Source: Malacoraja senta
Lineage: Eukaryota
DNA length: 64,000 nucleotides
Assembly: GCA_038087875.1 (NCBI GenBank)
Contig: CM075990.1
Coordinates: 124,001 to 188,000, forward strand
Reading direction: 5' to 3'
Shown here: positions 1 through 64,000 of the stretch, one piece after another
How positions within the stretch are numbered: the first letter of the stretch is position 1
Layout: each line of letters starts with the position of its first letter
The notes under the pieces: generated by a model
What the model saw: the letters and a program-made list of their open reading frames with translations, nothing else
Database searches by the model: none
Told to the model about the DNA's origin: nothing
Position numbers and translations under genes: made by a program

Positions 1-1959
1 TATGTCTCTCAAAGTGGGAGACAAAATTCTCTGGGATAGAAGTTCCCATCTCTGCTGCTATAAGGGAGAGTGTGGGCATAAATGGAGGCTGCAGTGGATC
101 AAGGAAGTCAAAGGACATTGTAGGAGATCAATAACCAGAGACCAATTGGCCAGGAGAAGCCCAGGTGCATGTTGGAAGATTGATGGGTGTGGGTCAGGTG
201 GAGGGGTTGTCATGGGGAGGAGAGACTGTAGAGATGGGGACTCCAAAAGAAATGAAGCTACTGTTCAACAGAATGAAAGGCAAGTGGGTCAGAGACAGGA
301 AGACTGCCCGAGTGATACAAGGCATGAAGATGGCAACGTTAGCCCCCTCTGTCACTGTTTAATTATAAATCCTCCACCAGCTCCAACTTTTACCATTCAG
401 ACTAGTTTTCTCATTGCCATCTTTTTTGCCGTACATTGCTGTGCCAACACTTCCCCATCTTGGATGGGTTTTGTTGATGTAAATATATCATCATGTGGTG
501 ACAGACACTCACCAACAGGTGGCAAACCACTCACACAGCAAACCTCTCAGTAGGGATTTGGATGGGTTCCCCATGTCCTGCTCTGCCAGTTAACGTCATT
601 GTGCTTGATCTAGTTACAACCTCTACTCCACAGTCCGTCTCCCCACACTAACCTCTCCTCCCGTTCCTTACTTACGAGGAATCCATTTACCTGTGCCCAG
701 GAAATATTCAAAGGTTTGTTTCCATCCCTCTTTGAGGAAGAGCGTTTCAAAAACAATTTAACTTATTTTATTTTCCTGAAAGCGAAGGCTGCTCTCTCTT
801 TGTGGGTCTTTCACTTGCTTATTTAGAATAATTCTTTTGTTACATGATCAACGTCAAAAAGATTGATGGGACAAGATGCGAATTCTGGGCATCGACTTAC
901 TCAATATTGCAACAAATGATATCTATTGCCATATTTTCTTCCATATAGCCCCTGTTCTCTGATATCAAATCTTTCTCATTGGTAATTTATCTTCTTATAT
1001 ATTATTAGTAGGGGAAAATGTAGAGGAAATATATTTTGATCTATTTCTAGAAGTTTGTCTTTACAAATCTGGTTCTCAAATACCAGGGCTCCACTAAGAA
1101 GCTAACACTCTTGTTCGTCAATGACTAATACTTCCCTGGTATAAGGACAGTGTGCATCATCTCCTCTCCAGCACGCCCCATCTCCCCTTTTAAGATAATT
1201 GGTGCTGTCTTCAGTCTAAGCCTTCTCTCTCCTCTGCTCTGCCCTTTGCCCCAAACCTGGTTCTCTGCAAAGTTGGTTCTTGGTTCCTACTGACTTGCTA
1301 CACAAAGAGAAAAGGCAGGTACAAGACAACACGTGATAACATGGCTTTTGACTTGAATGTTTTTTCTCCATTATAAAATTACGTGAATCTTTTAGTGCAT
1401 TTGCTTTACATGGAGCTATTAACATTTTTAATCAATTTATGTTATTGTCAAATATTGTGTGTTGCTAACTTTTGATTCATGGTTAGTTAGTTAGTTCATC
1501 TACCCAGGGCACTTCTATAATTTTCTATCACTTCCATCAGTTCCTACTTTCCCAATATCTCCTTCCTCTGAACCCCAACGGACTCTGGCTATTACTGCCT
1601 ACCCTTCACTACATTAATGTATTTTCACTGTTCTCTCACTTTGCTTCCATCACTAACCCCACCTCATCCATCTCTCATTGTATCTGCCCCTGTCACAGCT
1701 TCTCCACTCTATTTTCCTTCTCTGTACTTTTCCTTCAGTCCAAGTTCATTCACCACAAACTTTCTAACCAAGTCCTTTGCATTTCATGGTGCAGCTTTAG
1801 AAGACTTTGGTAAGGCCGCATTTTATATATTGCACGCAGCTCTAATCACCCCATTACAGGAAGGATGTGGAAGGTCTGGATAGGATGCAGAGGAGGTTTA
1901 TCAGAATTATGCCTGAATTGGGGGGTTTTAGCTGTAGGGAATGGTTGAAAAGACTTGGA

Positions 1960-3660
1960 AATAGACACAAAATGCTGGAGTTAATCAGCGGGACAGGCAG
2001 CATCTCTGGAGAGATGGAATGGGTCAAGACCATTCTTCAGACAGATGTCAGGGGAGTGGGTGCTACAGAGATAAAATGTAGTCGGAGCAGTAAGACTGGT
2101 CAGAGAACTGGGAAGGGGGAGAGGATGGCGAGAGAGGGAAAGCAAGGGTTACGTGAAGTTAGAGCAGTCAATGTTGATAACGCTGGAGTGTACGCTACCC
2201 AAGTGAAATATGAGGTGCTGTTCCTCCAATTTGCATTGGGCCTCACTCTTACAATGGAGCAGGCCCAGGACAGAAACATCAGTGTGGGAATGGGAGGGGG
2301 AGTTAAAGTCCTCCATATAGCACCCTGGAGGGGTGAAGGAAAACACCGAATGCAAACCTCCACTGCCTTGTGGCTATTCCCTTATTCAGGAAAGGTGAAG
2401 ACTGGATCCGGCGGAATACACGGAGGAGACCACCATTTGGCGGTCCAACCGGTAGGAAGGTGGATGCAGCAAAGTGTCGTGGAGCGCAATTAGGGTACAA
2501 TGTTCATGCAGAACACTGGTGGCTATCCACTGCATCCTGAACTATCGCCAGCCGCCTTGACTATGTCTTGCCACTGGATCCAGATAGGCCGGGACGAGAG
2601 AGTGAGGCTGACGATTTGTGCAACTCTCCCTCACTTTAATCCTAGTCAAGCGCAAGTCATGACTTCAGGACCCGTACTGCCCAACTGGGTGAAGTAAGAT
2701 CACCACAGGAGCGCGTGCAGTTGCGAAGAAGCGCACCGCAGAAGCTCAGAGGAAACGCACCGCGCGCAAGGCTCGAGCTATTTCAACTTCTACTGCAGCA
2801 CCCACCCAACTGTGTCCCATATGCGGGCGAGCCTTCGGGACCCAGATCGGTCTCACCAGTCACCTCCAGACCCACAAACAAAAACACTGAAGTTAAGGTC
2901 TTCTTCGACTACGAAGGACAAACAACAACAAGATAAAGTGTTGAGCAACTGGGAGATCAGGTCGGTTTAGCAGGATTGAGCGGAGATATTCAGCAAAACG
3001 ATCGCCGAGCCTGCGCTTGGTCTCGCCAATATACAGGAGTTCACACCTGGAACAGCGGATACAGTAGATGAGGTTGGAGGAGGTGCGAGTGAACGTCTGC
3101 CTCACCTGAAAAGAATTGGACGGAGTCGAAGGGGGAGGTAAAGGGACAGGTGTTGCATCTCCTGCGGTTGCACAGGAAAGTACCTGGGGAGGGGGTGATT
3201 TGGGTATGAAGGGACGAGATGACCAGGGAGTTGCGGAGGGAACGATCTCTGCGGAAAGCGGAAAGGTGTGGAGATGGGAAAATGTGGCTAGTAGTGGGAG
3301 CCTGTTGGAGGTTGCGAAAATGTTGGAGGATTATGTGCTGTATGCGACGGCTGATGGGGTGGAAGGTGAGGACGGGGGACTCTATCCTTGCTACGAATGG
3401 GGGGAGGGGGAGCAAGAACAGAGGGGTGGGATATCGATGAGAACCCAGTGAGAGCCTCATCTATAATGGAAGAGGGGAACCCCTGTTCCCTAAAGAATGA
3501 GGACATCTCTCATGATCTGGTATGGTTCACCTCATCATGGGCGCAGATGTGACGTAGACGGAGAATTGAGAGTAGGGGATAGAGTCTTTACAGGAAGCAG
3601 AGGGGGAAGAAGTGTAGTCTAGAAAACTATGGGAGTCACTGGGTTTATAATAGATGTCAG
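1960..3660 (-). mobile_element. Penelope-like retroelement, degenerate 3' part (GIY-YIG endonuclease, C-terminus, terminal repeat), interrupted by an RTE-derived insert at 2310-2933
   Basis: Minus-strand frames give FREQGFPSSIIDEAL, CNRRRCNTCP, NLIYCIRCSRCELLYIGETKRRLGDRFAEYLRSI (GIY-YIG) and KLEEQHLIFHLG, with frameshifts. The terminal repeat lies at ~1960-2045. Confidence 0.9.
2310..2933 (+). mobile_element. Bipartite (internally deleted) non-autonomous RTE-clade retroposon
   Basis: TSD taaagt at 2304-2309 and 2934-2939. The 3' part encodes RKRTARKARA...CPICGRAFGTQIGLTSHLQTH (RTE C-terminal C2H2 finger), followed by the tail cgaaggacaaacaacaacaa. The 5' part is non-coding and RTE 5'UTR-like. 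Confidence 0.8.
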
Positions 3661-3792
3661 ATTCATAGGATCATACAGCACAGAAACATCCTATTGCCCC
3701 ATCGTATCCCTGTCATCTGGCAGTACTGAACTCATTTAACAGCACTTGGTCCATTGATTATTGATGGTTAATGAGATTGGTATAGATAGATT

Positions 3793-4052
3793 TATAGACA
3801 CAAAAAGCTGCAGTAACTCAGCGGGTCAGACTGCATCTCTGGAGAAAAGGATTAGGTGATGTTTCAGGCAGAGACCCTTCTTCAGACGGAGAGTCAAGGG
3901 AAAGGGAAACGAGAGATATAGACGATGAGATATGGACCCTTTCCCCTGACACCTATTCCTTCTCTCCAGAGATGCTGTCTGACCCGCTGAGTTACTCCAG
4001 CTTTTTGTGTCTATCTTTGGTTTAAACCAGCATCTGCAGTTCCATCCTACAC
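3793..4052. mobile_element. Fold-back (inverted pair) Penelope terminal-repeat insertion
   Basis: Inverted arms at ~3795-3860 and ~3950-4013. 11-bp TSD atagatagatt at 3782-3792 and 4053-4063. Confidence 0.8.
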
Positions 4053-4567
4053 ATAGATAGATTCCGGATGTCCTCTGAAGGTGTGTTAGCATTTGCATGA
4101 GTCACCTGCTTTGCCTTGTTATTTGGAGAGGAGATCTGCCTCACACACAAATAGTTCTATTAGGGATAATGCAACTTAATGTCAGCAGAAGATTCCTCTT
4201 CCCGAGTGGATGGCAGAGCAATCAGCTAAGAGCCAGCTAAGAGAGTTGCAGCAAAAGCAATTTGCAGCCAAGCTCCACCGACAGTGTGCCATCAAAGACA
4301 CCCAGCACAGGGTCTCCTTATTTATATTTCAGGTCTCCATTACTGAAATATTTTAGATATGTGTAAAGCATGAGCTTAGATTCCAAATTGGTATCCCGGC
4401 AAGCCGCGTGCGCCCGACTCGTTAACGGAACAACTGCACCGCGGACTTGAATCCGCCCGTGAGCCCAACTCACCTCCACAGGCCTCCTAGGAGGCTGTGG
4501 AAAAGCCGGGCAGCGGAACCTGCCTGGGCCGAATGGAGCTGCGATGGCAGTGGTGAGCCTTGCGGCT

Positions 4568-5088
4568 GTGGGGCCTCAGCGATGGTGGGGCCTCAGCGAT
4601 GGTGGGGCCTCAGCGATGGTGGGGCCTCAGCGATGGTGGGGCCTCAGTGATGGTGGGGCCTCAGCGATGGTGGGGCCTCGGCGATGGTGGGGCCTCGGCG
4701 ATGGTGGGGCCTCAGCGATGGTGGGGCCTCAGCGATGGTGGGGCCTCAGCGATGGTGGGGCCTCGGTGATGGTGGGGCCTCGGCGATGGTGGGGCCTCAG
4801 CGATGGTGGGGCCTCAGCGATGGTGGGGCCTCAGCGATGGTGGGGCCTCGGTGGCGGTTGGGCCTCAGCGATGGTGGGGCCTCAGCGATGGTGGGGCCTC
4901 AGCGATGGTGGGGCCTCAGCGATGGTGGGGCCTCAGCGATGGTGGGGCTTCGGTGGCAGTGGGGCCTCAGCGATGGTGGGGCCTCAGCGATGGTGGGGCC
5001 TCGGTGGCGGTTGGGCCTCGGCGATGGTGGGGCCTCAGCGATGGTGGGGCCTCGGTGGCGGTTGGGCCTCGGCGATGGTGGGGCCTCG
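4568..5088 (+). repeat. 17-bp GC-rich minisatellite (ggggcctcagcgatggt)n, about 30 copies
   Basis: Directly visible tandem array with variant units such as ggggcctcggtggcggt. Confidence 0.97.
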
Positions 5089-5700
5089 CTGGTTGACCCG
5101 CGGTCGACGGTTGATGACAGCCTGGGGAACCACTGTGAGAGGGGAGAACAATGCGGGGTAGGGGGAGGGAACAAAGGAGGAACCGGTGTAGCCAATATAG
5201 CATTCCATTCCATTCCAAATAATGCTCTCTCTCTTCAAATCCCAGTATGGATTCCCAGTGTCTGTACAGCACTGGTCAGGCTCAAAATAAAACTCCTTCC
5301 ACGCTCCTTCCAACCTTTCAAATACACTGAGGATCAATGCAACATTGGTTATATTCCAAACAGAAATACTCAATGTCCCATCAAACATTTCTAGGCCAGG
5401 GACAACATGGGTGGGGTCTAGAGTAAAGCTCTCATCTAACAGTTTTAGGACAGGTGGGGCAGGTTAGATGCAAAATAAACCACCCTCTGCTCCTCCAGTT
5501 AGCTCTCGTGGAGAGATGATCTAGAAGACACTTCTAGGCTGAGCCCTTTGGAGAAATACCAAGCTGCCTGTGAGAGGCATGCCCATTGATGAAACTTTCA
5601 TCAATATTGCATCAGATCTCGCTGAAGGAAGGACCAGGTTAAGTATAAAGGTTGCTTGGTGGCTCCCTTCCCTCTGGCTTAAAAAAATATGCTCAAGGAT

Positions 5701-6020
5701 CGGCCCGGTGGTGCAGCAGTGGAGTTGTTGCCTTGCAGCATTTACAGGGCCAGAGAACCCGGTTTGATCCTGACTACGGATGCTGTCTGTACGGAGTTTG
5801 TACATTCTCCCCGTGAGTTTTCTCCGAGAACTTCGCTTTCCTCCCACACTCCAAAGACGTAGAGGTTTTACGTTAATTGGTTTGGTATAAATGTAAAAAA
5901 ATGTCCCTTGTGTGTGTAGGATAGTGTTAATGTGCGGGGATCATTGGTCAGTTGCGGACTCCTTGGGCTGAAGGGCCTGTATCTGCTGCATCTCTAAACT
6001 AAACTAAAACTAAACTAAAC
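5701..6020 (+). mobile_element. HE1/V-SINE (tRNA-derived elasmobranch SINE)
   Basis: tRNA-like head with A/B boxes, V-core (gctgtctgtacggagtttgtac...cctcccacactccaaagac), and (aaact)n tail. Confidence 0.9.
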
Positions 6021-6130
6021 AAAAAATCTGTAGCCAGTGCACACCTTAATTAATATTGCTTCTATTAACTAAATATCCTAGTCCCGAAACATGGAACTGC
6101 TCTGTACAAATAAACTGTTAGAAAATCCAA

Positions 6131-6316
6131 GATATAGAAACAAGGAAATGCAGATGCTGGTTTATAGCAAAGAAAGACACAAAATTGCTGGTATAACTTG
6201 CCAGGTCAGGCAGCATCCCTGGAGAATGGTCTGGAGAAGGGTCTCGACCCAAAACATCACCCATCCTTTTTCTCCAGAGAGTTGAGTTGCTCCAGCACTT
6301 ATGTGTCTTTCTTCAC
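6131..6316. mobile_element. Fold-back Penelope terminal-repeat insertion (degenerate)
   Basis: Inverted partial copies of the terminal repeat. 10-bp TSD gaaaatccaa at 6121-6130 and 6317-6326. Confidence 0.7.
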
Positions 6317-6329
6317 GAAAATCCAAACC

Positions 6330-6890
6330 TAGATGTCAATATCATCTACAACTTGGCCTGAACCAACCACATTGAAGCTATGGCCAAGAAGGTACACCTT
6401 GCTCTTCAGAAGACAAAGGAAGTTTGGCATGTCTCCAAAGACTTACCAATTACTACAGACACACAGTTGAAAGTACGTTGAAAGAATGTTTCACAGGTTG
6501 GTTTAGCTACAGTTCTACCCAAGATCAAGTCGTGGATGTAGTCCAGTCCATCACACAGACTTGCCTCCCCACCATAGACTCCATCTACATGTAACCCCAG
6601 GAAAGCAGCCAACAAAATTAAGGACCTTTTCCATCCTAGCCATTCTCTCTTCTCCATCACCCAGTGAGCAGAAGAATCAAAGATGAAAAGCAAGTATTAC
6701 CAGATTCAGGAACAGCTTCTTTCCTGCTATTATCAGACTAGGGAATGGGCCAACCTTAAACTAGGGAATAGTCCTGATCTTTCAATGTTCCTCATTGCAG
6801 ATCTCGGACTTTCTCTTTGTAACTGTTAAGCTATAATACTGCAACACTATATTCCGCACTCTGGTATTTTTCATGTTGCATTATCTGTTA
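6330..6890 (+). mobile_element. Rex1/Babar-like LINE 3' remnant (continues at ~7885-8005)
   Basis: Degenerate match to the other Rex1 3' copies at 8690-9530 and 13445-13985. Confidence 0.65.
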
Positions 6891-6892
6891 TA

Positions 6893-7885
6893 GTCTAGAG
6901 ATACCATGCGGAAACAGGCTCTTCGGCCCACCAAATATGCACCGACCAGCGATCTCCTCACATTAACACTATCGTACGCACACTAGGGACAATTTTTGTT
7001 ACATTTATATCAAGCCAATTAACCTACAAACATGTATATCTTTGGAGTGTGGGAGGAAACCGAAGTTCTCGGAGAAACCCCATGCAGGTCACGGGAAGAA
7101 TGTATAAACTCCATACAGAGAGCACCTGTAACCAGGATCAAATTCGGGTCCCTGGCGCTGTGAGTGCTGTAAGGCAACAACTACAGCAGGCAGTGAAGAA
7201 AGCTAATGGAATGTTGACCTTCATAACAAGAGGATTTCAGTATAGGAGTAAAGAGGTTCTTCTGCAGTTGTATAGGGCTCTGGTGAGACCACATCTGGAG
7301 TATTGTGTACAGTTTTGGTCTCCTAATTTGAGGAAGGACATCCTTGTGATTGAGGCAGTGCAGCGTAGGTTCACGAGATTGATCCCTGGGATGGCGGGAC
7401 TGTCATATGAGAAAAGATTGAAAAGACTAGGCTTGTATTCACTGGAGTTTAGAAGGATGAGGGGCGATCTTATAGAAACATATAACATTATAAAAGGACT
7501 GGACGAGCTAGATGCAGGAAAAATGTTCCCAATGTTGGGCGAGTCCAGAACCAGGGGCCACAGTCTTAGAATAAAGGGGAGGCCATTTAAGACTGAGGTG
7601 AGATAAAACGTTTTCACCCAGAGAGTTGTGAATTTGTGGAATTCCCTGCCACAGAGGGCAGTGGAGGCCAAGTCACTGGATGGATTTAAGAGAGAGTTAG
7701 ATAGAGCTCTAGGGGCTAGTGGTGTCAAGGGATATGGGGAGAAGGCAGCATGGGTTATTGATTGGGGACGATCAGCCATGATCACAATGAATAGAGGTGC
7801 TGGCACGAAGGGCCGAATGGCCTCCTCCTGTACCTATTTTCTATGTTTCTATGTAACTCTACCGCTACGCAACCGTTCCACCCAG
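6893..7885 (-). mobile_element. HE1/V-SINE split by a CR1 fragment
   Basis: Reverse-complement SINE at 6893-7182 and its head at 7855-7885. Confidence 0.85.
7183..7854 (+). mobile_element. CR1/HER1 LINE 3' fragment
   Basis: QQAVKKANGML...RPHLEYCVQFWSP...RMRGDLIETY. Tail (ttctatgt)n. aact repeat at 7179-7182 and 7855-7858. Confidence 0.95.
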
Positions 7886-8689
7886 TAGTGCATGGCTTGC
7901 TTGTACTCGTGTATAGTATGATTTGATTTGACTGGATGGTAAGCAATAAAAAGCTTTTCACTATATCTTGTGACGCATCACAATAATAAACCAATACCTA
8001 TACCAAATACATTTTTTGAAAAAATGGTGATCATGTGAAAAATTATTGCCAGTCCTTGGATATCAGTACAGTATGGCCTTGCTCGTCATTATTGAAGGGT
8101 GCCTATTGCCATGATGACTAGTCAGACAATTTAGGGTTTATATCGTAACAATGAAGCTTTTGTATGGGTGAATGATTTTGATACAAGATTGGAGGGTGCC
8201 TAGCAGGGCAATATTGCCCTTGAATTTTTCAAATGTAGGTTTGATTATATTAGATCAGATCAGATTAGTTTATTGTCATATACATCAAGGTGCAAATAAA
8301 TTTCTTGTTCACATGAACCTCGCTGAGTAAACAATATACATTTATAAGTGATAGGAGCAGAATTAGGCCATTCGGCCCATCAAGTATACTCCGCCATTCA
8401 ATCATGGCTGATCTATCTCTCCCTCCTAATCCCATTCTCCTGCCTTCTCCCCATAACCCCTGACACCTGTACTACTGACTTACTCCAGCATTTGGTATCT
8501 ACCTTCCCAGTCATTCCTTTTTCTCCCTGCTATGGGCATTCAAACATGTGAAATCAATGTATAATGACACTTCACAATGATTGACAAAACTGATCGCAGT
8601 TACCATGGTTAAATGCCTTAGCCTTTTATAATATGTAGCCTTTTATTTTCCACTGAGCTAAGCTCAAAATGTATGTAAAGGGAAATACA

Positions 8690-9530
8690 TGAATACAATC
8701 AAACCATCCATGGAGCACAGATAAAGGTACAGTGTTTAGTGCCAGATTGCACATTGAGGTCTGATAACATCTGATTAAAGATAGTTCAAAGGCCTCCGAT
8801 TAGGTAGATTGGAGGTCAGGACCCGCTCCAGCTGATGAGAGGACCGTTCAGTTGCCTAATAACAGCTGGGGAGAAGCAGCTCTTGAATCTGAAGGTATGT
8901 GTTTTCCAACTTCTGTACCTCTTGCCTGATGGGAGAGGGGAGAATAGGGAGTGGCCATGGTGAGACTGGTCCTTGCTTATGCAGGCGGCTTTGCTGAGGC
9001 AGATGAAGTGTAATGGAGTCAGTGGAAGGGAGGTTGGTTTGTGTGATGGTCTGGACCATGTCCACAACTATCTGCAATTTCTTGGGGTCTTAGATGGAGC
9101 TATTCCCAAACCAGGTTGTGATGTATTGCAATTCTATGGTGGATCTGTAGAAGTTGGTGAGGGTTGATGTGGATCTGTAGAAGTTGGTGAGGGTTGATGG
9201 GGAAATGCCAACCAATTTAAGCCTTCTACAGAAGTAGAGGCGTTGGTGTGCTTTCTTGGCCATTGCTTCAATGTGGCTAGTCCAGGACAACTTGCTGGTG
9301 ATATTCATTCCTAGGAACTTGAAACTTTGACTATCTCTACTTCAGCGCCATCAATGCAGACTGGGGTGTGTGTACTGCTTTGTTTCCCGAAGTCAATCAC
9401 AATCTGCTTTGTCTTGCTTGCATTCTGGAAGAGGTTATTGTCTTGGCGTCAAGTTACAAGGTTCGCTATCTCCTTTCTGGACTCTGTTTTGTCATTATTC
9501 GATATCCAGCCCACTATGGTGGTATCGTCT
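8690..9530 (-). mobile_element. Rex1/Babar-like LINE 3' fragment
   Basis: KLSWTSHIEAMAKKAHQRLYFCRRLK...TLTNFYRSTIE and LPSGKRYRS. 30-bp internal tandem duplication at ~9139-9198. Confidence 0.85.
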
Positions 9531-9607
9531 GAGAGGGCAACATGAAGTTCCATCGGCAACCATCGAATCCCTCACACTTAGCACTATCGCACACTAAATG
9601 TGCATTT

Positions 9608-9848
9608 TAGTGTGAGGGGATTGCTGGTTGGCACGGACTAAGTGGGCCAAAGGGCCTGTTTCCACACTGCATCTCTAAACTAAACTAAAGTGTACTCGGG
9701 GCAAGCCAATTAACCTACAAACCTGTAGGTTTTTGGTGTGCGGGAGAAAACCAGAGCTCCCGGAGAAAACACACACAGAATACGGGGATAAAGTGCAAAC
9801 TCTGGTGCTGTAAGGCATCAATTCTACAGCTACACCATGGTGTCGCCC
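9608..9848. mobile_element. Two partial HE1 SINE pieces in opposite orientation
   Basis: 3' tail on + at 9608-9689; deleted 5' half on - at ~9701-9848. Confidence 0.7.
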
Positions 9849-10371
9849 AAATTTAGTTTAACACTATTTATGTATTTCCTCTCTCACTCCCTTCCCAGCT
9901 TGTTTACTTTCTTTCATTGACCATTTTATCCCAATTTCTTCCCACACTCTCTGCCAAGCCGGTGTTTTTCATTCTTTCTCTCTCTCCCAGAATTTGATTC
10001 TCACCCTCGCAATTTGTGCTTCTTTGTGAATCTCCCTTTCTCCCAATCAGTGCTCTCATACTCCTACTCCCCCTTTCACTTGATGTGTTTCTTCTCTCCC
10101 AGTTTATGACTGACGTAACTCTGTAAAAATTAATTAAAAAATAAACACTTTATCTCTGATGTAAAATAGTAAGATTACCCTTGCCGTAATGTTACAAGTG
10201 TCTACATGGGTTTCCTAACCTTCATATGCATGGGTTTCCTGACTCAAATCTTGCCTTCCCCCCCATTTCCAGATTCTCTAATTAATCCTCTTTAGTATTA
10301 ATCATCTTTAATTTCTTCAAGACCGATTTCCGTATTACTTAAAAACAATCCATAAAATGCTATCCTGACAA

Positions 10372-10500
10372 TCTGAAGAAGGGTCTCAACCTGAAATGAC
10401 ACCCATTCCTTCTCTCCAGAGATGCTGACTTTCCCACTGAGTTACTCCAGCATTTTGTGTCTATTTTCGATGTAAACCAGCATCTGCAGTTCCTTCCCAC
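10372..10500 (+). mobile_element. Solo Penelope terminal repeat
   Basis: tctgaagaagggtctcaacctgaaa...ccagcatctgcagttcc. Confidence 0.8.
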
Positions 10501-11139
10501 ACCACGTAATTTAACTCTTGTACTGCAGATGCTGCTTTGGCAAATTTGCTCAGCACTCCCTCTAAGACCAATATATCTTTCTTAAGGTGAGCCACCCAAC
10601 CCTACAGTTATAGTGCAGGTGTTCTCTGACCAGGTACTTTCTTCTTGCACGCTTGATCGGTAACTATTAGCCTGCAGTACGCAAGGTTTTATTAAGATTT
10701 CAAGCATCTTTTGTCAAATGGAAAATGTTGAGGAATCTCGGCAACCTAATTGCATTTCAGAGCAGTGAGAAATGGTTGCAGTGCAGAAAATGGAGTTAAT
10801 TAAATTTTATTTTCTCTGGGAAAATTAATAGGAATTCAAATGGCCACATGGCAATTCTTCACAGCTGGAGCTGATTAACGGGACATTGGTTCTTTTGATA
10901 GCAATTAGCCAAAGTGACTGTTCTAGGAACAGAGCAACTAATTTCAAATGTGATTAATATGCATGTTTAAGATAGAGGAAGACTATTGATGGTTTAAATT
11001 ATTCTGAGCTTGTGAAAATTGGTGGTGAAGAATCTGTTGTTGTCCATGATTTATAAACCTTTTGTCAACACGATTTTGCCTCCCTGTTTTTCCTTATTAA
11101 CATGTTGTATTACATACAAGAATATGTAAGGAATGTACA

Positions 11140-12070
11140 ATTGCAGATGGCGAGGATGGTCACCGTAAAATTGCAGCAGGATCTTGGTCAGTTGAGCAGG
11201 TGGGCTGTGGAATGGTTCATCGACTTAATTGCGAGGTGTTGCATTTTGAGAAGTCAAACCAGACCAGGATTTTCACAGTGAATGGCAGGGCTTTGGGGAC
11301 TGTTTTAGAGCAAAGAAATCTGAGAGTGCAGGTACATAGTTCCTTGAAAGTGACATCACAGGTAGATAGGGTGGCAAGAGGGCTTTTGGCACATTGGCCT
11401 TCATCAGTCAGATATTGAGTGTAAAAGTTGGGAGGTCATGTTACAGTTGTCCAAGACATTAGTGAGGCTACATTCTGAAGAAGGGTTTCGGCCCGAAACG
11501 TTGCTTATTTCCTTCGCTCCATAGATGCTGCTGCAGCCGCTGAGTTTCTCCAGCATTTTTGTGTACCTTCGATTTTCCAGCATCTGCAGTTCCTTCTTTA
11601 ATACATTTAGAGTATTGTGTTCGGTTTTGGTTACCATTTGATAGGAAAGATGTTGTCAAGCTGGAAAAAGTGCAGAGAAGAATTACATGGATGTTGCCAG
11701 AACACGCGGGCCATGTGAACATGTGTAAGATCATGAGGGGAATAGACAGGGTAAATGCACAGAATGTTTTACCCTGAATAAGGAATCAAGAACCAGAGGA
11801 CATACTGTAGGTTTAAAGTGAGAGGGGAAAAAGTTAATTGTTACCTGAGGGGCAACCTTTTTTTTGCAGAGATGGTGGTATTATGCAATGAGCTGCCAAT
11901 GGGGGTACTTGTGGCAGGTGCTATTCTAACAGTAATTTAAAAGACACTTGATCAGGTACATAGATGGGATAGGTTTAGAGGGATGTGGGTCAAATGCAGG
12001 CAGGTGGGACTAATGTAGATGGGGATTCTTGGGTGGCGTTGGCAAGTTGGGCGGAAGGGCCTTTTTCCAT
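11140..12070 (+). mobile_element. Degenerate CR1 3' fragment carrying a Penelope terminal repeat at 11475-11601
   Basis: NCEVLHF, HLEYCVRFW and KLEKVQRR motifs. The insert is flanked by TSD tacatt (11469-11474 and 11602-11607). Confidence 0.85.
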
Positions 12071-12699
12071 AGATGGGCACAATAAGCTGGTGTAACAGCG
12101 GGTCATACACTATCTCTGGAGAAAAGGAATAGGTGACGTTTCCGGTCGAGACCCTTCTTCAGGATTATTTCCGTGCTGTATAACTCTATGACTCGAATAA
12201 TCAGGCTGCCAGTAATCCAAAACTTTCACCTGAAGTGGAACAGCAATTGTTCCATTTGCATGGTCCATCTGACCTTTTCTCACTTGATGAGTTCATTCAA
12301 CCCCTACGACTGTGTCTCACAGCAAGAAAGAGAGGATATTCACACTGTCATTCCTGCAGCTCCTCTCAGCATGGGCCCCCACGTCAGCCAGCACAAGGGT
12401 GAGGTCTGCACTGAACCATCCAGGAAAAGCCAGACATCCTACCGCCAGAGTGGTTCGAAGGTGTTGAAAGTGAGCTGTGCTTAGTAACATCTTGGCCCAG
12501 TTAACTGGAAAACCCACGAATCATACCTTTTGGTCATGATTTGGTTAAAGGAGCTCAGAGAAACACTGCAGAGAATTCCACATCCGCTGCCAGCTCTGCT
12601 CTCAGCCAACTGAACCTTGTGTGCTGGGAAATTGAGATGAGATGAGAGACTTTTATTGTCACGTGACAAGTCACAGTGAGATGCTTTGTTTTGTTCCCC

Positions 12700-12880
12700 C
12701 CATCCCCTCTCCCCTTAGTTCTCGACACAACCCCCCCTCATCTACCCCCCCTCCTCCACCCCCCCTCCTCCACCCCCCCTCCTCCACCCCCCCTCCACCA
12801 ACCACCCCCCCCCCTCCTCCACCCCCCCTCCTCCACCCCCACCCTCCCCCCCCTCTCCTCCACCCTCCCCCTCCCCCCAA
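12700..12880. repeat. C-rich low-complexity tract (G4-prone on the minus strand)
   Basis: (cctccacccccc)-like units. Confidence 0.9.
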
Positions 12881-13444
12881 ATTACTTGCCAGGTCCCCCC
12901 TTAATTCCTGGCAGCCCCCCAACTCCGGGCCCCCTTTGTCCTCGGCGGCACCCCCTACACATCCTGGGGACTTCGACCTCCGACCTTGGGACTCCGACCT
13001 CCAACCTCCGACATCAGGACTGGGGTTTCATTGCTTCAGAGCAGCACCAGTCTGGGTCAAGCCGAGTTTAACTGCATTTAACTAGGGATGGCAGGAGGAT
13101 CCAGCTTCTTCTAGCAAGGTTGTCATTGGTTCTTTGCTGATAATGAGTGCTTGTCAGCTCCAAAATTCTTTGTTGTCAATATCCCGAGGATAACTTCCCA
13201 GCTCATTTTACAGGCATCCTCCCCAAACACCTGCCATTCTCTCCTTCATTCTCCTCGCCTGTGCCTGTAACTCCTCCCTTGTGGCTAGAGGGATCAGGGG
13301 GTATGGAGAGAAGGCAGGGATGGGATACTGAGTTGGATGATCAGCCATGATCATATCAAATGGCGGTGCAGGCTCAAAGGGCCGAATGGCCTACTCCTGC
13401 ACCTATTTTCTATGTTTCTATGTTTCTAATCCCCAGTCATCTCC

Positions 13445-13988
13445 CACACATCCTTTGGGAACAGCTCCATCCAAGACCACAAGAAATTGCAGAGAATTGT
13501 GGATGCAGCCCAGACCATCACACAAACCAACTTCACTTCTATTGACTCCATTTACTGTATATCTCATGCTGCCTCGGCAAGGCCAGCAGCATAATCAAGG
13601 ACGAGTCGCACCCAGGCCACTCCCTCTTCTCCCCTCTCCCATCAGGCAATAGGTATAGAAGTGTGAAAACACACACCTCAAGATTCAGGAACAGTTTCTT
13701 CCCAGCTGTTATCAGGCAACTGAATCATCCTACCATAATCAGAGAGCAGCCCTGAACTACCATCTATCTCATTGGTGACCCTCGGACAATCCTTGATTGG
13801 ACTTTGTTGGCTTTACCTTGCACCAAACGTTGTTCCCTTATCATGTATCTATACGCTGTAAATAGCTTGATTGTAATCACGCATTGTATTCCTGCTGACT
13901 GGATAGCACGCAACAAAATCTTTTCACTGTACCACGTGACAATAAACTAAACTAACTGAACTAACTGACTAACTAACTAACTAACTAA
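13445..13988 (+). mobile_element. Rex1/Babar-like LINE 3' end, preceded by a CR1 tail at ~13283-13428
   Basis: ...ctcccatcaggcaataggtatagaag...gacaataaactaaactaac tail. Confidence 0.8.
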
Positions 13989-14055
13989 GGAATCCAATAG
14001 ATCACAATCTAAATATGTACTCTCTCAGCCCCCGAGTCATTCCATGTCCCAACAC

Positions 14056-14496
14056 ATGTGCAGACGGGACGTCGAAGGACGAGAAGCCGAAGCGAAGAAG
14101 TGGAAGCCAAGATACCGAACGGAAACAACGTCGAGAAGCCAAATAACCGAACGGACACGATGCCGAAAAGCGAAATAACCGAACGGGCATGACGCCGAAA
14201 GGATACGAACCCGAACGGACTCCACGCCGAAAGGACAGTACGCAGAACGGACATGACGTCGAAAAGCCTCCGAACGGACATGATGTCTCCGGAGACGGGA
14301 TTGGACCGAGACCTTGTCAGCGATTGGTCCAGACCCCCGCATCCATCACATCACTGGCCGGGGGAGACAGGAGGGTGGGGGGGGGATTTTTAATTTACCT
14401 TCTGGACTTTTGGACTTTTGGTCATTTCCGTTCGGCATCTGGGCTTCCACTTCTTTGCTTCGGCTTCTCGTCCTTCAATGTCCCGTCCGGGTACCG
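14056..14496. mobile_element. MITE with ~62-bp TIRs and internal ccgaacggac repeats (Mutator/Foldback-like)
   Basis: 14063-14124 is the inverted copy of 14425-14488. 9-bp flanking repeat tcccaacac/tcccagcac at 14047-14055 and 14497-14505. Confidence 0.75.
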
Positions 14497-14784
14497 TCCC
14501 AGCACAATCTTCTCACTCATAGTACTAGATGATCCTTCCATGTCATCCCCAACTCAACATCTCTGGTCCAACACACTGACTGCATCATATGCATTCTCTC
14601 TCAGGGGAGTGAACGTGGAGGAGAGCCCTCTGTTTATGAGAGAATGTGTAAGGACTAGCCTACGCACACAGTTCATGAGCTTTGTTTCAATAGAAGGCCA
14701 AGGTGGTAGGACATCCAGAAGAGGCCTCTCTCCAGAAGAGGGACCCACTCCCCATTCCTCTTTTTACAATCCATTAATATCAAC

Positions 14785-15058
14785 ATCATAGAGTCATAGA
14801 GTGATACAGTGTGGAACCAGGCCCTTCGGCCCAACTCGCCCACACCGGCCAACATGTCCCAGCCACACTAGCCACACCTGCCTGCGCTTGGTCCATATCC
14901 CTCCAAACCTGTCCTATCCATGTACCTGTCTGACTGTTTCTTTAATGTTGGTATAGTCTCAACTACCTCCTCTGGCAGCTCATTCCATACACCCACCATC
15001 CTTTGTGTGGAAAAGTTACCCCTCAGGTTTCTATTAAATCTTTTCCCCTTCACCTTGA
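14785..15058 (-). mobile_element. CR1/HER1 3' end
   Basis: KGKRFNRNLRGNFSTQRMVGVWNELP with a (tatgactc)n tail. Confidence 0.9.
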
Positions 15059-15489
15059 AACATCATCAGCTTTAATAATCCAGAAAAGCACTTTAATATG
15101 CAGTCGCCAAATTGGACAACAGGAAAATAACCCTGAGCTTCATATCAACCTGAACTCGGAAATGGGATATAATAAGAACATGAGGGCATTCTAAAATATA
15201 GAAATTGCAGTTATCCAAGAAATAATTTATCCTGAAGACCATAGCTGGAAGTAATGTTAATTTCATATAATGCTACTTTGAATTATCTTAGGAACTTTAG
15301 AATGAAAATCATTTGCAAAGATATTTATGCAACGACTTTTTATGTAGAATTGTAAGTGTCACATTAGGTAATATTTGCAAGTGAGTGCCTCATGAGAATG
15401 CATCATTAATCTGCGTACAACTTTAACCCTGTCATGTTGAATCAGTAAAAAATAAACAGGCTGAGTAATAAGGATAACCAAGCAATCCT

Positions 15490-15605
15490 TTCCCTTTCCC
15501 CGACTCTCAGTCTGAAGAAGGGTCTCGACCCGAAACGTCACCTATTCCTTTTCTCCACAGATGCTGCCTGGCCCGCTGAGTTACTCCAGCTTTTTGTGTC
15601 TATCT
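15490..15605 (+). mobile_element. Solo Penelope terminal repeat with hammerhead-like core
   Basis: ctgaaga-a-gggt-ctcg-accc-gaaa-cgtc at 15512-15539. Confidence 0.8.
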
Positions 15606-15964
15606 TCTGCAAAAATGATCTGTTCTTTTACAAGTGGAGCAGAGATTGATGTAGCCATCTGGATGGCTATTGCCTGTCCCAAATGCTCCATTCTTACTGA
15701 AGTACAGCTCGATCTTCATTGTTGTTATCGCGAATGTGTAAAGAACAAGTTAGGGATTCCAAGACACTGCTAATTAAAGATCAGATAGTGATAATAGTTG
15801 ACGGATATGGATCAGCTGCAGAAATGGATGGGAAAATGGCAGCAAGCCAAGGGCAGAAAGTGGAACATGTGTGCAGTGTTGCACTTTGGGAGGTTGAATG
15901 TAAGGGAATGTAATACAGTGAAACAGCATTGATGTTGGGCCAATGACTAGGCCAATCAGTTAAA

Positions 15965-18551
15965 TGTGCTTTTTAACAGATTTGTTGGTGGGGCCTCATG
16001 ACAGACTCTCCCCCTCAACCCCACAGGTCCACTTCCCCTGCCCTTTCCTTGTCGCACCTGAACATCAAGGCTGAGCAGGTGAGGAAAGAGCTGAGCAGAG
16101 TCCGCCCAGGCAAAGCCACAGGTCCCGATGGTGTCAGCCATAGGGTACTCAAGGCGTGTGCCAGCCAGTTGTGTAGAGTACACCAGCATACCTTCAACCT
16201 GGGCCTGAGCCTAGAGAGGGTTCCTGTGCTGTGGATGACATCCTGCCTGGTTCCTGTACCAAAGAGGATGCGCCCCAGCTCCTCCAATGACTACAGACCA
16301 ATGGCGCTGACCTCACACATCATGAAGTCTCTGGAGAGGCTGGTGCTCACACCTGCGACCCCTGGTTAAACCCTACCTGGACTCACTGCAGTTCACTTAC
16401 CAAACAAAGATGGGGGTTGAGGATGCCATCATCCACCTGCTCCATCATTGTATGCTCACTTGGATAAGCCAGGAAGCACTATGAGAGTCATGTTTTTTTA
16501 CTTCTCCAGTTCTTTTAACACCATCTGGCCTGCACTGCTAGGGAGCAAAGTGACAAAGATGTGGGTGGATGCTCCATTGGTGTCCTGGATCACCAAATAC
16601 CTGACTGGACGACCACAGTATGTCAAGCTACAGAACTGTTTCTCGGACATGGTAGGCATAAGGTCATAAGTGATTTGAGTAGAAGAAGGCCATTCAGCCC
16701 ATCAAGTCTACTTCGCCACTCAATCATGGCTGATCTATCTCTCCCTCCTAACCACATTCTCCTGCCTTTCCCCATAACCTGTGAAACTTATACTAATAAA
16801 AATTCTATCTATCTCTGCCTTAAAAAATATCCACTGACTTTGCCTCTACAGCCTTCTGTGGCAAACAATTCCACAGATTCATCACCCTCTGACTAAAGAA
16901 ATGTCTCCTCATCTCCTTCCTAAAAGAACGTCCTTTAATTCTGAGGCTATGACCTCCAGTCCTAGACTCTCCCACTAGAGGAAACATCCTCCTCACATCT
17001 ACTCTATATACTGTAAGCCTTTCACTATTCTGTTTCAATTAGGTCCCCCCTCATTCTTCTAAACTCCAGCGAGTACAGGCGCAGTGCCGACAAACGCTCA
17101 TTATAGGTTAACTTACTCATGCCTGGGATCATTCTTGCAAACCTCCTCTGGACCCTCTGTAGAGCCAGCACATCCTTCCTCAGATATGGTGCCCATAATT
17201 GCTCACAATATTCCAAATGCGGCCTTACCAACGCCTGATAGAGCCTCAGCATTATATCCCTGTTTTTGTACACACGCCCTCTTGAAATAAATGCTAGCAT
17301 TGAGCTTTTCTTCACTTATGTTTCGACTTGCAGATTAACTTTTTGGGAATCCTGCACCAGCACTCCCAAGTCCCTTTGCACCTCAGATTTCTGGATTCTC
17401 TCCCCATTTAGAAAATAGTTTACGCCTTTATTCCTACTACCAAAATGCCTGACTCCACACTTTGCCACACTATATTCCATCTGCCACTTCTCTGCCCACT
17501 CTCCCAACCTGTCAAATTCTCTACACTACCTGCCACTCCACCTATTTTTGTATCATCCACAAACTTGGCCACAAAGCCTTCAATCCCCTCGTCCAAATCA
17601 TTAATCTACAATTAGCAATTAGTCCTCTCTCCCTTCCTGTTCACCATCCACATCTTGGACTTCAGATACAACTCAGACCCCACCACCTGCAGACGTTTTC
17701 AGATGACTCTGCAATTGTGGGCTGCATCAGTGAGGGGAGAGAAGCTGAATACAGAGGTGTAGTTAATAACTTTGTGGAGTGGTGTGGGCAGAATCACCTG
17801 CAGCTCAACACCAACAAGACTAAGGAGGTAGTGGTGGACTTTAGGGGGAGAGGAACATCCCTGTCCCCTGTCTCCATCAAGGGTGTTGATGTGGAGTTTA
17901 CCAAGGAGTACAAGTACCTTGGAATTTACCTTGACAGTAAATCAGACTGGTCCAGGAACGCTGAGGCCCTGTACAAGAAGTGACAGGGCGTCTGTACTTT
18001 CTGCGGAGGCTCCACTCCTTCAATGTCTGCAGTAAGATGCTGCAGATGTTCAACCAATTTGTGGCGGCCAGTGCCATCTTCTTCGCTGCCGTGTGCTGGG
18101 GCAGCAGGGCGAAGGTCGCAGACGTTAACAGAATTAACAAACTCATCAGGAAGTCTGGCTCTGTCCTGGGCTGGAGTTGGATTCACTGGAGATGGTCTTG
18201 GAAGAGAGGATGCTCTTCACTCTGTGGAGCATCTTGGACAATACAGCTCACCCCTCAATGACACACTGGTTAACCTGAGGAGCACCTTCAGCAACAGACT
18301 GATTCCACGAAGATGCACCACAGAACGCCACAGGAAATCCTTTTACCCTGCGGCTATCAAACTGTACAACTCCTCCCCCTTCTGTCGTGGGGTAGAGTGA
18401 CTCCCCACCCCCCTCCCCAATCTGTGCACAACCCCAAACCTGGACATTCCACTCATCACTTTAATTTCATGTTTCATCCATCTTGTTGTTTTTTTTTACT
18501 GTTGGCAGACCAATTTCCCTCCTGGGATAAATAAAGTTCTATTGTATCGTA
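15965..18551 (+). mobile_element. Rex1/Babar LINE RT region (frameshifted), interrupted by CR1 at 16655-17600
   Basis: KATGPDGVSHRVLKACASQL...NDYRPMALTSHIMKSLERL, FSDDSAIVG and RLYFLRRL. 3' end gggataaataaagttctattgtatcgt. Confidence 0.92.
16655..17600 (-). mobile_element. CR1 LINE 3' fragment
   Basis: WAEKWQMEY, RPHLEYCEQLWAP and MRGDLIET. Confidence 0.92.
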
Positions 18552-20255
18552 ACAGATGAGTTGAACAGGTACTTTGGATCTGTCTTCACTAAGGAGAACA
18601 CAAACAATCTCCCTGATGTACTAGTGGCCAGAGGATCTAGGATGGCGGAGGAAGGAGATTCACATTAGGCAGGAAATGGTGTTGGGTAGACTGATGGGAC
18701 TGAAGGCTGATAAATCCCCAGGGCCTGATGGTCTGCATCCCAGGGTACTTAAGGAAGTGGCTCTAGAAATCGTGGACGCAATGGTGATCATTTTCCAATG
18801 TTCTATAGATTCAGGATCAGTTCCTGTGGATTGGAGGGTAGCTAATGTTGTCCCATTCTTTAAGAAGGGCAGCAGAGGGAAAACAGGGAATTATAGGCCA
18901 GTTAGCCTGACGTCGGTGGTGGGGAATATGCTGGAGTAAATAATAAAAGATGAAATAGCGGCACATTTGGATAGCAGTAGCAGGATCGGTCCGAGTCAGC
19001 ATGGATTTACGAAGGGGAAATCATGCTTGACTAATCTTCTGGAATTTTTTGAGGATGTAAACAGGATAATGGACAAGGGAGAGCCAGTGGGTGTAGTGTA
19101 CCTGGGCTTTCAGAAAGCATTTGATAAGGTCCCACATAGGAGATTAGTGGGCAAATTTAGAGCACATGGTATTGGTGGTAGGGTGCTGACATGGATAGAA
19201 AATTGGTTGGCAGACAGGAAACAAAGGGTAGGAATTAACGGGTCCCTTTTCAGAATGGCAGAGAGTGACTAGTGGGGTACTGCAAGGCTCGGTGCTGGGA
19301 CCGCTGCTATTTACAATATACATTAATGATTTGGATGAAGGGATTAAAAGTAACTAGCAAATTTGCAGATGACACAAAGCTGGGTGGATGCCATGAGGAT
19401 GCAGGGTGACTTGGACATGTAGGGTGATTGGGCAGATGCATGGCAAATGCAGTTTAATGTGAATAATTGTGAGGTTATCCACTTTAGTGGAAAAAAACAG
19501 GAAGGCAGATTATTATCTAAATGGTGTCAAGTTGGGAAAGGGGAAGTACAACGGGATCTGGGGGTCCTTGTACATCAGTCTATGACAGTAAGCATGCAGA
19601 TACAGCAGGCAGTGAAGAAAGCGAATGGCATGTTGGCCTTCGTAACAAGAGGATTTGAGGATAGGAGCAAAGAGGGCCTCCTGCAGATGTACCGGGCCCC
19701 AGTGAGACCACACCTGGAGTATTGTGTGCAGTTTTGTTCTCCAAACTTGAGGAAGGACATTCTTGCTATTGAGGGAGTGCAGCGTAGGTTCACGAGGTTA
19801 ATTCTCAGGATGGCGGGACTGTCATATGTTGATAGATTGGAGCGGCTGGGCTTGTATACTCTGGAATTTAGAAGGATGAGTGGGGATCTTATTGAAACAT
19901 ATAAGATTATTAATGATTTGGACACGCTGGAGGCAGGAAACATGTTCCCAATGTTGGGGGAGTCCAGAACCAGGTGCCATAGTTTAAGAATAAGTGGTAA
20001 GCCATTTAGAACGGAGATTAGGAAACATTTTTTCACACAGAGAGTTGTGAGTGTGTGGAATTCTCTGCCTCAGAGGGTGGTGGAGGCTGGTTCTCTGGAT
20101 GCTTTCAAAAGAGAGTTAGATAGAGCTCTTCGGGAAAGGGATATGGAGAGAAGGCAGGAACGGGGTACTGATTGTGGATGATCAGCCATGATCACATTGA
20201 ATGGCGGTGCTGGCACGAAGGGCCGAATGGCCTACTCCTGCACCTATTGTCTATT
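18552..20255 (+). mobile_element. CR1 LINE, 5'-truncated RT region with frameshifts
   Basis: KSPGPDGLHPRVLKE, NYRPVSLTSVV, QHGFTKGKSCLTNL, a FADD-encoding segment and a CR1 tail. Confidence 0.95.
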
Positions 20256-20885
20256 GTATCGTATCGTATCGTAACACATCGTATGTACAGAGGGATCATG
20301 GAGTCCAAGTTCATAGCTCACTGATAGTAGATAGCTCAAGTAGAGTAGTAAAGAAGGCGTAGAGTGCTGGTAGAGGCTGATACAATAGCGCCATTTAAAA
20401 GCGTTTACATAGGCAAATGGAAGTGCAAGTAATTGAGGGACAAGGATCATGTTCAGGCAGATGAGACCAGTTTAACTTGGCATGGCGCTTTAGCTCAAAT
20501 ATTGTGGGCCGGACTGCCCATTCTAGTGCTGTACAGTTTCTATGTTCTATGATCAGGTAATAAGATTAAACACATCTCCTGCTTTGAAGTATTCCCTGGG
20601 GATTCTTTTACATTCACTTGAATGAGAAGTTGGGACTTTGGTTCAATTTTTGATAAGAAAGACCAAGGTCTTGGAGTGTGATGTGAAAAGTCAAACCTCA
20701 ACTTAGATGAGAGAATTGGGCTAAGGGTGACCTTAAAACCTAGGTTAAGCAATGGTGAATTGATGGTCATGAATTGGGAATGTGATTCAGATCAAAAATT
20801 AATATTGACAGAACTTTTTTCCTACATTTCTGTACTAATTGGCTGGAAAATTTGTTCCAAGTACAAATTTACTGCCTGACAGCAT

Positions 20886-21142
20886 TAGAGACCCAGGAAT
20901 GATCCTGACTGTGGATGCTGTCTGTATGGAGTCTGTGCATTTGTGACCAGCGTGGGTTTTCTCCAGGAGTTCTGGTTTCCTCCCACACTCCAAAGACTGC
21001 AGGTTTGTAGGTTAATGGTCTTGGTAAAATTGTAAATAGCCCCTAGTGTTAGTGTGCGGGGATCGCCGGTCGGCACGAACTTGGTGGGCCAAAAGGTCGG
21101 TTTCCACGTTGTGTCTCGAAACTAAACAAAACTAAACTAAAC
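20886..21142 (+). mobile_element. HE1/V-SINE (5'-truncated)
   Basis: V-core and (aaact)n tail. Confidence 0.85.
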
Positions 21143-21545
21143 TTCAGTATCTATTGTTATTGCATACACATAACTCCAGATGTCCAAGATATACATCCAT
21201 GGTAGTGGGATCGATCGTCTACTGCCTGGGCCCAGGGCACATAATGGTCCACATTCACACTAAGAACATCTGTTCAGAGCAGATCCAGCCATTTATAAAT
21301 GATTAGTGTATAGTTCCACCAGTTCATAGTCCATTACAGTCTATATGTTATGTTATTATCTTCAAACAGTGCAAGAACCATGGCTTTATGACAAATATAG
21401 AAAGCAATTGCCAGGAGTAGCTCCAGTCATACCAACAAATACAGGACTAATTGAGAAATTCTGCATAGCAGGACTAAATTAATTTGAAACAGGCAGAGAC
21501 CATATCATAGATCGAGTAAAGCAATCTGACAAATCAACAACAAAA

Positions 21546-21863
21546 GGGCGGCACGGTGGCACAGTGGTAGAGTTGCTGCTTACAGTGCTTGAATCGCCGG
21601 AGACCCGAGTTTGAACCAACTACGGGCGCTGTCTGTACAGAGTTTCTACATTCTCTCCGTGATTGCGTGGGTTTTCTCAGAGATCTTTGGTTTCCTCCCA
21701 CACTCCAAAGACGTACAAGTTTGTAGGTTAATTGGCTTGGTCTAAGTGTAAATTGTTCCTAGTGTGTGTAGGATTGTGTTAGTGTGCGGGGATCACTGGT
21801 CAGTGTGGACTCGGTGTGTCGAAGGGCCTGTTTCCATGCTGTATCTCAAAACTAAACTAAAAC
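21546..21863 (+). mobile_element. HE1/V-SINE (full length)
   Basis: gggcggcacggtggcacagtggtagag head, V-core and tail. Confidence 0.92.
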
Positions 21864-22041
21864 AAATAATTTATTAGCTTTAGATAGATACAAAATGCTG
21901 GGGTAACTCAGTGGGACAGGCAGGATCTCTGGAGAGAAGGAATAGGTGATGTTTCGGGATGAGACCCTTCTTCAGACTGGAAGACCAGACATTCTTAGCT
22001 TTGTCATCCTGCCACATCCAGTCACCAGACAATTAAACAGC

Positions 22042-23042
22042 CAAGAGTTAGCTATTAAAATTTCTGGGAACAAGAGTTAGCTATTAAAATTTCAAAGGAA
22101 AGTTGGAATGAATACTTATTAAATGTGCATAAATGCTCGATTAATGTAAGACACACTTTAATACAATTTAAAATTTTACATAGATTATATTATTCGAAAA
22201 CTAAAATTCATAAAATTTTCCCAAACGTATCATCTACTTGTGATAAATGTCAATCCCAAGAAGCAACTATAGCGCACTCATTTGTCTTCTGTACAAAAAT
22301 TCAAAAATTTTGGAATGAAATTTTTGAAATCTTTACAAAGTTATTTAAAACAAGACTGATACCCAAAGCAGAATGGATTATCTTCGGAATAACGGAAGAT
22401 GATCCAGAACTAAATGTGTTTCAAAAGAAATTAATGGACTATGGGTTAATAACTGGAAAAAAGCTAATTCTAAAATTTTGGAAGAAGGCTCCAATACCAA
22501 CTATAAATATGTGGATTTCAAATATGTTTGAAACATTACATCTAGAAGAGATAAGACTCCTCCTAGCAGGTAAACCAGATCACTTCCACCTGACGTGGTC
22601 TGCATTTATAGAATTATTACAAACATAGGGTGCAAAAGTACTTTAAAAAAATAAAAAATTGAGGTCAGGTAAGGGGGGATGATAGTTGAAGAGTTGGTAT
22701 GTCCTATTTACGTGATGCTCAAAAAAAAAATTTGTTTCTCTTTTTTTCTCTTTCTCTTTTCTTTTCTTAGGGCCTATTTCTTAACTCTTTTTCTTTTTGT
22801 TTTTAATTTCGCTCTTATAGGGTCTTCGTCCTTTTTTGTTGTTACATTTTCTACACTTTTCTACACTTACACTTTTTCCTTCACTTTCTTCTTTCTTTCA
22901 ATCTTTTCTTTTTCTAGTGTAAAAAAATAAATAAAGGGAGTACATTAATTGTAAGAAGATATAAATGACGAGTATTAATGTATGTGGTTGTAATGTAATG
23001 TACTTCTAATAAATAAAAAATAAAAAAAAAATAAAAAAAAAA
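22042..23042 (+). mobile_element. L1-clade LINE 3' fragment with poly(A)
   Basis: ORF 22125-22628 (CDKC...H...C zinc knuckle) is almost identical to the C-terminus of ORF 53794-56154. T-rich 3'UTR and A tail. Confidence 0.95.
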
Positions 23043-23789
23043 GTTTCAGAAGCTTGATGAACCTCCACAACAATGACAACGATGGAGCAAACATACAGGT
23101 GCTGCCACTTACATGAAGCATTCCAAGATACTCTGGGAGTCCCCAACGCAGTTGAAGCCAATTCGCATCGAATGTGATTTACACATTGAGGTGGCTCAAT
23201 GAATTAGTTACAGCAAAAGCTACAAGCCTGTCAGAGGCTGCTTGTAGCCAAGAGTCAATAGATCTTGCGACTCGCTGACAAAGTGAATAATTGTCCTGAT
23301 ACATCTGTTCACTAAAGGCTGGAATTGTAATCGAGCCAATTACAGTCTCATCCATCCACTCCCAACCATCATCAATGGAGAGTACCAATGAACTACTCAT
23401 ATTCAATGTTTACTTTGGATTCTTCCTGGACCTCTCAGCTGCACACTTCACTGGAGCCTTGTACAAATACAGAACAAAGATCTGAATTCCAGGCGTGACC
23501 TGGGGTTACATTAAAATTTCAGTTGATTGACCATAGCATCAAGGAGCTCGAGCAAAACTGAAGTCAACTGCAATGAAGTTGGAAATTCCCCATAGGCTGA
23601 AACTATACCCTGCAGAAGTGAAGATATTTGTAGTTACAGGTATTACTGGTAAAAAAAAAACCTCAAGCTTCTGCTGCAGGAATTCCTCAGTTCCCTGGGG
23701 CCTTCATCATCAGCTGTTTAATTATTGATCCTGCCTCCACTCTAAGCGCTAGAGTGAAGACATTCACTGATGGTAATAGTGCTTGGTTT

Positions 23790-24083
23790 TGTTCAGACTG
23801 GTTCCACCAAGATGCAGAACAGAATGCTACAGGAGATCCTTCTTCCCTGTGACCATCACACATTACAACTCCTCACCCATCTGCCGTGGTGTGGACTGAG
23901 ACTGAGACTGACTCCCCCCCACCCCTCCCCAACCTTTGCACATCCCCCAAGCCTTTCCACTCGTCACTTCAATTTCACGTTTCATGTATATTGTGTTTTG
24001 TGTACCTTGTGTTTTTGTGATGGTTGGCAGATCAATTTCCCTCCTGGGATAAATAATTCTATTGTATAGTATCATATCGTATC
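23790..24083 (+). mobile_element. Rex1/Babar 3' end
   Basis: Matches 18295-18551. Confidence 0.8.
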
Positions 24084-24767
24084 GAATCACAAGGTAGACA
24101 CAAAATGCTGGAGTAACTCAGTGGGACAGGCAGGATCTCTGGAGAGAAGGAATGGGTGACATTTCGGGTCTAGACCCTTCTTCAGACTGGTATCGACTCA
24201 CAAAGTCTACAAGGACTGGAGAACACTTGCACTAATTAGTTTAATTAATGTTTGTACGCCACAGTGTCAGGTGAAAATAATGTAGTTCGTTGACATAAAT
24301 GGCTTTACCAATAGCTTATGTCATTATCACACTAAACATGCTGGTGGTCAGTATTGGCCAGAAATGTAACTGGACTAGTTGCACAAAGGATCCGGGCTGA
24401 GAATATATATTCTGTGCAACCAATTCAGATCCTGAATCCCCAGAGCCATTCAATCATCTGCAAAACACGTCGGAAAAGTGATTGTCTCAATTATCCAGAA
24501 GAGAGCAGCTACAATGGTGCTCATGAAGGTCAACATTATCTTGATCATGACAAGGTTTCCTCCTGTATACATGAGACATGTTTTACCTCCACTGCCATGT
24601 GCCATTTAGAGTATGTACCATTTATAAAATGCTCTGCAGCAACTTATCAAGGGTTCTTCCGTGGTACTGTCAGGCCCCCAATCTCTGGCACAGAGCACGG
24701 TGGCACAGAAGTAGAGCTGCTGCCTTACAGCACCAGAGACCCGGGTACAATCCTGACCAGGGGTACT

Positions 24768-25124
24768 TGTCACAGTCTGCCCTCTCCTGCCTGCCTGCCT
24801 GCCACTCCCCTCTCATCAGCCCAACTCTCCTCACCTGTGGCACTCAGTTGCCTCTGATCACCAATTAATCCGGTATATAGACTCTCCTCACCGTTCCCAC
24901 AGTGCCAGATTGTTCTCAGCATTCATGCAAGACTCTCCAGTGATTTCCCGACTGCCTACACAGATTCGAACCTGCCAGCCCCTCTTCGGAACCCTCGCTC
25001 AATCCTGAGCCTCTGTGTGAGTACGGTGTACCCATTCCTGTGTTCCAGTATCGGAATAAAGTTCATTACCAACTATACCTGCCTGATTCTGTGCTGCTAT
25101 CGGGTCCAAGCTATCCCCGTTACA
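24768..25124 (+). repeat. 5' LTR
   Basis: tgtcacag...ttaca; TATA at 24874-24879; AATAAA at ~25055. Confidence 0.95.
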
Positions 25125-25126
25125 GT

Positions 25127-25136
25127 ACAATCTGGC
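25127..25136 (+). promoter_or_regulatory. Self-priming primer-binding site
   Basis: acaatctggc is the exact reverse complement of gccagattgt at 24904-24913, which lies 30 nt after the TATA start. Confidence 0.8.
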
Positions 25137-25141
25137 CAACA

Positions 25142-27151
25142 ATGGACTCGGCGCACACTACGTCTCCGGCAAACTGCTTCGGGAGGATTGAGCACACGCT
25201 CCTGCAGCACGAAGCTATGCTCACTGCCTCCAACTCCGAGATTCGACAGGCTGTGTCAAACCAAGAACAAGCATTGGTTGCACTAGTCACCCAGGTCCAA
25301 CAGCTGAAGACCACCCTCGCCCAGGCTACATCCCTTGCTTCGCCTCCGGCTCCGACAGCACCAGCTCCCGGTCCACCAGGAACATCACCTGAGCCCCGGG
25401 TGGGAACCCCGGAGCGTTACACTGGAGACCCGGAGGGCTGCAACCCATTCATCATGAACTGTTCCATTCTCTTCGCCCTACAGCCCTACACCTTCGCCCA
25501 GGAAGCGGCAAGAGTGGCGTTTACCATTAATCACCTGACTGGCAGAGCTCGGCTGTGGGGAACGGCTGAATGGGAGCGACGCACGCCGGCTTGCTCCTCT
25601 TTCCAGGCCTTCGCCGTGGAGCTTCGCAAGGTGTTCGGTAAGGTTTCGATGGGTCCGGACGCTGCGGGAGGTCTGCTGGGGTTCAGCCAGGGGAACCAGA
25701 GCGTCGCTGACTTCGCCATCGACTTTCGCACCAGGGCCCGTGAGAGTGATTGGAACGCCCCGGCCCAGTGTGACGCTTTCTTGCTGGGCTTGAATGACTA
25801 TATCAAGGATGAGTTGGTGTCCCACGACCTTCCTTCTTCTCTGGATGGGTTTATCGAGCTAACGACCCGTCTGGACCGATGCATCCTGGCGAGACGTCGG
25901 GAGAGGCGACAGGGACCGGCGGACCGCCAGCTTTCCACCCAAGCTCGTTTTCCTCCGGAGACTGGACTACCCTCGTCGGGGCAACCGTCGAGGCAACCCG
26001 AACCCATGCAGGTGGGTCGCACCAGTATCACCCCCGAGGAACGGGAACGTCGAACCTCTGAACTTTCCTCTGCCCGACGCCCTCTTTGTCATGCCCGTCT
26101 GCTATTGTCTGATGGTCCTCACACCCTCGCCACCTTCATAGACTCTGGTTGTGACATTAATCTTATGGACAAGGAACTAGCCCGCCAGCTAGGCATCAGT
26201 TGTGTTCCCCTGCCTGAACCTGTTCCCACCGACGCCCTCGACGGCCATCGACTGGGGACTGTTTCTCACCGGACGGTCCCAGTGCGCATGCTCCTGTCTG
26301 GTAATCACCATGAGACCATCCAGTTCCACATCCTGCAGTCTCCCCGTTTTCCCCTCATCCTGGGTTACCCCTGGCTTCGGCGACACAACCCCAACATCGA
26401 CTGGATGACGGGGGTCGTCTTGGGTTGGAGCCCTTCCTGCCACCAAGTGTGCCTGAAGCAAGCCTCAGCTCCTCAACCGGCCACCTGCTTCAGTGCTGCT
26501 CCGGATCAGACGGGGGTCCTAGCCGAGTACCATGACTTTGGGGAGGTTGTTAGCAAGTCTAGGGCCACCTCCCTTCCTCCTCATCGGCCCTATGACTGCG
26601 CCATAGACCTCCTGCCTGGTTCCGCTCCTCCTAGGGGTCGCCTTGACTCCCTCTCCTACCGACCTGGGTCCTGCAACGTGAAGCCCGATGCCCTTCCTCA
26701 ACAGTCCTTCGCGAAGGAGGAGTCTGCCTCTGGCCCCAAGACCATCCTCTCGTCCTCGCACAGGGTTGCCTCCCTCACCTGGGAGGTGGAGGAGAGGGTC
26801 AAGGCGGCCTTGGAGAACCAGCCGGGACCCAGCACATGCCCTCCTGATCGCCTGTTTGTGGTTTCTGCCCTGCGGTCCGACGTCCTTCAGTGGGCCCACA
26901 GCTCTCGACTCACCTGTCATCCCGGCATTCAGCGGACCAAGGAGATGGTGGGCATCGCTGGAGGAGGACACTCGGGAGTTTGTCAACGCCTGTCCCGTTT
27001 GCAACCAGCACAAGGTCTCACACCAAGCTCCTGCGGGTCATCTGCTTCCACTGCCTGTACCCCATCGACCATGGTCCCACATCTCCCTGGACTTCGTTAC
27101 CGGCCTGCCCCCATCCAGGGGTCACACCACCATCCTGACCGTGGTCAATAG
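25142..27151 (+). CDS. Gypsy Gag-protease fusion running into the integrase N-terminus
   Basis: [14 protein letters not shown] (gag), [12 protein letters not shown] (aspartic protease), [16 protein letters not shown] joined directly to [14 protein letters not shown], and [10 protein letters not shown]. Confidence 0.85.
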
Positions 27152-28268
27152 ATTTAGCAAGATGGCTCACTTCGTGCCCCTGCCCAAGCTTCCGTCAGCC
27201 AAGGAAACTGCCGAGCTCATGTTACTCCACGTCTTCAGGCTCCATGGTCTCCCCGTCGATGTGGTCTCCGACCGAGGACCCCAGTTTGCCTCTGTGTTCT
27301 GGAGGGAGTTCTGCACGCTTGTGGGGGCCACTGTGAGTCTGACGTCCGGATTTCATCCCCAGTCCAACGGCCAAACTGAAAGGAAGAATCAGGAGATGGA
27401 GACGGCGCCGCGGTGTATGGTGTCCAAGCATCCCTCCTCCTGGTCCCAGCAGTTGTTGTGGGTGGAGTACGCACACAACACCCTGACAAGCTCGGCCACT
27501 GGGCTCTCCCCTTTCCAGTGTGCCTACGGGTTCCAGCCTCCACTGTTCCCGGCGCTGGAGAAAGAGGTTTCCTGCCCGTCCGTCCAGGCCTTCATTCGTC
27601 GCTGCCGCAGGACGTGGACCCAAGCCAGGGCGGCTCTTCTCTGCTCCGTCGCCCGTTACGCCACGACTGCCAACCGTCACAGCACCCAGGCCCCCACCTA
27701 CCTCGCGGGCCAGAGGGTGTGGCTGTCGACCCGGGACCTTCCCTTGAGGGTGGAGTCCAAGATGTTGGCACCCAAGTTCATCGGTCCCTTTGAGATCCAG
27801 AAGGTCATCAACCCAGTGGCTGTGCGGCTCAAGTTGCCTCGTTCCATGCGGGTCCATCCTACGTTCCACGTGTCTAGAGTAAAGCCAGTCCGGGAGAGCT
27901 CCCTGGTCCCCGCAGTCCCTCCTCCTCCACCTCCTCGTCTCATCGACGGAGGCCCCGCCTTTACGGTGCACCGCCTCCTGCGCTCCCGCTGTCGTGGGAG
28001 GGGTCTCCATTACCTGGTCGATTGGGAGGGTTACGGTCCAGAGGAGAGGTCCTGGGTTCCTGCTCGACACATCCTGGACGCCTCCCTCATCAGGGAGTTT
28101 CACCGGCGTCATCCCGACCAGCCGTCCAAGTCCGCCACTCCTAGAGGGGTCGCCGCCCCTGAGAATCTGTCCCCTCTTCCGTCTGAGGCGCCCAGTGACG
28201 ACGAGACGGAGCTTTCCTCTGATGCTAGGGAGGAGGATGCGGACATGGATGTCTCGGACGAATATTAG
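26945..28268 (+). CDS. Gypsy integrase core, GPF motif and chromodomain (frameshifted from the upstream ORF)
   Basis: [40 protein letters not shown] and [17 protein letters not shown]. Confidence 0.9.
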
Positions 28269-28392
28269 CCCTCCTCCGGTCCCCCTCCTCCCACCCTACT
28301 CTGCGTGGGATTGGGTTTATTTTCTTTATTGTGTTTTTTTTTTCCTTTTGTTTTGGGACGTCAGGAGCCGTCCCTTGAGGGGGGGGGGGTTC

Positions 28393-28749
28393 TGTCACAG
28401 TCTGCCCTCTCCTGCCTGCCTGCCTGCCACTCCCCTCTCATCAGCCCAACTCTCCTCACCTGTGGCACTCAGTTGCCTCTGATCACCAATTAATCCGGTA
28501 TATAGACTCTCCTCACCGTTCCTACAGTGCCAGATTGTTCTCAGCATTCATGCAAGACTCTCCAGCGATTTTCCAACTGCCTACAAGGATTCGAACCTGC
28601 CTGCCCCTCTTCGGAACCCTCGCTCAATCCTGAGTCTCTGTGTGAGTACGGTGTACCCATTCCTGTGTTGCAGTATCGGAATAAAGTTCAGTACCAACTA
28701 TACCTGCCTGATTCTGTGCTGCTATCGGGTCCAAGCTATACCCATTACA
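28393..28749 (+). repeat. 3' LTR
   Basis: Direct repeat of 24768-25124, with 12 substitutions counted by eye. Confidence 0.95.
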
Positions 28750-29739
28750 GTACTGTCTGCATGGAGTTTGTATGTTCTCCCCGTGACCGCGTGTGTTTTC
28801 TCCGAGATCTTCGGCTTCCTCCCACACTCCAAAAACGTACAGGTTTTGTAGGTAAATTGGCTTGATGTAAATGTAAAAATTATCCCTAGTGTGTGTTGAG
28901 TAGTGTTAATTTGTAGGGTTCACTGGTTGGTGTGAACTCGGTGGTTGGAAGGACCTGTTTCCGCACTGTATCTCTATACTAAACTGAAAAACTGCAAAAA
29001 CAACAGGTTTTTCACTACCTGTCCTGCACCGAATCACTCACTATTCTGAAGCAGAGCCATGTTCAAGGCAAAATTCATTAGTATCTCCTCCTGGCCGTAC
29101 AATTCACTTATGGTTTTATCAAGGTCTGAATTTACTGAAGAAATGTGTTAAATAATTTATAAAAAATCACATATCATTTCATAGGTAGACACAAAATGCT
29201 AGAGTAACTCAACGGGATAGGCAGCATCTCTGGAGAAAAGGAATAGGTGACGTTTTGGTCTACACATACCATTTCATGTTATTTTATTGTTAGTCAAGTT
29301 TATGTGCAAGACCTTGCTTTATTGTTAGTCAAGTATTTGCAATTTTACTGTCAAGTTTCTGAGTAGTCTTGTCAACTGTGAATATAAAAACCATACTAAA
29401 GTCGCACTTTGGCTGGCCTCTTGATGCGCACCAGATTTATTCAATCGGCTGTTACTTTGAACACCAACTCCGTGTGACCTTTCCATTTTGCTCCTACAAT
29501 TGGCGTAATTGGCAGGATACCCTACTGGATCACAACCGACTATGAGGCTCCTGGTTGGGTGATTGTGTTTTCTCTCAAGGCTAAGATACATGGATTTTGG
29601 CATCACTTGAGTGAGGAGAGAAGCTAAGAAAGTTTGAGAACATGGTTGGATTGGACATGGCCATTGGATGGTGGAGAAGGTTGGAGGGACTCTATGTACT
29701 TGTTCTGGTTCGTAATGCTGGTTCATAATGCTGCCCTTT

Positions 29740-30835
29740 CGCCTGTGATAGGGTAACAGGCTGAAGACTCAAGGATGCTGTGTTGCCTCCCTCGTGCAAG
29801 TGTCCAAAACGTCTCAGACCGACTGCAGAACATACTCGAAAGGGAAATGAGCAGCCAGAAGTAGTTATGACATGGGTAAGAAGAGGAAGGAAGTTCTGAG
29901 TATAGAGAGCTAGGTAGGAAGCTGAAAAGGACCAGGGAGATAGGGGATCTGAATATGTGGCTGAGGAGTTGGTGCAGGGGGCAGGGATTTAGATTTCTAT
30001 ATCACTGGAATCTCCTGGGCAGGGGAGACCTGTAAAAAAGCAACGGGTTGCACCTTATTTGGAGGGGAACCGCCATTCTTGCAGGCAGGTTTGCTAGTGC
30101 TACACGGGTGGGTTCAAACTAAACAGTGGGTGGTGGAGTCAACAATGTGGACCCGTATCAATGCTGTTAACGTGAAGAGAGTGTAGGAAAGGTCACGTTT
30201 AAACTAACAGGGCAGGGGGATGGGAACCAATGCAAAGAGACAGACGGCCATAAAAGGAGGACAGAACCAAAAGGTGGAAGGGAGATAATAAAACAAACCT
30301 GAAAGCTTGTGCCTTAATGCGAGGACCATTCGTAATAAGGTGGATGAATTGAATGTTCAGTTAGCAGTTACGGAATATGAAATAGTTGGAATTACAGAGA
30401 CTGGATAGACTCGGCTTGTACTCGCTAGAATTTAGAAGATTGAGGGGGGATCTTATAGAAACTTACAAAATTCTTAAGGGGTTGGACAGGCTAGATGCAG
30501 GAAGATTGTTCCCGATGTTGGGGAAGTCCGGAACAAGGGGTCACAGTTTAAGGAAGTATTTTAGGACCGAGATGAGAAAAACATTTTTCACACAGAGTGG
30601 TGAATCTCTGGAATTCTCTGCCACAGAATGTAGTTGATGCCAGTTCATTGGCTATATTTAAGAGGGAGTTAGATATGGCCCTTGTGGCTAAGGCGATCAG
30701 GGGGTATGGAGAGAAGGCAGGTACGGGATACTGAGTTGGATGATCAGCCATGATCATATTGAATGGCGGTGCAGGCTCGAAGGGCCGAATGGCCTACTCC
30801 TGCACCTATTTTCTATGTTTCTATGTTTCTATGTT
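29740..30835 (+). mobile_element. CR1 remnants: degenerate ORF1 esterase, then the ORF2 start fused to the ORF2 3' end and tail
   Basis: Similar to 50720-51160. NARTIRNKVDEL...VGITET is joined to RLDRLGLYSLEFRRLRGD. Confidence 0.8.
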
Positions 30836-31004
30836 TATATCTATGATGTAAACATTCATGTATTTGTGCTGTTATGGAAGAAGGGCAAAAGCATTTATGT
30901 TAGCCTTATTAGTGTAATAGGAGAAAGTTGAAAGCATCCATTTTATTGCTTCTAAATCTACAGCTGAATCCATTTTGTAACTTTTAAATCTTTAAACTTT
31001 CTCA

Positions 31005-31470
31005 GGTTAGGGGAGTGGGCAGATGCATGGCAGATGCAGTATAATGTCAGGTTATCCACTTTGTGGCAAGAACAGGAAGGCAGATTATTATCTGAATGGT
31101 CTCAGAGTAGGAAACGGGGAGATGCAACGAGACCTGGGTGTGTTTGTGCATCAGTCAGTGAAAGTAAGCATGCAGGTACAGCAGGCAGTTAAGAAAGCTA
31201 ATGGAATATTGGCCTTCATTGCAAGAGGATTTGAGTTTAGGAGCAAGGAGGTCCTATTGCAGTTGCACTGGGCCCTGGTGAGTCTGCACTTGGAGAATTG
31301 CGTACAATTTTGGTTTCCTAATTTGAGGAAGGACATCCTTGCTATTGAGGCAGTGCAGCGTTGGTTCATGAGGTTAATCTCTGGGATGGCGGGACTGTCG
31401 TATGAGGAAAGATTTGGAAGACTGGGCTTGTATTCACTGAAATTTAGAAGGATGAGATGGGGTCTTATAG
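31005..31470 (+). mobile_element. CR1 fragment, followed by a partial HE1 SINE on - at 31471-31646
   Basis: QAVKKANGILAFIARG...HLENCVQFW. Confidence 0.88.
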
Positions 31471-32664
31471 AATTAACCTACAAACCTGTACTTCTTTGGA
31501 GTGTGAGAGGAAACTGAAGATCTCAGAGAAAACCCATGCAGGTCACAGGGAAAATGTACAAACTCCGTACGGACAGCACCCGTAGTCAGGTGTGAACCTG
31601 GGTCTATGGCGCTGTAAGGTAGCAAGTCTATCGCTGCACCACTGTACAGATACTCCTCATTGCAATGGCCACCAAAATTAATTAATATATATATATATAT
31701 ACTAGACTAAGTGGGACCCGTTGGGTCCCAGCATCACACGGGAGGGCTGGTCACCCAACGCAATATTCTACCTCTCCACCAATTCCAATATTGCTGGCCA
31801 GTGGGGGGAAGGGTGCTTTCTGTTGAGCTAGTATGGGCGTTGTGGGCCGAATGATCTGGTTTCCAGGGGGCCAGTATAGACATTGTGGGCCGAATGGATT
31901 CTTGGGCTGGCAGCTCAGTTACTGAGGCCTGGCAGTACAGTCACTCAGACCTGCCAGGCTGGCAGCTGAGAAACTGCCAGAAATTCTGCACAAAACAGGT
32001 GACAGACTGTGTGAGAGAGTAGGGGGAGAGGGTGGACTGAATGGATTATTGGGCTGGCAGTTTAGTGAGTCATGGCTGGTGGGCTGGCAGTTCACTTACT
32101 CACGGCTCGTGGGCTGGCAGGCTGGCAGTTCACTTACTCACGGCTCGTGGGCTGGCAGTGCAGTCACTCACGCCTGGTACGCTGGCAGTTCACTCAGTCA
32201 CACCTCCTCCCTTCATCCCCCCGACTCTGCTCCTTGCCATTCCCCTCCCCCCCCACGCATTCAGTCCATCTCCCCACAACCTCCCCCCATGCACTCTTAG
32301 CGGCTCTCCCACAGAGCAGCCATTCCTGCCTATTAGGTTTCCATTGTGATGAAGAACATGCAGGCATGGAAAGTGGAAAAAGGATTTATAAAAGTTTAAA
32401 TTGTGAATTACTCTTAAAATATAAGAACAAATTAAATGTTAAAGATGAGAATTATTAAGTTCTTTCTTGTTGTGTCTCTTGTTGTGTTCTGCTGCTCACT
32501 GCCTCTTGATGTCTATTTGCTGTTGATAAAAAAAGAGATAATTTTAATATAGATACATGAGCGGTTGTAATTTGTTGTAATTCTCAATCCTCTGGACTCA
32601 CTGAAGAATTTGTGCAAAACATTCTTTTGAGGCGGGGGCTGTCAGGGTGGGATGGGGGCGTGGC

Positions 32665-32802
32665 TTCTTCTTCTTTCGTGTGGCATGCTCAGCCTAAAGT
32701 TGTAGGACAACTTGTTCTATTTGATCTTTTGTTTGTGCACGTCGAGTTGATTGCATTAGTCGGAACAGGGCGGACCACGTGAAGGTTGCAATCTTCCACC
32801 CC
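32665..32802 (-). mobile_element. 138-bp non-autonomous retroposon (Ingi/Vingi-like) with a ribozyme head and (GAA)n tail
   Basis: 3' end GCCACACGAAAGAAGAAGAA. 9-bp TSD gggcgtggc/gggggtggc at 32656-32664 and 32803-32811. Confidence 0.75.
32749..32802 (-). ncRNA. HDV-like self-cleaving ribozyme (minimal, 54 nt)
   Basis: GGGGUGG(P1)-AA-GAUUGCA(P2)-ACC(P3)-UUCACGU(L3)-GGU(P3')-CCGCCCU(P1')-G(P1.1)-UUCCGA-CUAA(J4/2)-UGCAAUC(P2'). Confidence 0.85.
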
Positions 32803-33282
32803 GGGGGTGGCAAACTTCCTGCAGCCGAGGGAGGGGGAAGGCTTCAGGCGGGGGCTCTCGTGGGCTGATGAGGGAGGGGTGTCCTGCAGCGGGGGATGGG
32901 GGCAGCTTCAGGAGGGGGAGCATCCTATAGCTAGGCGGAGGGCAGCGTCTGGAGGTGGGGATGCCAGTGGTGTGGGGGGGGTGGGGGCGCAGTGAGTGAC
33001 CCACTCATGGCCTCTGGACTCACTCACTGCCTTGGGACTAACTCATGGTCTCTGGACTGATTGACTCACTCATGGCCTCTGGACTGACAGACTGAATCAC
33101 GGCTTGTGGACTGACTGACTTTTGCCCGACTACTGGAGTCACGTCCGACTTTTGTAAACTGAAAACTGTAACATCCACATTGAGGAACAGCCTCTTCCTG
33201 ACAGCCATCAGGCTATTAAACATAACAAATAAGCTCTGAACTATGAAATACTATATTATTTGTACCATTTGTTATTTTTTGA

Positions 33283-33359
33283 TCACACACACACCCTCCA
33301 CCTCACAGACACTCACACACACACACGCAGACTCTCACACTCGCATACACATACTCTCA

Positions 33360-33400
<41 letters not shown>

Positions 33401-33485
33401 TCTCACACACACACACACAGACACTCTCTCACTCACACACACACACACTCACGCACAGACAGACTCACTCACACAGACTCACACA
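33283..33485. repeat. Imperfect (CA)n microsatellite
   Basis: Visible dinucleotide tract. Confidence 0.95.
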
Positions 33486-33730
33486 TAGACCCTCAACCAA
33501 TAATAATATGCCAAGTAACTTCAGAACGTGGTAAACATTCAGTGTGTAAACCGAATGATTCAAATGTTTAAAGCCTCCTGTAGAGACGGCTGCTGGTGAA
33601 GCAAAAACGTGCTTTAAATAAGGTCCAACAAAAACACTCACCATAGACAGAGCAGTAAGCTCTCTTGAATTATTCAACGACGTCTTCACTATGCCTTCTG
33701 CAGTCAGCGCCATCTTGCCACGAACCAGAA

Positions 33731-36110
33731 TTTAAAAAAAAAAAAATTATTTTATTTTATTAGAAGTAAGTACAGAAATATGGCACCAAGGTACCTAATA
33801 TATATTGGAGAAACTCAGCGGGTGCAGCAGCATCTATGGAGCGAAGGAAATAGGTAACGTTTCGGGTCGAAACCCTTCTTCAGACACTTCTTGAGTCTGA
33901 AGAAGGGTTTCGGCCCGAAACGTTACCTATTTCCTTCGCTCCATAGATGCTGCTGCACCCGCTGAGTTTCTCCAGCATTTTTGTGTACCTTCGATTTTCC
34001 AGCATCTGCAGTTCCTTCTTTAACAGCTAATATATATTGACATCTTACATTTTATGTACACCTTTTTTTTTAAATAATGAAAAAGAAAAAGAGAGAATAG
34101 ATAATAAAAGATAGAAAAACGTATGATATATAGTGTGTGAAAAGGAGAAAAGGGTGAAAGAAAAAAACTGAAGAAAAGAAGATAGAGAGAGAAAGAGTAG
34201 AAAGTAAGAGATTAAGATCATTATCTATATTCTTGACCATCCCTCACCCAATCCTGAAAGTTAGCTACTACGATTCTGTTGCACCATATGCTTCCAAAAA
34301 ATCAACAAATGGAGACGAACTCATTAAGAATTGGTCTGATTTATCTGTTAGGAGGAATCGCATTTCCTCAAGATGTGCAGTGTCCAACATATTTGAAACC
34401 CACATTTTAAGCGTTGGTATGGGTGTATTTTTCCAAAATTTAAGTATGTTTTTTTGCCGTTATTAACCCATAATTAAAAAATAAATTTTGAGAAGAGTTC
34501 AATTTATTCCCATCTTCCATTACTGCAAATATAATCATTTCAGTATTTGGTTCCATTTTTATCTTGAATTATTTTGTAAATATTTAAAAAATATCACTCC
34601 AGAATTTATAACGTTTTATGCAGGAAACAAAAGAGTGTGTTATAGTTGCATTTTGAGATAGACATTTATCACAAATGGGGGAGGTATTTGGATAGAATTT
34701 ATTCAATCTAGTTTTTGAATAATATAATCTATGTAAAATTTTAAATTGAATTAAATTATGTCCTACATTAATCAAACATTTGTGTATATATATCAAATAC
34801 TTTTCCCATGTTTCCTTCGTGATTTTTTATCATTAATTCTCATTCCCACTCTTCTCTAAGTGCCTCTGTCGATGGTAGGTCTATATTTAAAATACTATTA
34901 TATAAATATGATATTAATTTCTGTGCGTCAGCCTTAATAGTCATTGCTTCCAGTGGATCTAAAGTTATATTTTGATATCTTTGTATGTATTTCTTCATGA
35001 AGTCGCAGATCTGAAGATATTTAAAATATTGGTTATTTTTCAGTTTAAATTTTAATTGTAACTGTTGGAATGATAACAGATTTCCCATTTCATACATATC
35101 ACCGATCCTTTTAATTCCCATTTTTTTCCCATTGATTATATGTTTTATCAATAAGAGACGGTTTAAATGAAGGATTATTCACTATTCGCATTAACAATGA
35201 TAGGTTTCTTAATTTTAAAGATAATTTTATTTGTTTCCAAATTCTTATTGTATCATGTATAATTGGGTTATTCTTATATATTGTGTTGTTCAGTTTTATC
35301 GGGGAGAAGAGGATCGCTCCTATGTTACAAGGAGAACAATCCTCTTTCTCCATTCTTATCCATTCTGTCTGTTGGGTAGAACTGTCCAACCAGTAAATTA
35401 TATTCTTAATATGCACTGCCCAATAATAATACAACAAGTTCGGAAGTGAAAGTCCCCCAACTTGTTTTGGTTTGCACAAGTGTTTTCTTTGAATTCTGTG
35501 TGATCTATAGTCCCAAATAAAATTGGTAATATTAGAGTCTAGTTTTTTTTTAAAGTTTTTTGGTATATATAATGGTATAGATTGAAATAGGTATAATATT
35601 TGTGGTAAAAAGATCATTTTTATAGCGTTTAGTCTGCCTATTAATGATAACGGAAGTGTTTTCCAGAATTTAATCAACGCATTGAGTTTATTTAATAAAG
35701 GCATAAAATTAGCATTAAATAATGCTTTGTATTTTCTAGTAATTTGAATACCCAAATACTTAAATTTTTCTGTTGCAATTTTCAAGGGGAATTTTAATAG
35801 GTGTAGATTCTTGAAGTTTTAACGTCTTGATTTCACTTTTATTCCAATTTATTCTATATCCAGAAAAAGAACCGAATTCCTCTATTAAATTTAATAAGTT
35901 TGGTATGTTCATTTGTGAATTTGTAATGTATAAAAGTATATCGTCTGCATATAATGAAATTGTATTATTTGAGTCCCTAGTATTATATCCCTGAATATTC
36001 GGATGAATTCTTATACTTTCAGCCAGGGGCTCTATCATAAGGGCAAATAGCAGAGGTGATAAAGCACATCCCTGCCTATTGCCTCTCGATAATTGAAATT
36101 TTGGAGATAA
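33731..36110 (-). mobile_element. L1-clade LINE, 5'-truncated and frameshifted
   Basis: RGNRQGCALSPLLF, ISLYADDILLY and KFKYLGI. TSD cacgaacc(a/g)gaa at 33719-33730 and 36111-36122. Confidence 0.95.
33808..34026. mobile_element. Fold-back Penelope terminal-repeat insertion in the L1 3'UTR
   Basis: ~79-bp inverted arms at 33807-33885 and 33895-33973. 13-bp TSD ctaatatatattg at 33795-33807 and 34027-34039. Confidence 0.9.
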
Positions 36111-36329
36111 CACGAACCGGAAATGACGCAGTCAGTGCCAACTTGACGCTAACTGGAAATGACGTCATCGGTGCCATCTTGCCACTAAGCGGAAGTCACA
36201 GAATGAGCGCCAATTTTGCAATTAAACACAGTCCTGATCTCATAAAATGTTTATTCACGCTTTATCCATCCGAAAACTGTTGCAACGATTTTAAAAGCCA
36301 AGCCAAGGCAAATAATTTGGCAGCTGTCT

Positions 36330-36640
36330 CAGGACTGGGTGAGGTATGGTCAAGATTATAAATAATGATCTCCTTACTCCTTATTTTTATATTTAATCTC
36401 TTTTTCCTATTTTCTTTTCTTCAACTTTCTTCTTTCATTCTTTTTTTTTTCTTTTTCACACACTATATATCTCACATTTTTCTATCCTTTATCATCTAAT
36501 TTCTTTTTCTTATTCTTCTTTATTATAATAGAAAAAAAAGAATCTGTACATAAAATGAATTATGAAAATATATATTAGGCACTTTGGTGCCATACGATTG
36601 TACTTCTAATAAAATAAAAATATTTAAAAAAAGAAGAAAA
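36330..36640 (+). mobile_element. L1 3'UTR and poly(A) fragment
   Basis: Inverted homologue of ~33735-34256. Confidence 0.8.
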
Positions 36641-37460
36641 AACAGGCGAGGCAAACAATTTGGCAGCAGCCACTTGACAACCAAAATTCATTTTGTGAAC
36701 ACAATCTTTTTTAAAGGCGAGGCAAACAATTTCGCAGCAGCTACTTGACAACCATTCATTTTCTGAAAACAAACTTTAAAAAAAAGGCAAACAATTTGGC
36801 AGCAGCCACTTTACAGCCACATCGAGGGGACTCACCATGGAGTATATGTGCGTTCAGTGTTATTCGCAGCTCAGAGAGCAGGGACGCTCTGGCTTCCTGG
36901 GTCTGACAGAGACTGAGTGAGGCACGACACTTCTGGGTTTTATAGTCTCCCCCCCCCCCTCCACCAGCGGAGGCAGCAGCGAGAATGGTGATTTAAATGT
37001 GTCTCTGATTTTTCATCCATGGAAAAATCCTCTGGTCCAGGAAGGCGGAGGTCGTCTCTGAGCGAGGTGGCCAAAAATGACGTCCGTAGGTGGCGGCGTT
37101 CTCTCGGAAGTCACAGCAAAGTGCGTCAAAAGCGGTCAAGATCATACTTTTAGTCTAGTATATATCTATATTACTAAGTGGGACCCGTTGGGTCCCATGT
37201 TCACATGGGAGGGCTGGTCCCCCAACGTAATATTCAACCTCTCCACCAATTACAATATTGGTGGCCAGTGCCGGGGGCTTCCTGGAGTGCTAGTATGGGC
37301 ATTTTGGGCTGAAGGGACTAGTATCCAGAGGGCTAGTATGAACATTGTGGGCCAAATGGATTATTGGGGTGGCAGCTCAGTCACTCAAGCTTGGTGTGCT
37401 GGCAGCTCACTCACGGCTGGTGTGCGAGCAGTTGACTCACGGCTATTCCTTGAAATTCCA

Positions 37461-38290
37461 TTTCAAGCAGGGTGCAAGGCCGCCAAATTCAAATGCACTT
37501 TCATACCATTTCAAGCAGGGTGCTAGGCCACCAAATTCAAGAGCAGTTTCTTTCCACTTCAAGCAGGGTGCAAGGCCACCAAATTCAATTGAAGTTTCAT
37601 ACCACTTCAAACAGGGTGCAAGGCCACCAAATTCAGGTGCAGTTTCCTACCACTTCAAGTAGGGTGCAAGGCCACCGAATTCAAGTGCAGTTTCTTACCA
37701 CTTCAAGCAGGAGGCAAGGCCACCGAATTCAGGTACAGTTTCCTACCACTTCAAGTAGGGTGCAAGGCCACCGAATTCAAGTGCAGTTTCTTACCACTTC
37801 AAGCAGGAGGCAAGGCCACCGAATTCAGGTGCAGTTTCCTACCACTTCAAGTAGGGTGCAAGGCCACCGAATTCAAGTGCAGTTTCCTACCACTTCAAGC
37901 AGGAGGCAAGGCCACCGAATTCAAGTGTAGTTTCCGACCACTTCATGCAGGGTGCAGGGCCACCAACGCAAGTGCAGTTTCATGGCACTTCAAGCAGGGT
38001 GCAAGGCCACCAAATGCTAGTGCTGTTTAATGCCATTTCAAGCAGGGTGCAAGGCCACCAAATTCAAGCACAGTTTCATCCCACTTCAAGCAGCTTGCAA
38101 GACAACCAAATTGAAGTGCAGTTTCATACCATATCAAGCAGGGTGCAAGGCCACCAAATTCAAGTGCAGTTTCATACCTTTTCATGCAGGGTGCAAGGCC
38201 ACCAAATTCAAATGCAGTTTCACACCATTTCATGCATGGTGCAAGGCCATCACATTCATATGCAGTTTCATACTATTTCAAGCAGGGTGA
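37461..38290. repeat. 48-bp minisatellite A (ttcaagcagggtgcaaggccaccaaattcaagtgcagtttcataccac), about 17 copies
   Basis: 16-aa periodicity in the overlapping ORFs. Confidence 0.95.
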
Positions 38291-38687
38291 ACCCACCTTA
38301 AAACCACCATAAAACCACACAAAACACCACATAAATACCACACTCACAGTTCAGTAGACATTCAGTGTGTTCAGTTGATTCACAGCTCAGACAGACGTGA
38401 CCTCTCCCATCTTGCAGAGACTGAGCCACACCCGCACTTCCGGGTTTTATAATCCCTCCCCTTCCACCGGAAGTGGCGTGGCCTTCATGGCGTGATTGAC
38501 AGGAGAGACATTCTCAACATTTTTAAAACATTAATAACACTATTATTTTTAATTCATGGGAAGAATCCTCTGCACCTGATGAGCGGAGGGGGACTGAGTA
38601 AGATGGCTTAAAATCACAGCCGTAAGTGGTAGCGTTTTATCTACAATCAATATACAGTGCAAACAGGAAGTTGTCAAGTTATCACTA

Positions 38688-38955
38688 ACAACAACCATTT
38701 GCAGTGCAGCATTTCAAAGCAGTTACCACCACCACCAACAACCATTTGCAGTGCAGCATTTCAAAGCAGCTACCACCACCTCCAACAACCATTAGCAGTG
38801 CAGCATTTCAAAGCAGTTACCACCACCACCAACAACCATTTGGAGTGCAGCATTTCAAAGCAGTTACCACCACCAACAACTATTTGCAGTGCAGCATTTC
38901 AAAGCAATTACCACCACCAACAACAACCATTTGCAGTGCACCATTTCAAAGCAAC
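38688..38955. repeat. ~47-bp minisatellite B (aacaaccatttgcagtgcagcatttcaaagcagttaccaccaccacc), about 6 copies
   Basis: Visible tandem units. Confidence 0.9.
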
Positions 38956-38961
38956 CACATT

Positions 38962-39789
38962 TTCATTTTCAAACCAGTGGCAGTGCTGCCTTGCAGCTGC
39001 GGCTCCCCTGCAGTCCATTTGTCTTTTCTTTTTTTGTTTTCTTTTGTCCCATTGTTGCGGTTTGTTTTGGTTTATTTTAGTTGTGTATGTGTGGGGGGGG
39101 GGGAGAAGCATGATATTTGGCTCTTCCTTCGGGGGGGATGCGACCTTTCTTGCCGTATCCCACGTCTCCGTCTCCGTCTCCGTCTGCGCTGAGGCCTATC
39201 GCGGAGCTGGCGGCCTCCATCTGGAACCGACCTCGGGGCTCGGGACGCAGAGCCAGCCGGGACTTGCCAGCACGGGGCTGGCCGACTTCGGGGCTGTGGT
39301 GGCGTTGCGACCCGAATTCTGACCCGACTTCGGAGCCTCGGAGGCTCGGCGAGGGCCAGTGGACGACATTGTCGGGAGCTCGCAGGTCACAGGTTGGTGA
39401 CCTGTTTTTCCGGAGCTCCCGCAACAACAGCTGCGTCCGCTGGACTGGAGGACGGCAGCTTCAGCAGCTTCGACCGCCCTGGGCCGCGGAGTTTGAACCG
39501 GCCCGTTTGGATTCAGCCGCGGGACTTACCATCACCCGGCGGGGTCACAACATCGGAGGCCTGGATCGCCTCAGCGCAGAGGGAGAGCAAGGAGGGAAGA
39601 GACATGGACTTTGGGACTTTTTGCCTTCCATCACAGTGAGGAGGTGCCTGGTGGACTCACTGTGGTGGTTGTTAAACTGTGTTGAGTGTGTGTTTTTGTT
39701 ATTTATTCTATGTTATGACTGCAGGCTAAACCATTTCGTTGCACTGAAAAGTGCAATGACAATAAATTGAATCAAAATCAAAAATCTAA
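38962..39789 (+). mobile_element. Unclassified GC-rich non-coding retroposon inserted in Helitron copy 2
   Basis: Splits gcaaccacat|taagggcactc. Ends atgacaataaattg(aatcaa)n like a LINE tail. Confidence 0.55.
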
Positions 39790-40130
39790 ATTAAGGGCAC
39801 TCACAATTGAGTAGACATGTGTTCGGTGTTATTCACAGCTCAGAGAGATGTGACTCTCTCACTTCCTCCATCTTGCAGAGGCTGAGTGAGGCACAACACT
39901 TCCGGGTTTTATAGTCCCTCCCCCTACCACCAGCAGGGGCAGCAGAGAGAATGTCAACATTTTAAAAACAATAATAACTCTTTTATTTTTCATCAATGGG
40001 AAAAATCCTCTTGTCCTGCGCAGCAGAGGGGGCTCTGAGTAAGATGGCCAAAAATCACAGCCGTAAGTGGCAGCGTTTTTTCAAAAATCATGAAACGGAA
40101 AAACAGGAAGTGGTCAAGATCATACTTTTA

Positions 40131-40915
40131 TATATATTACTAAAAGTAAGATCTTAACCGCTTTTGACTCACTGCGATGTGATTTCCGAGAGAACGTCGC
40201 CACTTACAGTCGTCATGTTTGGCCACCTCGCTCCGAGCCCCCCTCCGCCAGACTGGACCAGAGGATATTTCCCATCGATGAAAAATCAGAGAGTTATTAA
40301 TGTTTTTAAAAAAAATCGCCATTCTCTCTGCTGCCCCCGCTGGCGGCAGGGGGGAGGGACTATAAAACCCAGAAGTGTTGTGGCTCACTCAGTCTCTGCC
40401 AGACGGAGGAAGCGAGAGGGTCATGTCTTTCTGAGCTGCGAATAACACTGAACGCACTGAACGCACGTCTACTCCACGGTGAGTCTCTGGGATGTGGTTT
40501 TCAGCAAATGTGTTTGCTGTTTGCAAAGTGTTTGCCCAATTGTTGGCTTTTTAAAGGGCTTTCAGCAAATGTGTTTTGTTGGCTTGCAAAGTGCTTTTGT
40601 CCAATTGGCTTGGCTTTTAAAGGGACTGCTTGCAATAGTTTTCGGATGGATAAAGCGTGAATAAACATTTTATTAATTTCAAAATTGGCGCTCATTCTGT
40701 GATTTTCGCTTAGTTGCAAGATGGCGCCGATGTCGTCATTTCCGGTCTCTGTGTGTGTGTGTGTGTGTGTGAATGAGCCTGTGTGTGTGTCTGTGTGTGC
40801 GTGAATGAGTCTGTGTGTGTGTCTGTGTGCGTGTGCGTGAATGAGTCTGTGTGTGAGTGTCTATGTGAGTCTCTCTCTCACTCTCACACTCACACTCACA
40901 CTCACACTCACACAA
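40131..40915 (+). mobile_element. Helitron-like copy 3 (5' part only, head-to-head with copy 2), ending in a (GT)n/(CA)n tract
   Basis: Starts tatatattactaaaagtaagatc. Inverted homologue of 36160-37154. Confidence 0.7.
40361..40484 (+). promoter_or_regulatory. Putative Pol II core promoter and first exon in the Helitron 5' module
   Basis: TATAAAA at 40361-40367, Inr TCAGTC at 40389-40394 (+1 A is 30 nt from the TATA start), and donor G|GTGAGT at 40479-40484. The arrangement recurs in 5 module copies. Confidence 0.55.
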
Positions 40916-41197
40916 ATGAAATGAGCATCAGACAAGACTGAAAATTCAAATGAATTGGACTTTGTCCAAGAATGCATTTAGACGTTATAATTTGATGATT
41001 GAACAACCATATTACATTCCGTGTACTTCTTCACTGGTTGGCACAATATTTTATTTGTGTGTATACATCCATATAATTTAATGTATAATATGCTGTGTCG
41101 GCAGATTTAGATGGAGCACAACAGTTAGAAAAGCTCCTTGCACTCAGCTAATCTGAAGCTTTAGTATTTAAGCCATACTTCTCCAGCAAATCTATTA

Positions 41198-41523
41198 TTT
41201 AGTTTAGTTTAATTTAGAGATACAGTACGGAAACAAGCACTTCATCCTATCGAGTCCGCGCCTACCGGCAATCCCCACACTTTAACACTACCCTACGCAC
41301 ACTAGGGATAATTTTACATTTATACAATTTTAGCGAAGCCAATTAACCTACAAACCTGTACGTCTTTGGAGTATGAGAGGAAACTGAAGATCTCGGAGAA
41401 AACCCACGCAGGTCACAAGGAGAAAGTACAAACTCTGTATGGACAGCATCCGTAGTCAGGCGTGAACCCGGGTCTATGACGCTGTAAGGTAGCAACTCTA
41501 TCGCTGCTCCACTGTGCTGCCCC
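41198..41523 (-). mobile_element. HE1/V-SINE
   Basis: Full reverse-complement copy. Confidence 0.9.
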
Positions 41524-43213
41524 AAACACAGTGGTGTGGAAATATTCTCAACTGTTTAATGGAGGGAATTTGATGAGTGAGAATGTGAATGAAGCATAGC
41601 AATATCTATCACCACGGATTTGAAATTTTTTATGGCAAATCACTATAGCCCTTTCCTTGGTTACAGTATTTGTAATATCAATTGTCTGTGTCCTTACATG
41701 TTAACCCTTCCTGCTTTTTAGCTTGTTCCCAGCCTGAAGAAGGTCAAGAGATGCTGCCTGACCTGCTCAGTTGCTCCAGCACTTTGTCCTTTTTCCTGCT
41801 TTTCATCTCTTGGCTAATTTTACAAGTTCATTAGAAATATTACAGAGTCTTGAGATATTTCAAGGTTTCAAGGTCAGTTTATTGTCACGTACCAATTAAG
41901 GTACAATTAAATTCAAATGACCATACAACCATACTAAAAAAAAAGCAACAAGACACACTACATAAAAGTTAACATAAACATCCACCACAGCGGATTTCTC
42001 ATGTTCCTCCATAGATATGAAGCTTGGTCAATACCTACATGTGACTTCAAAAAGCTGCCTTTAATAGTACAGCCACCTGAGATTGTTAGTATCAGTTTAC
42101 TGGACGTGCCAGACACTGCAGATGCTGGAATCTTGACCAAAATTATTGGACGAATACCACAGATCTGGCAGTATCTGTGGTGCAGAATGGACAAACAATG
42201 TTCCTGGTTAGTACTCATCCTCAAGTTGATGGAGTAGAGGGGAGATAACTAAATGAAAGAGCTGAGGAGGAGGGAAGGGCAAGTCCTGGCACATGAGGTA
42301 TCAGGGGTTATGGGGAAAAGGCAGGAGAATGGGGTTAGGAGGAGGAGATAGATCAGCCATGATTGAATGGCAGAGGAGTCTTCATGGGCCGAATTGCTTA
42401 ATTCTGCTCCTATCACATGACCTTATGACCTTATGACAATAGATGGATCCAGGTGAGGAGTGATTAATTGTGAAATGAGTCAGATGGGGGGGGAGAAGGG
42501 TGGAGAGAATAACCAAAGGTGGAGAAGACAAAATGGGTACTTCACCCTTTCCCGCCATTTAGTCTTTTGTGTTCTTCGCCTTGGTTACCTGCTTCAGCCT
42601 TCTATCCCCCACCTGATTCAACTACCAAACAATCGTTTTACACCTGGATCCACCCAACACTTGGTAGATAGCCAGAGCTGTCAAGCAGCAGCACTATCTT
42701 AAGCACTGCTTTGCTGCTGACTCAGTGCAGAAGCGAAGTTGAGAGGTCACGTTACAGTTGCATTGAGAGGCCACATTTGGAGTATGTGTTCCATTTTGGT
42801 CATCCTGTTACAGGGATGATGTTGTTAAGTTGGAAAGTGCGCAGAAGTCTCCTGACCTGAAACATCATCCATCCATTTCCTTCCACAGATGCTGCTTGAT
42901 CTACTGAGTTCCTCCTGCAGTTTGTTTCCGTCAGATTAGTTTTATTCCTTTATACTTTTCCTGTAGACTTATACAACTTTTACCTTCCAAATATTCATTA
43001 ATTATCTAAAATTATGATAAAGTCTCCCATCAAAATGTAGTAACGGAATGACAGAACTGTACAGTCCAGATGGAATCTTTGGAGAGGGGAGAATATACAT
43101 ACTCCGTACAGACAGCACCCATAGCCATGTTCGAACCTGGGTCTCTGGCGCCGTAAGGCAGCAACTCAACCACTGTATCACCATGCCGCCCCAAATTGTT
43201 AGGCTGAATGTAA

Positions 43214-43810
43214 TGCCCCTGTCCCACTTAGGCGAATTTTTAGGCGACTACAGGCGACTAGGTTGTCACCACGTGGGTGTCGCTTATATGGTCGTGAGTA
43301 GTCTCCTCGGTTGCTCAAAGAATCATAGGGTTTTTCTGGTCGCTGCTGGATTTTGAAATGTTCAAAACTTTTCGGCGACAGTCGGCGACAGTTGGCTTGA
43401 CGACAATGAGTGTTGCTTGACTTCTCCTGACATAGGTACTGTCCTAGGTTGTCGCCAGGATGATGTAGGATGTCTCTGGTGCTGACTTCGGTGAATTCCA
43501 TTGGCGACTACCTACGTCAACCGGCGACAGGTACCGGCGACTGAATTGTCTTAAGTTGCCGCCGACAGGGTGGTACCTTGTCGTAGATTGTTGCGGGTGG
43601 ACGTAAGTTGTCGTAGTCGTGGATGTAGGTGTACATCCTAATGGGTCGCCAGTTGTCGGTAGCTTGCCGTAGCTTGACATCGACTAGGTGGTAGGTTGTC
43701 GTAGACATTGTCGCAGACATTGTCGTTGGGGGGGTCCAGTCGCCGTTTTTTCGGCGACCTGCTACGACTATGACAGTCGCCGGAAAAATCCCCTAAGTGG
43801 GACAGGCCCT
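43214..43810. mobile_element. PIF/Harbinger-type MITE
   Basis: TIR cctgtcccacttagg...cctaagtgggacagg, TAA TSD at 43211-43213 and 43811-43813, and a CpG-rich gtcg/cgac interior. Confidence 0.85.
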
Positions 43811-44004
43811 TAAAAACTCTGTGGCAAAAAAGGAAGAATTGTGCAAAAAATACAACAACACCACGGGAAGCAATCTCAGTTTGCTGTCCGAATGACTGAC
43901 TGCTGACTCTTGTGAGTCTCGGAACTTCTGTGTCTCAGCTAAACAGGTAGCTTGCTTAGTGGCTGCTGTTGAAAGGGCACAGAATCACCAGTCATTGAGC
44001 TTGG

Positions 44005-44357
44005 AAGGTCATAAGGTCATGTGATAGGAGCAGAATTGAGCCATTCGGCCCATCAAGTCTACACCATTCAATCATGGCTGATCTATCTCTCCCTCCTATC
44101 TCCATTCTCTTGTCTTCTCCCCATAACCCCTGACACCTGTACTAATCAATAATTTATCTATCTCTCACCTAAAAATATCTATTGACATGGCCTCCACAGG
44201 CTTCCATGGCAAAGAATTCCACAGATTCACCACCCTGTGACAAATAAATTCCTCCTCATCTCCTTCCTAAAGGAACGTCCTACAATTCTGAGCCTATGCC
44301 CTCTAGTCCTAGGTTCCCCCATTAGTGGAAACATCCTCTCCATATCCACTCTATCCA
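44005..44357 (-). mobile_element. CR1 3' end
   Basis: Matches 16660-17005. A further copy lies at ~45160-45390. Confidence 0.85.
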
Positions 44358-44381
44358 GAAGCAGGAGTTAGGGAGATCAAT

Positions 44382-44623
44382 TTTGTTTAGTTTAGTTTTA
44401 ATATGTATATTGGTATAAATATAAACATATACATTTAACTTACAAACCTGGACGTCTTTGGAGTGTGGGAGGAAACCGAAGATCTCGGAGAAAACCCACG
44501 CGGTCACGGGGAGAAGGTACAAACTCAAAACAGACAGCACCCACAGTTGGTATTAAACCTGGGTCTCTGGTGCTGAAAGTGTTGTAAGGCAGCAACTCCA
44601 CCATTGCACCACTGTGTCGCCCA
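44382..44623 (-). mobile_element. HE1/V-SINE (internally deleted)
   Basis: Head and V-core on the minus strand. Confidence 0.8.
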
Positions 44624-45789
44624 CAATTATTTGGTAAGGGCTAAAAGAAGGTGTGTTAGAGGCTTCATTTTAATAGCCCTTGCATTCTGATTATGATCAA
44701 ATAGTTATATAAATTATGTATGTTTAAAATGTAATAATTACATAGGTTTATTCTTAATATCTTAACTCTAATATTTTTTATGAATACAATATACTTAAAA
44801 TGAAAAATGCACGGACTTTAATGGGGTGGAAATTGCCGAGGTATGGCCTGTTAATATTCCAGTAAATGACCAAATTAACTTCCAGTGCGTTGCTGAAACC
44901 ATTACGAGTGATCAAGGAGATCAGCGTCTCTTGCAGGAAGGAATGGTATCTCACTTTAAGGTGTGTGTTTTCAGTTCACAAGCTCTCTGAACTTGCTCAG
45001 AAGGTATTGATCACCATGAACATTTCTGAGAACTGTAGAATTGCCTGGGTCATTGACAATTCTTCTCAATGGAAATTACTTTGTTCCCAGTGCTGGAATC
45101 TGGCTTTGAAAAGCCTCATGTCCAGCTAAATTCAGCACATCAATATTCGCTGGTTTTCCATAAGTTCATAAGGGATAAGAGCAGAATTAGGCTATCAAGT
45201 TTACTCCGCCATTCAATCATGGCTGATCTATCTCTCCCTCCTAACCCCATTCTCCTGCTTTCTCCCCATAACCTCTGACACATGTACTAATTAAGAATCT
45301 ATCTATCTCTGCCTTAAAAATATCCACTGACGGCCTCCACAGCCTTCTGTGGCAATAAATTCCACATATTCACCACCCTTTGAGTAAAGCAATTCCATGT
45401 CCTGGCATACTTGGTGCAGTTTGAAAGTAGCAACACAAGTAGATAGAGTGGGAAACAAAGCAGACAGTATGTTTGTCTTCATTTGAGGCAGCGACTCCGG
45501 TAATTCCCTTCGATGGTGGGCCGGTGATGGACTGGGCAGTGTTCACAACTTTTTGCAGTCGTCTGCGCTCCGGGGCATTCCAGTTGACCAATCAGGCCAT
45601 GGTGAAAATGTCAAAGCCTACAGGTGAGAGGGGTAAAATTTAAAGGAGATGTATGGGTCAAGTTTTTTTAATAGAGTAGTGAGTGCCTGGAACGCACTGC
45701 CAGGAGTGGTGGTTGAGCACATATGATACTGCATTGAAGAGGCTTTTCGATAGGCATGTGAACATGTTGGGAATGGAGCGATATGGTGT

Positions 45790-46210
45790 AGAAAGGAACT
45801 GCAGATGCTGATTTACACCAAACATAGACATGAAATGCTGAAGTAACTCAGCGGGACAGGCAGCATCTCTGGATAGATGGATTGGGTGACATTTCAGGTT
45901 GGGACCCTTCTTCAGATTGAGAATTAGGGGAGAGGGAGCACAGAGATACTGAAGGGTAAGGTGTGAAAATGAGACGTCAAAAGGGATGAAGTCTAGAGGA
46001 AAATGTAGAATAGATCCTTGTTAGCTAGGAGAAGGTAACCACGAAGCAGACAAAGAAAATGTAATCAGGAGATCAGTCAGATTGGATGGAGGACTAGGAT
46101 GGGGAGGGATGGAGAGAGAGGGAAAGCAAGGGTTACTTGAAGTTAGATAAGTCAATATTCATATTGCTGGGTTGTAAGCTGCCCAAGCAAAATATGAGGT
46201 GCTGTTCCCC
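45790..46210 (-). mobile_element. Penelope-like 3' end (ORF C-terminus plus terminal repeat)
   Basis: EQHLIFCLGSLQPSNMNIDLSNFK followed by the terminal repeat. Confidence 0.85.
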
Positions 46211-47055
46211 TGCCACACACTCAGGGTAGAGATGATTAACTTGGCATCTTATATGACATTGGCATTGTGGGCATTGGGGCCTGTTACTGTGCTGTACTGC
46301 TCTATGTTCTAATGCCCCCTGTTGTTTTCCTGTTCCCCTCTCAGTAACCCATCTGCAGCCCGGCTTGGCATTAACCAACTGCTTAGTTTGTTCCTTCTCC
46401 TCCTGGCATCTTGGTAGGTCTTCATCTAGGTTTCATGTTGCTCTACATCAATCCATCAATGTCTATGATGATAATGATGATGATGATTATGATACTTTAT
46501 TGGCACACGTGCCTAGGTACAGTACAATTCTCAGGTTTGCAAACGAAGGACACAAAAGAGTCGCAAACAAATGCGCCGCCAAAAGTTACAAAAAGCACAC
46601 TTTACGTAATGTTGGCCCCTTCTCTGCTCCAACCCCCACCCATGCAAAGGGTCCCCCTTTGTTCTTGGTGTCCCCCCCACACCTTGTCCCTTTTTATTAT
46701 TAGCAGTCCCCTCCACGCTGGGTCCTTCTGCATTCTGTCCACCTCATGGCATGTCCAGCTCGGCCCAACCACCGGGTCTCAGATCTTGGCATGACTCACA
46801 TGGACTCCGACCTCGAGTCTCTGGCCTGGGCCGGATCCCAGGGACCCCGACCGCTGGTACCCCGACCTCGCTCCGCGCCGACTTCTCTTTGGCCGTGGCG
46901 GCCTGAGGGAGCCTTCAGCCACGTGGCACCCTTTGCCTAACGTCCTTTAGTTGGCTTTGCAGAGGCCTCCATCCAATTAAAACAGACTATGCCAGTGACA
47001 TGGCTGACAAGGAAATAGTGTAAATCCATTTGTGCAAAAACATCTCATCAGACAA

Positions 47056-47364
47056 GGTGGCACAGTGGTGCAACGGTAGAGTTGCTGCCTTACTGTGCCA
47101 GAGACCCAGGTTCGATCCCGACTACGGGTGCTGTCTGTACGGAGTTTGTACGTTCTCCCCGTGACCTGCGTGGGTTTTCTCCGAAATCTTCAGTTTCCTC
47201 CCACACTCCAAAGACGTACAAGTTTGTAGGTTAATTGCCTTGGTATAAATCTAAAATTTTCCTAGTGTGTGTGGGATAGTGTTAGTGTGCAGGGATCGCT
47301 GGTCAGTGAGGACTCGATGCGTCGACGGGCCTGTTTCCGTGCTGTATCTCCAAACTAAACTAAA
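47056..47364 (+). mobile_element. HE1/V-SINE (full length)
   Basis: B box ggttcgatccc, V-core and tail. Confidence 0.92.
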
Positions 47365-49164
47365 CACAACTTTACCTCAAATATTTATTTGTACTACCTT
47401 AAAGTACTCTTGCACATTTTTTTTAAACTATCTTAAACAATTATTGAATTTTAGCATTGCTGTTAAATGGTATTACAAATGAGTTACAACTCATAATTAC
47501 TATATTGATTCATATATATGTCATATAAGGCAGAAAATCAATCCAAGATGGAGTGCAGCCTACACAAGGTAATCATGATTTGATTCCTGGAAGGTCAAGG
47601 TTTAAACTCCGGCATAGAGATACAGTTTATCTATCTGTGTAGACACAAAAAACGTCTCGACCTGAAACGCCACCTATTCCTTTTCTCTAGAGATGCTGTC
47701 TGAGTCGCTGAGTTACTCTGGCTTTTTGTTTATCTTCAGTTTAAATCAGCATCCTCCACTTATCTATCTGTGTGCTGGTCTACATTGGTTATATCCCATT
47801 TAAGATTTCACCATTTACGGCCTGGGTCTCTCTCCATTACTCTTCCCATAATAGTTACTTGGAATGTGTGCTGGAGTAGGACAAACGAGACTTCTGGCCA
47901 GAGACAGCTGCTGAGGAGAGGGATAGTGAAGAGGGTGCACAGTTTGGCAGTCTGTACACGGCTCAGGACATGAGCAGGTCAGGTTGGGTGATTCACAGAG
48001 AATGAGAGATCTGAATCAAGGGTGGGAGAAAACCACAGAGGCTGAATACTGTTTCACAGGGCTCAGGTAAGGGCTTCAATGGGTAACCTACAGAATAAGG
48101 CCAAAAGTTTTAAGCATGAAGTCAAGAGTGTTTTATTGTCATATGTCCCAGATAGAACAATGACATTGTTATTTGCAGCAGCACAACAGATTATGTAAAC
48201 ATAGTACACTGTAAACGATATAATAAACAAGAGTAAAAGATCAGTGTGTGTGTATATACACACACATACTCACACATACATGTATATATTACTAGACTAA
48301 GTGGGACCGTTGGGTCCCATGTTCACACGGGAGGGCTGGTCCCCCGACGCAATATTCCACCTCTCCACCAAATCCAATATTGGTGACCAGTGGGGGGGGG
48401 GGGGTTTGGAGTGCTGGTATTGGTGTTGTGGGTAGAAGGGACTGGTCTCCAGAGGGCTAGTATGGACATTGTGGACCAAATGGATTCTTGGGGTGGCAGC
48501 TCTGTCCCTCAAGCCTGATGTGCTGGCAGCTCACTCGCGGTTGGTGGGCTGGCAGTTGACTCACGTCTATTCCTTGAAATTCCATTTCAAGCAGGGTGCA
48601 AGGTCACCAAATTCAAATCCATTTTCCTACCATTTCAAGCAGGGTGCAAGGCCACCAAATTCAAGTGCAGTTTCATACCACTTCAAGCAGGGTGCAAGGC
48701 CTCCAAATTCAGGTTCAGTTTCCTACCATTTCAAGCAGGATGCAAGGCCACCGAATTCAAGTGCAGTTTCCTACCTTTTCAAGTAGGGTGAAAGGCCATC
48801 GAATTTAAGTGCAGTTTTCAACCACTTCGAGCAGGGTGCAAGGCCACCGAATTCAAGTGCAGTTTCATACCACTTCAAGCTGGATCCAAGGCCACCAAAT
48901 TCAAGTTCAGTTTCATAGGCAAGGCAAGGCAAGTTTATTTGTATAGCACCTTTCAACCACAAGGTAATTCAAAGTGCTTTACATAAAACATTTAAAGCAT
49001 TTGAAAGAAACACATATAAAATGACATTTAGATATAAAATGATTATTAGATTATTCAGATAAAATAATTACAAAATTAAAAGCAATCAAATAAAATATTT
49101 AAAATAGAATAAAACCAGGAATAGAAGTTACAGTGCAGTATAGGTAATTAATAAATTGTATTGT

Positions 49165-50133
49165 TTACTGAAAGGCAGCGGCAAACAGAAAAGTCTTCAG
49201 TCTAGATTTAAAAGAGCTGAGAGTTGCAGCAGACCTGCAGTTTTCTGGGAGTTTGTTCCAGATATGTGGTGCATAAAAACTAAATGCTGCCTCTCCATAT
49301 TTAGTTCTGACTCTGGGGACACAGAGCAGACCTGTCCCAGACGATCTGAGAGGTCTGGGTGGTTCGTAGCTAAGCAGAAGATCAGAAATGTATTTTGGCC
49401 CTAAACCATTCAGTGCTTTGTAAACCAACAGTAGTATTTTGAAATCAATTCTTTGACAGACAGGAAGCCAGTGTAAAGACCTCAGAACTGGAGTAATGTG
49501 ATCTACTTTTTTGGTCTTAGTGAGGACTCGAGCAGCAGCGTTCTGAATTAACTGCAGCTGTCTGATCGACTTTTTAGGGAGACCTGTAAAGACACTGTTA
49601 CAGTAGTCGAGCCTGCTGAAGATAAATGCATGGACAAGTTTTTCCAAATCCTGCTGAGACATAAGTCCTTTAATCCTTGATATATTCTTTAGGTGATAGT
49701 AGGCTGACTTTGTGACTGTTTTTATGTGGCTGTTGAAGTTCAGGTCTGAGTCCATGACTACTCCTAAGTTTCTGGCTTGGTTTGTTGTTTTTAGCATTAC
49801 CATTGGAAGCTGGGTGCTAACTTTTAATCGTTCTTCCTTGGCTCCAAAAACAATTATTTCAGTATTTTCTTTGTTTAATTGGAGAAAATTCTGGTTCATC
49901 CAATCGTTGATTTGCTCAATGCATCTACTCAGTGCTTGTATTGGACTATAGTCTCCTGGTGATATTGTTATGTAGATTTGTGTGTCGTCTGTGTAACTAT
50001 GGTAACATATTTTGATATTTTTCATGATCTGAGCCAGTGGAAGCATGTAGATGTTAAACAGAAGAGGCCCCAGAATGGAGCCCTGGGGAACTCCACATGT
50101 AATTTTTGCATGCTCAGATGTGTAATTACACAA
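49165..50133 (-). CDS. L2 reverse transcriptase, C-terminal part
   Basis: 322-aa open frame; the YADD motif reads YTDD. Confidence 0.85.
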
Positions 50134-50320
50134 AGTAGTCCCTGTCCTTCAAGTAGGATTCAAACCATTTTAATGCTGTGCCAGAAAGTCCCACCCAGTT
50201 TTCCAAACGGTCTAGTAATATGTTGTGATCGACTGTGTCGAATGCAGCACTGAGATCTAGTAATACTAAGACTGAAATGTTGTCATTGTCTGTGTTTACA
50301 TCTGCGCCAGGTGCGTCGAG

Positions 50321-51157
50321 ATGGGGCTCCTAAGGGACCGTGTTAGGAACCTGGAGCAGCAACTCGATGACCGCTGTCTGCTCAGGGAGAGCGAGGAGGT
50401 CATAGAAAGGAGTTACAGGGAGGTGGTCACTCCAAGACCACGGGAGACAGAAAACTGGGTCACAGTTAGGAAGGGCAATGGGCAGAGGCAGGGACTGGTG
50501 AGTACCCCAGTGGCTGTACACCTTGAAAATAAGTACTCATGTTTGAGTAATGGTGGGGGAGACGGCCTACCTGGGGGCAGCGACAGCGGCCGGGCCTCTG
50601 GCACAAAGACCGGTCCTGTTGCTCAGAAGGGTAAGGAAAAGAAGAGGAGGGCAATTGTAATAGGGGACTCTATAGTCAGGGGGTCGGATAGGCATTTCTG
50701 TGGACGCGGACAAGAGACCCGGATGGTAGTTTGCCTCCCTGGTGCCAGGGTCAGGGATGTGTCTGAACGTGTCCAAGAAATCCTGAAATGGGAGGGAGAG
50801 GAGCATGAGGTTGTGGTACATATAGGTACCAACGACATAGGTAAAAAAAGAGAAGAGGTCCTGAAAGAAGAATTTAGGGAGTTAGGTAGAGAGTTAAGGA
50901 GAAGGACTGCAAAGGTAACAATCTCAGGATTACTGCCTATGCCACGCGACAGTGAGAGTAGGAATGGAGCGAGGTGGAGGATAAATGAGTGGATGAGGGA
51001 CTGGTGCAGTGGGTATGGATTCAAGTTTCTGGATCATTGGGACCTCTTTTGGGGAAGGTGCGACCTGTACAGAAAGGATGGGTTGCACTTGAACTCGAGG
51101 GGGACCAAAATCCTGGCGGGGAGATTTGCAAAGGCTACTGGGGAGACTTTAAACTAG
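50321..51157 (+). CDS. CR1 ORF1 (coiled coil plus SGNH/GDSL esterase), 5'-truncated
   Basis: [22 protein letters not shown] and DGLHLN. Confidence 0.9.
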
Positions 51158-51531
51158 TATGGTTGGGGGGAGGGACTCAAATTGGGAAAGCTAGCAGTCA
51201 GTGTGTGAGGCAGGAGGCAGAGAATGGTAGCACTCTGGCCCAAAATGTAGGGGAGAGAGAAGAAAAAGACAATAAACAGAGAATAAGAGAGGGTGGGTTT
51301 CTTAAATGTGTATATTTTAATGCTAGGAGCATTGTAAGAAAGGTGGATGAACTTAAAGCCTGGATTGACACCTGGAAGTATGATGTTGTGGCGATCAGTG
51401 AAACATGGTTGCAGGGCTGTGATTGGAAACTAAATATTCCAGGATTCGTTGCTTCAGGTGTGATAGAATTGGAGGGGCAAGAGGTGGAGGTGTTGCATTG
51501 CTTATCAGGGAAGATATTACAGCAGTGCTTT

Positions 51532-52910
51532 ACATAGATACATAGATACATAGAAAATAGGTGCAGGAGTAGGCCATTCGGCCCTTCGAGCCTGCACCGC
51601 CATTCAATATGATCATGGCTGATCATCCAACTCAGTATCCCGTACCTGCCTTCTCTCCATACCCCCTGATCCCTTTAGCCACAAGGGTCACATCTAACTC
51701 CCTCTTAAATATAGCCAATGAACTGGCCTCAACTACCCTCTGTGGCAGAGAGTTCCAGAGATTCACCACTCTCTGTGTGAAAAAGTTTTTCCTCATCTCG
51801 GTCTTAAAGGATTTCCCCCTTATCCTTAAGCTGTGACCCCTTGTCCTGGACTTCCACAACATCGGGAACAATCTTCCTGCATCTAGCCTGTCCAACCCCA
51901 TAAGAATTTTGTACGTTTCTATAAGATCCCCTCTCAATCTCCTAAATTCTAGCGAGTATAAGCTAAGTCTATCCAGTCTTTCTTCATATGAAAGTCCTGA
52001 CATCCCAGGAATCAGTCTGGTGAACCTTCTCTGCACTCCCTCTATGGCTATAATGTCCTTCCTCAGATTTGGAGACCAAAACTGTACGCAATACTCCAGG
52101 TGTGGTCTCACCAAGACCCTGTACAACTGCAGTAGAACCTCCCTGCTCCTATACTCAAATCCTCTTGCTATGAAGGCCAACATACCATTCGCTTTCTTCA
52201 CTGCCTGCTGCACCTGCATGCCTACTTTCAATGACTGGTGTACCAAGACACCCAGGTCTCGCTGCATCTCCCCATTTCCTAATCGGCCACCATTTAGATA
52301 ATAGTCTGCCTTCCCGTTTTTGCCACCAAAGTGGATAACCTCACATTTATCCACATTATACTGCATCTGCCAAACATTTGACCACTCACCCAGCCTATCC
52401 AAGTCACCTTGCAGTCTCCTAGCATCCTCCTCACAGCTAACACTGCCCCCCAGCTTAGTGTCATCCGCAAACTTGGAGATGTTGCTTTCAATTCCCTCGT
52501 CCAGATCATTAATATAAATTGTAAATAGCTGGGGTCCCAGTACTGAGCCTTGCGGTACCCCACTAGTCACTGCCTGCCATTGTGAAAAGGACCCGTTTAC
52601 TCCTACTCTTTGCTTCCTGTTTGCCAGCCAGTTCTCTCTCCACATCAATACTGAACCCCCAATACTGTGTGATTTAAGTTTGTATCCTAATCTCTTATGT
52701 GGTACCTTGTCGAAAGCCTTCTGAAAGTCCAGATACAACACATCCACTGGTTCTCCCCTATCCACTCTACTAGTTACTTCCTTGAAAAATTCTATAAGAT
52801 TCGTCAGACACGATTTACCTTTCGTAAATCCATGCTGACTTTGTCCAATGATTTCACCACTTTCCAAATGTGCTGCTATCCCATCTTTAATAACTGACTC
52901 TAGCAGTTAT
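51532..52910 (-). mobile_element. CR1 LINE 3' part (411-aa open RT frame at 51632-52867)
   Basis: QHGFTKGKSCLTNL, GVPQGSVLGP and FADD; (tatgtatc)n tail. Confidence 0.95.
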
Positions 52911-53358
52911 TGGCAGGATAGATTAGAGGGCTCGTCTAGGGAGGCTATTTGGGTGGAACTGAGAAATGGAAAAGGGGTAGCAACATTCATAGGGGTGTAT
53001 TGTAGACTGCCAAATGGGGAGCGAGAATTGGAAGAGCAAATATGTAAGGAGATAGCAGATATTAGTAGTAAGCACAAGGTAGTGATTGTGGGAGATTTCA
53101 ATTTTCCACACATAGACTGGGAAACACATTCTGTAAATGGGCTGGATGGGTTGGAGTTTGTAAAATGTGTGCAGGATAGTTTTTTGCAGCAATACATAGA
53201 AGTACCTACTAGAGAAGGGGCGGTGCTGGACCTCCTGTTAGGAAATGAGACGGGTCAGGTGGCAGAGGTATGCGTTGGGGAACAGTTCGGGACCAGTGAT
53301 CACAATACCATTAGTTTCAATATAATTATGGAGCGGGTCAGAACTGGACCTAGGGTTG

Positions 53359-53361
<3 letters not shown>

Positions 53362-53398
<37 letters not shown>

Positions 53399-56300
53399 AT
53401 TTATTAGAAGTACATTACATCACAGCCACATACATTAATACTCGTCATTTATATCTTCTTACAATTAATGTACTCCCTTTATTTTTTTTTTTTACACTAA
53501 AGAAAGAAAAGATTGAAAGAGAGAAGAAAGTGAAGGAAAAAGTGCAAGTGTAGAAAAGTGTAGAAAATGTAACAACAAAAAAAAAGGACGAGGACCCTAT
53601 GAGAGCGAAATTAAAAACAAAAAGAAAAAGAGTTAAGAAATAGGCCCTAAGAAAAGAAAAGAGAGAGAGAAAAAAAGAAAAACAAATGTTTTTTTTTTTT
53701 TGAGCATCACGTAAATAGGACATACCAACTCTTCAACTATCATCCCCCCTTACCCGACCTCAATTTTTTATTTTTTTAAAGTACTTTTGCACCCTATGTT
53801 TGTAATAATTCTATAAATGCAGACCACGTCAGGTGGAAGTGATCTGGTTTACCTGCTAGGAGGAGTCTTATCTCTTCAAGGTGTAGTGTTTCAAACATAT
53901 TTGAAATCCACATATTTATAGTTGGTATTGGAGCCTTCTTCCAAAATTTTAGAATTAGCTTTTTTCCAGTTATTAACCCATAATCCATTAATTTCTTTTG
54001 AAACACATTTAGTTCTGGATCATCTTCCGTTATTCCGAAGATAATCCATTCTGCTTTGGGTATCAGTCTTGTTTTAAATAACTTTGTAAAGATTTCAAAA
54101 ATTTCATTCCAAAATTTTTGAATTTTTGTACAGAAGACAAATGAGTGCGCTATAGTTGCTTCTTGGGATTGACATTTATCACAAATAGATGATACGTTTG
54201 GGAAAATTTTATGAATTTTAGTTTTCGAATAATATAATCTATGTAAAATTTTAAATTGTATTAAAGTGTGTCTTACATTAATCGAGCATTTATGTACTTT
54301 TAATAAGTATTCATTCCAACTTTCCTTTGAAATTTTAATAGCTAACTCTTGTTCCCAGTCTCTTCTGATACCCTCCGTAGATGGTATTTGTACATTTAAG
54401 ATAATATTGTACAAATATGATATTAAGTTTGCTGATTCCGCTTTTGTCTGCATTGCCTCGTCCAGTACATCTGCTGGGTTATTATGATGATCTTTTATAT
54501 ATTTTTTCAAATAGTCGCATATTTGAAAGTATTTAAAATATTGATTATTTCCGAGTTTATATTTTATTTGTAATTGTTGAAATGAAAGTAATTTTCCAGT
54601 TTCATACAAGTCACCAAGCGTTTTAATTCCTAGTCTATCCCATTGTGTATAAGCTTTATCTATAATAGGACTAAACGAAGGGTTATTGACTATAGGTAAT
54701 AAAAGTGATAAGTTTCTTAATTTTAAATTTTGTTTTATTTGTTTCCAAATACGGATTGTACTATGAATAATTGGGTTCTTATTATAGTTTATGTTATTCA
54801 ATTTCATTGGAGAGAGGAGGATCGCTCCAATGTTTCTAGAGGAGCAATCCTCTTTCTCCATTACAATCCAGTCTACTTGCTGGGCGGAGTTATCCATCAG
54901 TTGAATCATGTTTTTAATATTTACTGACCAATAATAATACATAAAATTGGGTAGTGCTAGACCCCCCAATACTTTAGATTTATTCAGATGGGTTTTTTGT
55001 ATTCTATGTGATTTATAGTCCCATATAAAATTAGTGATATCTGAGTCGAGTTTTTTAAAAAACTTCTTAGGTAAGTATATAGGAATTGATTGAAATAGGT
55101 ATAAAATTTGTGGTAAAAAGATCATTTTTATTGCGTTTATTCGGCCTATTAAAGACATCGGAAGCGTTTTCCAGAATTTAATTAATGTATTCAGTTTATT
55201 AAGTAGGGGGTCAAAATTTGCCCTGAGCATACCTTGATATGCTCTGGTAATTTCGATTCCCAAATATTTAAATTTTTCTGTAGCTATTTTAAAAGGGAAT
55301 TTTAAAAGATGTGTTGAATCTTTCGGTTTTATTGACATAATTTCACTTTTATTCCAATTTATTCTATATCCAGAAAAAGATCCGAAGTCTTCAATTAAAT
55401 TTAATATATTTGGTATAGTGATTTGAGGTTTTGTAATATACAATAATATATCATCCGCGTATAAAGATATTTTATTATATGAGTCTTTAGTATTATATCC
55501 ATGAATATCAGGGTGTATTCTAATTTTTTCTGCTAGCGGTTCAATAATGAGAGCAAACAGCTGTGGTGATAATGAGCATCCTTGTCTATTTCCCCTTGAT
55601 AGTTGAAATTTCGAGGATAATATGTTATTAGTAAGTATTCTAGCTGTAGGTTTGTTATATAGTAACTTAATCCATAAAATAAAATTCTCTCCCAGTTGAA
55701 ATTTTTGTAATACTTTATCCATATAATTCCATTCTACTTGATCAAATGCTTTTTCAGCATCCAGCGAAATAATTGATAATTCTTGATCTTCAGATTTGTG
55801 TGAGTGCATTATGTTGAGTAGACGTCTCATATTATTAGAAGAGTATCTCTTAGGGATAAACCCTGTCTGATCTGGGTTTATTAATTTACTAATGTATTTA
55901 CTTAATCTTCTGGCTAATGTTTTCGCTAATATTTTTTGATCTGTGTTTAACAATGCTATAGCTCTATATGAGCCAGGTTCTTCTAAATCCTTATTTTTCT
56001 TAGGTATTAATGTAATCGTTGATTCCGCTAATGTATCAGGTAGTATTCGTTTTTTAAAAGCGTATTGGTACATTTTTTGTAATCTTGGTATTATTTTATC
56101 ATAAGTTTTTATAAAATTCATTAGTAAATCCATCAGGGCCTGGTGTTTTTCCATTTTTTAGTGAGTTTATTGTATCTTCTAATTCCTTAATTGAGATTTG
56201 TGCACCCAGTTCCTCTTGTTCCTTCAGCTCTAACTTTGGAAGATTACAGGTATCCAAGAACTTTGTGATATTATTGGAATCAATTATCGTTTTAGATGTA

Positions 56301-57650
56301 TACAAATTCTCGTAAAATTGCGCAAATCTTTTATTAATATCCTTCGGTGTTGTTAATAATTCCCCTTTATCTGATTTGATCTTTGGTATAGTATGTTCCT
56401 TTTCTCGTTTTTTTAGCTGGCGAGCCAAAAGTTTATGCGGTTTATCCCCAAATTCAAAGTGCTCTTGTTTTGTAATTTGAAAAAGTCTTATAAGTTTGGC
56501 AGATAATAATTTATTTAATTTAAATTTTAAAATTATTATTTTATTATGTTTATCTATTGTTGGATCTTTAGCATTATCTATATCCATTTGTCTAATAAGT
56601 TCTTCTAACTGTCTTTGTTCATTCTTATTCTTTTTATTTTGAAAAGCTTGATATGAAATTATAATACCCCTAATGTATGCTTTAAAAGATTCCCAAAGTA
56701 AAGTAGGCGATATATCTGAAGTATCATTTGTTTGAAAAAAGACCTCCATTTGTTCTTTTAAATATATACTCGCTTGTGGATCTTTTAAAATTTGAGAGTT
56801 AAATCTCCAGAATGAATTATTCTTAGACAATCCTTCCAGTTTTAAAAAGAAAGTTAGTGGAGAATGGTCTGAAATTGAATTTGTATGATATATTGCATTA
56901 GATGTTTGGGGGATTAATTTTGTATCCAGCAGAAAGTAGTCTATACGTGAGTATGTCTTATGTACCATTGAGTAAAACGAATATTCCCTGCCAGTTGGAT
57001 TCACAATTCTCCAAACATCTGCTATATTAGTGTTGTTTATGTAGGTATTGAGGAGTTCCCCAGTTTTCGATTTCATATTCCCTCTCTGTTTTTGACTTGA
57101 TTTATCTAAGTACGGGTCTAAAACACAATTAAAGTCTCCGCCTATTATAACATTTTGATAGTTTGACTCTGCAATTATATTGAAGATTTTATTGAAAAAG
57201 TGGGGGTTATCAAAGTTAGGGGCATATATATTTACCAAAGTAAGTGGAGTGTCATGGATTTCTCCATTAACTATTAGGTATCTCCCTTCTATATCTGTTA
57301 TAATATTCTTTGCTTTAAATGGTATACCTTTTCTTATGATAATTGACGTGCCTCTAGATTTTGAAGTGAATGAAGAGTGGTATGTTTGACCTATCCATTT
57401 CGCCCTCAGCCTAACTTGGTCCTGAGGTTTTAGGTGTGTTTCTTGTAGGAAGGTAATGTCAGAATTATACATTTTTAGCTGAGCTAATATCTTACCCCTT
57501 TTGATAGGTTCATTAATACCTCTTATATTCCAACTACAAAATGAGACTCCTCCTAGGTTCTTTTGTGTGGTGTCATGCATTTTGAATAATTATAGTACCT
57601 TTGAATCTTGTGGTGCGTCCATATCCCAGGTCTTTAGGTATTGGGGGAGT
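53362..57650 (-). mobile_element. L1-clade LINE with complete ORF2 (one frameshift), ORF1 lost
   Basis: Poly(A) at 53362-53390; EN and RT ORFs as listed below. Confidence 0.96.
53794..57580 (-). pseudogene. L1 ORF2 (APE endonuclease, RT, Cys domain) with a single frameshift near 56100
   Basis: SWNIRG, FLQETH, GGDFN and SDH (EN); KTPGPDGF, LDAEKAFD, RQGCSLSP and YADD (RT). Confidence 0.92.
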
Positions 57651-57657
57651 TTTTGAT

Positions 57658-60429
57658 AGAAAGGTGGATGAACTTAAAGCCTGGATTGACACCTGGAAGT
57701 ATGATGTTGTGGCGATCAGTGAAACATGGTTGCAGGAGGGCTGTGATTGGAAACTAAATATTCCAGGATTTCGTTGCTTCAGGTGTGATAGAATTGAAGG
57801 GGCAAGAGGTGGAGGTGTTGCATTGCTTATCAGGGAAGATATTACAGCAATGCTTTGGCAGGATAGATTAGAGGGCTCTTCTAGGGAGGCTATTTGGGTG
57901 GAACTGAGAAATGGGAAAGGGGTAGCAACACTCATAGGGGTGTATTATAGACCGCCAAATGGGGAGCGAGAATTGGAAGAGCAAATATGTAAGGAGATTG
58001 CAGATATTAGTAGTAAGCACAAGGTAGTGATTGTGGGAGATTTCAATTTTCCACACATAGACTGGGAAACCCATTCTGTAAATGGGCTGGATGGGTTGGA
58101 GTTTGTAAAATGTGTGCAGGATAGTTTTTTGCAGCAATACATAGAAGTACCTACTAGAGAAGGGGCGGTGCTGGGCCTCCTGTTAGGAAATGAGACGGGT
58201 CAGGTGGCAGAGGTATGCGTTGGGGAACAGTTCGGGACCAGTGATCACAATACCATTAGTTTCAATTTAATTATGGAGAGGGTCAGAACTGGACCTAGGG
58301 TTGAGATTTTTGATTGGAGAAAGGCTAACTTTGAGGAGATGCGAAAGGATTTAAAAGGAGTAAATTGGGACAGTTTGTTTTATGGGAAAGATGTGGAAGA
58401 GAAATGGAGGACATTTAAAGGTGAAATTTTAAGAGTACAGAATCTTTATGTCCCTGTTCGGTTGAAAGGAAATAGTAAGAATTGGAAAGAGCCATGGTTT
58501 TCAAGGGAAATTGGACACTTAATTCAGAAAAAGAGAGAGATCTACAATAATTATAGGCAGCATGGAGTAAATGAGGTGCTGGAGGAGTATAAAAAATGTA
58601 AAAAGTGTCTGAAGAAAGAAATTAGAAAAGCTAAAAGAAGATATGAGGATGCTTTGGCAAGTAAGGTGAGACTAAATCCAAAGGGTTTCTATAGCTATAT
58701 TAATAGCAAAAGGATAACGAGGGATACAATTGGTCCATTAGAGAGTCAGAATGGACAGGTATCTGCTGAGCCAAAAGAGATGGGGGAGATATTGAACAAT
58801 TTCTTTTCTTCGGTATTCACCAAGGAGAAGGATATTGAATTATGTGAGGTAAGGGAAACAAGTAGAGTAGCTATGGAAACTATGAGATTCAAAGAAGAGG
58901 AAGTACTGACACTTTTGAGAAATATAAAAGTGGATAAGTCTCCAGGTCCGGACAGGATATTCCCTAGGACATTGAGGGAAGTTATTGTAGAAATAGCTGG
59001 GGATATGACAGAAATATTTCAAATGTCATTAGAAACGGCAATAGTGCCGGAGGATTGGCATACTGTGCATGTTGTTCCATTGTTTAAAAAGGGATCTAAG
59101 AGTAAACCTAGCAATTATAGACCTGTTAGTTTGGCGTCAGTGGTGGGCAAATTAATGCAAAGGATACTTAGAGATTATATATATAAGCATCTGGATAAAC
59201 AGGGTCTGATTAGGAACAGTCAACATGGATTTGTGCCTGGAAGGTCATGTTTGACTAATCTTCTTGAATTTTTTGAAGAGGTTACTCGGGAAATTGATGA
59301 GGGTAAAGCCGTGGATGTTGTATATATGGACTTCAGTAAGGCCTTTGACAAGGTTCCTCACGGAAGGTTGGTTAAGAAGGTTCAATGGTTGGGTATTAAT
59401 GGTGGAGTAGCAAGATGGATTCAACAGTGGCTGAATGGGAGATGCCAGAGAGTAATGGTGGATGGTTGTTTGTCAGGTTGGAGGCCAGTGACTAGTGGGG
59501 TGCCACAGGGATCTGTGTTGGGTCCACTGTTGTTTGTCATGTACATCAATGATCTGGATGATTGTGTGGTAAATTGGATTAGTAAGTATGCAGATGATAC
59601 TAAGATAGGTGGGGCTGTGGATAATGAAGTAGATTTTCAAAGTCTACAGAGAGATTTATGCCGGTTGGAAGAGTGGGCTGAAAGATGGCAGATGGAGTTT
59701 AATGCTGATAAGTGTGAGGTGCTACATCTTGGCAGGACAAATCAAAATAGGACGTACATGGTAAATGGTAGGGAATTGAAGAATGCAGGTGAACAGTGGG
59801 ATCTTGGAATAACTGTGCACAGTTCCCTGAAAGTGGAATCTCATGTAGATAGGGTGGTAAAGAAAGCTTTTGGTGTGCTGGCTTTTATAAATCAGAGCAT
59901 TGAGTATAGAGGTTGGGATGTAATGTTAAAATTGTACACGTCATTGGTGAGGCCAATTCTGGAGTATGGTGTACAATTTTGGTCGCCTAATTATAGGAAG
60001 GATGTCAACAAAATAGAGAGAGTACAGAGGAGATTTACTAGAATGTTGCCTGGGTTTCAGCAACTATGTTACAGAGAAAGGTTGAACAAGTTAGGGCTTT
60101 ATTCTTTGGAGCGCAGAAGGTTAAGGGGGGACTTGATAGAGGTCTTTAAAATGATGAGAGGGATAGACAGAGTTGACGTGGATAAGCTTTTCCCACTGAG
60201 AGTAGGGAAGATTCAAACAAGGGGACATGACTTGAGAATTAAGGGACAGAAGTTTAGGGGTAACATGAGGGGGAACTTCTTTACTCAGAGAGTGGTGGCT
60301 GTGTGGAATGAGCTTCCAGTGAAGGTGGTGGAGGCAGGTTCGTTTTTATCATTTAAAAATAAATTGGATAGTTATATGGACGGGAAAGGAATGGAGGGTT
60401 ATGGTCTGAGCGCAGGTATATGGGACTAG
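57658..60429 (+). CDS. CR1 ORF2 (APE endonuclease plus RT), uninterrupted, lacking only the first ~12 residues
   Basis: ISETW, YRPP, GDFN, SDH, KSPGPD and YADD with no stops. Confidence 0.92.
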   Translation, partial: RKVDELKAWIDTWKYDVVAISETWLQEGCDWKLNIPGFRCFRCDRIEGARGGGVALLIREDITAMLWQDRLEGSSREAIWVELRNGKGVATLIGVYYRPPNGERELEEQICKEIADISSKHKVVIVGDFNFPHIDWETHSVNGLDGLEFVKCVQDSFLQQYIEVPTREGAVLGLLLGNETGQVAEVCVGEQFGTSDHNTISFNLIMERVRTGPRVEIFDWRKANFEEMRKDLKGVNWDSLFYGKDVEEKWRTFKGEILRVQNLYVPVRLKGNSKNWKEPWFSREIGHLIQKKREIYNNYRQHGVNEVLEEYKKCKKCLKKEIRKAKRRYEDALASKVRLNPKGFYSYINSKRITRDTIGPLESQNGQVSAEPKEMGEILNNFFSSVFTKEKDIELCEVRETSRVAMETMRFKEEEVLTLLRNIKVDKSPGPDRIFPRTLREVIVEIAGDMTEIFQMSLETAIVPEDWHTVHVVPLFKKGSKSKPSNYRPVSLASVVGKLMQRILRDYIYKHLDKQGLIRNSQHGFVPGRSCLTNLLEFFEEVTREIDEGKAVDVVYMDFSKAFDKVPHGRLVKKVQWLGINGGVARWIQQWLNGRCQRVMVDGCLSGWRPVTSGVPQGSVLGPLLFVMYINDLDDCVVNWISKYADDTKIGGAVDNEVDFQSLQRDLCRLEEWAERWQMEFNADKCEVLHLGRTNQNRTYMVNGRELKNAGEQWDLGITVHSSLKVESHVDRVVKKAFGVLAFINQSIEYRGWDVMLKLYTSLVRPILEYGVQFWSPNYRKDVNKIERVQRRFTRMLPGFQQLCYRERLNKLGLYSLERRRLRGDLIEVFKMMRGIDRVDVDKLFPLRVGKIQTRGHDLRIKGQKFRGNMRGNFFTQRVVAVWNELPVKVVEAGSFLSFKNKLDSYMDGKGMEGYGLSAGIWD

Positions 60430-61332
60430 GGGAGAATACGTGTTCGGCACGGACTAAAAGGGTCGAGATGGCCTGTTTCTGTGCTGTAATTGTTATATGG
60501 TTATATGGTTATGGTTTTAAGTAAATGTCATTGAAGACCTTAACAAGAGCCGTCTCGGTGCTGTGATGTGGTCTAAATCCTGACTGGAAGACATCAAAAC
60601 AGCTGTTCATTAACATTAAATTGTTCAGCTGCTTAAAAACAGCTTTTTCAATGATTTTACTGAGAAATGGGAGGTTTGATATTGGTCCGTAATTGTTCAG
60701 TAGTGAAGTGTCTAAGTTCTTCTTTTTTAAGAGAGGCTTGATAACAGCAGTTTTCAGGGCCTGTGGGAAGACACCTGAGAGAAGGGACGTGTTCAAGCAG
60801 GGTGCAAGGCCACCAATTTCAAGTGCAGTTTCATACCATTTCAAGCAGGGTGCAAGGTCACCAAATTCAAATGCAGTTTCATACCATTTTCTGCTGGGTG
60901 CAAGGCCACCACATTCAAATGCAGTTTCATACCATTTCAAGCATGGTGAAACCGCCATAAAACCACACAAAAGACCATACTCACAGTTCAGTAGACATTC
61001 AGTGTGTTCAGTTGATTCACAGCTCAGACAGAGTCGTGACCTCTCCCTCCCCCATCATGCAGAGACTGAGACACACCCACACTTCCGGGTTTTATAATCC
61101 CTCCCCCTTCCATCGGAATAGGTGTGGCCTTCACGGCGTGATTGACAGGAGAGAGATTCTCAACATTTTTAAAACACTGATAACATTTTTATTTTTCATT
61201 GATGGGAAGAATCCTCTGCACCTGATGTGCGGAGGGGGACGGAGTAAAATGGCCAAAAATCAGAGCCATAAGTGGTAGCGTTTTATCTAAAATCAATATA
61301 AAGTGCAAACAGGAAGTTGTCAAGTTTAGACC

Positions 61333-62826
61333 AACAAACATTTACAGTGCTTTTTACTTCAACCCAAAACCTCCAAACAACCATGTGCAGTGCTTTTTAC
61401 TTCAACCCAAAACGCCCAAACAACCATTTGCAGTGCCTTTTACTTCAACCCAAACAACCATTTGCAGTCGCTATTACTTCAACTCAAATCCACCAAACCA
61501 CCATTTTCAGTACCTTTTACTTCAACCCAAAAACCCCAAACAACCATTTGCAGTTCCTTTTACTTCAACCCAAAATCCACAAACAACCATTTGCAGTGCC
61601 TTTTACTTCAAATCAAAAGCCCCAAACAATCATTTGCAGTGCCTTTTACTTCAACCCAAAACCTCCAAACAACCATGTGCAGTGCTTTTTACTTCAACCC
61701 AAAACCCCCAAACAACCATTTGCAGTGCATTTTACTTCAACCCAAACCCCCAAACAACCATTAGCAGTGCCTTTTACTTCAACCCAAACAACCATTTGCA
61801 GTGCCTTTTACTTCAACCCCAAACCGCCAAACAACCATTTGCAGTGCTATTTACTTCAACCCCAAACCCCCAAACAACCATTTGCAGTGCCTGTTACTTC
61901 AACCCAAACAACCATTTGCAGTGCCTTTTACTTCAACCCAAACAACCATTTGCAATGCCTTTTACTTCAACCCAAATAACCATTTGCAGTGCCTTTTACT
62001 TCAACCCAAAACCCCCAAACAACCATTTGCAGTGCCTTTTACTTCAACCCAAAACCCCCAAAACAACATTTGCAGTGCCTTTTTACTTCAACCTAAACCC
62101 CCCAAACAACCATTTGCAGTGCCTTTTACTTCTACCCAAAACCCCCAAAACAACATTTGCAGTGCCTTTTTACTTCAACCTAAACCCCCCAAACAACCAT
62201 TTGCAGTGCCTTTTACTTCTACCCAAACAACGATTTGCAGTGCCTTTTACTTCAACTCAAACAACCATTTGCAATGCCTTTTACTTCAACCCGAACAACC
62301 ATTTGCAGTGCTTTTTACTTCAACCAAAACCCCCCAAATAACCATTTGCAATGCCTTTTACTTCAACCCAAACCCCCCAAACAACCATTTGCAGTGCCTT
62401 TTACTTCAACCCAAACCCCCCAAACAACCATTTGCAGTGCCTTTTACTTCAACCCAAACCCCCCAAACAACTATTTGCAGTGCCTTTTACTTCAACCCAA
62501 ACCCCCCAAACAACTATTTGCAGTGCCTTTTACTTCAACCCAAAACCCCCAAATAACCATTTGCAATGCCTTTTACTTCAACCTATAACCCCCAAACAAC
62601 CATTTGCAGTGCCATTTACTTTAACCCAAAACCCCCAAACAACAATTTGAGGTGCCTTATTCTTCAACCCAAACCCCCAAACAACCATTTGCAGTGCCAT
62701 TTGCTTCAACCCCAAACCACCATTTGCAGTGCCTTTTAATTCAACCCAAAACCCCTAATCAACCATTTGCAGTGCTTTTTGCTTCAACGCAAAACCCCCA
62801 AACAACCATTTGCAGTGCTTTTTACA
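61333..62826. repeat. Minisatellite C, 34-bp and 42-44-bp units (aaacaaccatttgcagtgccttttacttcaaccc[aaaaccccc]), about 36 copies
   Basis: Visible tandem array that shares the core aacaaccatttgcagtgc with minisatellite B. Confidence 0.95.
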
Positions 62827-63045
62827 TCAAGAGTGTTTTATTGTAATGTCCCAGATAGAACAATGAAATTCTTACTTGCAGCAGCACAACAGAATATGTA
62901 AACATAGTACACTGTAAACAATATAATAAACAAGAGAAAAAGATCAGTGTGTGTGTATATATACACATACTCACACATACATGTATATATTATATATGTA
63001 TCTAGATATATACATGCACACACATATGTACACATGGGTGACAAT

Positions 63046-63283
63046 CGGTGCTGTCTGCATGGAGTTTGTACATTCTTCCCGTGTTCTGCTTGGGTTTTCT
63101 CCAAATTTTTCGGTTTCCTCCCGCACTACAAGGACGTACAGGTTTGTAGGTTAATTGGCTTGGTATCAATGTAAAATTGTCCCTAGTGTGCTTAGGGTGG
63201 TGTTAGTGCGCAGGAATCGCTGGTCGGTGCAGACTCGGTAGGGTGAAGGGCCTGTTTCCATTCTGTGCTCTAAACTAAACTAA
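63046..63283 (+). mobile_element. HE1/V-SINE (5'-truncated)
   Basis: V-core and tail. Confidence 0.85.
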
Positions 63284-63514
63284 TCAAAACATCAATAATA
63301 GTACTATAATAACAATAATAGTATACAATGGGGGATACTCTGCATTTTGCAGATGGTACACACTGTGGTCAGTGTCCATGTGTAGACAGCAATAGTTTTC
63401 AGAGTGATCGAAGGGGGGTTTATCAAGCTGTCTATCTGCGATAACGTCAAACTTTCTATTGTGTCTTGAAGCTACACTCACCTGAGTAATTGTTTTGCAA
63501 CTTGTGTATAAAAT

Positions 63515-63905
63515 GTGTATAAAATCACGAGAGGAATAGATCGGGTAGATACCCACAGTCTCTTGCCCAGAATAGGTGAATCGAGGACCAGAGGACATGG
63601 GTTTAAGGTGAAGGGGAAAACAACTAATAGGAATCTAAGAAGTAACTTTTTCACACAAAGAGGGATGGGTGTATTGAAGGAGCTGCTAGAGGAGGTAGTT
63701 GAGGCAGGGACTATCCCAACATTTAAAAAACATTTAGACAAGTACATGGATAGGACAGGTTTGGATGGATATGGGCCAAACACGGGCAGGTGGGATTAGG
63801 ACATGTGTAACTGGGACATGTTATCCGGTGTGGGCACATTGGGCCGAAGGGCCTGTGTCCGCGCTGTAGCGCTCTTATGACTTTATGATGACTTTATGAC
63901 TCTAT
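63515..63905 (+). mobile_element. CR1/HER1 3' end
   Basis: YKITRGIDRVD...FFTQR...GYGPNTGRWD and a (tatgactt)n tail. Confidence 0.9.
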
Positions 63906-64000
63906 ATCTTGACCTGGACTTTGCAGATGATGGGAAGGCTTTGAGAAGTCCATTGTTTAATCCCGCACTACACAATACCACACAAATTATTGTGCTGCTT

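Follow-up and report, generated by a model that had tools for sequence, protein, structure and literature searches.

A 138-nt retroposon headed by an HDV-like ribozyme fold as a probable deletion derivative of a Vingi-like LINE

The 138-nt element on the minus strand of positions 32665-32802 of the window (the whole 64,000-nt stretch of DNA analysed) is, we suggest with a probability of about 0.8, a deletion derivative of a Vingi-like LINE that likely spreads by self-excision at its first nucleotide, G1, and by means of a reverse transcriptase borrowed from the LINE. Judged by its alignments, it is a short internally deleted element (SIDE), non-coding and composed of the first 79 nt of the LINE, a 13-nt filler and the last 46 nt of the LINE.

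Results

Structure and boundaries of the short element

The features of the locus are listed here, with nt numbers counted along the element from G1.

32665..32802, minus strand: whole short element, 138 nt, young subfamily; all 40 scored best matches are 96-100% identical over 136-138 nt, and the edges are given by TSDs and loose contig ends
32749..32802, minus strand: P4-less HDV-like predicted ribozyme (nt 1-54), predicted cut 5' of G 32802, predicted catalytic C 32759; found by the strict descriptor, with the same fold at the 5' ends of five sister LINE families
32724..32748, minus strand: LINE 5'UTR segment (nt 55-79), including nt 62-69, the 5' arm of a possible helix between the two ends; placed by alignment to the 5' end of LINE copy L243
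32711..32723, minus strand: 13-nt filler at the deletion junction (nt 80-92), partly duplicating the preceding LINE bases; matches neither LINE end in the alignments and is missing from subfamily L134, a clean deletion
32665..32710, minus strand: LINE 3' end (nt 93-138) with the last four codons, stop TAG at 32696-32694 where the LINE frame stops, 3'UTR and (GAA)n tail; nt 93-136 agree with the 3' end of LINE copy L245 at 38 of 44 positions
32803..32811, minus strand: left TSD; by pairing with G2-G7 it can form a competing Alt-P1 hairpin (6 bp, -10.1 kcal/mol)
32656..32664, minus strand: right TSD, one mismatch; perfect in the paralogous copy L019 and present as a single copy in 15 empty host sites
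31701..33730, minus strand: host repeat carrying the short element as cargo, with a Helitron-like 3' end (hairpin, then CTAG) near 31701 and its 5' part cut off by another insertion; 682 first-look candidates

At the 5' end, nt 2-79 of the element and the LINE copy L243 are identical in 72 of 78 alignment columns. In contigs of four public sequencing runs, from four coded organisms, loose ends mark the edges of the element (32802 and 32664-32669); these contigs contain the short-element family and show the sharp edge at 32802. The sequence-only reading had described a ribozyme fused directly to a LINE-type tail, which is contradicted by the 25 nt of LINE 5'UTR and the 13-nt filler that intervene, and an end in (GAA)n, which is borne out by the LINE-derived last 46 nt. 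Its placement of the cleavage site at a 5' boundary set by a 9-bp TSD stands as regards the boundary; a perfect 9-bp match does not, the two sides agreeing at 8 of 9 positions in the window copy. This TSD is nevertheless genuine: the 9-mer occurs a single time in each of 15 host-repeat copies that lack the insertion, and its two sides agree at all positions in L019.

The host repeat is at least 2 kb long, and among 30 loci, 28 of which could be parsed, 13 were filled (nine flagged by a script and four with mutated heads identified by eye) and 15 were empty with a single 9-mer. We take the hairpin-plus-CTAG end near 31701 to be Helitron-like, and in the simplest reading the window copy reflects one insertion into this Helitron-like repeat that was then copied along with it. 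In a model without pseudoknots, the Alt-P1 hairpin formed by the upstream 9-mer together with P2 and P3 reaches -17.4 kcal/mol versus -12.5 kcal/mol for P1 and P3. An upstream Alt-P1 is reported to slow the human CPEB3 ribozyme about 250-fold (PMC8233481), so cleavage of the window copy, whose flank can form such a hairpin, may be inefficient.

No host exon was found among 102 unmasked window ORFs, the sole match being a single C2H2 zinc finger at 2693-2887 (plus strand) just under the Pfam cut-off, possibly an exon or a transposase fragment. The window also contains an LTR-retrotransposon remnant with gag, integrase, SH3 and chromo domains (24944-28268, plus strand), an L1-type element (53794-57589, minus strand), a CR1-type element with a 947-aa open frame (57586-60429, plus strand), L2/CR1 fragments (49165-53438), a GDSL-esterase frame (50276-51157) and a long palindromic repeat with many copies in the window, which scored below the cut-offs of miRNA models (33812-33968).

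Fold of the 5' end

The minus strand from 32802 to 32749 can be folded into a full HDV-type nested double pseudoknot. P1 (nt 1-7/30-36) has 7 bp including the two G.U pairs G1.U36 and U5.G32, P2 is formed by nt 10-16/48-54, and P3 (nt 17-19/27-29) has 3 bp and is closed by the L3 sequence UUCACGU; P1.1 is a single C-G pair via G37, P4 is replaced by a 5-nt linker, and the predicted catalytic C, first in J4/2, is C44 at window position 32759. The strict descriptor, composed with prior knowledge of the HDV L3 motif, requires G1, a fully paired 7-bp P1, at least 6 pairs in P2, a Watson-Crick P3, the HDV L3 motif, a G after P1 and C-N-R-A before P2; scanned over the two strands of the window it matches at one site, 32802-32749, and 2,683 dinucleotide shuffles of the window gave no match. 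Every helix of the complete pseudoknot lies where the sequence-only reading had placed it, and the coordinates confirm its position for the putative catalytic C. In Rfam, HDV-F-prausnitzii matches the same 54 nt weakly (15.9 bits, E=9.4), which does not reach the HDV-family cut-off of 44 bits for RF02682, a model of 74 positions where the fold here has 54 nt and lacks P4; the window element has no match to RF00622 (CPEB3) at E<=10.

Copy number, insertion structure and subfamilies

The short element is present in at least 5,400 copies in a genome of 1.94 Gb that also contains CR1, L1 and L2 elements. Exact 20-mers from the head and the tail occur 5,381 and 5,384 times, respectively, with no occurrence of the reversed controls, and 52 of the 98 head sites listed are also among the tail sites listed, giving a rough total near 9,000. 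The full 138-nt query has 1,993 first-look candidates, the 40 that were scored being 96-100% identical in a set chosen for likeness. These counts include passive copies, because short copies are carried in tandem repeats of about 3.1 kb (L162-L164 on contig C20) and in local duplications (L138-L142 on contig C1).

To sample copies without regard to their 5' end, we used the first 90 of 100 tail sites listed on contig C1, a few of which are duplicated loci. They comprise 82 copies with a head, five truncated copies and three LINE fragments. Almost all head-bearing copies (80 of 82) extend to nt 1-2; a TSD of 9-15 bp, with a mode of 11-12 bp, was called in 75 of them and ends within one base of G1 in 60 of these 75. 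A high-copy, non-autonomous retroposon with a simple-repeat tail, flanked by TSDs at many loci and starting at G1, is thus what the sequence-only reading anticipated and what the genome contains.

The strict fold is retained in 23 and lost in 59 of the 82 head-bearing copies, much of the decay falling at CpG sites, and C44, U20 and G25 are kept in 76, 80 and 75 copies, respectively. C40 is a private change of the window copy, with T in 81 of the 82. The family is divided into several subfamilies that differ chiefly in the middle, which their founders altered by deletions and duplications while the fold was kept. Frequent subfamily changes within nt 1-54 affect position 8 (unpaired), position 32 (U-A to U.G) and position 45 (CUAA/CGAA), and all three fit the fold. 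Within the family, P1 has only one-sided changes (U5-A32 or U5.G32), with no two-sided compensation.

Some short elements are nested: heads lie in reverse orientation inside LINE copies at L212, L233/L260, L219/L220 and L221, and one short copy is inverted inside an older short copy, with L007 being listed among these nested-insertion loci. A recurring variant that had been taken as a candidate LINE partner proved to be another short subfamily.

The autonomous partner

The partner is a LINE of ~3.1 kb that encodes APE, RT and a CCHC finger and shares both ends with the short element. At the tail-bearing loci L102 and L151, the upstream coding sequence has a CCHC-type finger at its end and terminates at the TAG within the tail of the short element. 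Walking upstream from the tail loci gave 514 candidates at the 3' end, 24 in the middle and four loci with the 5' end. The autonomous partner that the sequence-only reading had expected among Ingi/Vingi-type LINEs was found as L243:566-3366, a full-length but decayed copy that starts at the ribozyme, ends in (GAA)n, is flanked by a 10-bp TSD and has one internal deletion of about 280 bp; its assignment to the clade is by architecture. Part of this 5' end is also present in three further LINE copies, and the LINE itself has the P4-less form of the ribozyme.

Every translated partner copy is broken by stops or frameshifts, the longest open stretch being 442 aa. Pfam identified APE and RT domains and no RNase H in the natural open stretches and in P0001, the best public relative of the partner protein (1,019 aa, 71% identical); metagenome contigs gave one distant match (28%). 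In an RT tree without a named Vingi, Ingi or RTE reference, the partner falls in one clade apart from CR1 and L1 (100/98). We call it Vingi-like, as a likeness only, for its domain architecture of a single ORF of about 1,000 aa with APE and RT, no RNase H and a length of about 3 kb; Vingi is described as a single-ORF APE element lacking RNase H (PMC13708176). The partner family (L259, L257, L244) groups with P0001 (71%) and apart from the other Vingi-like families of the genome.

Partner copies are of similar age to the youngest short subfamily (94% pairwise, up to 97%, versus 95%). The idea that this subfamily had switched its partner to LINE family E, whose tail letters its own tail resembles, was dropped in view of this similar age. 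Three pattern searches for the partner gave only deleted or interrupted short copies, and L099 and L100, considered as an ORF start, both run into other repeats. At L243:567-672, the partner frame has no stop from nt 2 onward across the ribozyme, and an ATG upstream of the likely start lies in frame within J4/2-P2; an open run of such length is expected by chance.

Conservation of the fold among LINE families

A protein search identified further families of the partner's clade at 34-49% identity. When a relaxed descriptor was applied to 17 LINE 5'-end loci, eight were parsed, covering five further families, and nine decayed copies were not; for family D, no 5' end was located. Across the six LINE families the letters of P1, P2 and P3 differ and the pairs are kept, as are U-Y-C-N-C-G-U in L3, the G after P1 and C-N-R-A in J4/2, with P4 ranging from absent to more than 40 nt. 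Copies of family E start at G1 against a TSD. That letters change while pairing is kept points to selection on RNA structure rather than on a DNA motif, and on sequence comparison this is the strongest evidence for a selected fold, bench tests aside. Conservation of P1 and P2 pairing, on which the sequence-only reading had staked its interpretation, was accordingly found, by compensatory change, at the level of the LINE families.

A second short family, M (24 loci seen: L444, L446, L450-L464, L466-L468, L470-L473), is about 170 nt long, ribozyme-headed, flanked by TSDs and tailed by (GAA)n. Its fold differs from that of the 138-nt element but is also P4-less and shares the 5-nt linker, and its tail resembles that of LINE family F. 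Family M gives weaker support because most of its copies have a U in place of the expected G1.

A possible helix between the two ends

In most short copies nt 62-69 are complementary to nt 112-119, a complementarity that is damaged in the window copy. With the short-element family as the discovery set, and with a statistic chosen post hoc, namely the longest perfect helix that the 30 nt following the ribozyme can form with the element's own 3'UTR, the helix held in three of four held-out families, E with 9 bp (p about 0.0005), F with 7 bp (0.01-0.02) and H with 8 bp (0.01-0.05), but not in B with 3 bp (p=1). When the two regions came from different families (non-cognate pairs), the range was 3-6 bp, and the longest helices in partner LINE copies were 8, 5, 4 and 3 bp. 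A duplex-energy test was mostly negative (p=0.003 for family E, a marginal 0.04 for one family-A copy and 0.07-0.42 for the other four), the true sequence segment ranking 7-29 of 60-70. On these comparisons we put the odds that the short 5'UTR-3'UTR helix is real at about even; a literature search by title or abstract start found no paper on pairing of this sort.

CPEB3-like repeats

Family E (L302, L303, L304, L307, L308, L328, L329) is young and Vingi-like, with 98% pairwise identity. Its 5' ribozyme resembles that of CPEB3, and two of its copies have frames open over 1,008 and 1,014 aa; L302 and L303 have tandem partial ribozyme repeats at the 5' end. The family E 5' ribozyme scores 41-64 bits on RF00622 (cut-off 35) in seven of nine family-E-type loci, the other two being without a 5' end, and loci of families B, F and H had no RF00622 match in the same comparison. 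Across the genome, RF00622 gave 51 matches among 59 scored, 39 of them at or over the cut-off, and no match in 14 control genomes.

Five scattered, old interspersed copies (L435, L437, L439, L445 and L448, each at about 1501-1600) fit the CPEB3 model in P1, P2, P3 and the P4 stem, with 54 of 67 model positions matched in L435 and 52 of 61 in L439 (counted by eye from alignments) and one shared compensatory change in P2. Because the P4 letters are unrelated among the other families, the match in P4 argues for descent over convergence. Similarity alone does not prove descent, however, since R2 and HDV are reported to share 21 of 27 core positions (PMC8256844). Also against descent, copies of the L435 type share sequence for only about 30 nt beyond the ribozyme, and a tail, TSD or ORF was not found for them. 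Two more families fit the CPEB3 model (L438, L441, L447, L449; and L428, L432, L436, L465); L465 continues into an APE-like N-terminus, and its family is probably another LINE 5' end.

Discussion

Combining the copy structure with the fold and the partner data, we suggest the following route of spread: (i) a copy would be transcribed by read-through or from an internal promoter, (ii) the ribozyme would fold and cleave 5' of G1, leaving a defined end that is perhaps protected by the compact fold, (iii) the LINE protein would bind the 3' end, possibly aided by the short 5'UTR-3'UTR helix, and (iv) target-primed reverse transcription would insert a full-length copy with an 11-12-bp TSD. For the window copy the final step was another one, namely duplication together with its Helitron-like host repeat.

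A start precisely at nt 1 is also compatible with an internal promoter. L1Tc has both an internal Pol II promoter and a ribozyme, and L1Tc and NARTc are reported to hold both functions in the same 77 nt (PMC4035085; PMC8256844); that thousands of copies arose from several subfamilies, and that no host gene was found around the window copy, would likewise suit such a promoter. We regard an internal Pol II promoter as the explanation of this start as unlikely, though it deserves serious attention, because the cross-family pattern points to RNA structure and not to a DNA motif; moreover, the promoter and ribozyme functions are not mutually exclusive. Alternatively, the ribozyme may have been inherited and be inactive or irrelevant in the short element, with copies being full length merely because 138 nt are easily reverse-transcribed. 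The loss of the strict fold in most sampled copies, the absence of P4, the one-pair P1.1 and the inactivity in vitro of some well-folded SIDER ribozymes (PMC4035085) agree with this possibility; however, short length fails to explain why ends stop at G1 without carrying upstream flank, subfamily founders changed the middle yet kept the fold, and the P4-less form is found in the LINE itself, so that we consider it improbable.

A conventional Pol III SINE with a chance fold resembles the element in size, TSDs and LINE-type tail, but ARAGORN found no tRNA and Rfam found no tRNA, 5S or 7SL match at E<=10, in line with the sequence-only reading, which had supposed that no Pol III promoter was needed. 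The head, rather than deriving from a tRNA, 5S, 7SL or snRNA, is the LINE's own 5' end over its first 79 nt, and the fold had no chance match in the shuffles. We give this explanation a negligible probability; it is refuted by the alignment to the LINE unless Pol III transcription were shown. We favor the model in which the element is a deletion derivative of the Vingi-like LINE and excises itself at G1.

The kind of element is already known. Bipartite non-autonomous LINE derivatives are a described category (PMC5786205, PMC3414825, PMC4035085), Vingi is one of four clades reported to form them (PMC5786205), R2 SIDEs provide a precedent tested in vitro (PMC3414825), and the NARTco and L1Tco ribozymes have been tested in vitro as well (PMC4035085). 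Like R2 SIDE and R2/R1 SIDE of Drosophila and NARTc and RIME of trypanosomes, the short element combines a 5' HDV-like ribozyme with the 3' end of a partner LINE, lacks an ORF and is flanked by TSDs (PMC3414825, PMC4035085). Elements of the R2 SIDE/NARTc type are described as mobilised in trans (PMC3414825, PMC4035085), and for the short element we infer mobilisation by the partner protein from the shared tail and the same TSD size. Unlike these four, it resides in a vertebrate-type genome in thousands of dispersed copies, is 138 nt long and P4-less, and has a partner without RNase H. With internal-deletion derivatives of Vingi-1_EE and with Vingi-derived SINE bodies it shares the bipartite structure and a single-ORF APE partner described as lacking RNase H (PMC5786205, PMC13708176).

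P4-less HDV-like ribozymes are reported to be active (bioRxiv 2023.06.13.544163). As in the minimal HDV-like ribozymes drz-Mtgn and theta, P4 is absent here and the catalytic C is first in J4/2 (bioRxiv 2023.06.13.544163); those, however, come from gut metagenomes and phages, where they lie beside tRNAs, whereas the predicted ribozyme here caps an animal retroposon. The mammalian CPEB3 ribozyme (RF00622) has the same L3 and the same one-pair P1.1 context, G then U after P1, but unlike the short element it has a P4 stem and exists as one conserved copy in an intron. The literature searched contained no example of the variant described here, which is Vingi-like, P4-less and present by the thousand in a vertebrate-type genome. 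That search gave no report of the short-element family or of a Vingi ribozyme; Repbase, Dfam, Kojima 2011 and Ruminski 2011 lay outside its scope, and the family may already be deposited.

If the model is correct, a SINE-like family would have arisen in a vertebrate-type genome without depending on a promoter. Scaling the 23 intact folds among the 90 sampled tail sites to the 5,384 tail sites gives a rough estimate of 1,400 or more intact predicted self-cleaving sites, a number at which strand bias in introns and premature cutting of transcripts become testable.

A wider scenario, to which we assign somewhat less than even odds, is that the Vingi-like LINEs of this genome are all capped by ribozymes, have ends closed by a helix and shed mini-elements by the thousands, and that one old member is a direct relative of the CPEB3 ribozyme, which would then be a domesticated retroelement 5' end. 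No derivation of the CPEB3 ribozyme from a transposable element was found in the literature searched, Webb 2009 and Ruminski 2011 lying outside its scope. The repeats that resemble CPEB3 may point to the origin of this ribozyme. An outgroup for it is said to have been called missing in Bendixsen 2021; these repeats could supply that outgroup, so that the origin of the best-known human ribozyme could be tested directly. The finding would, in addition, add Vingi-like LINEs to the elements with 5' ribozymes and suggests possible roles for their ends; gene writing now employs this clade with both UTRs kept.
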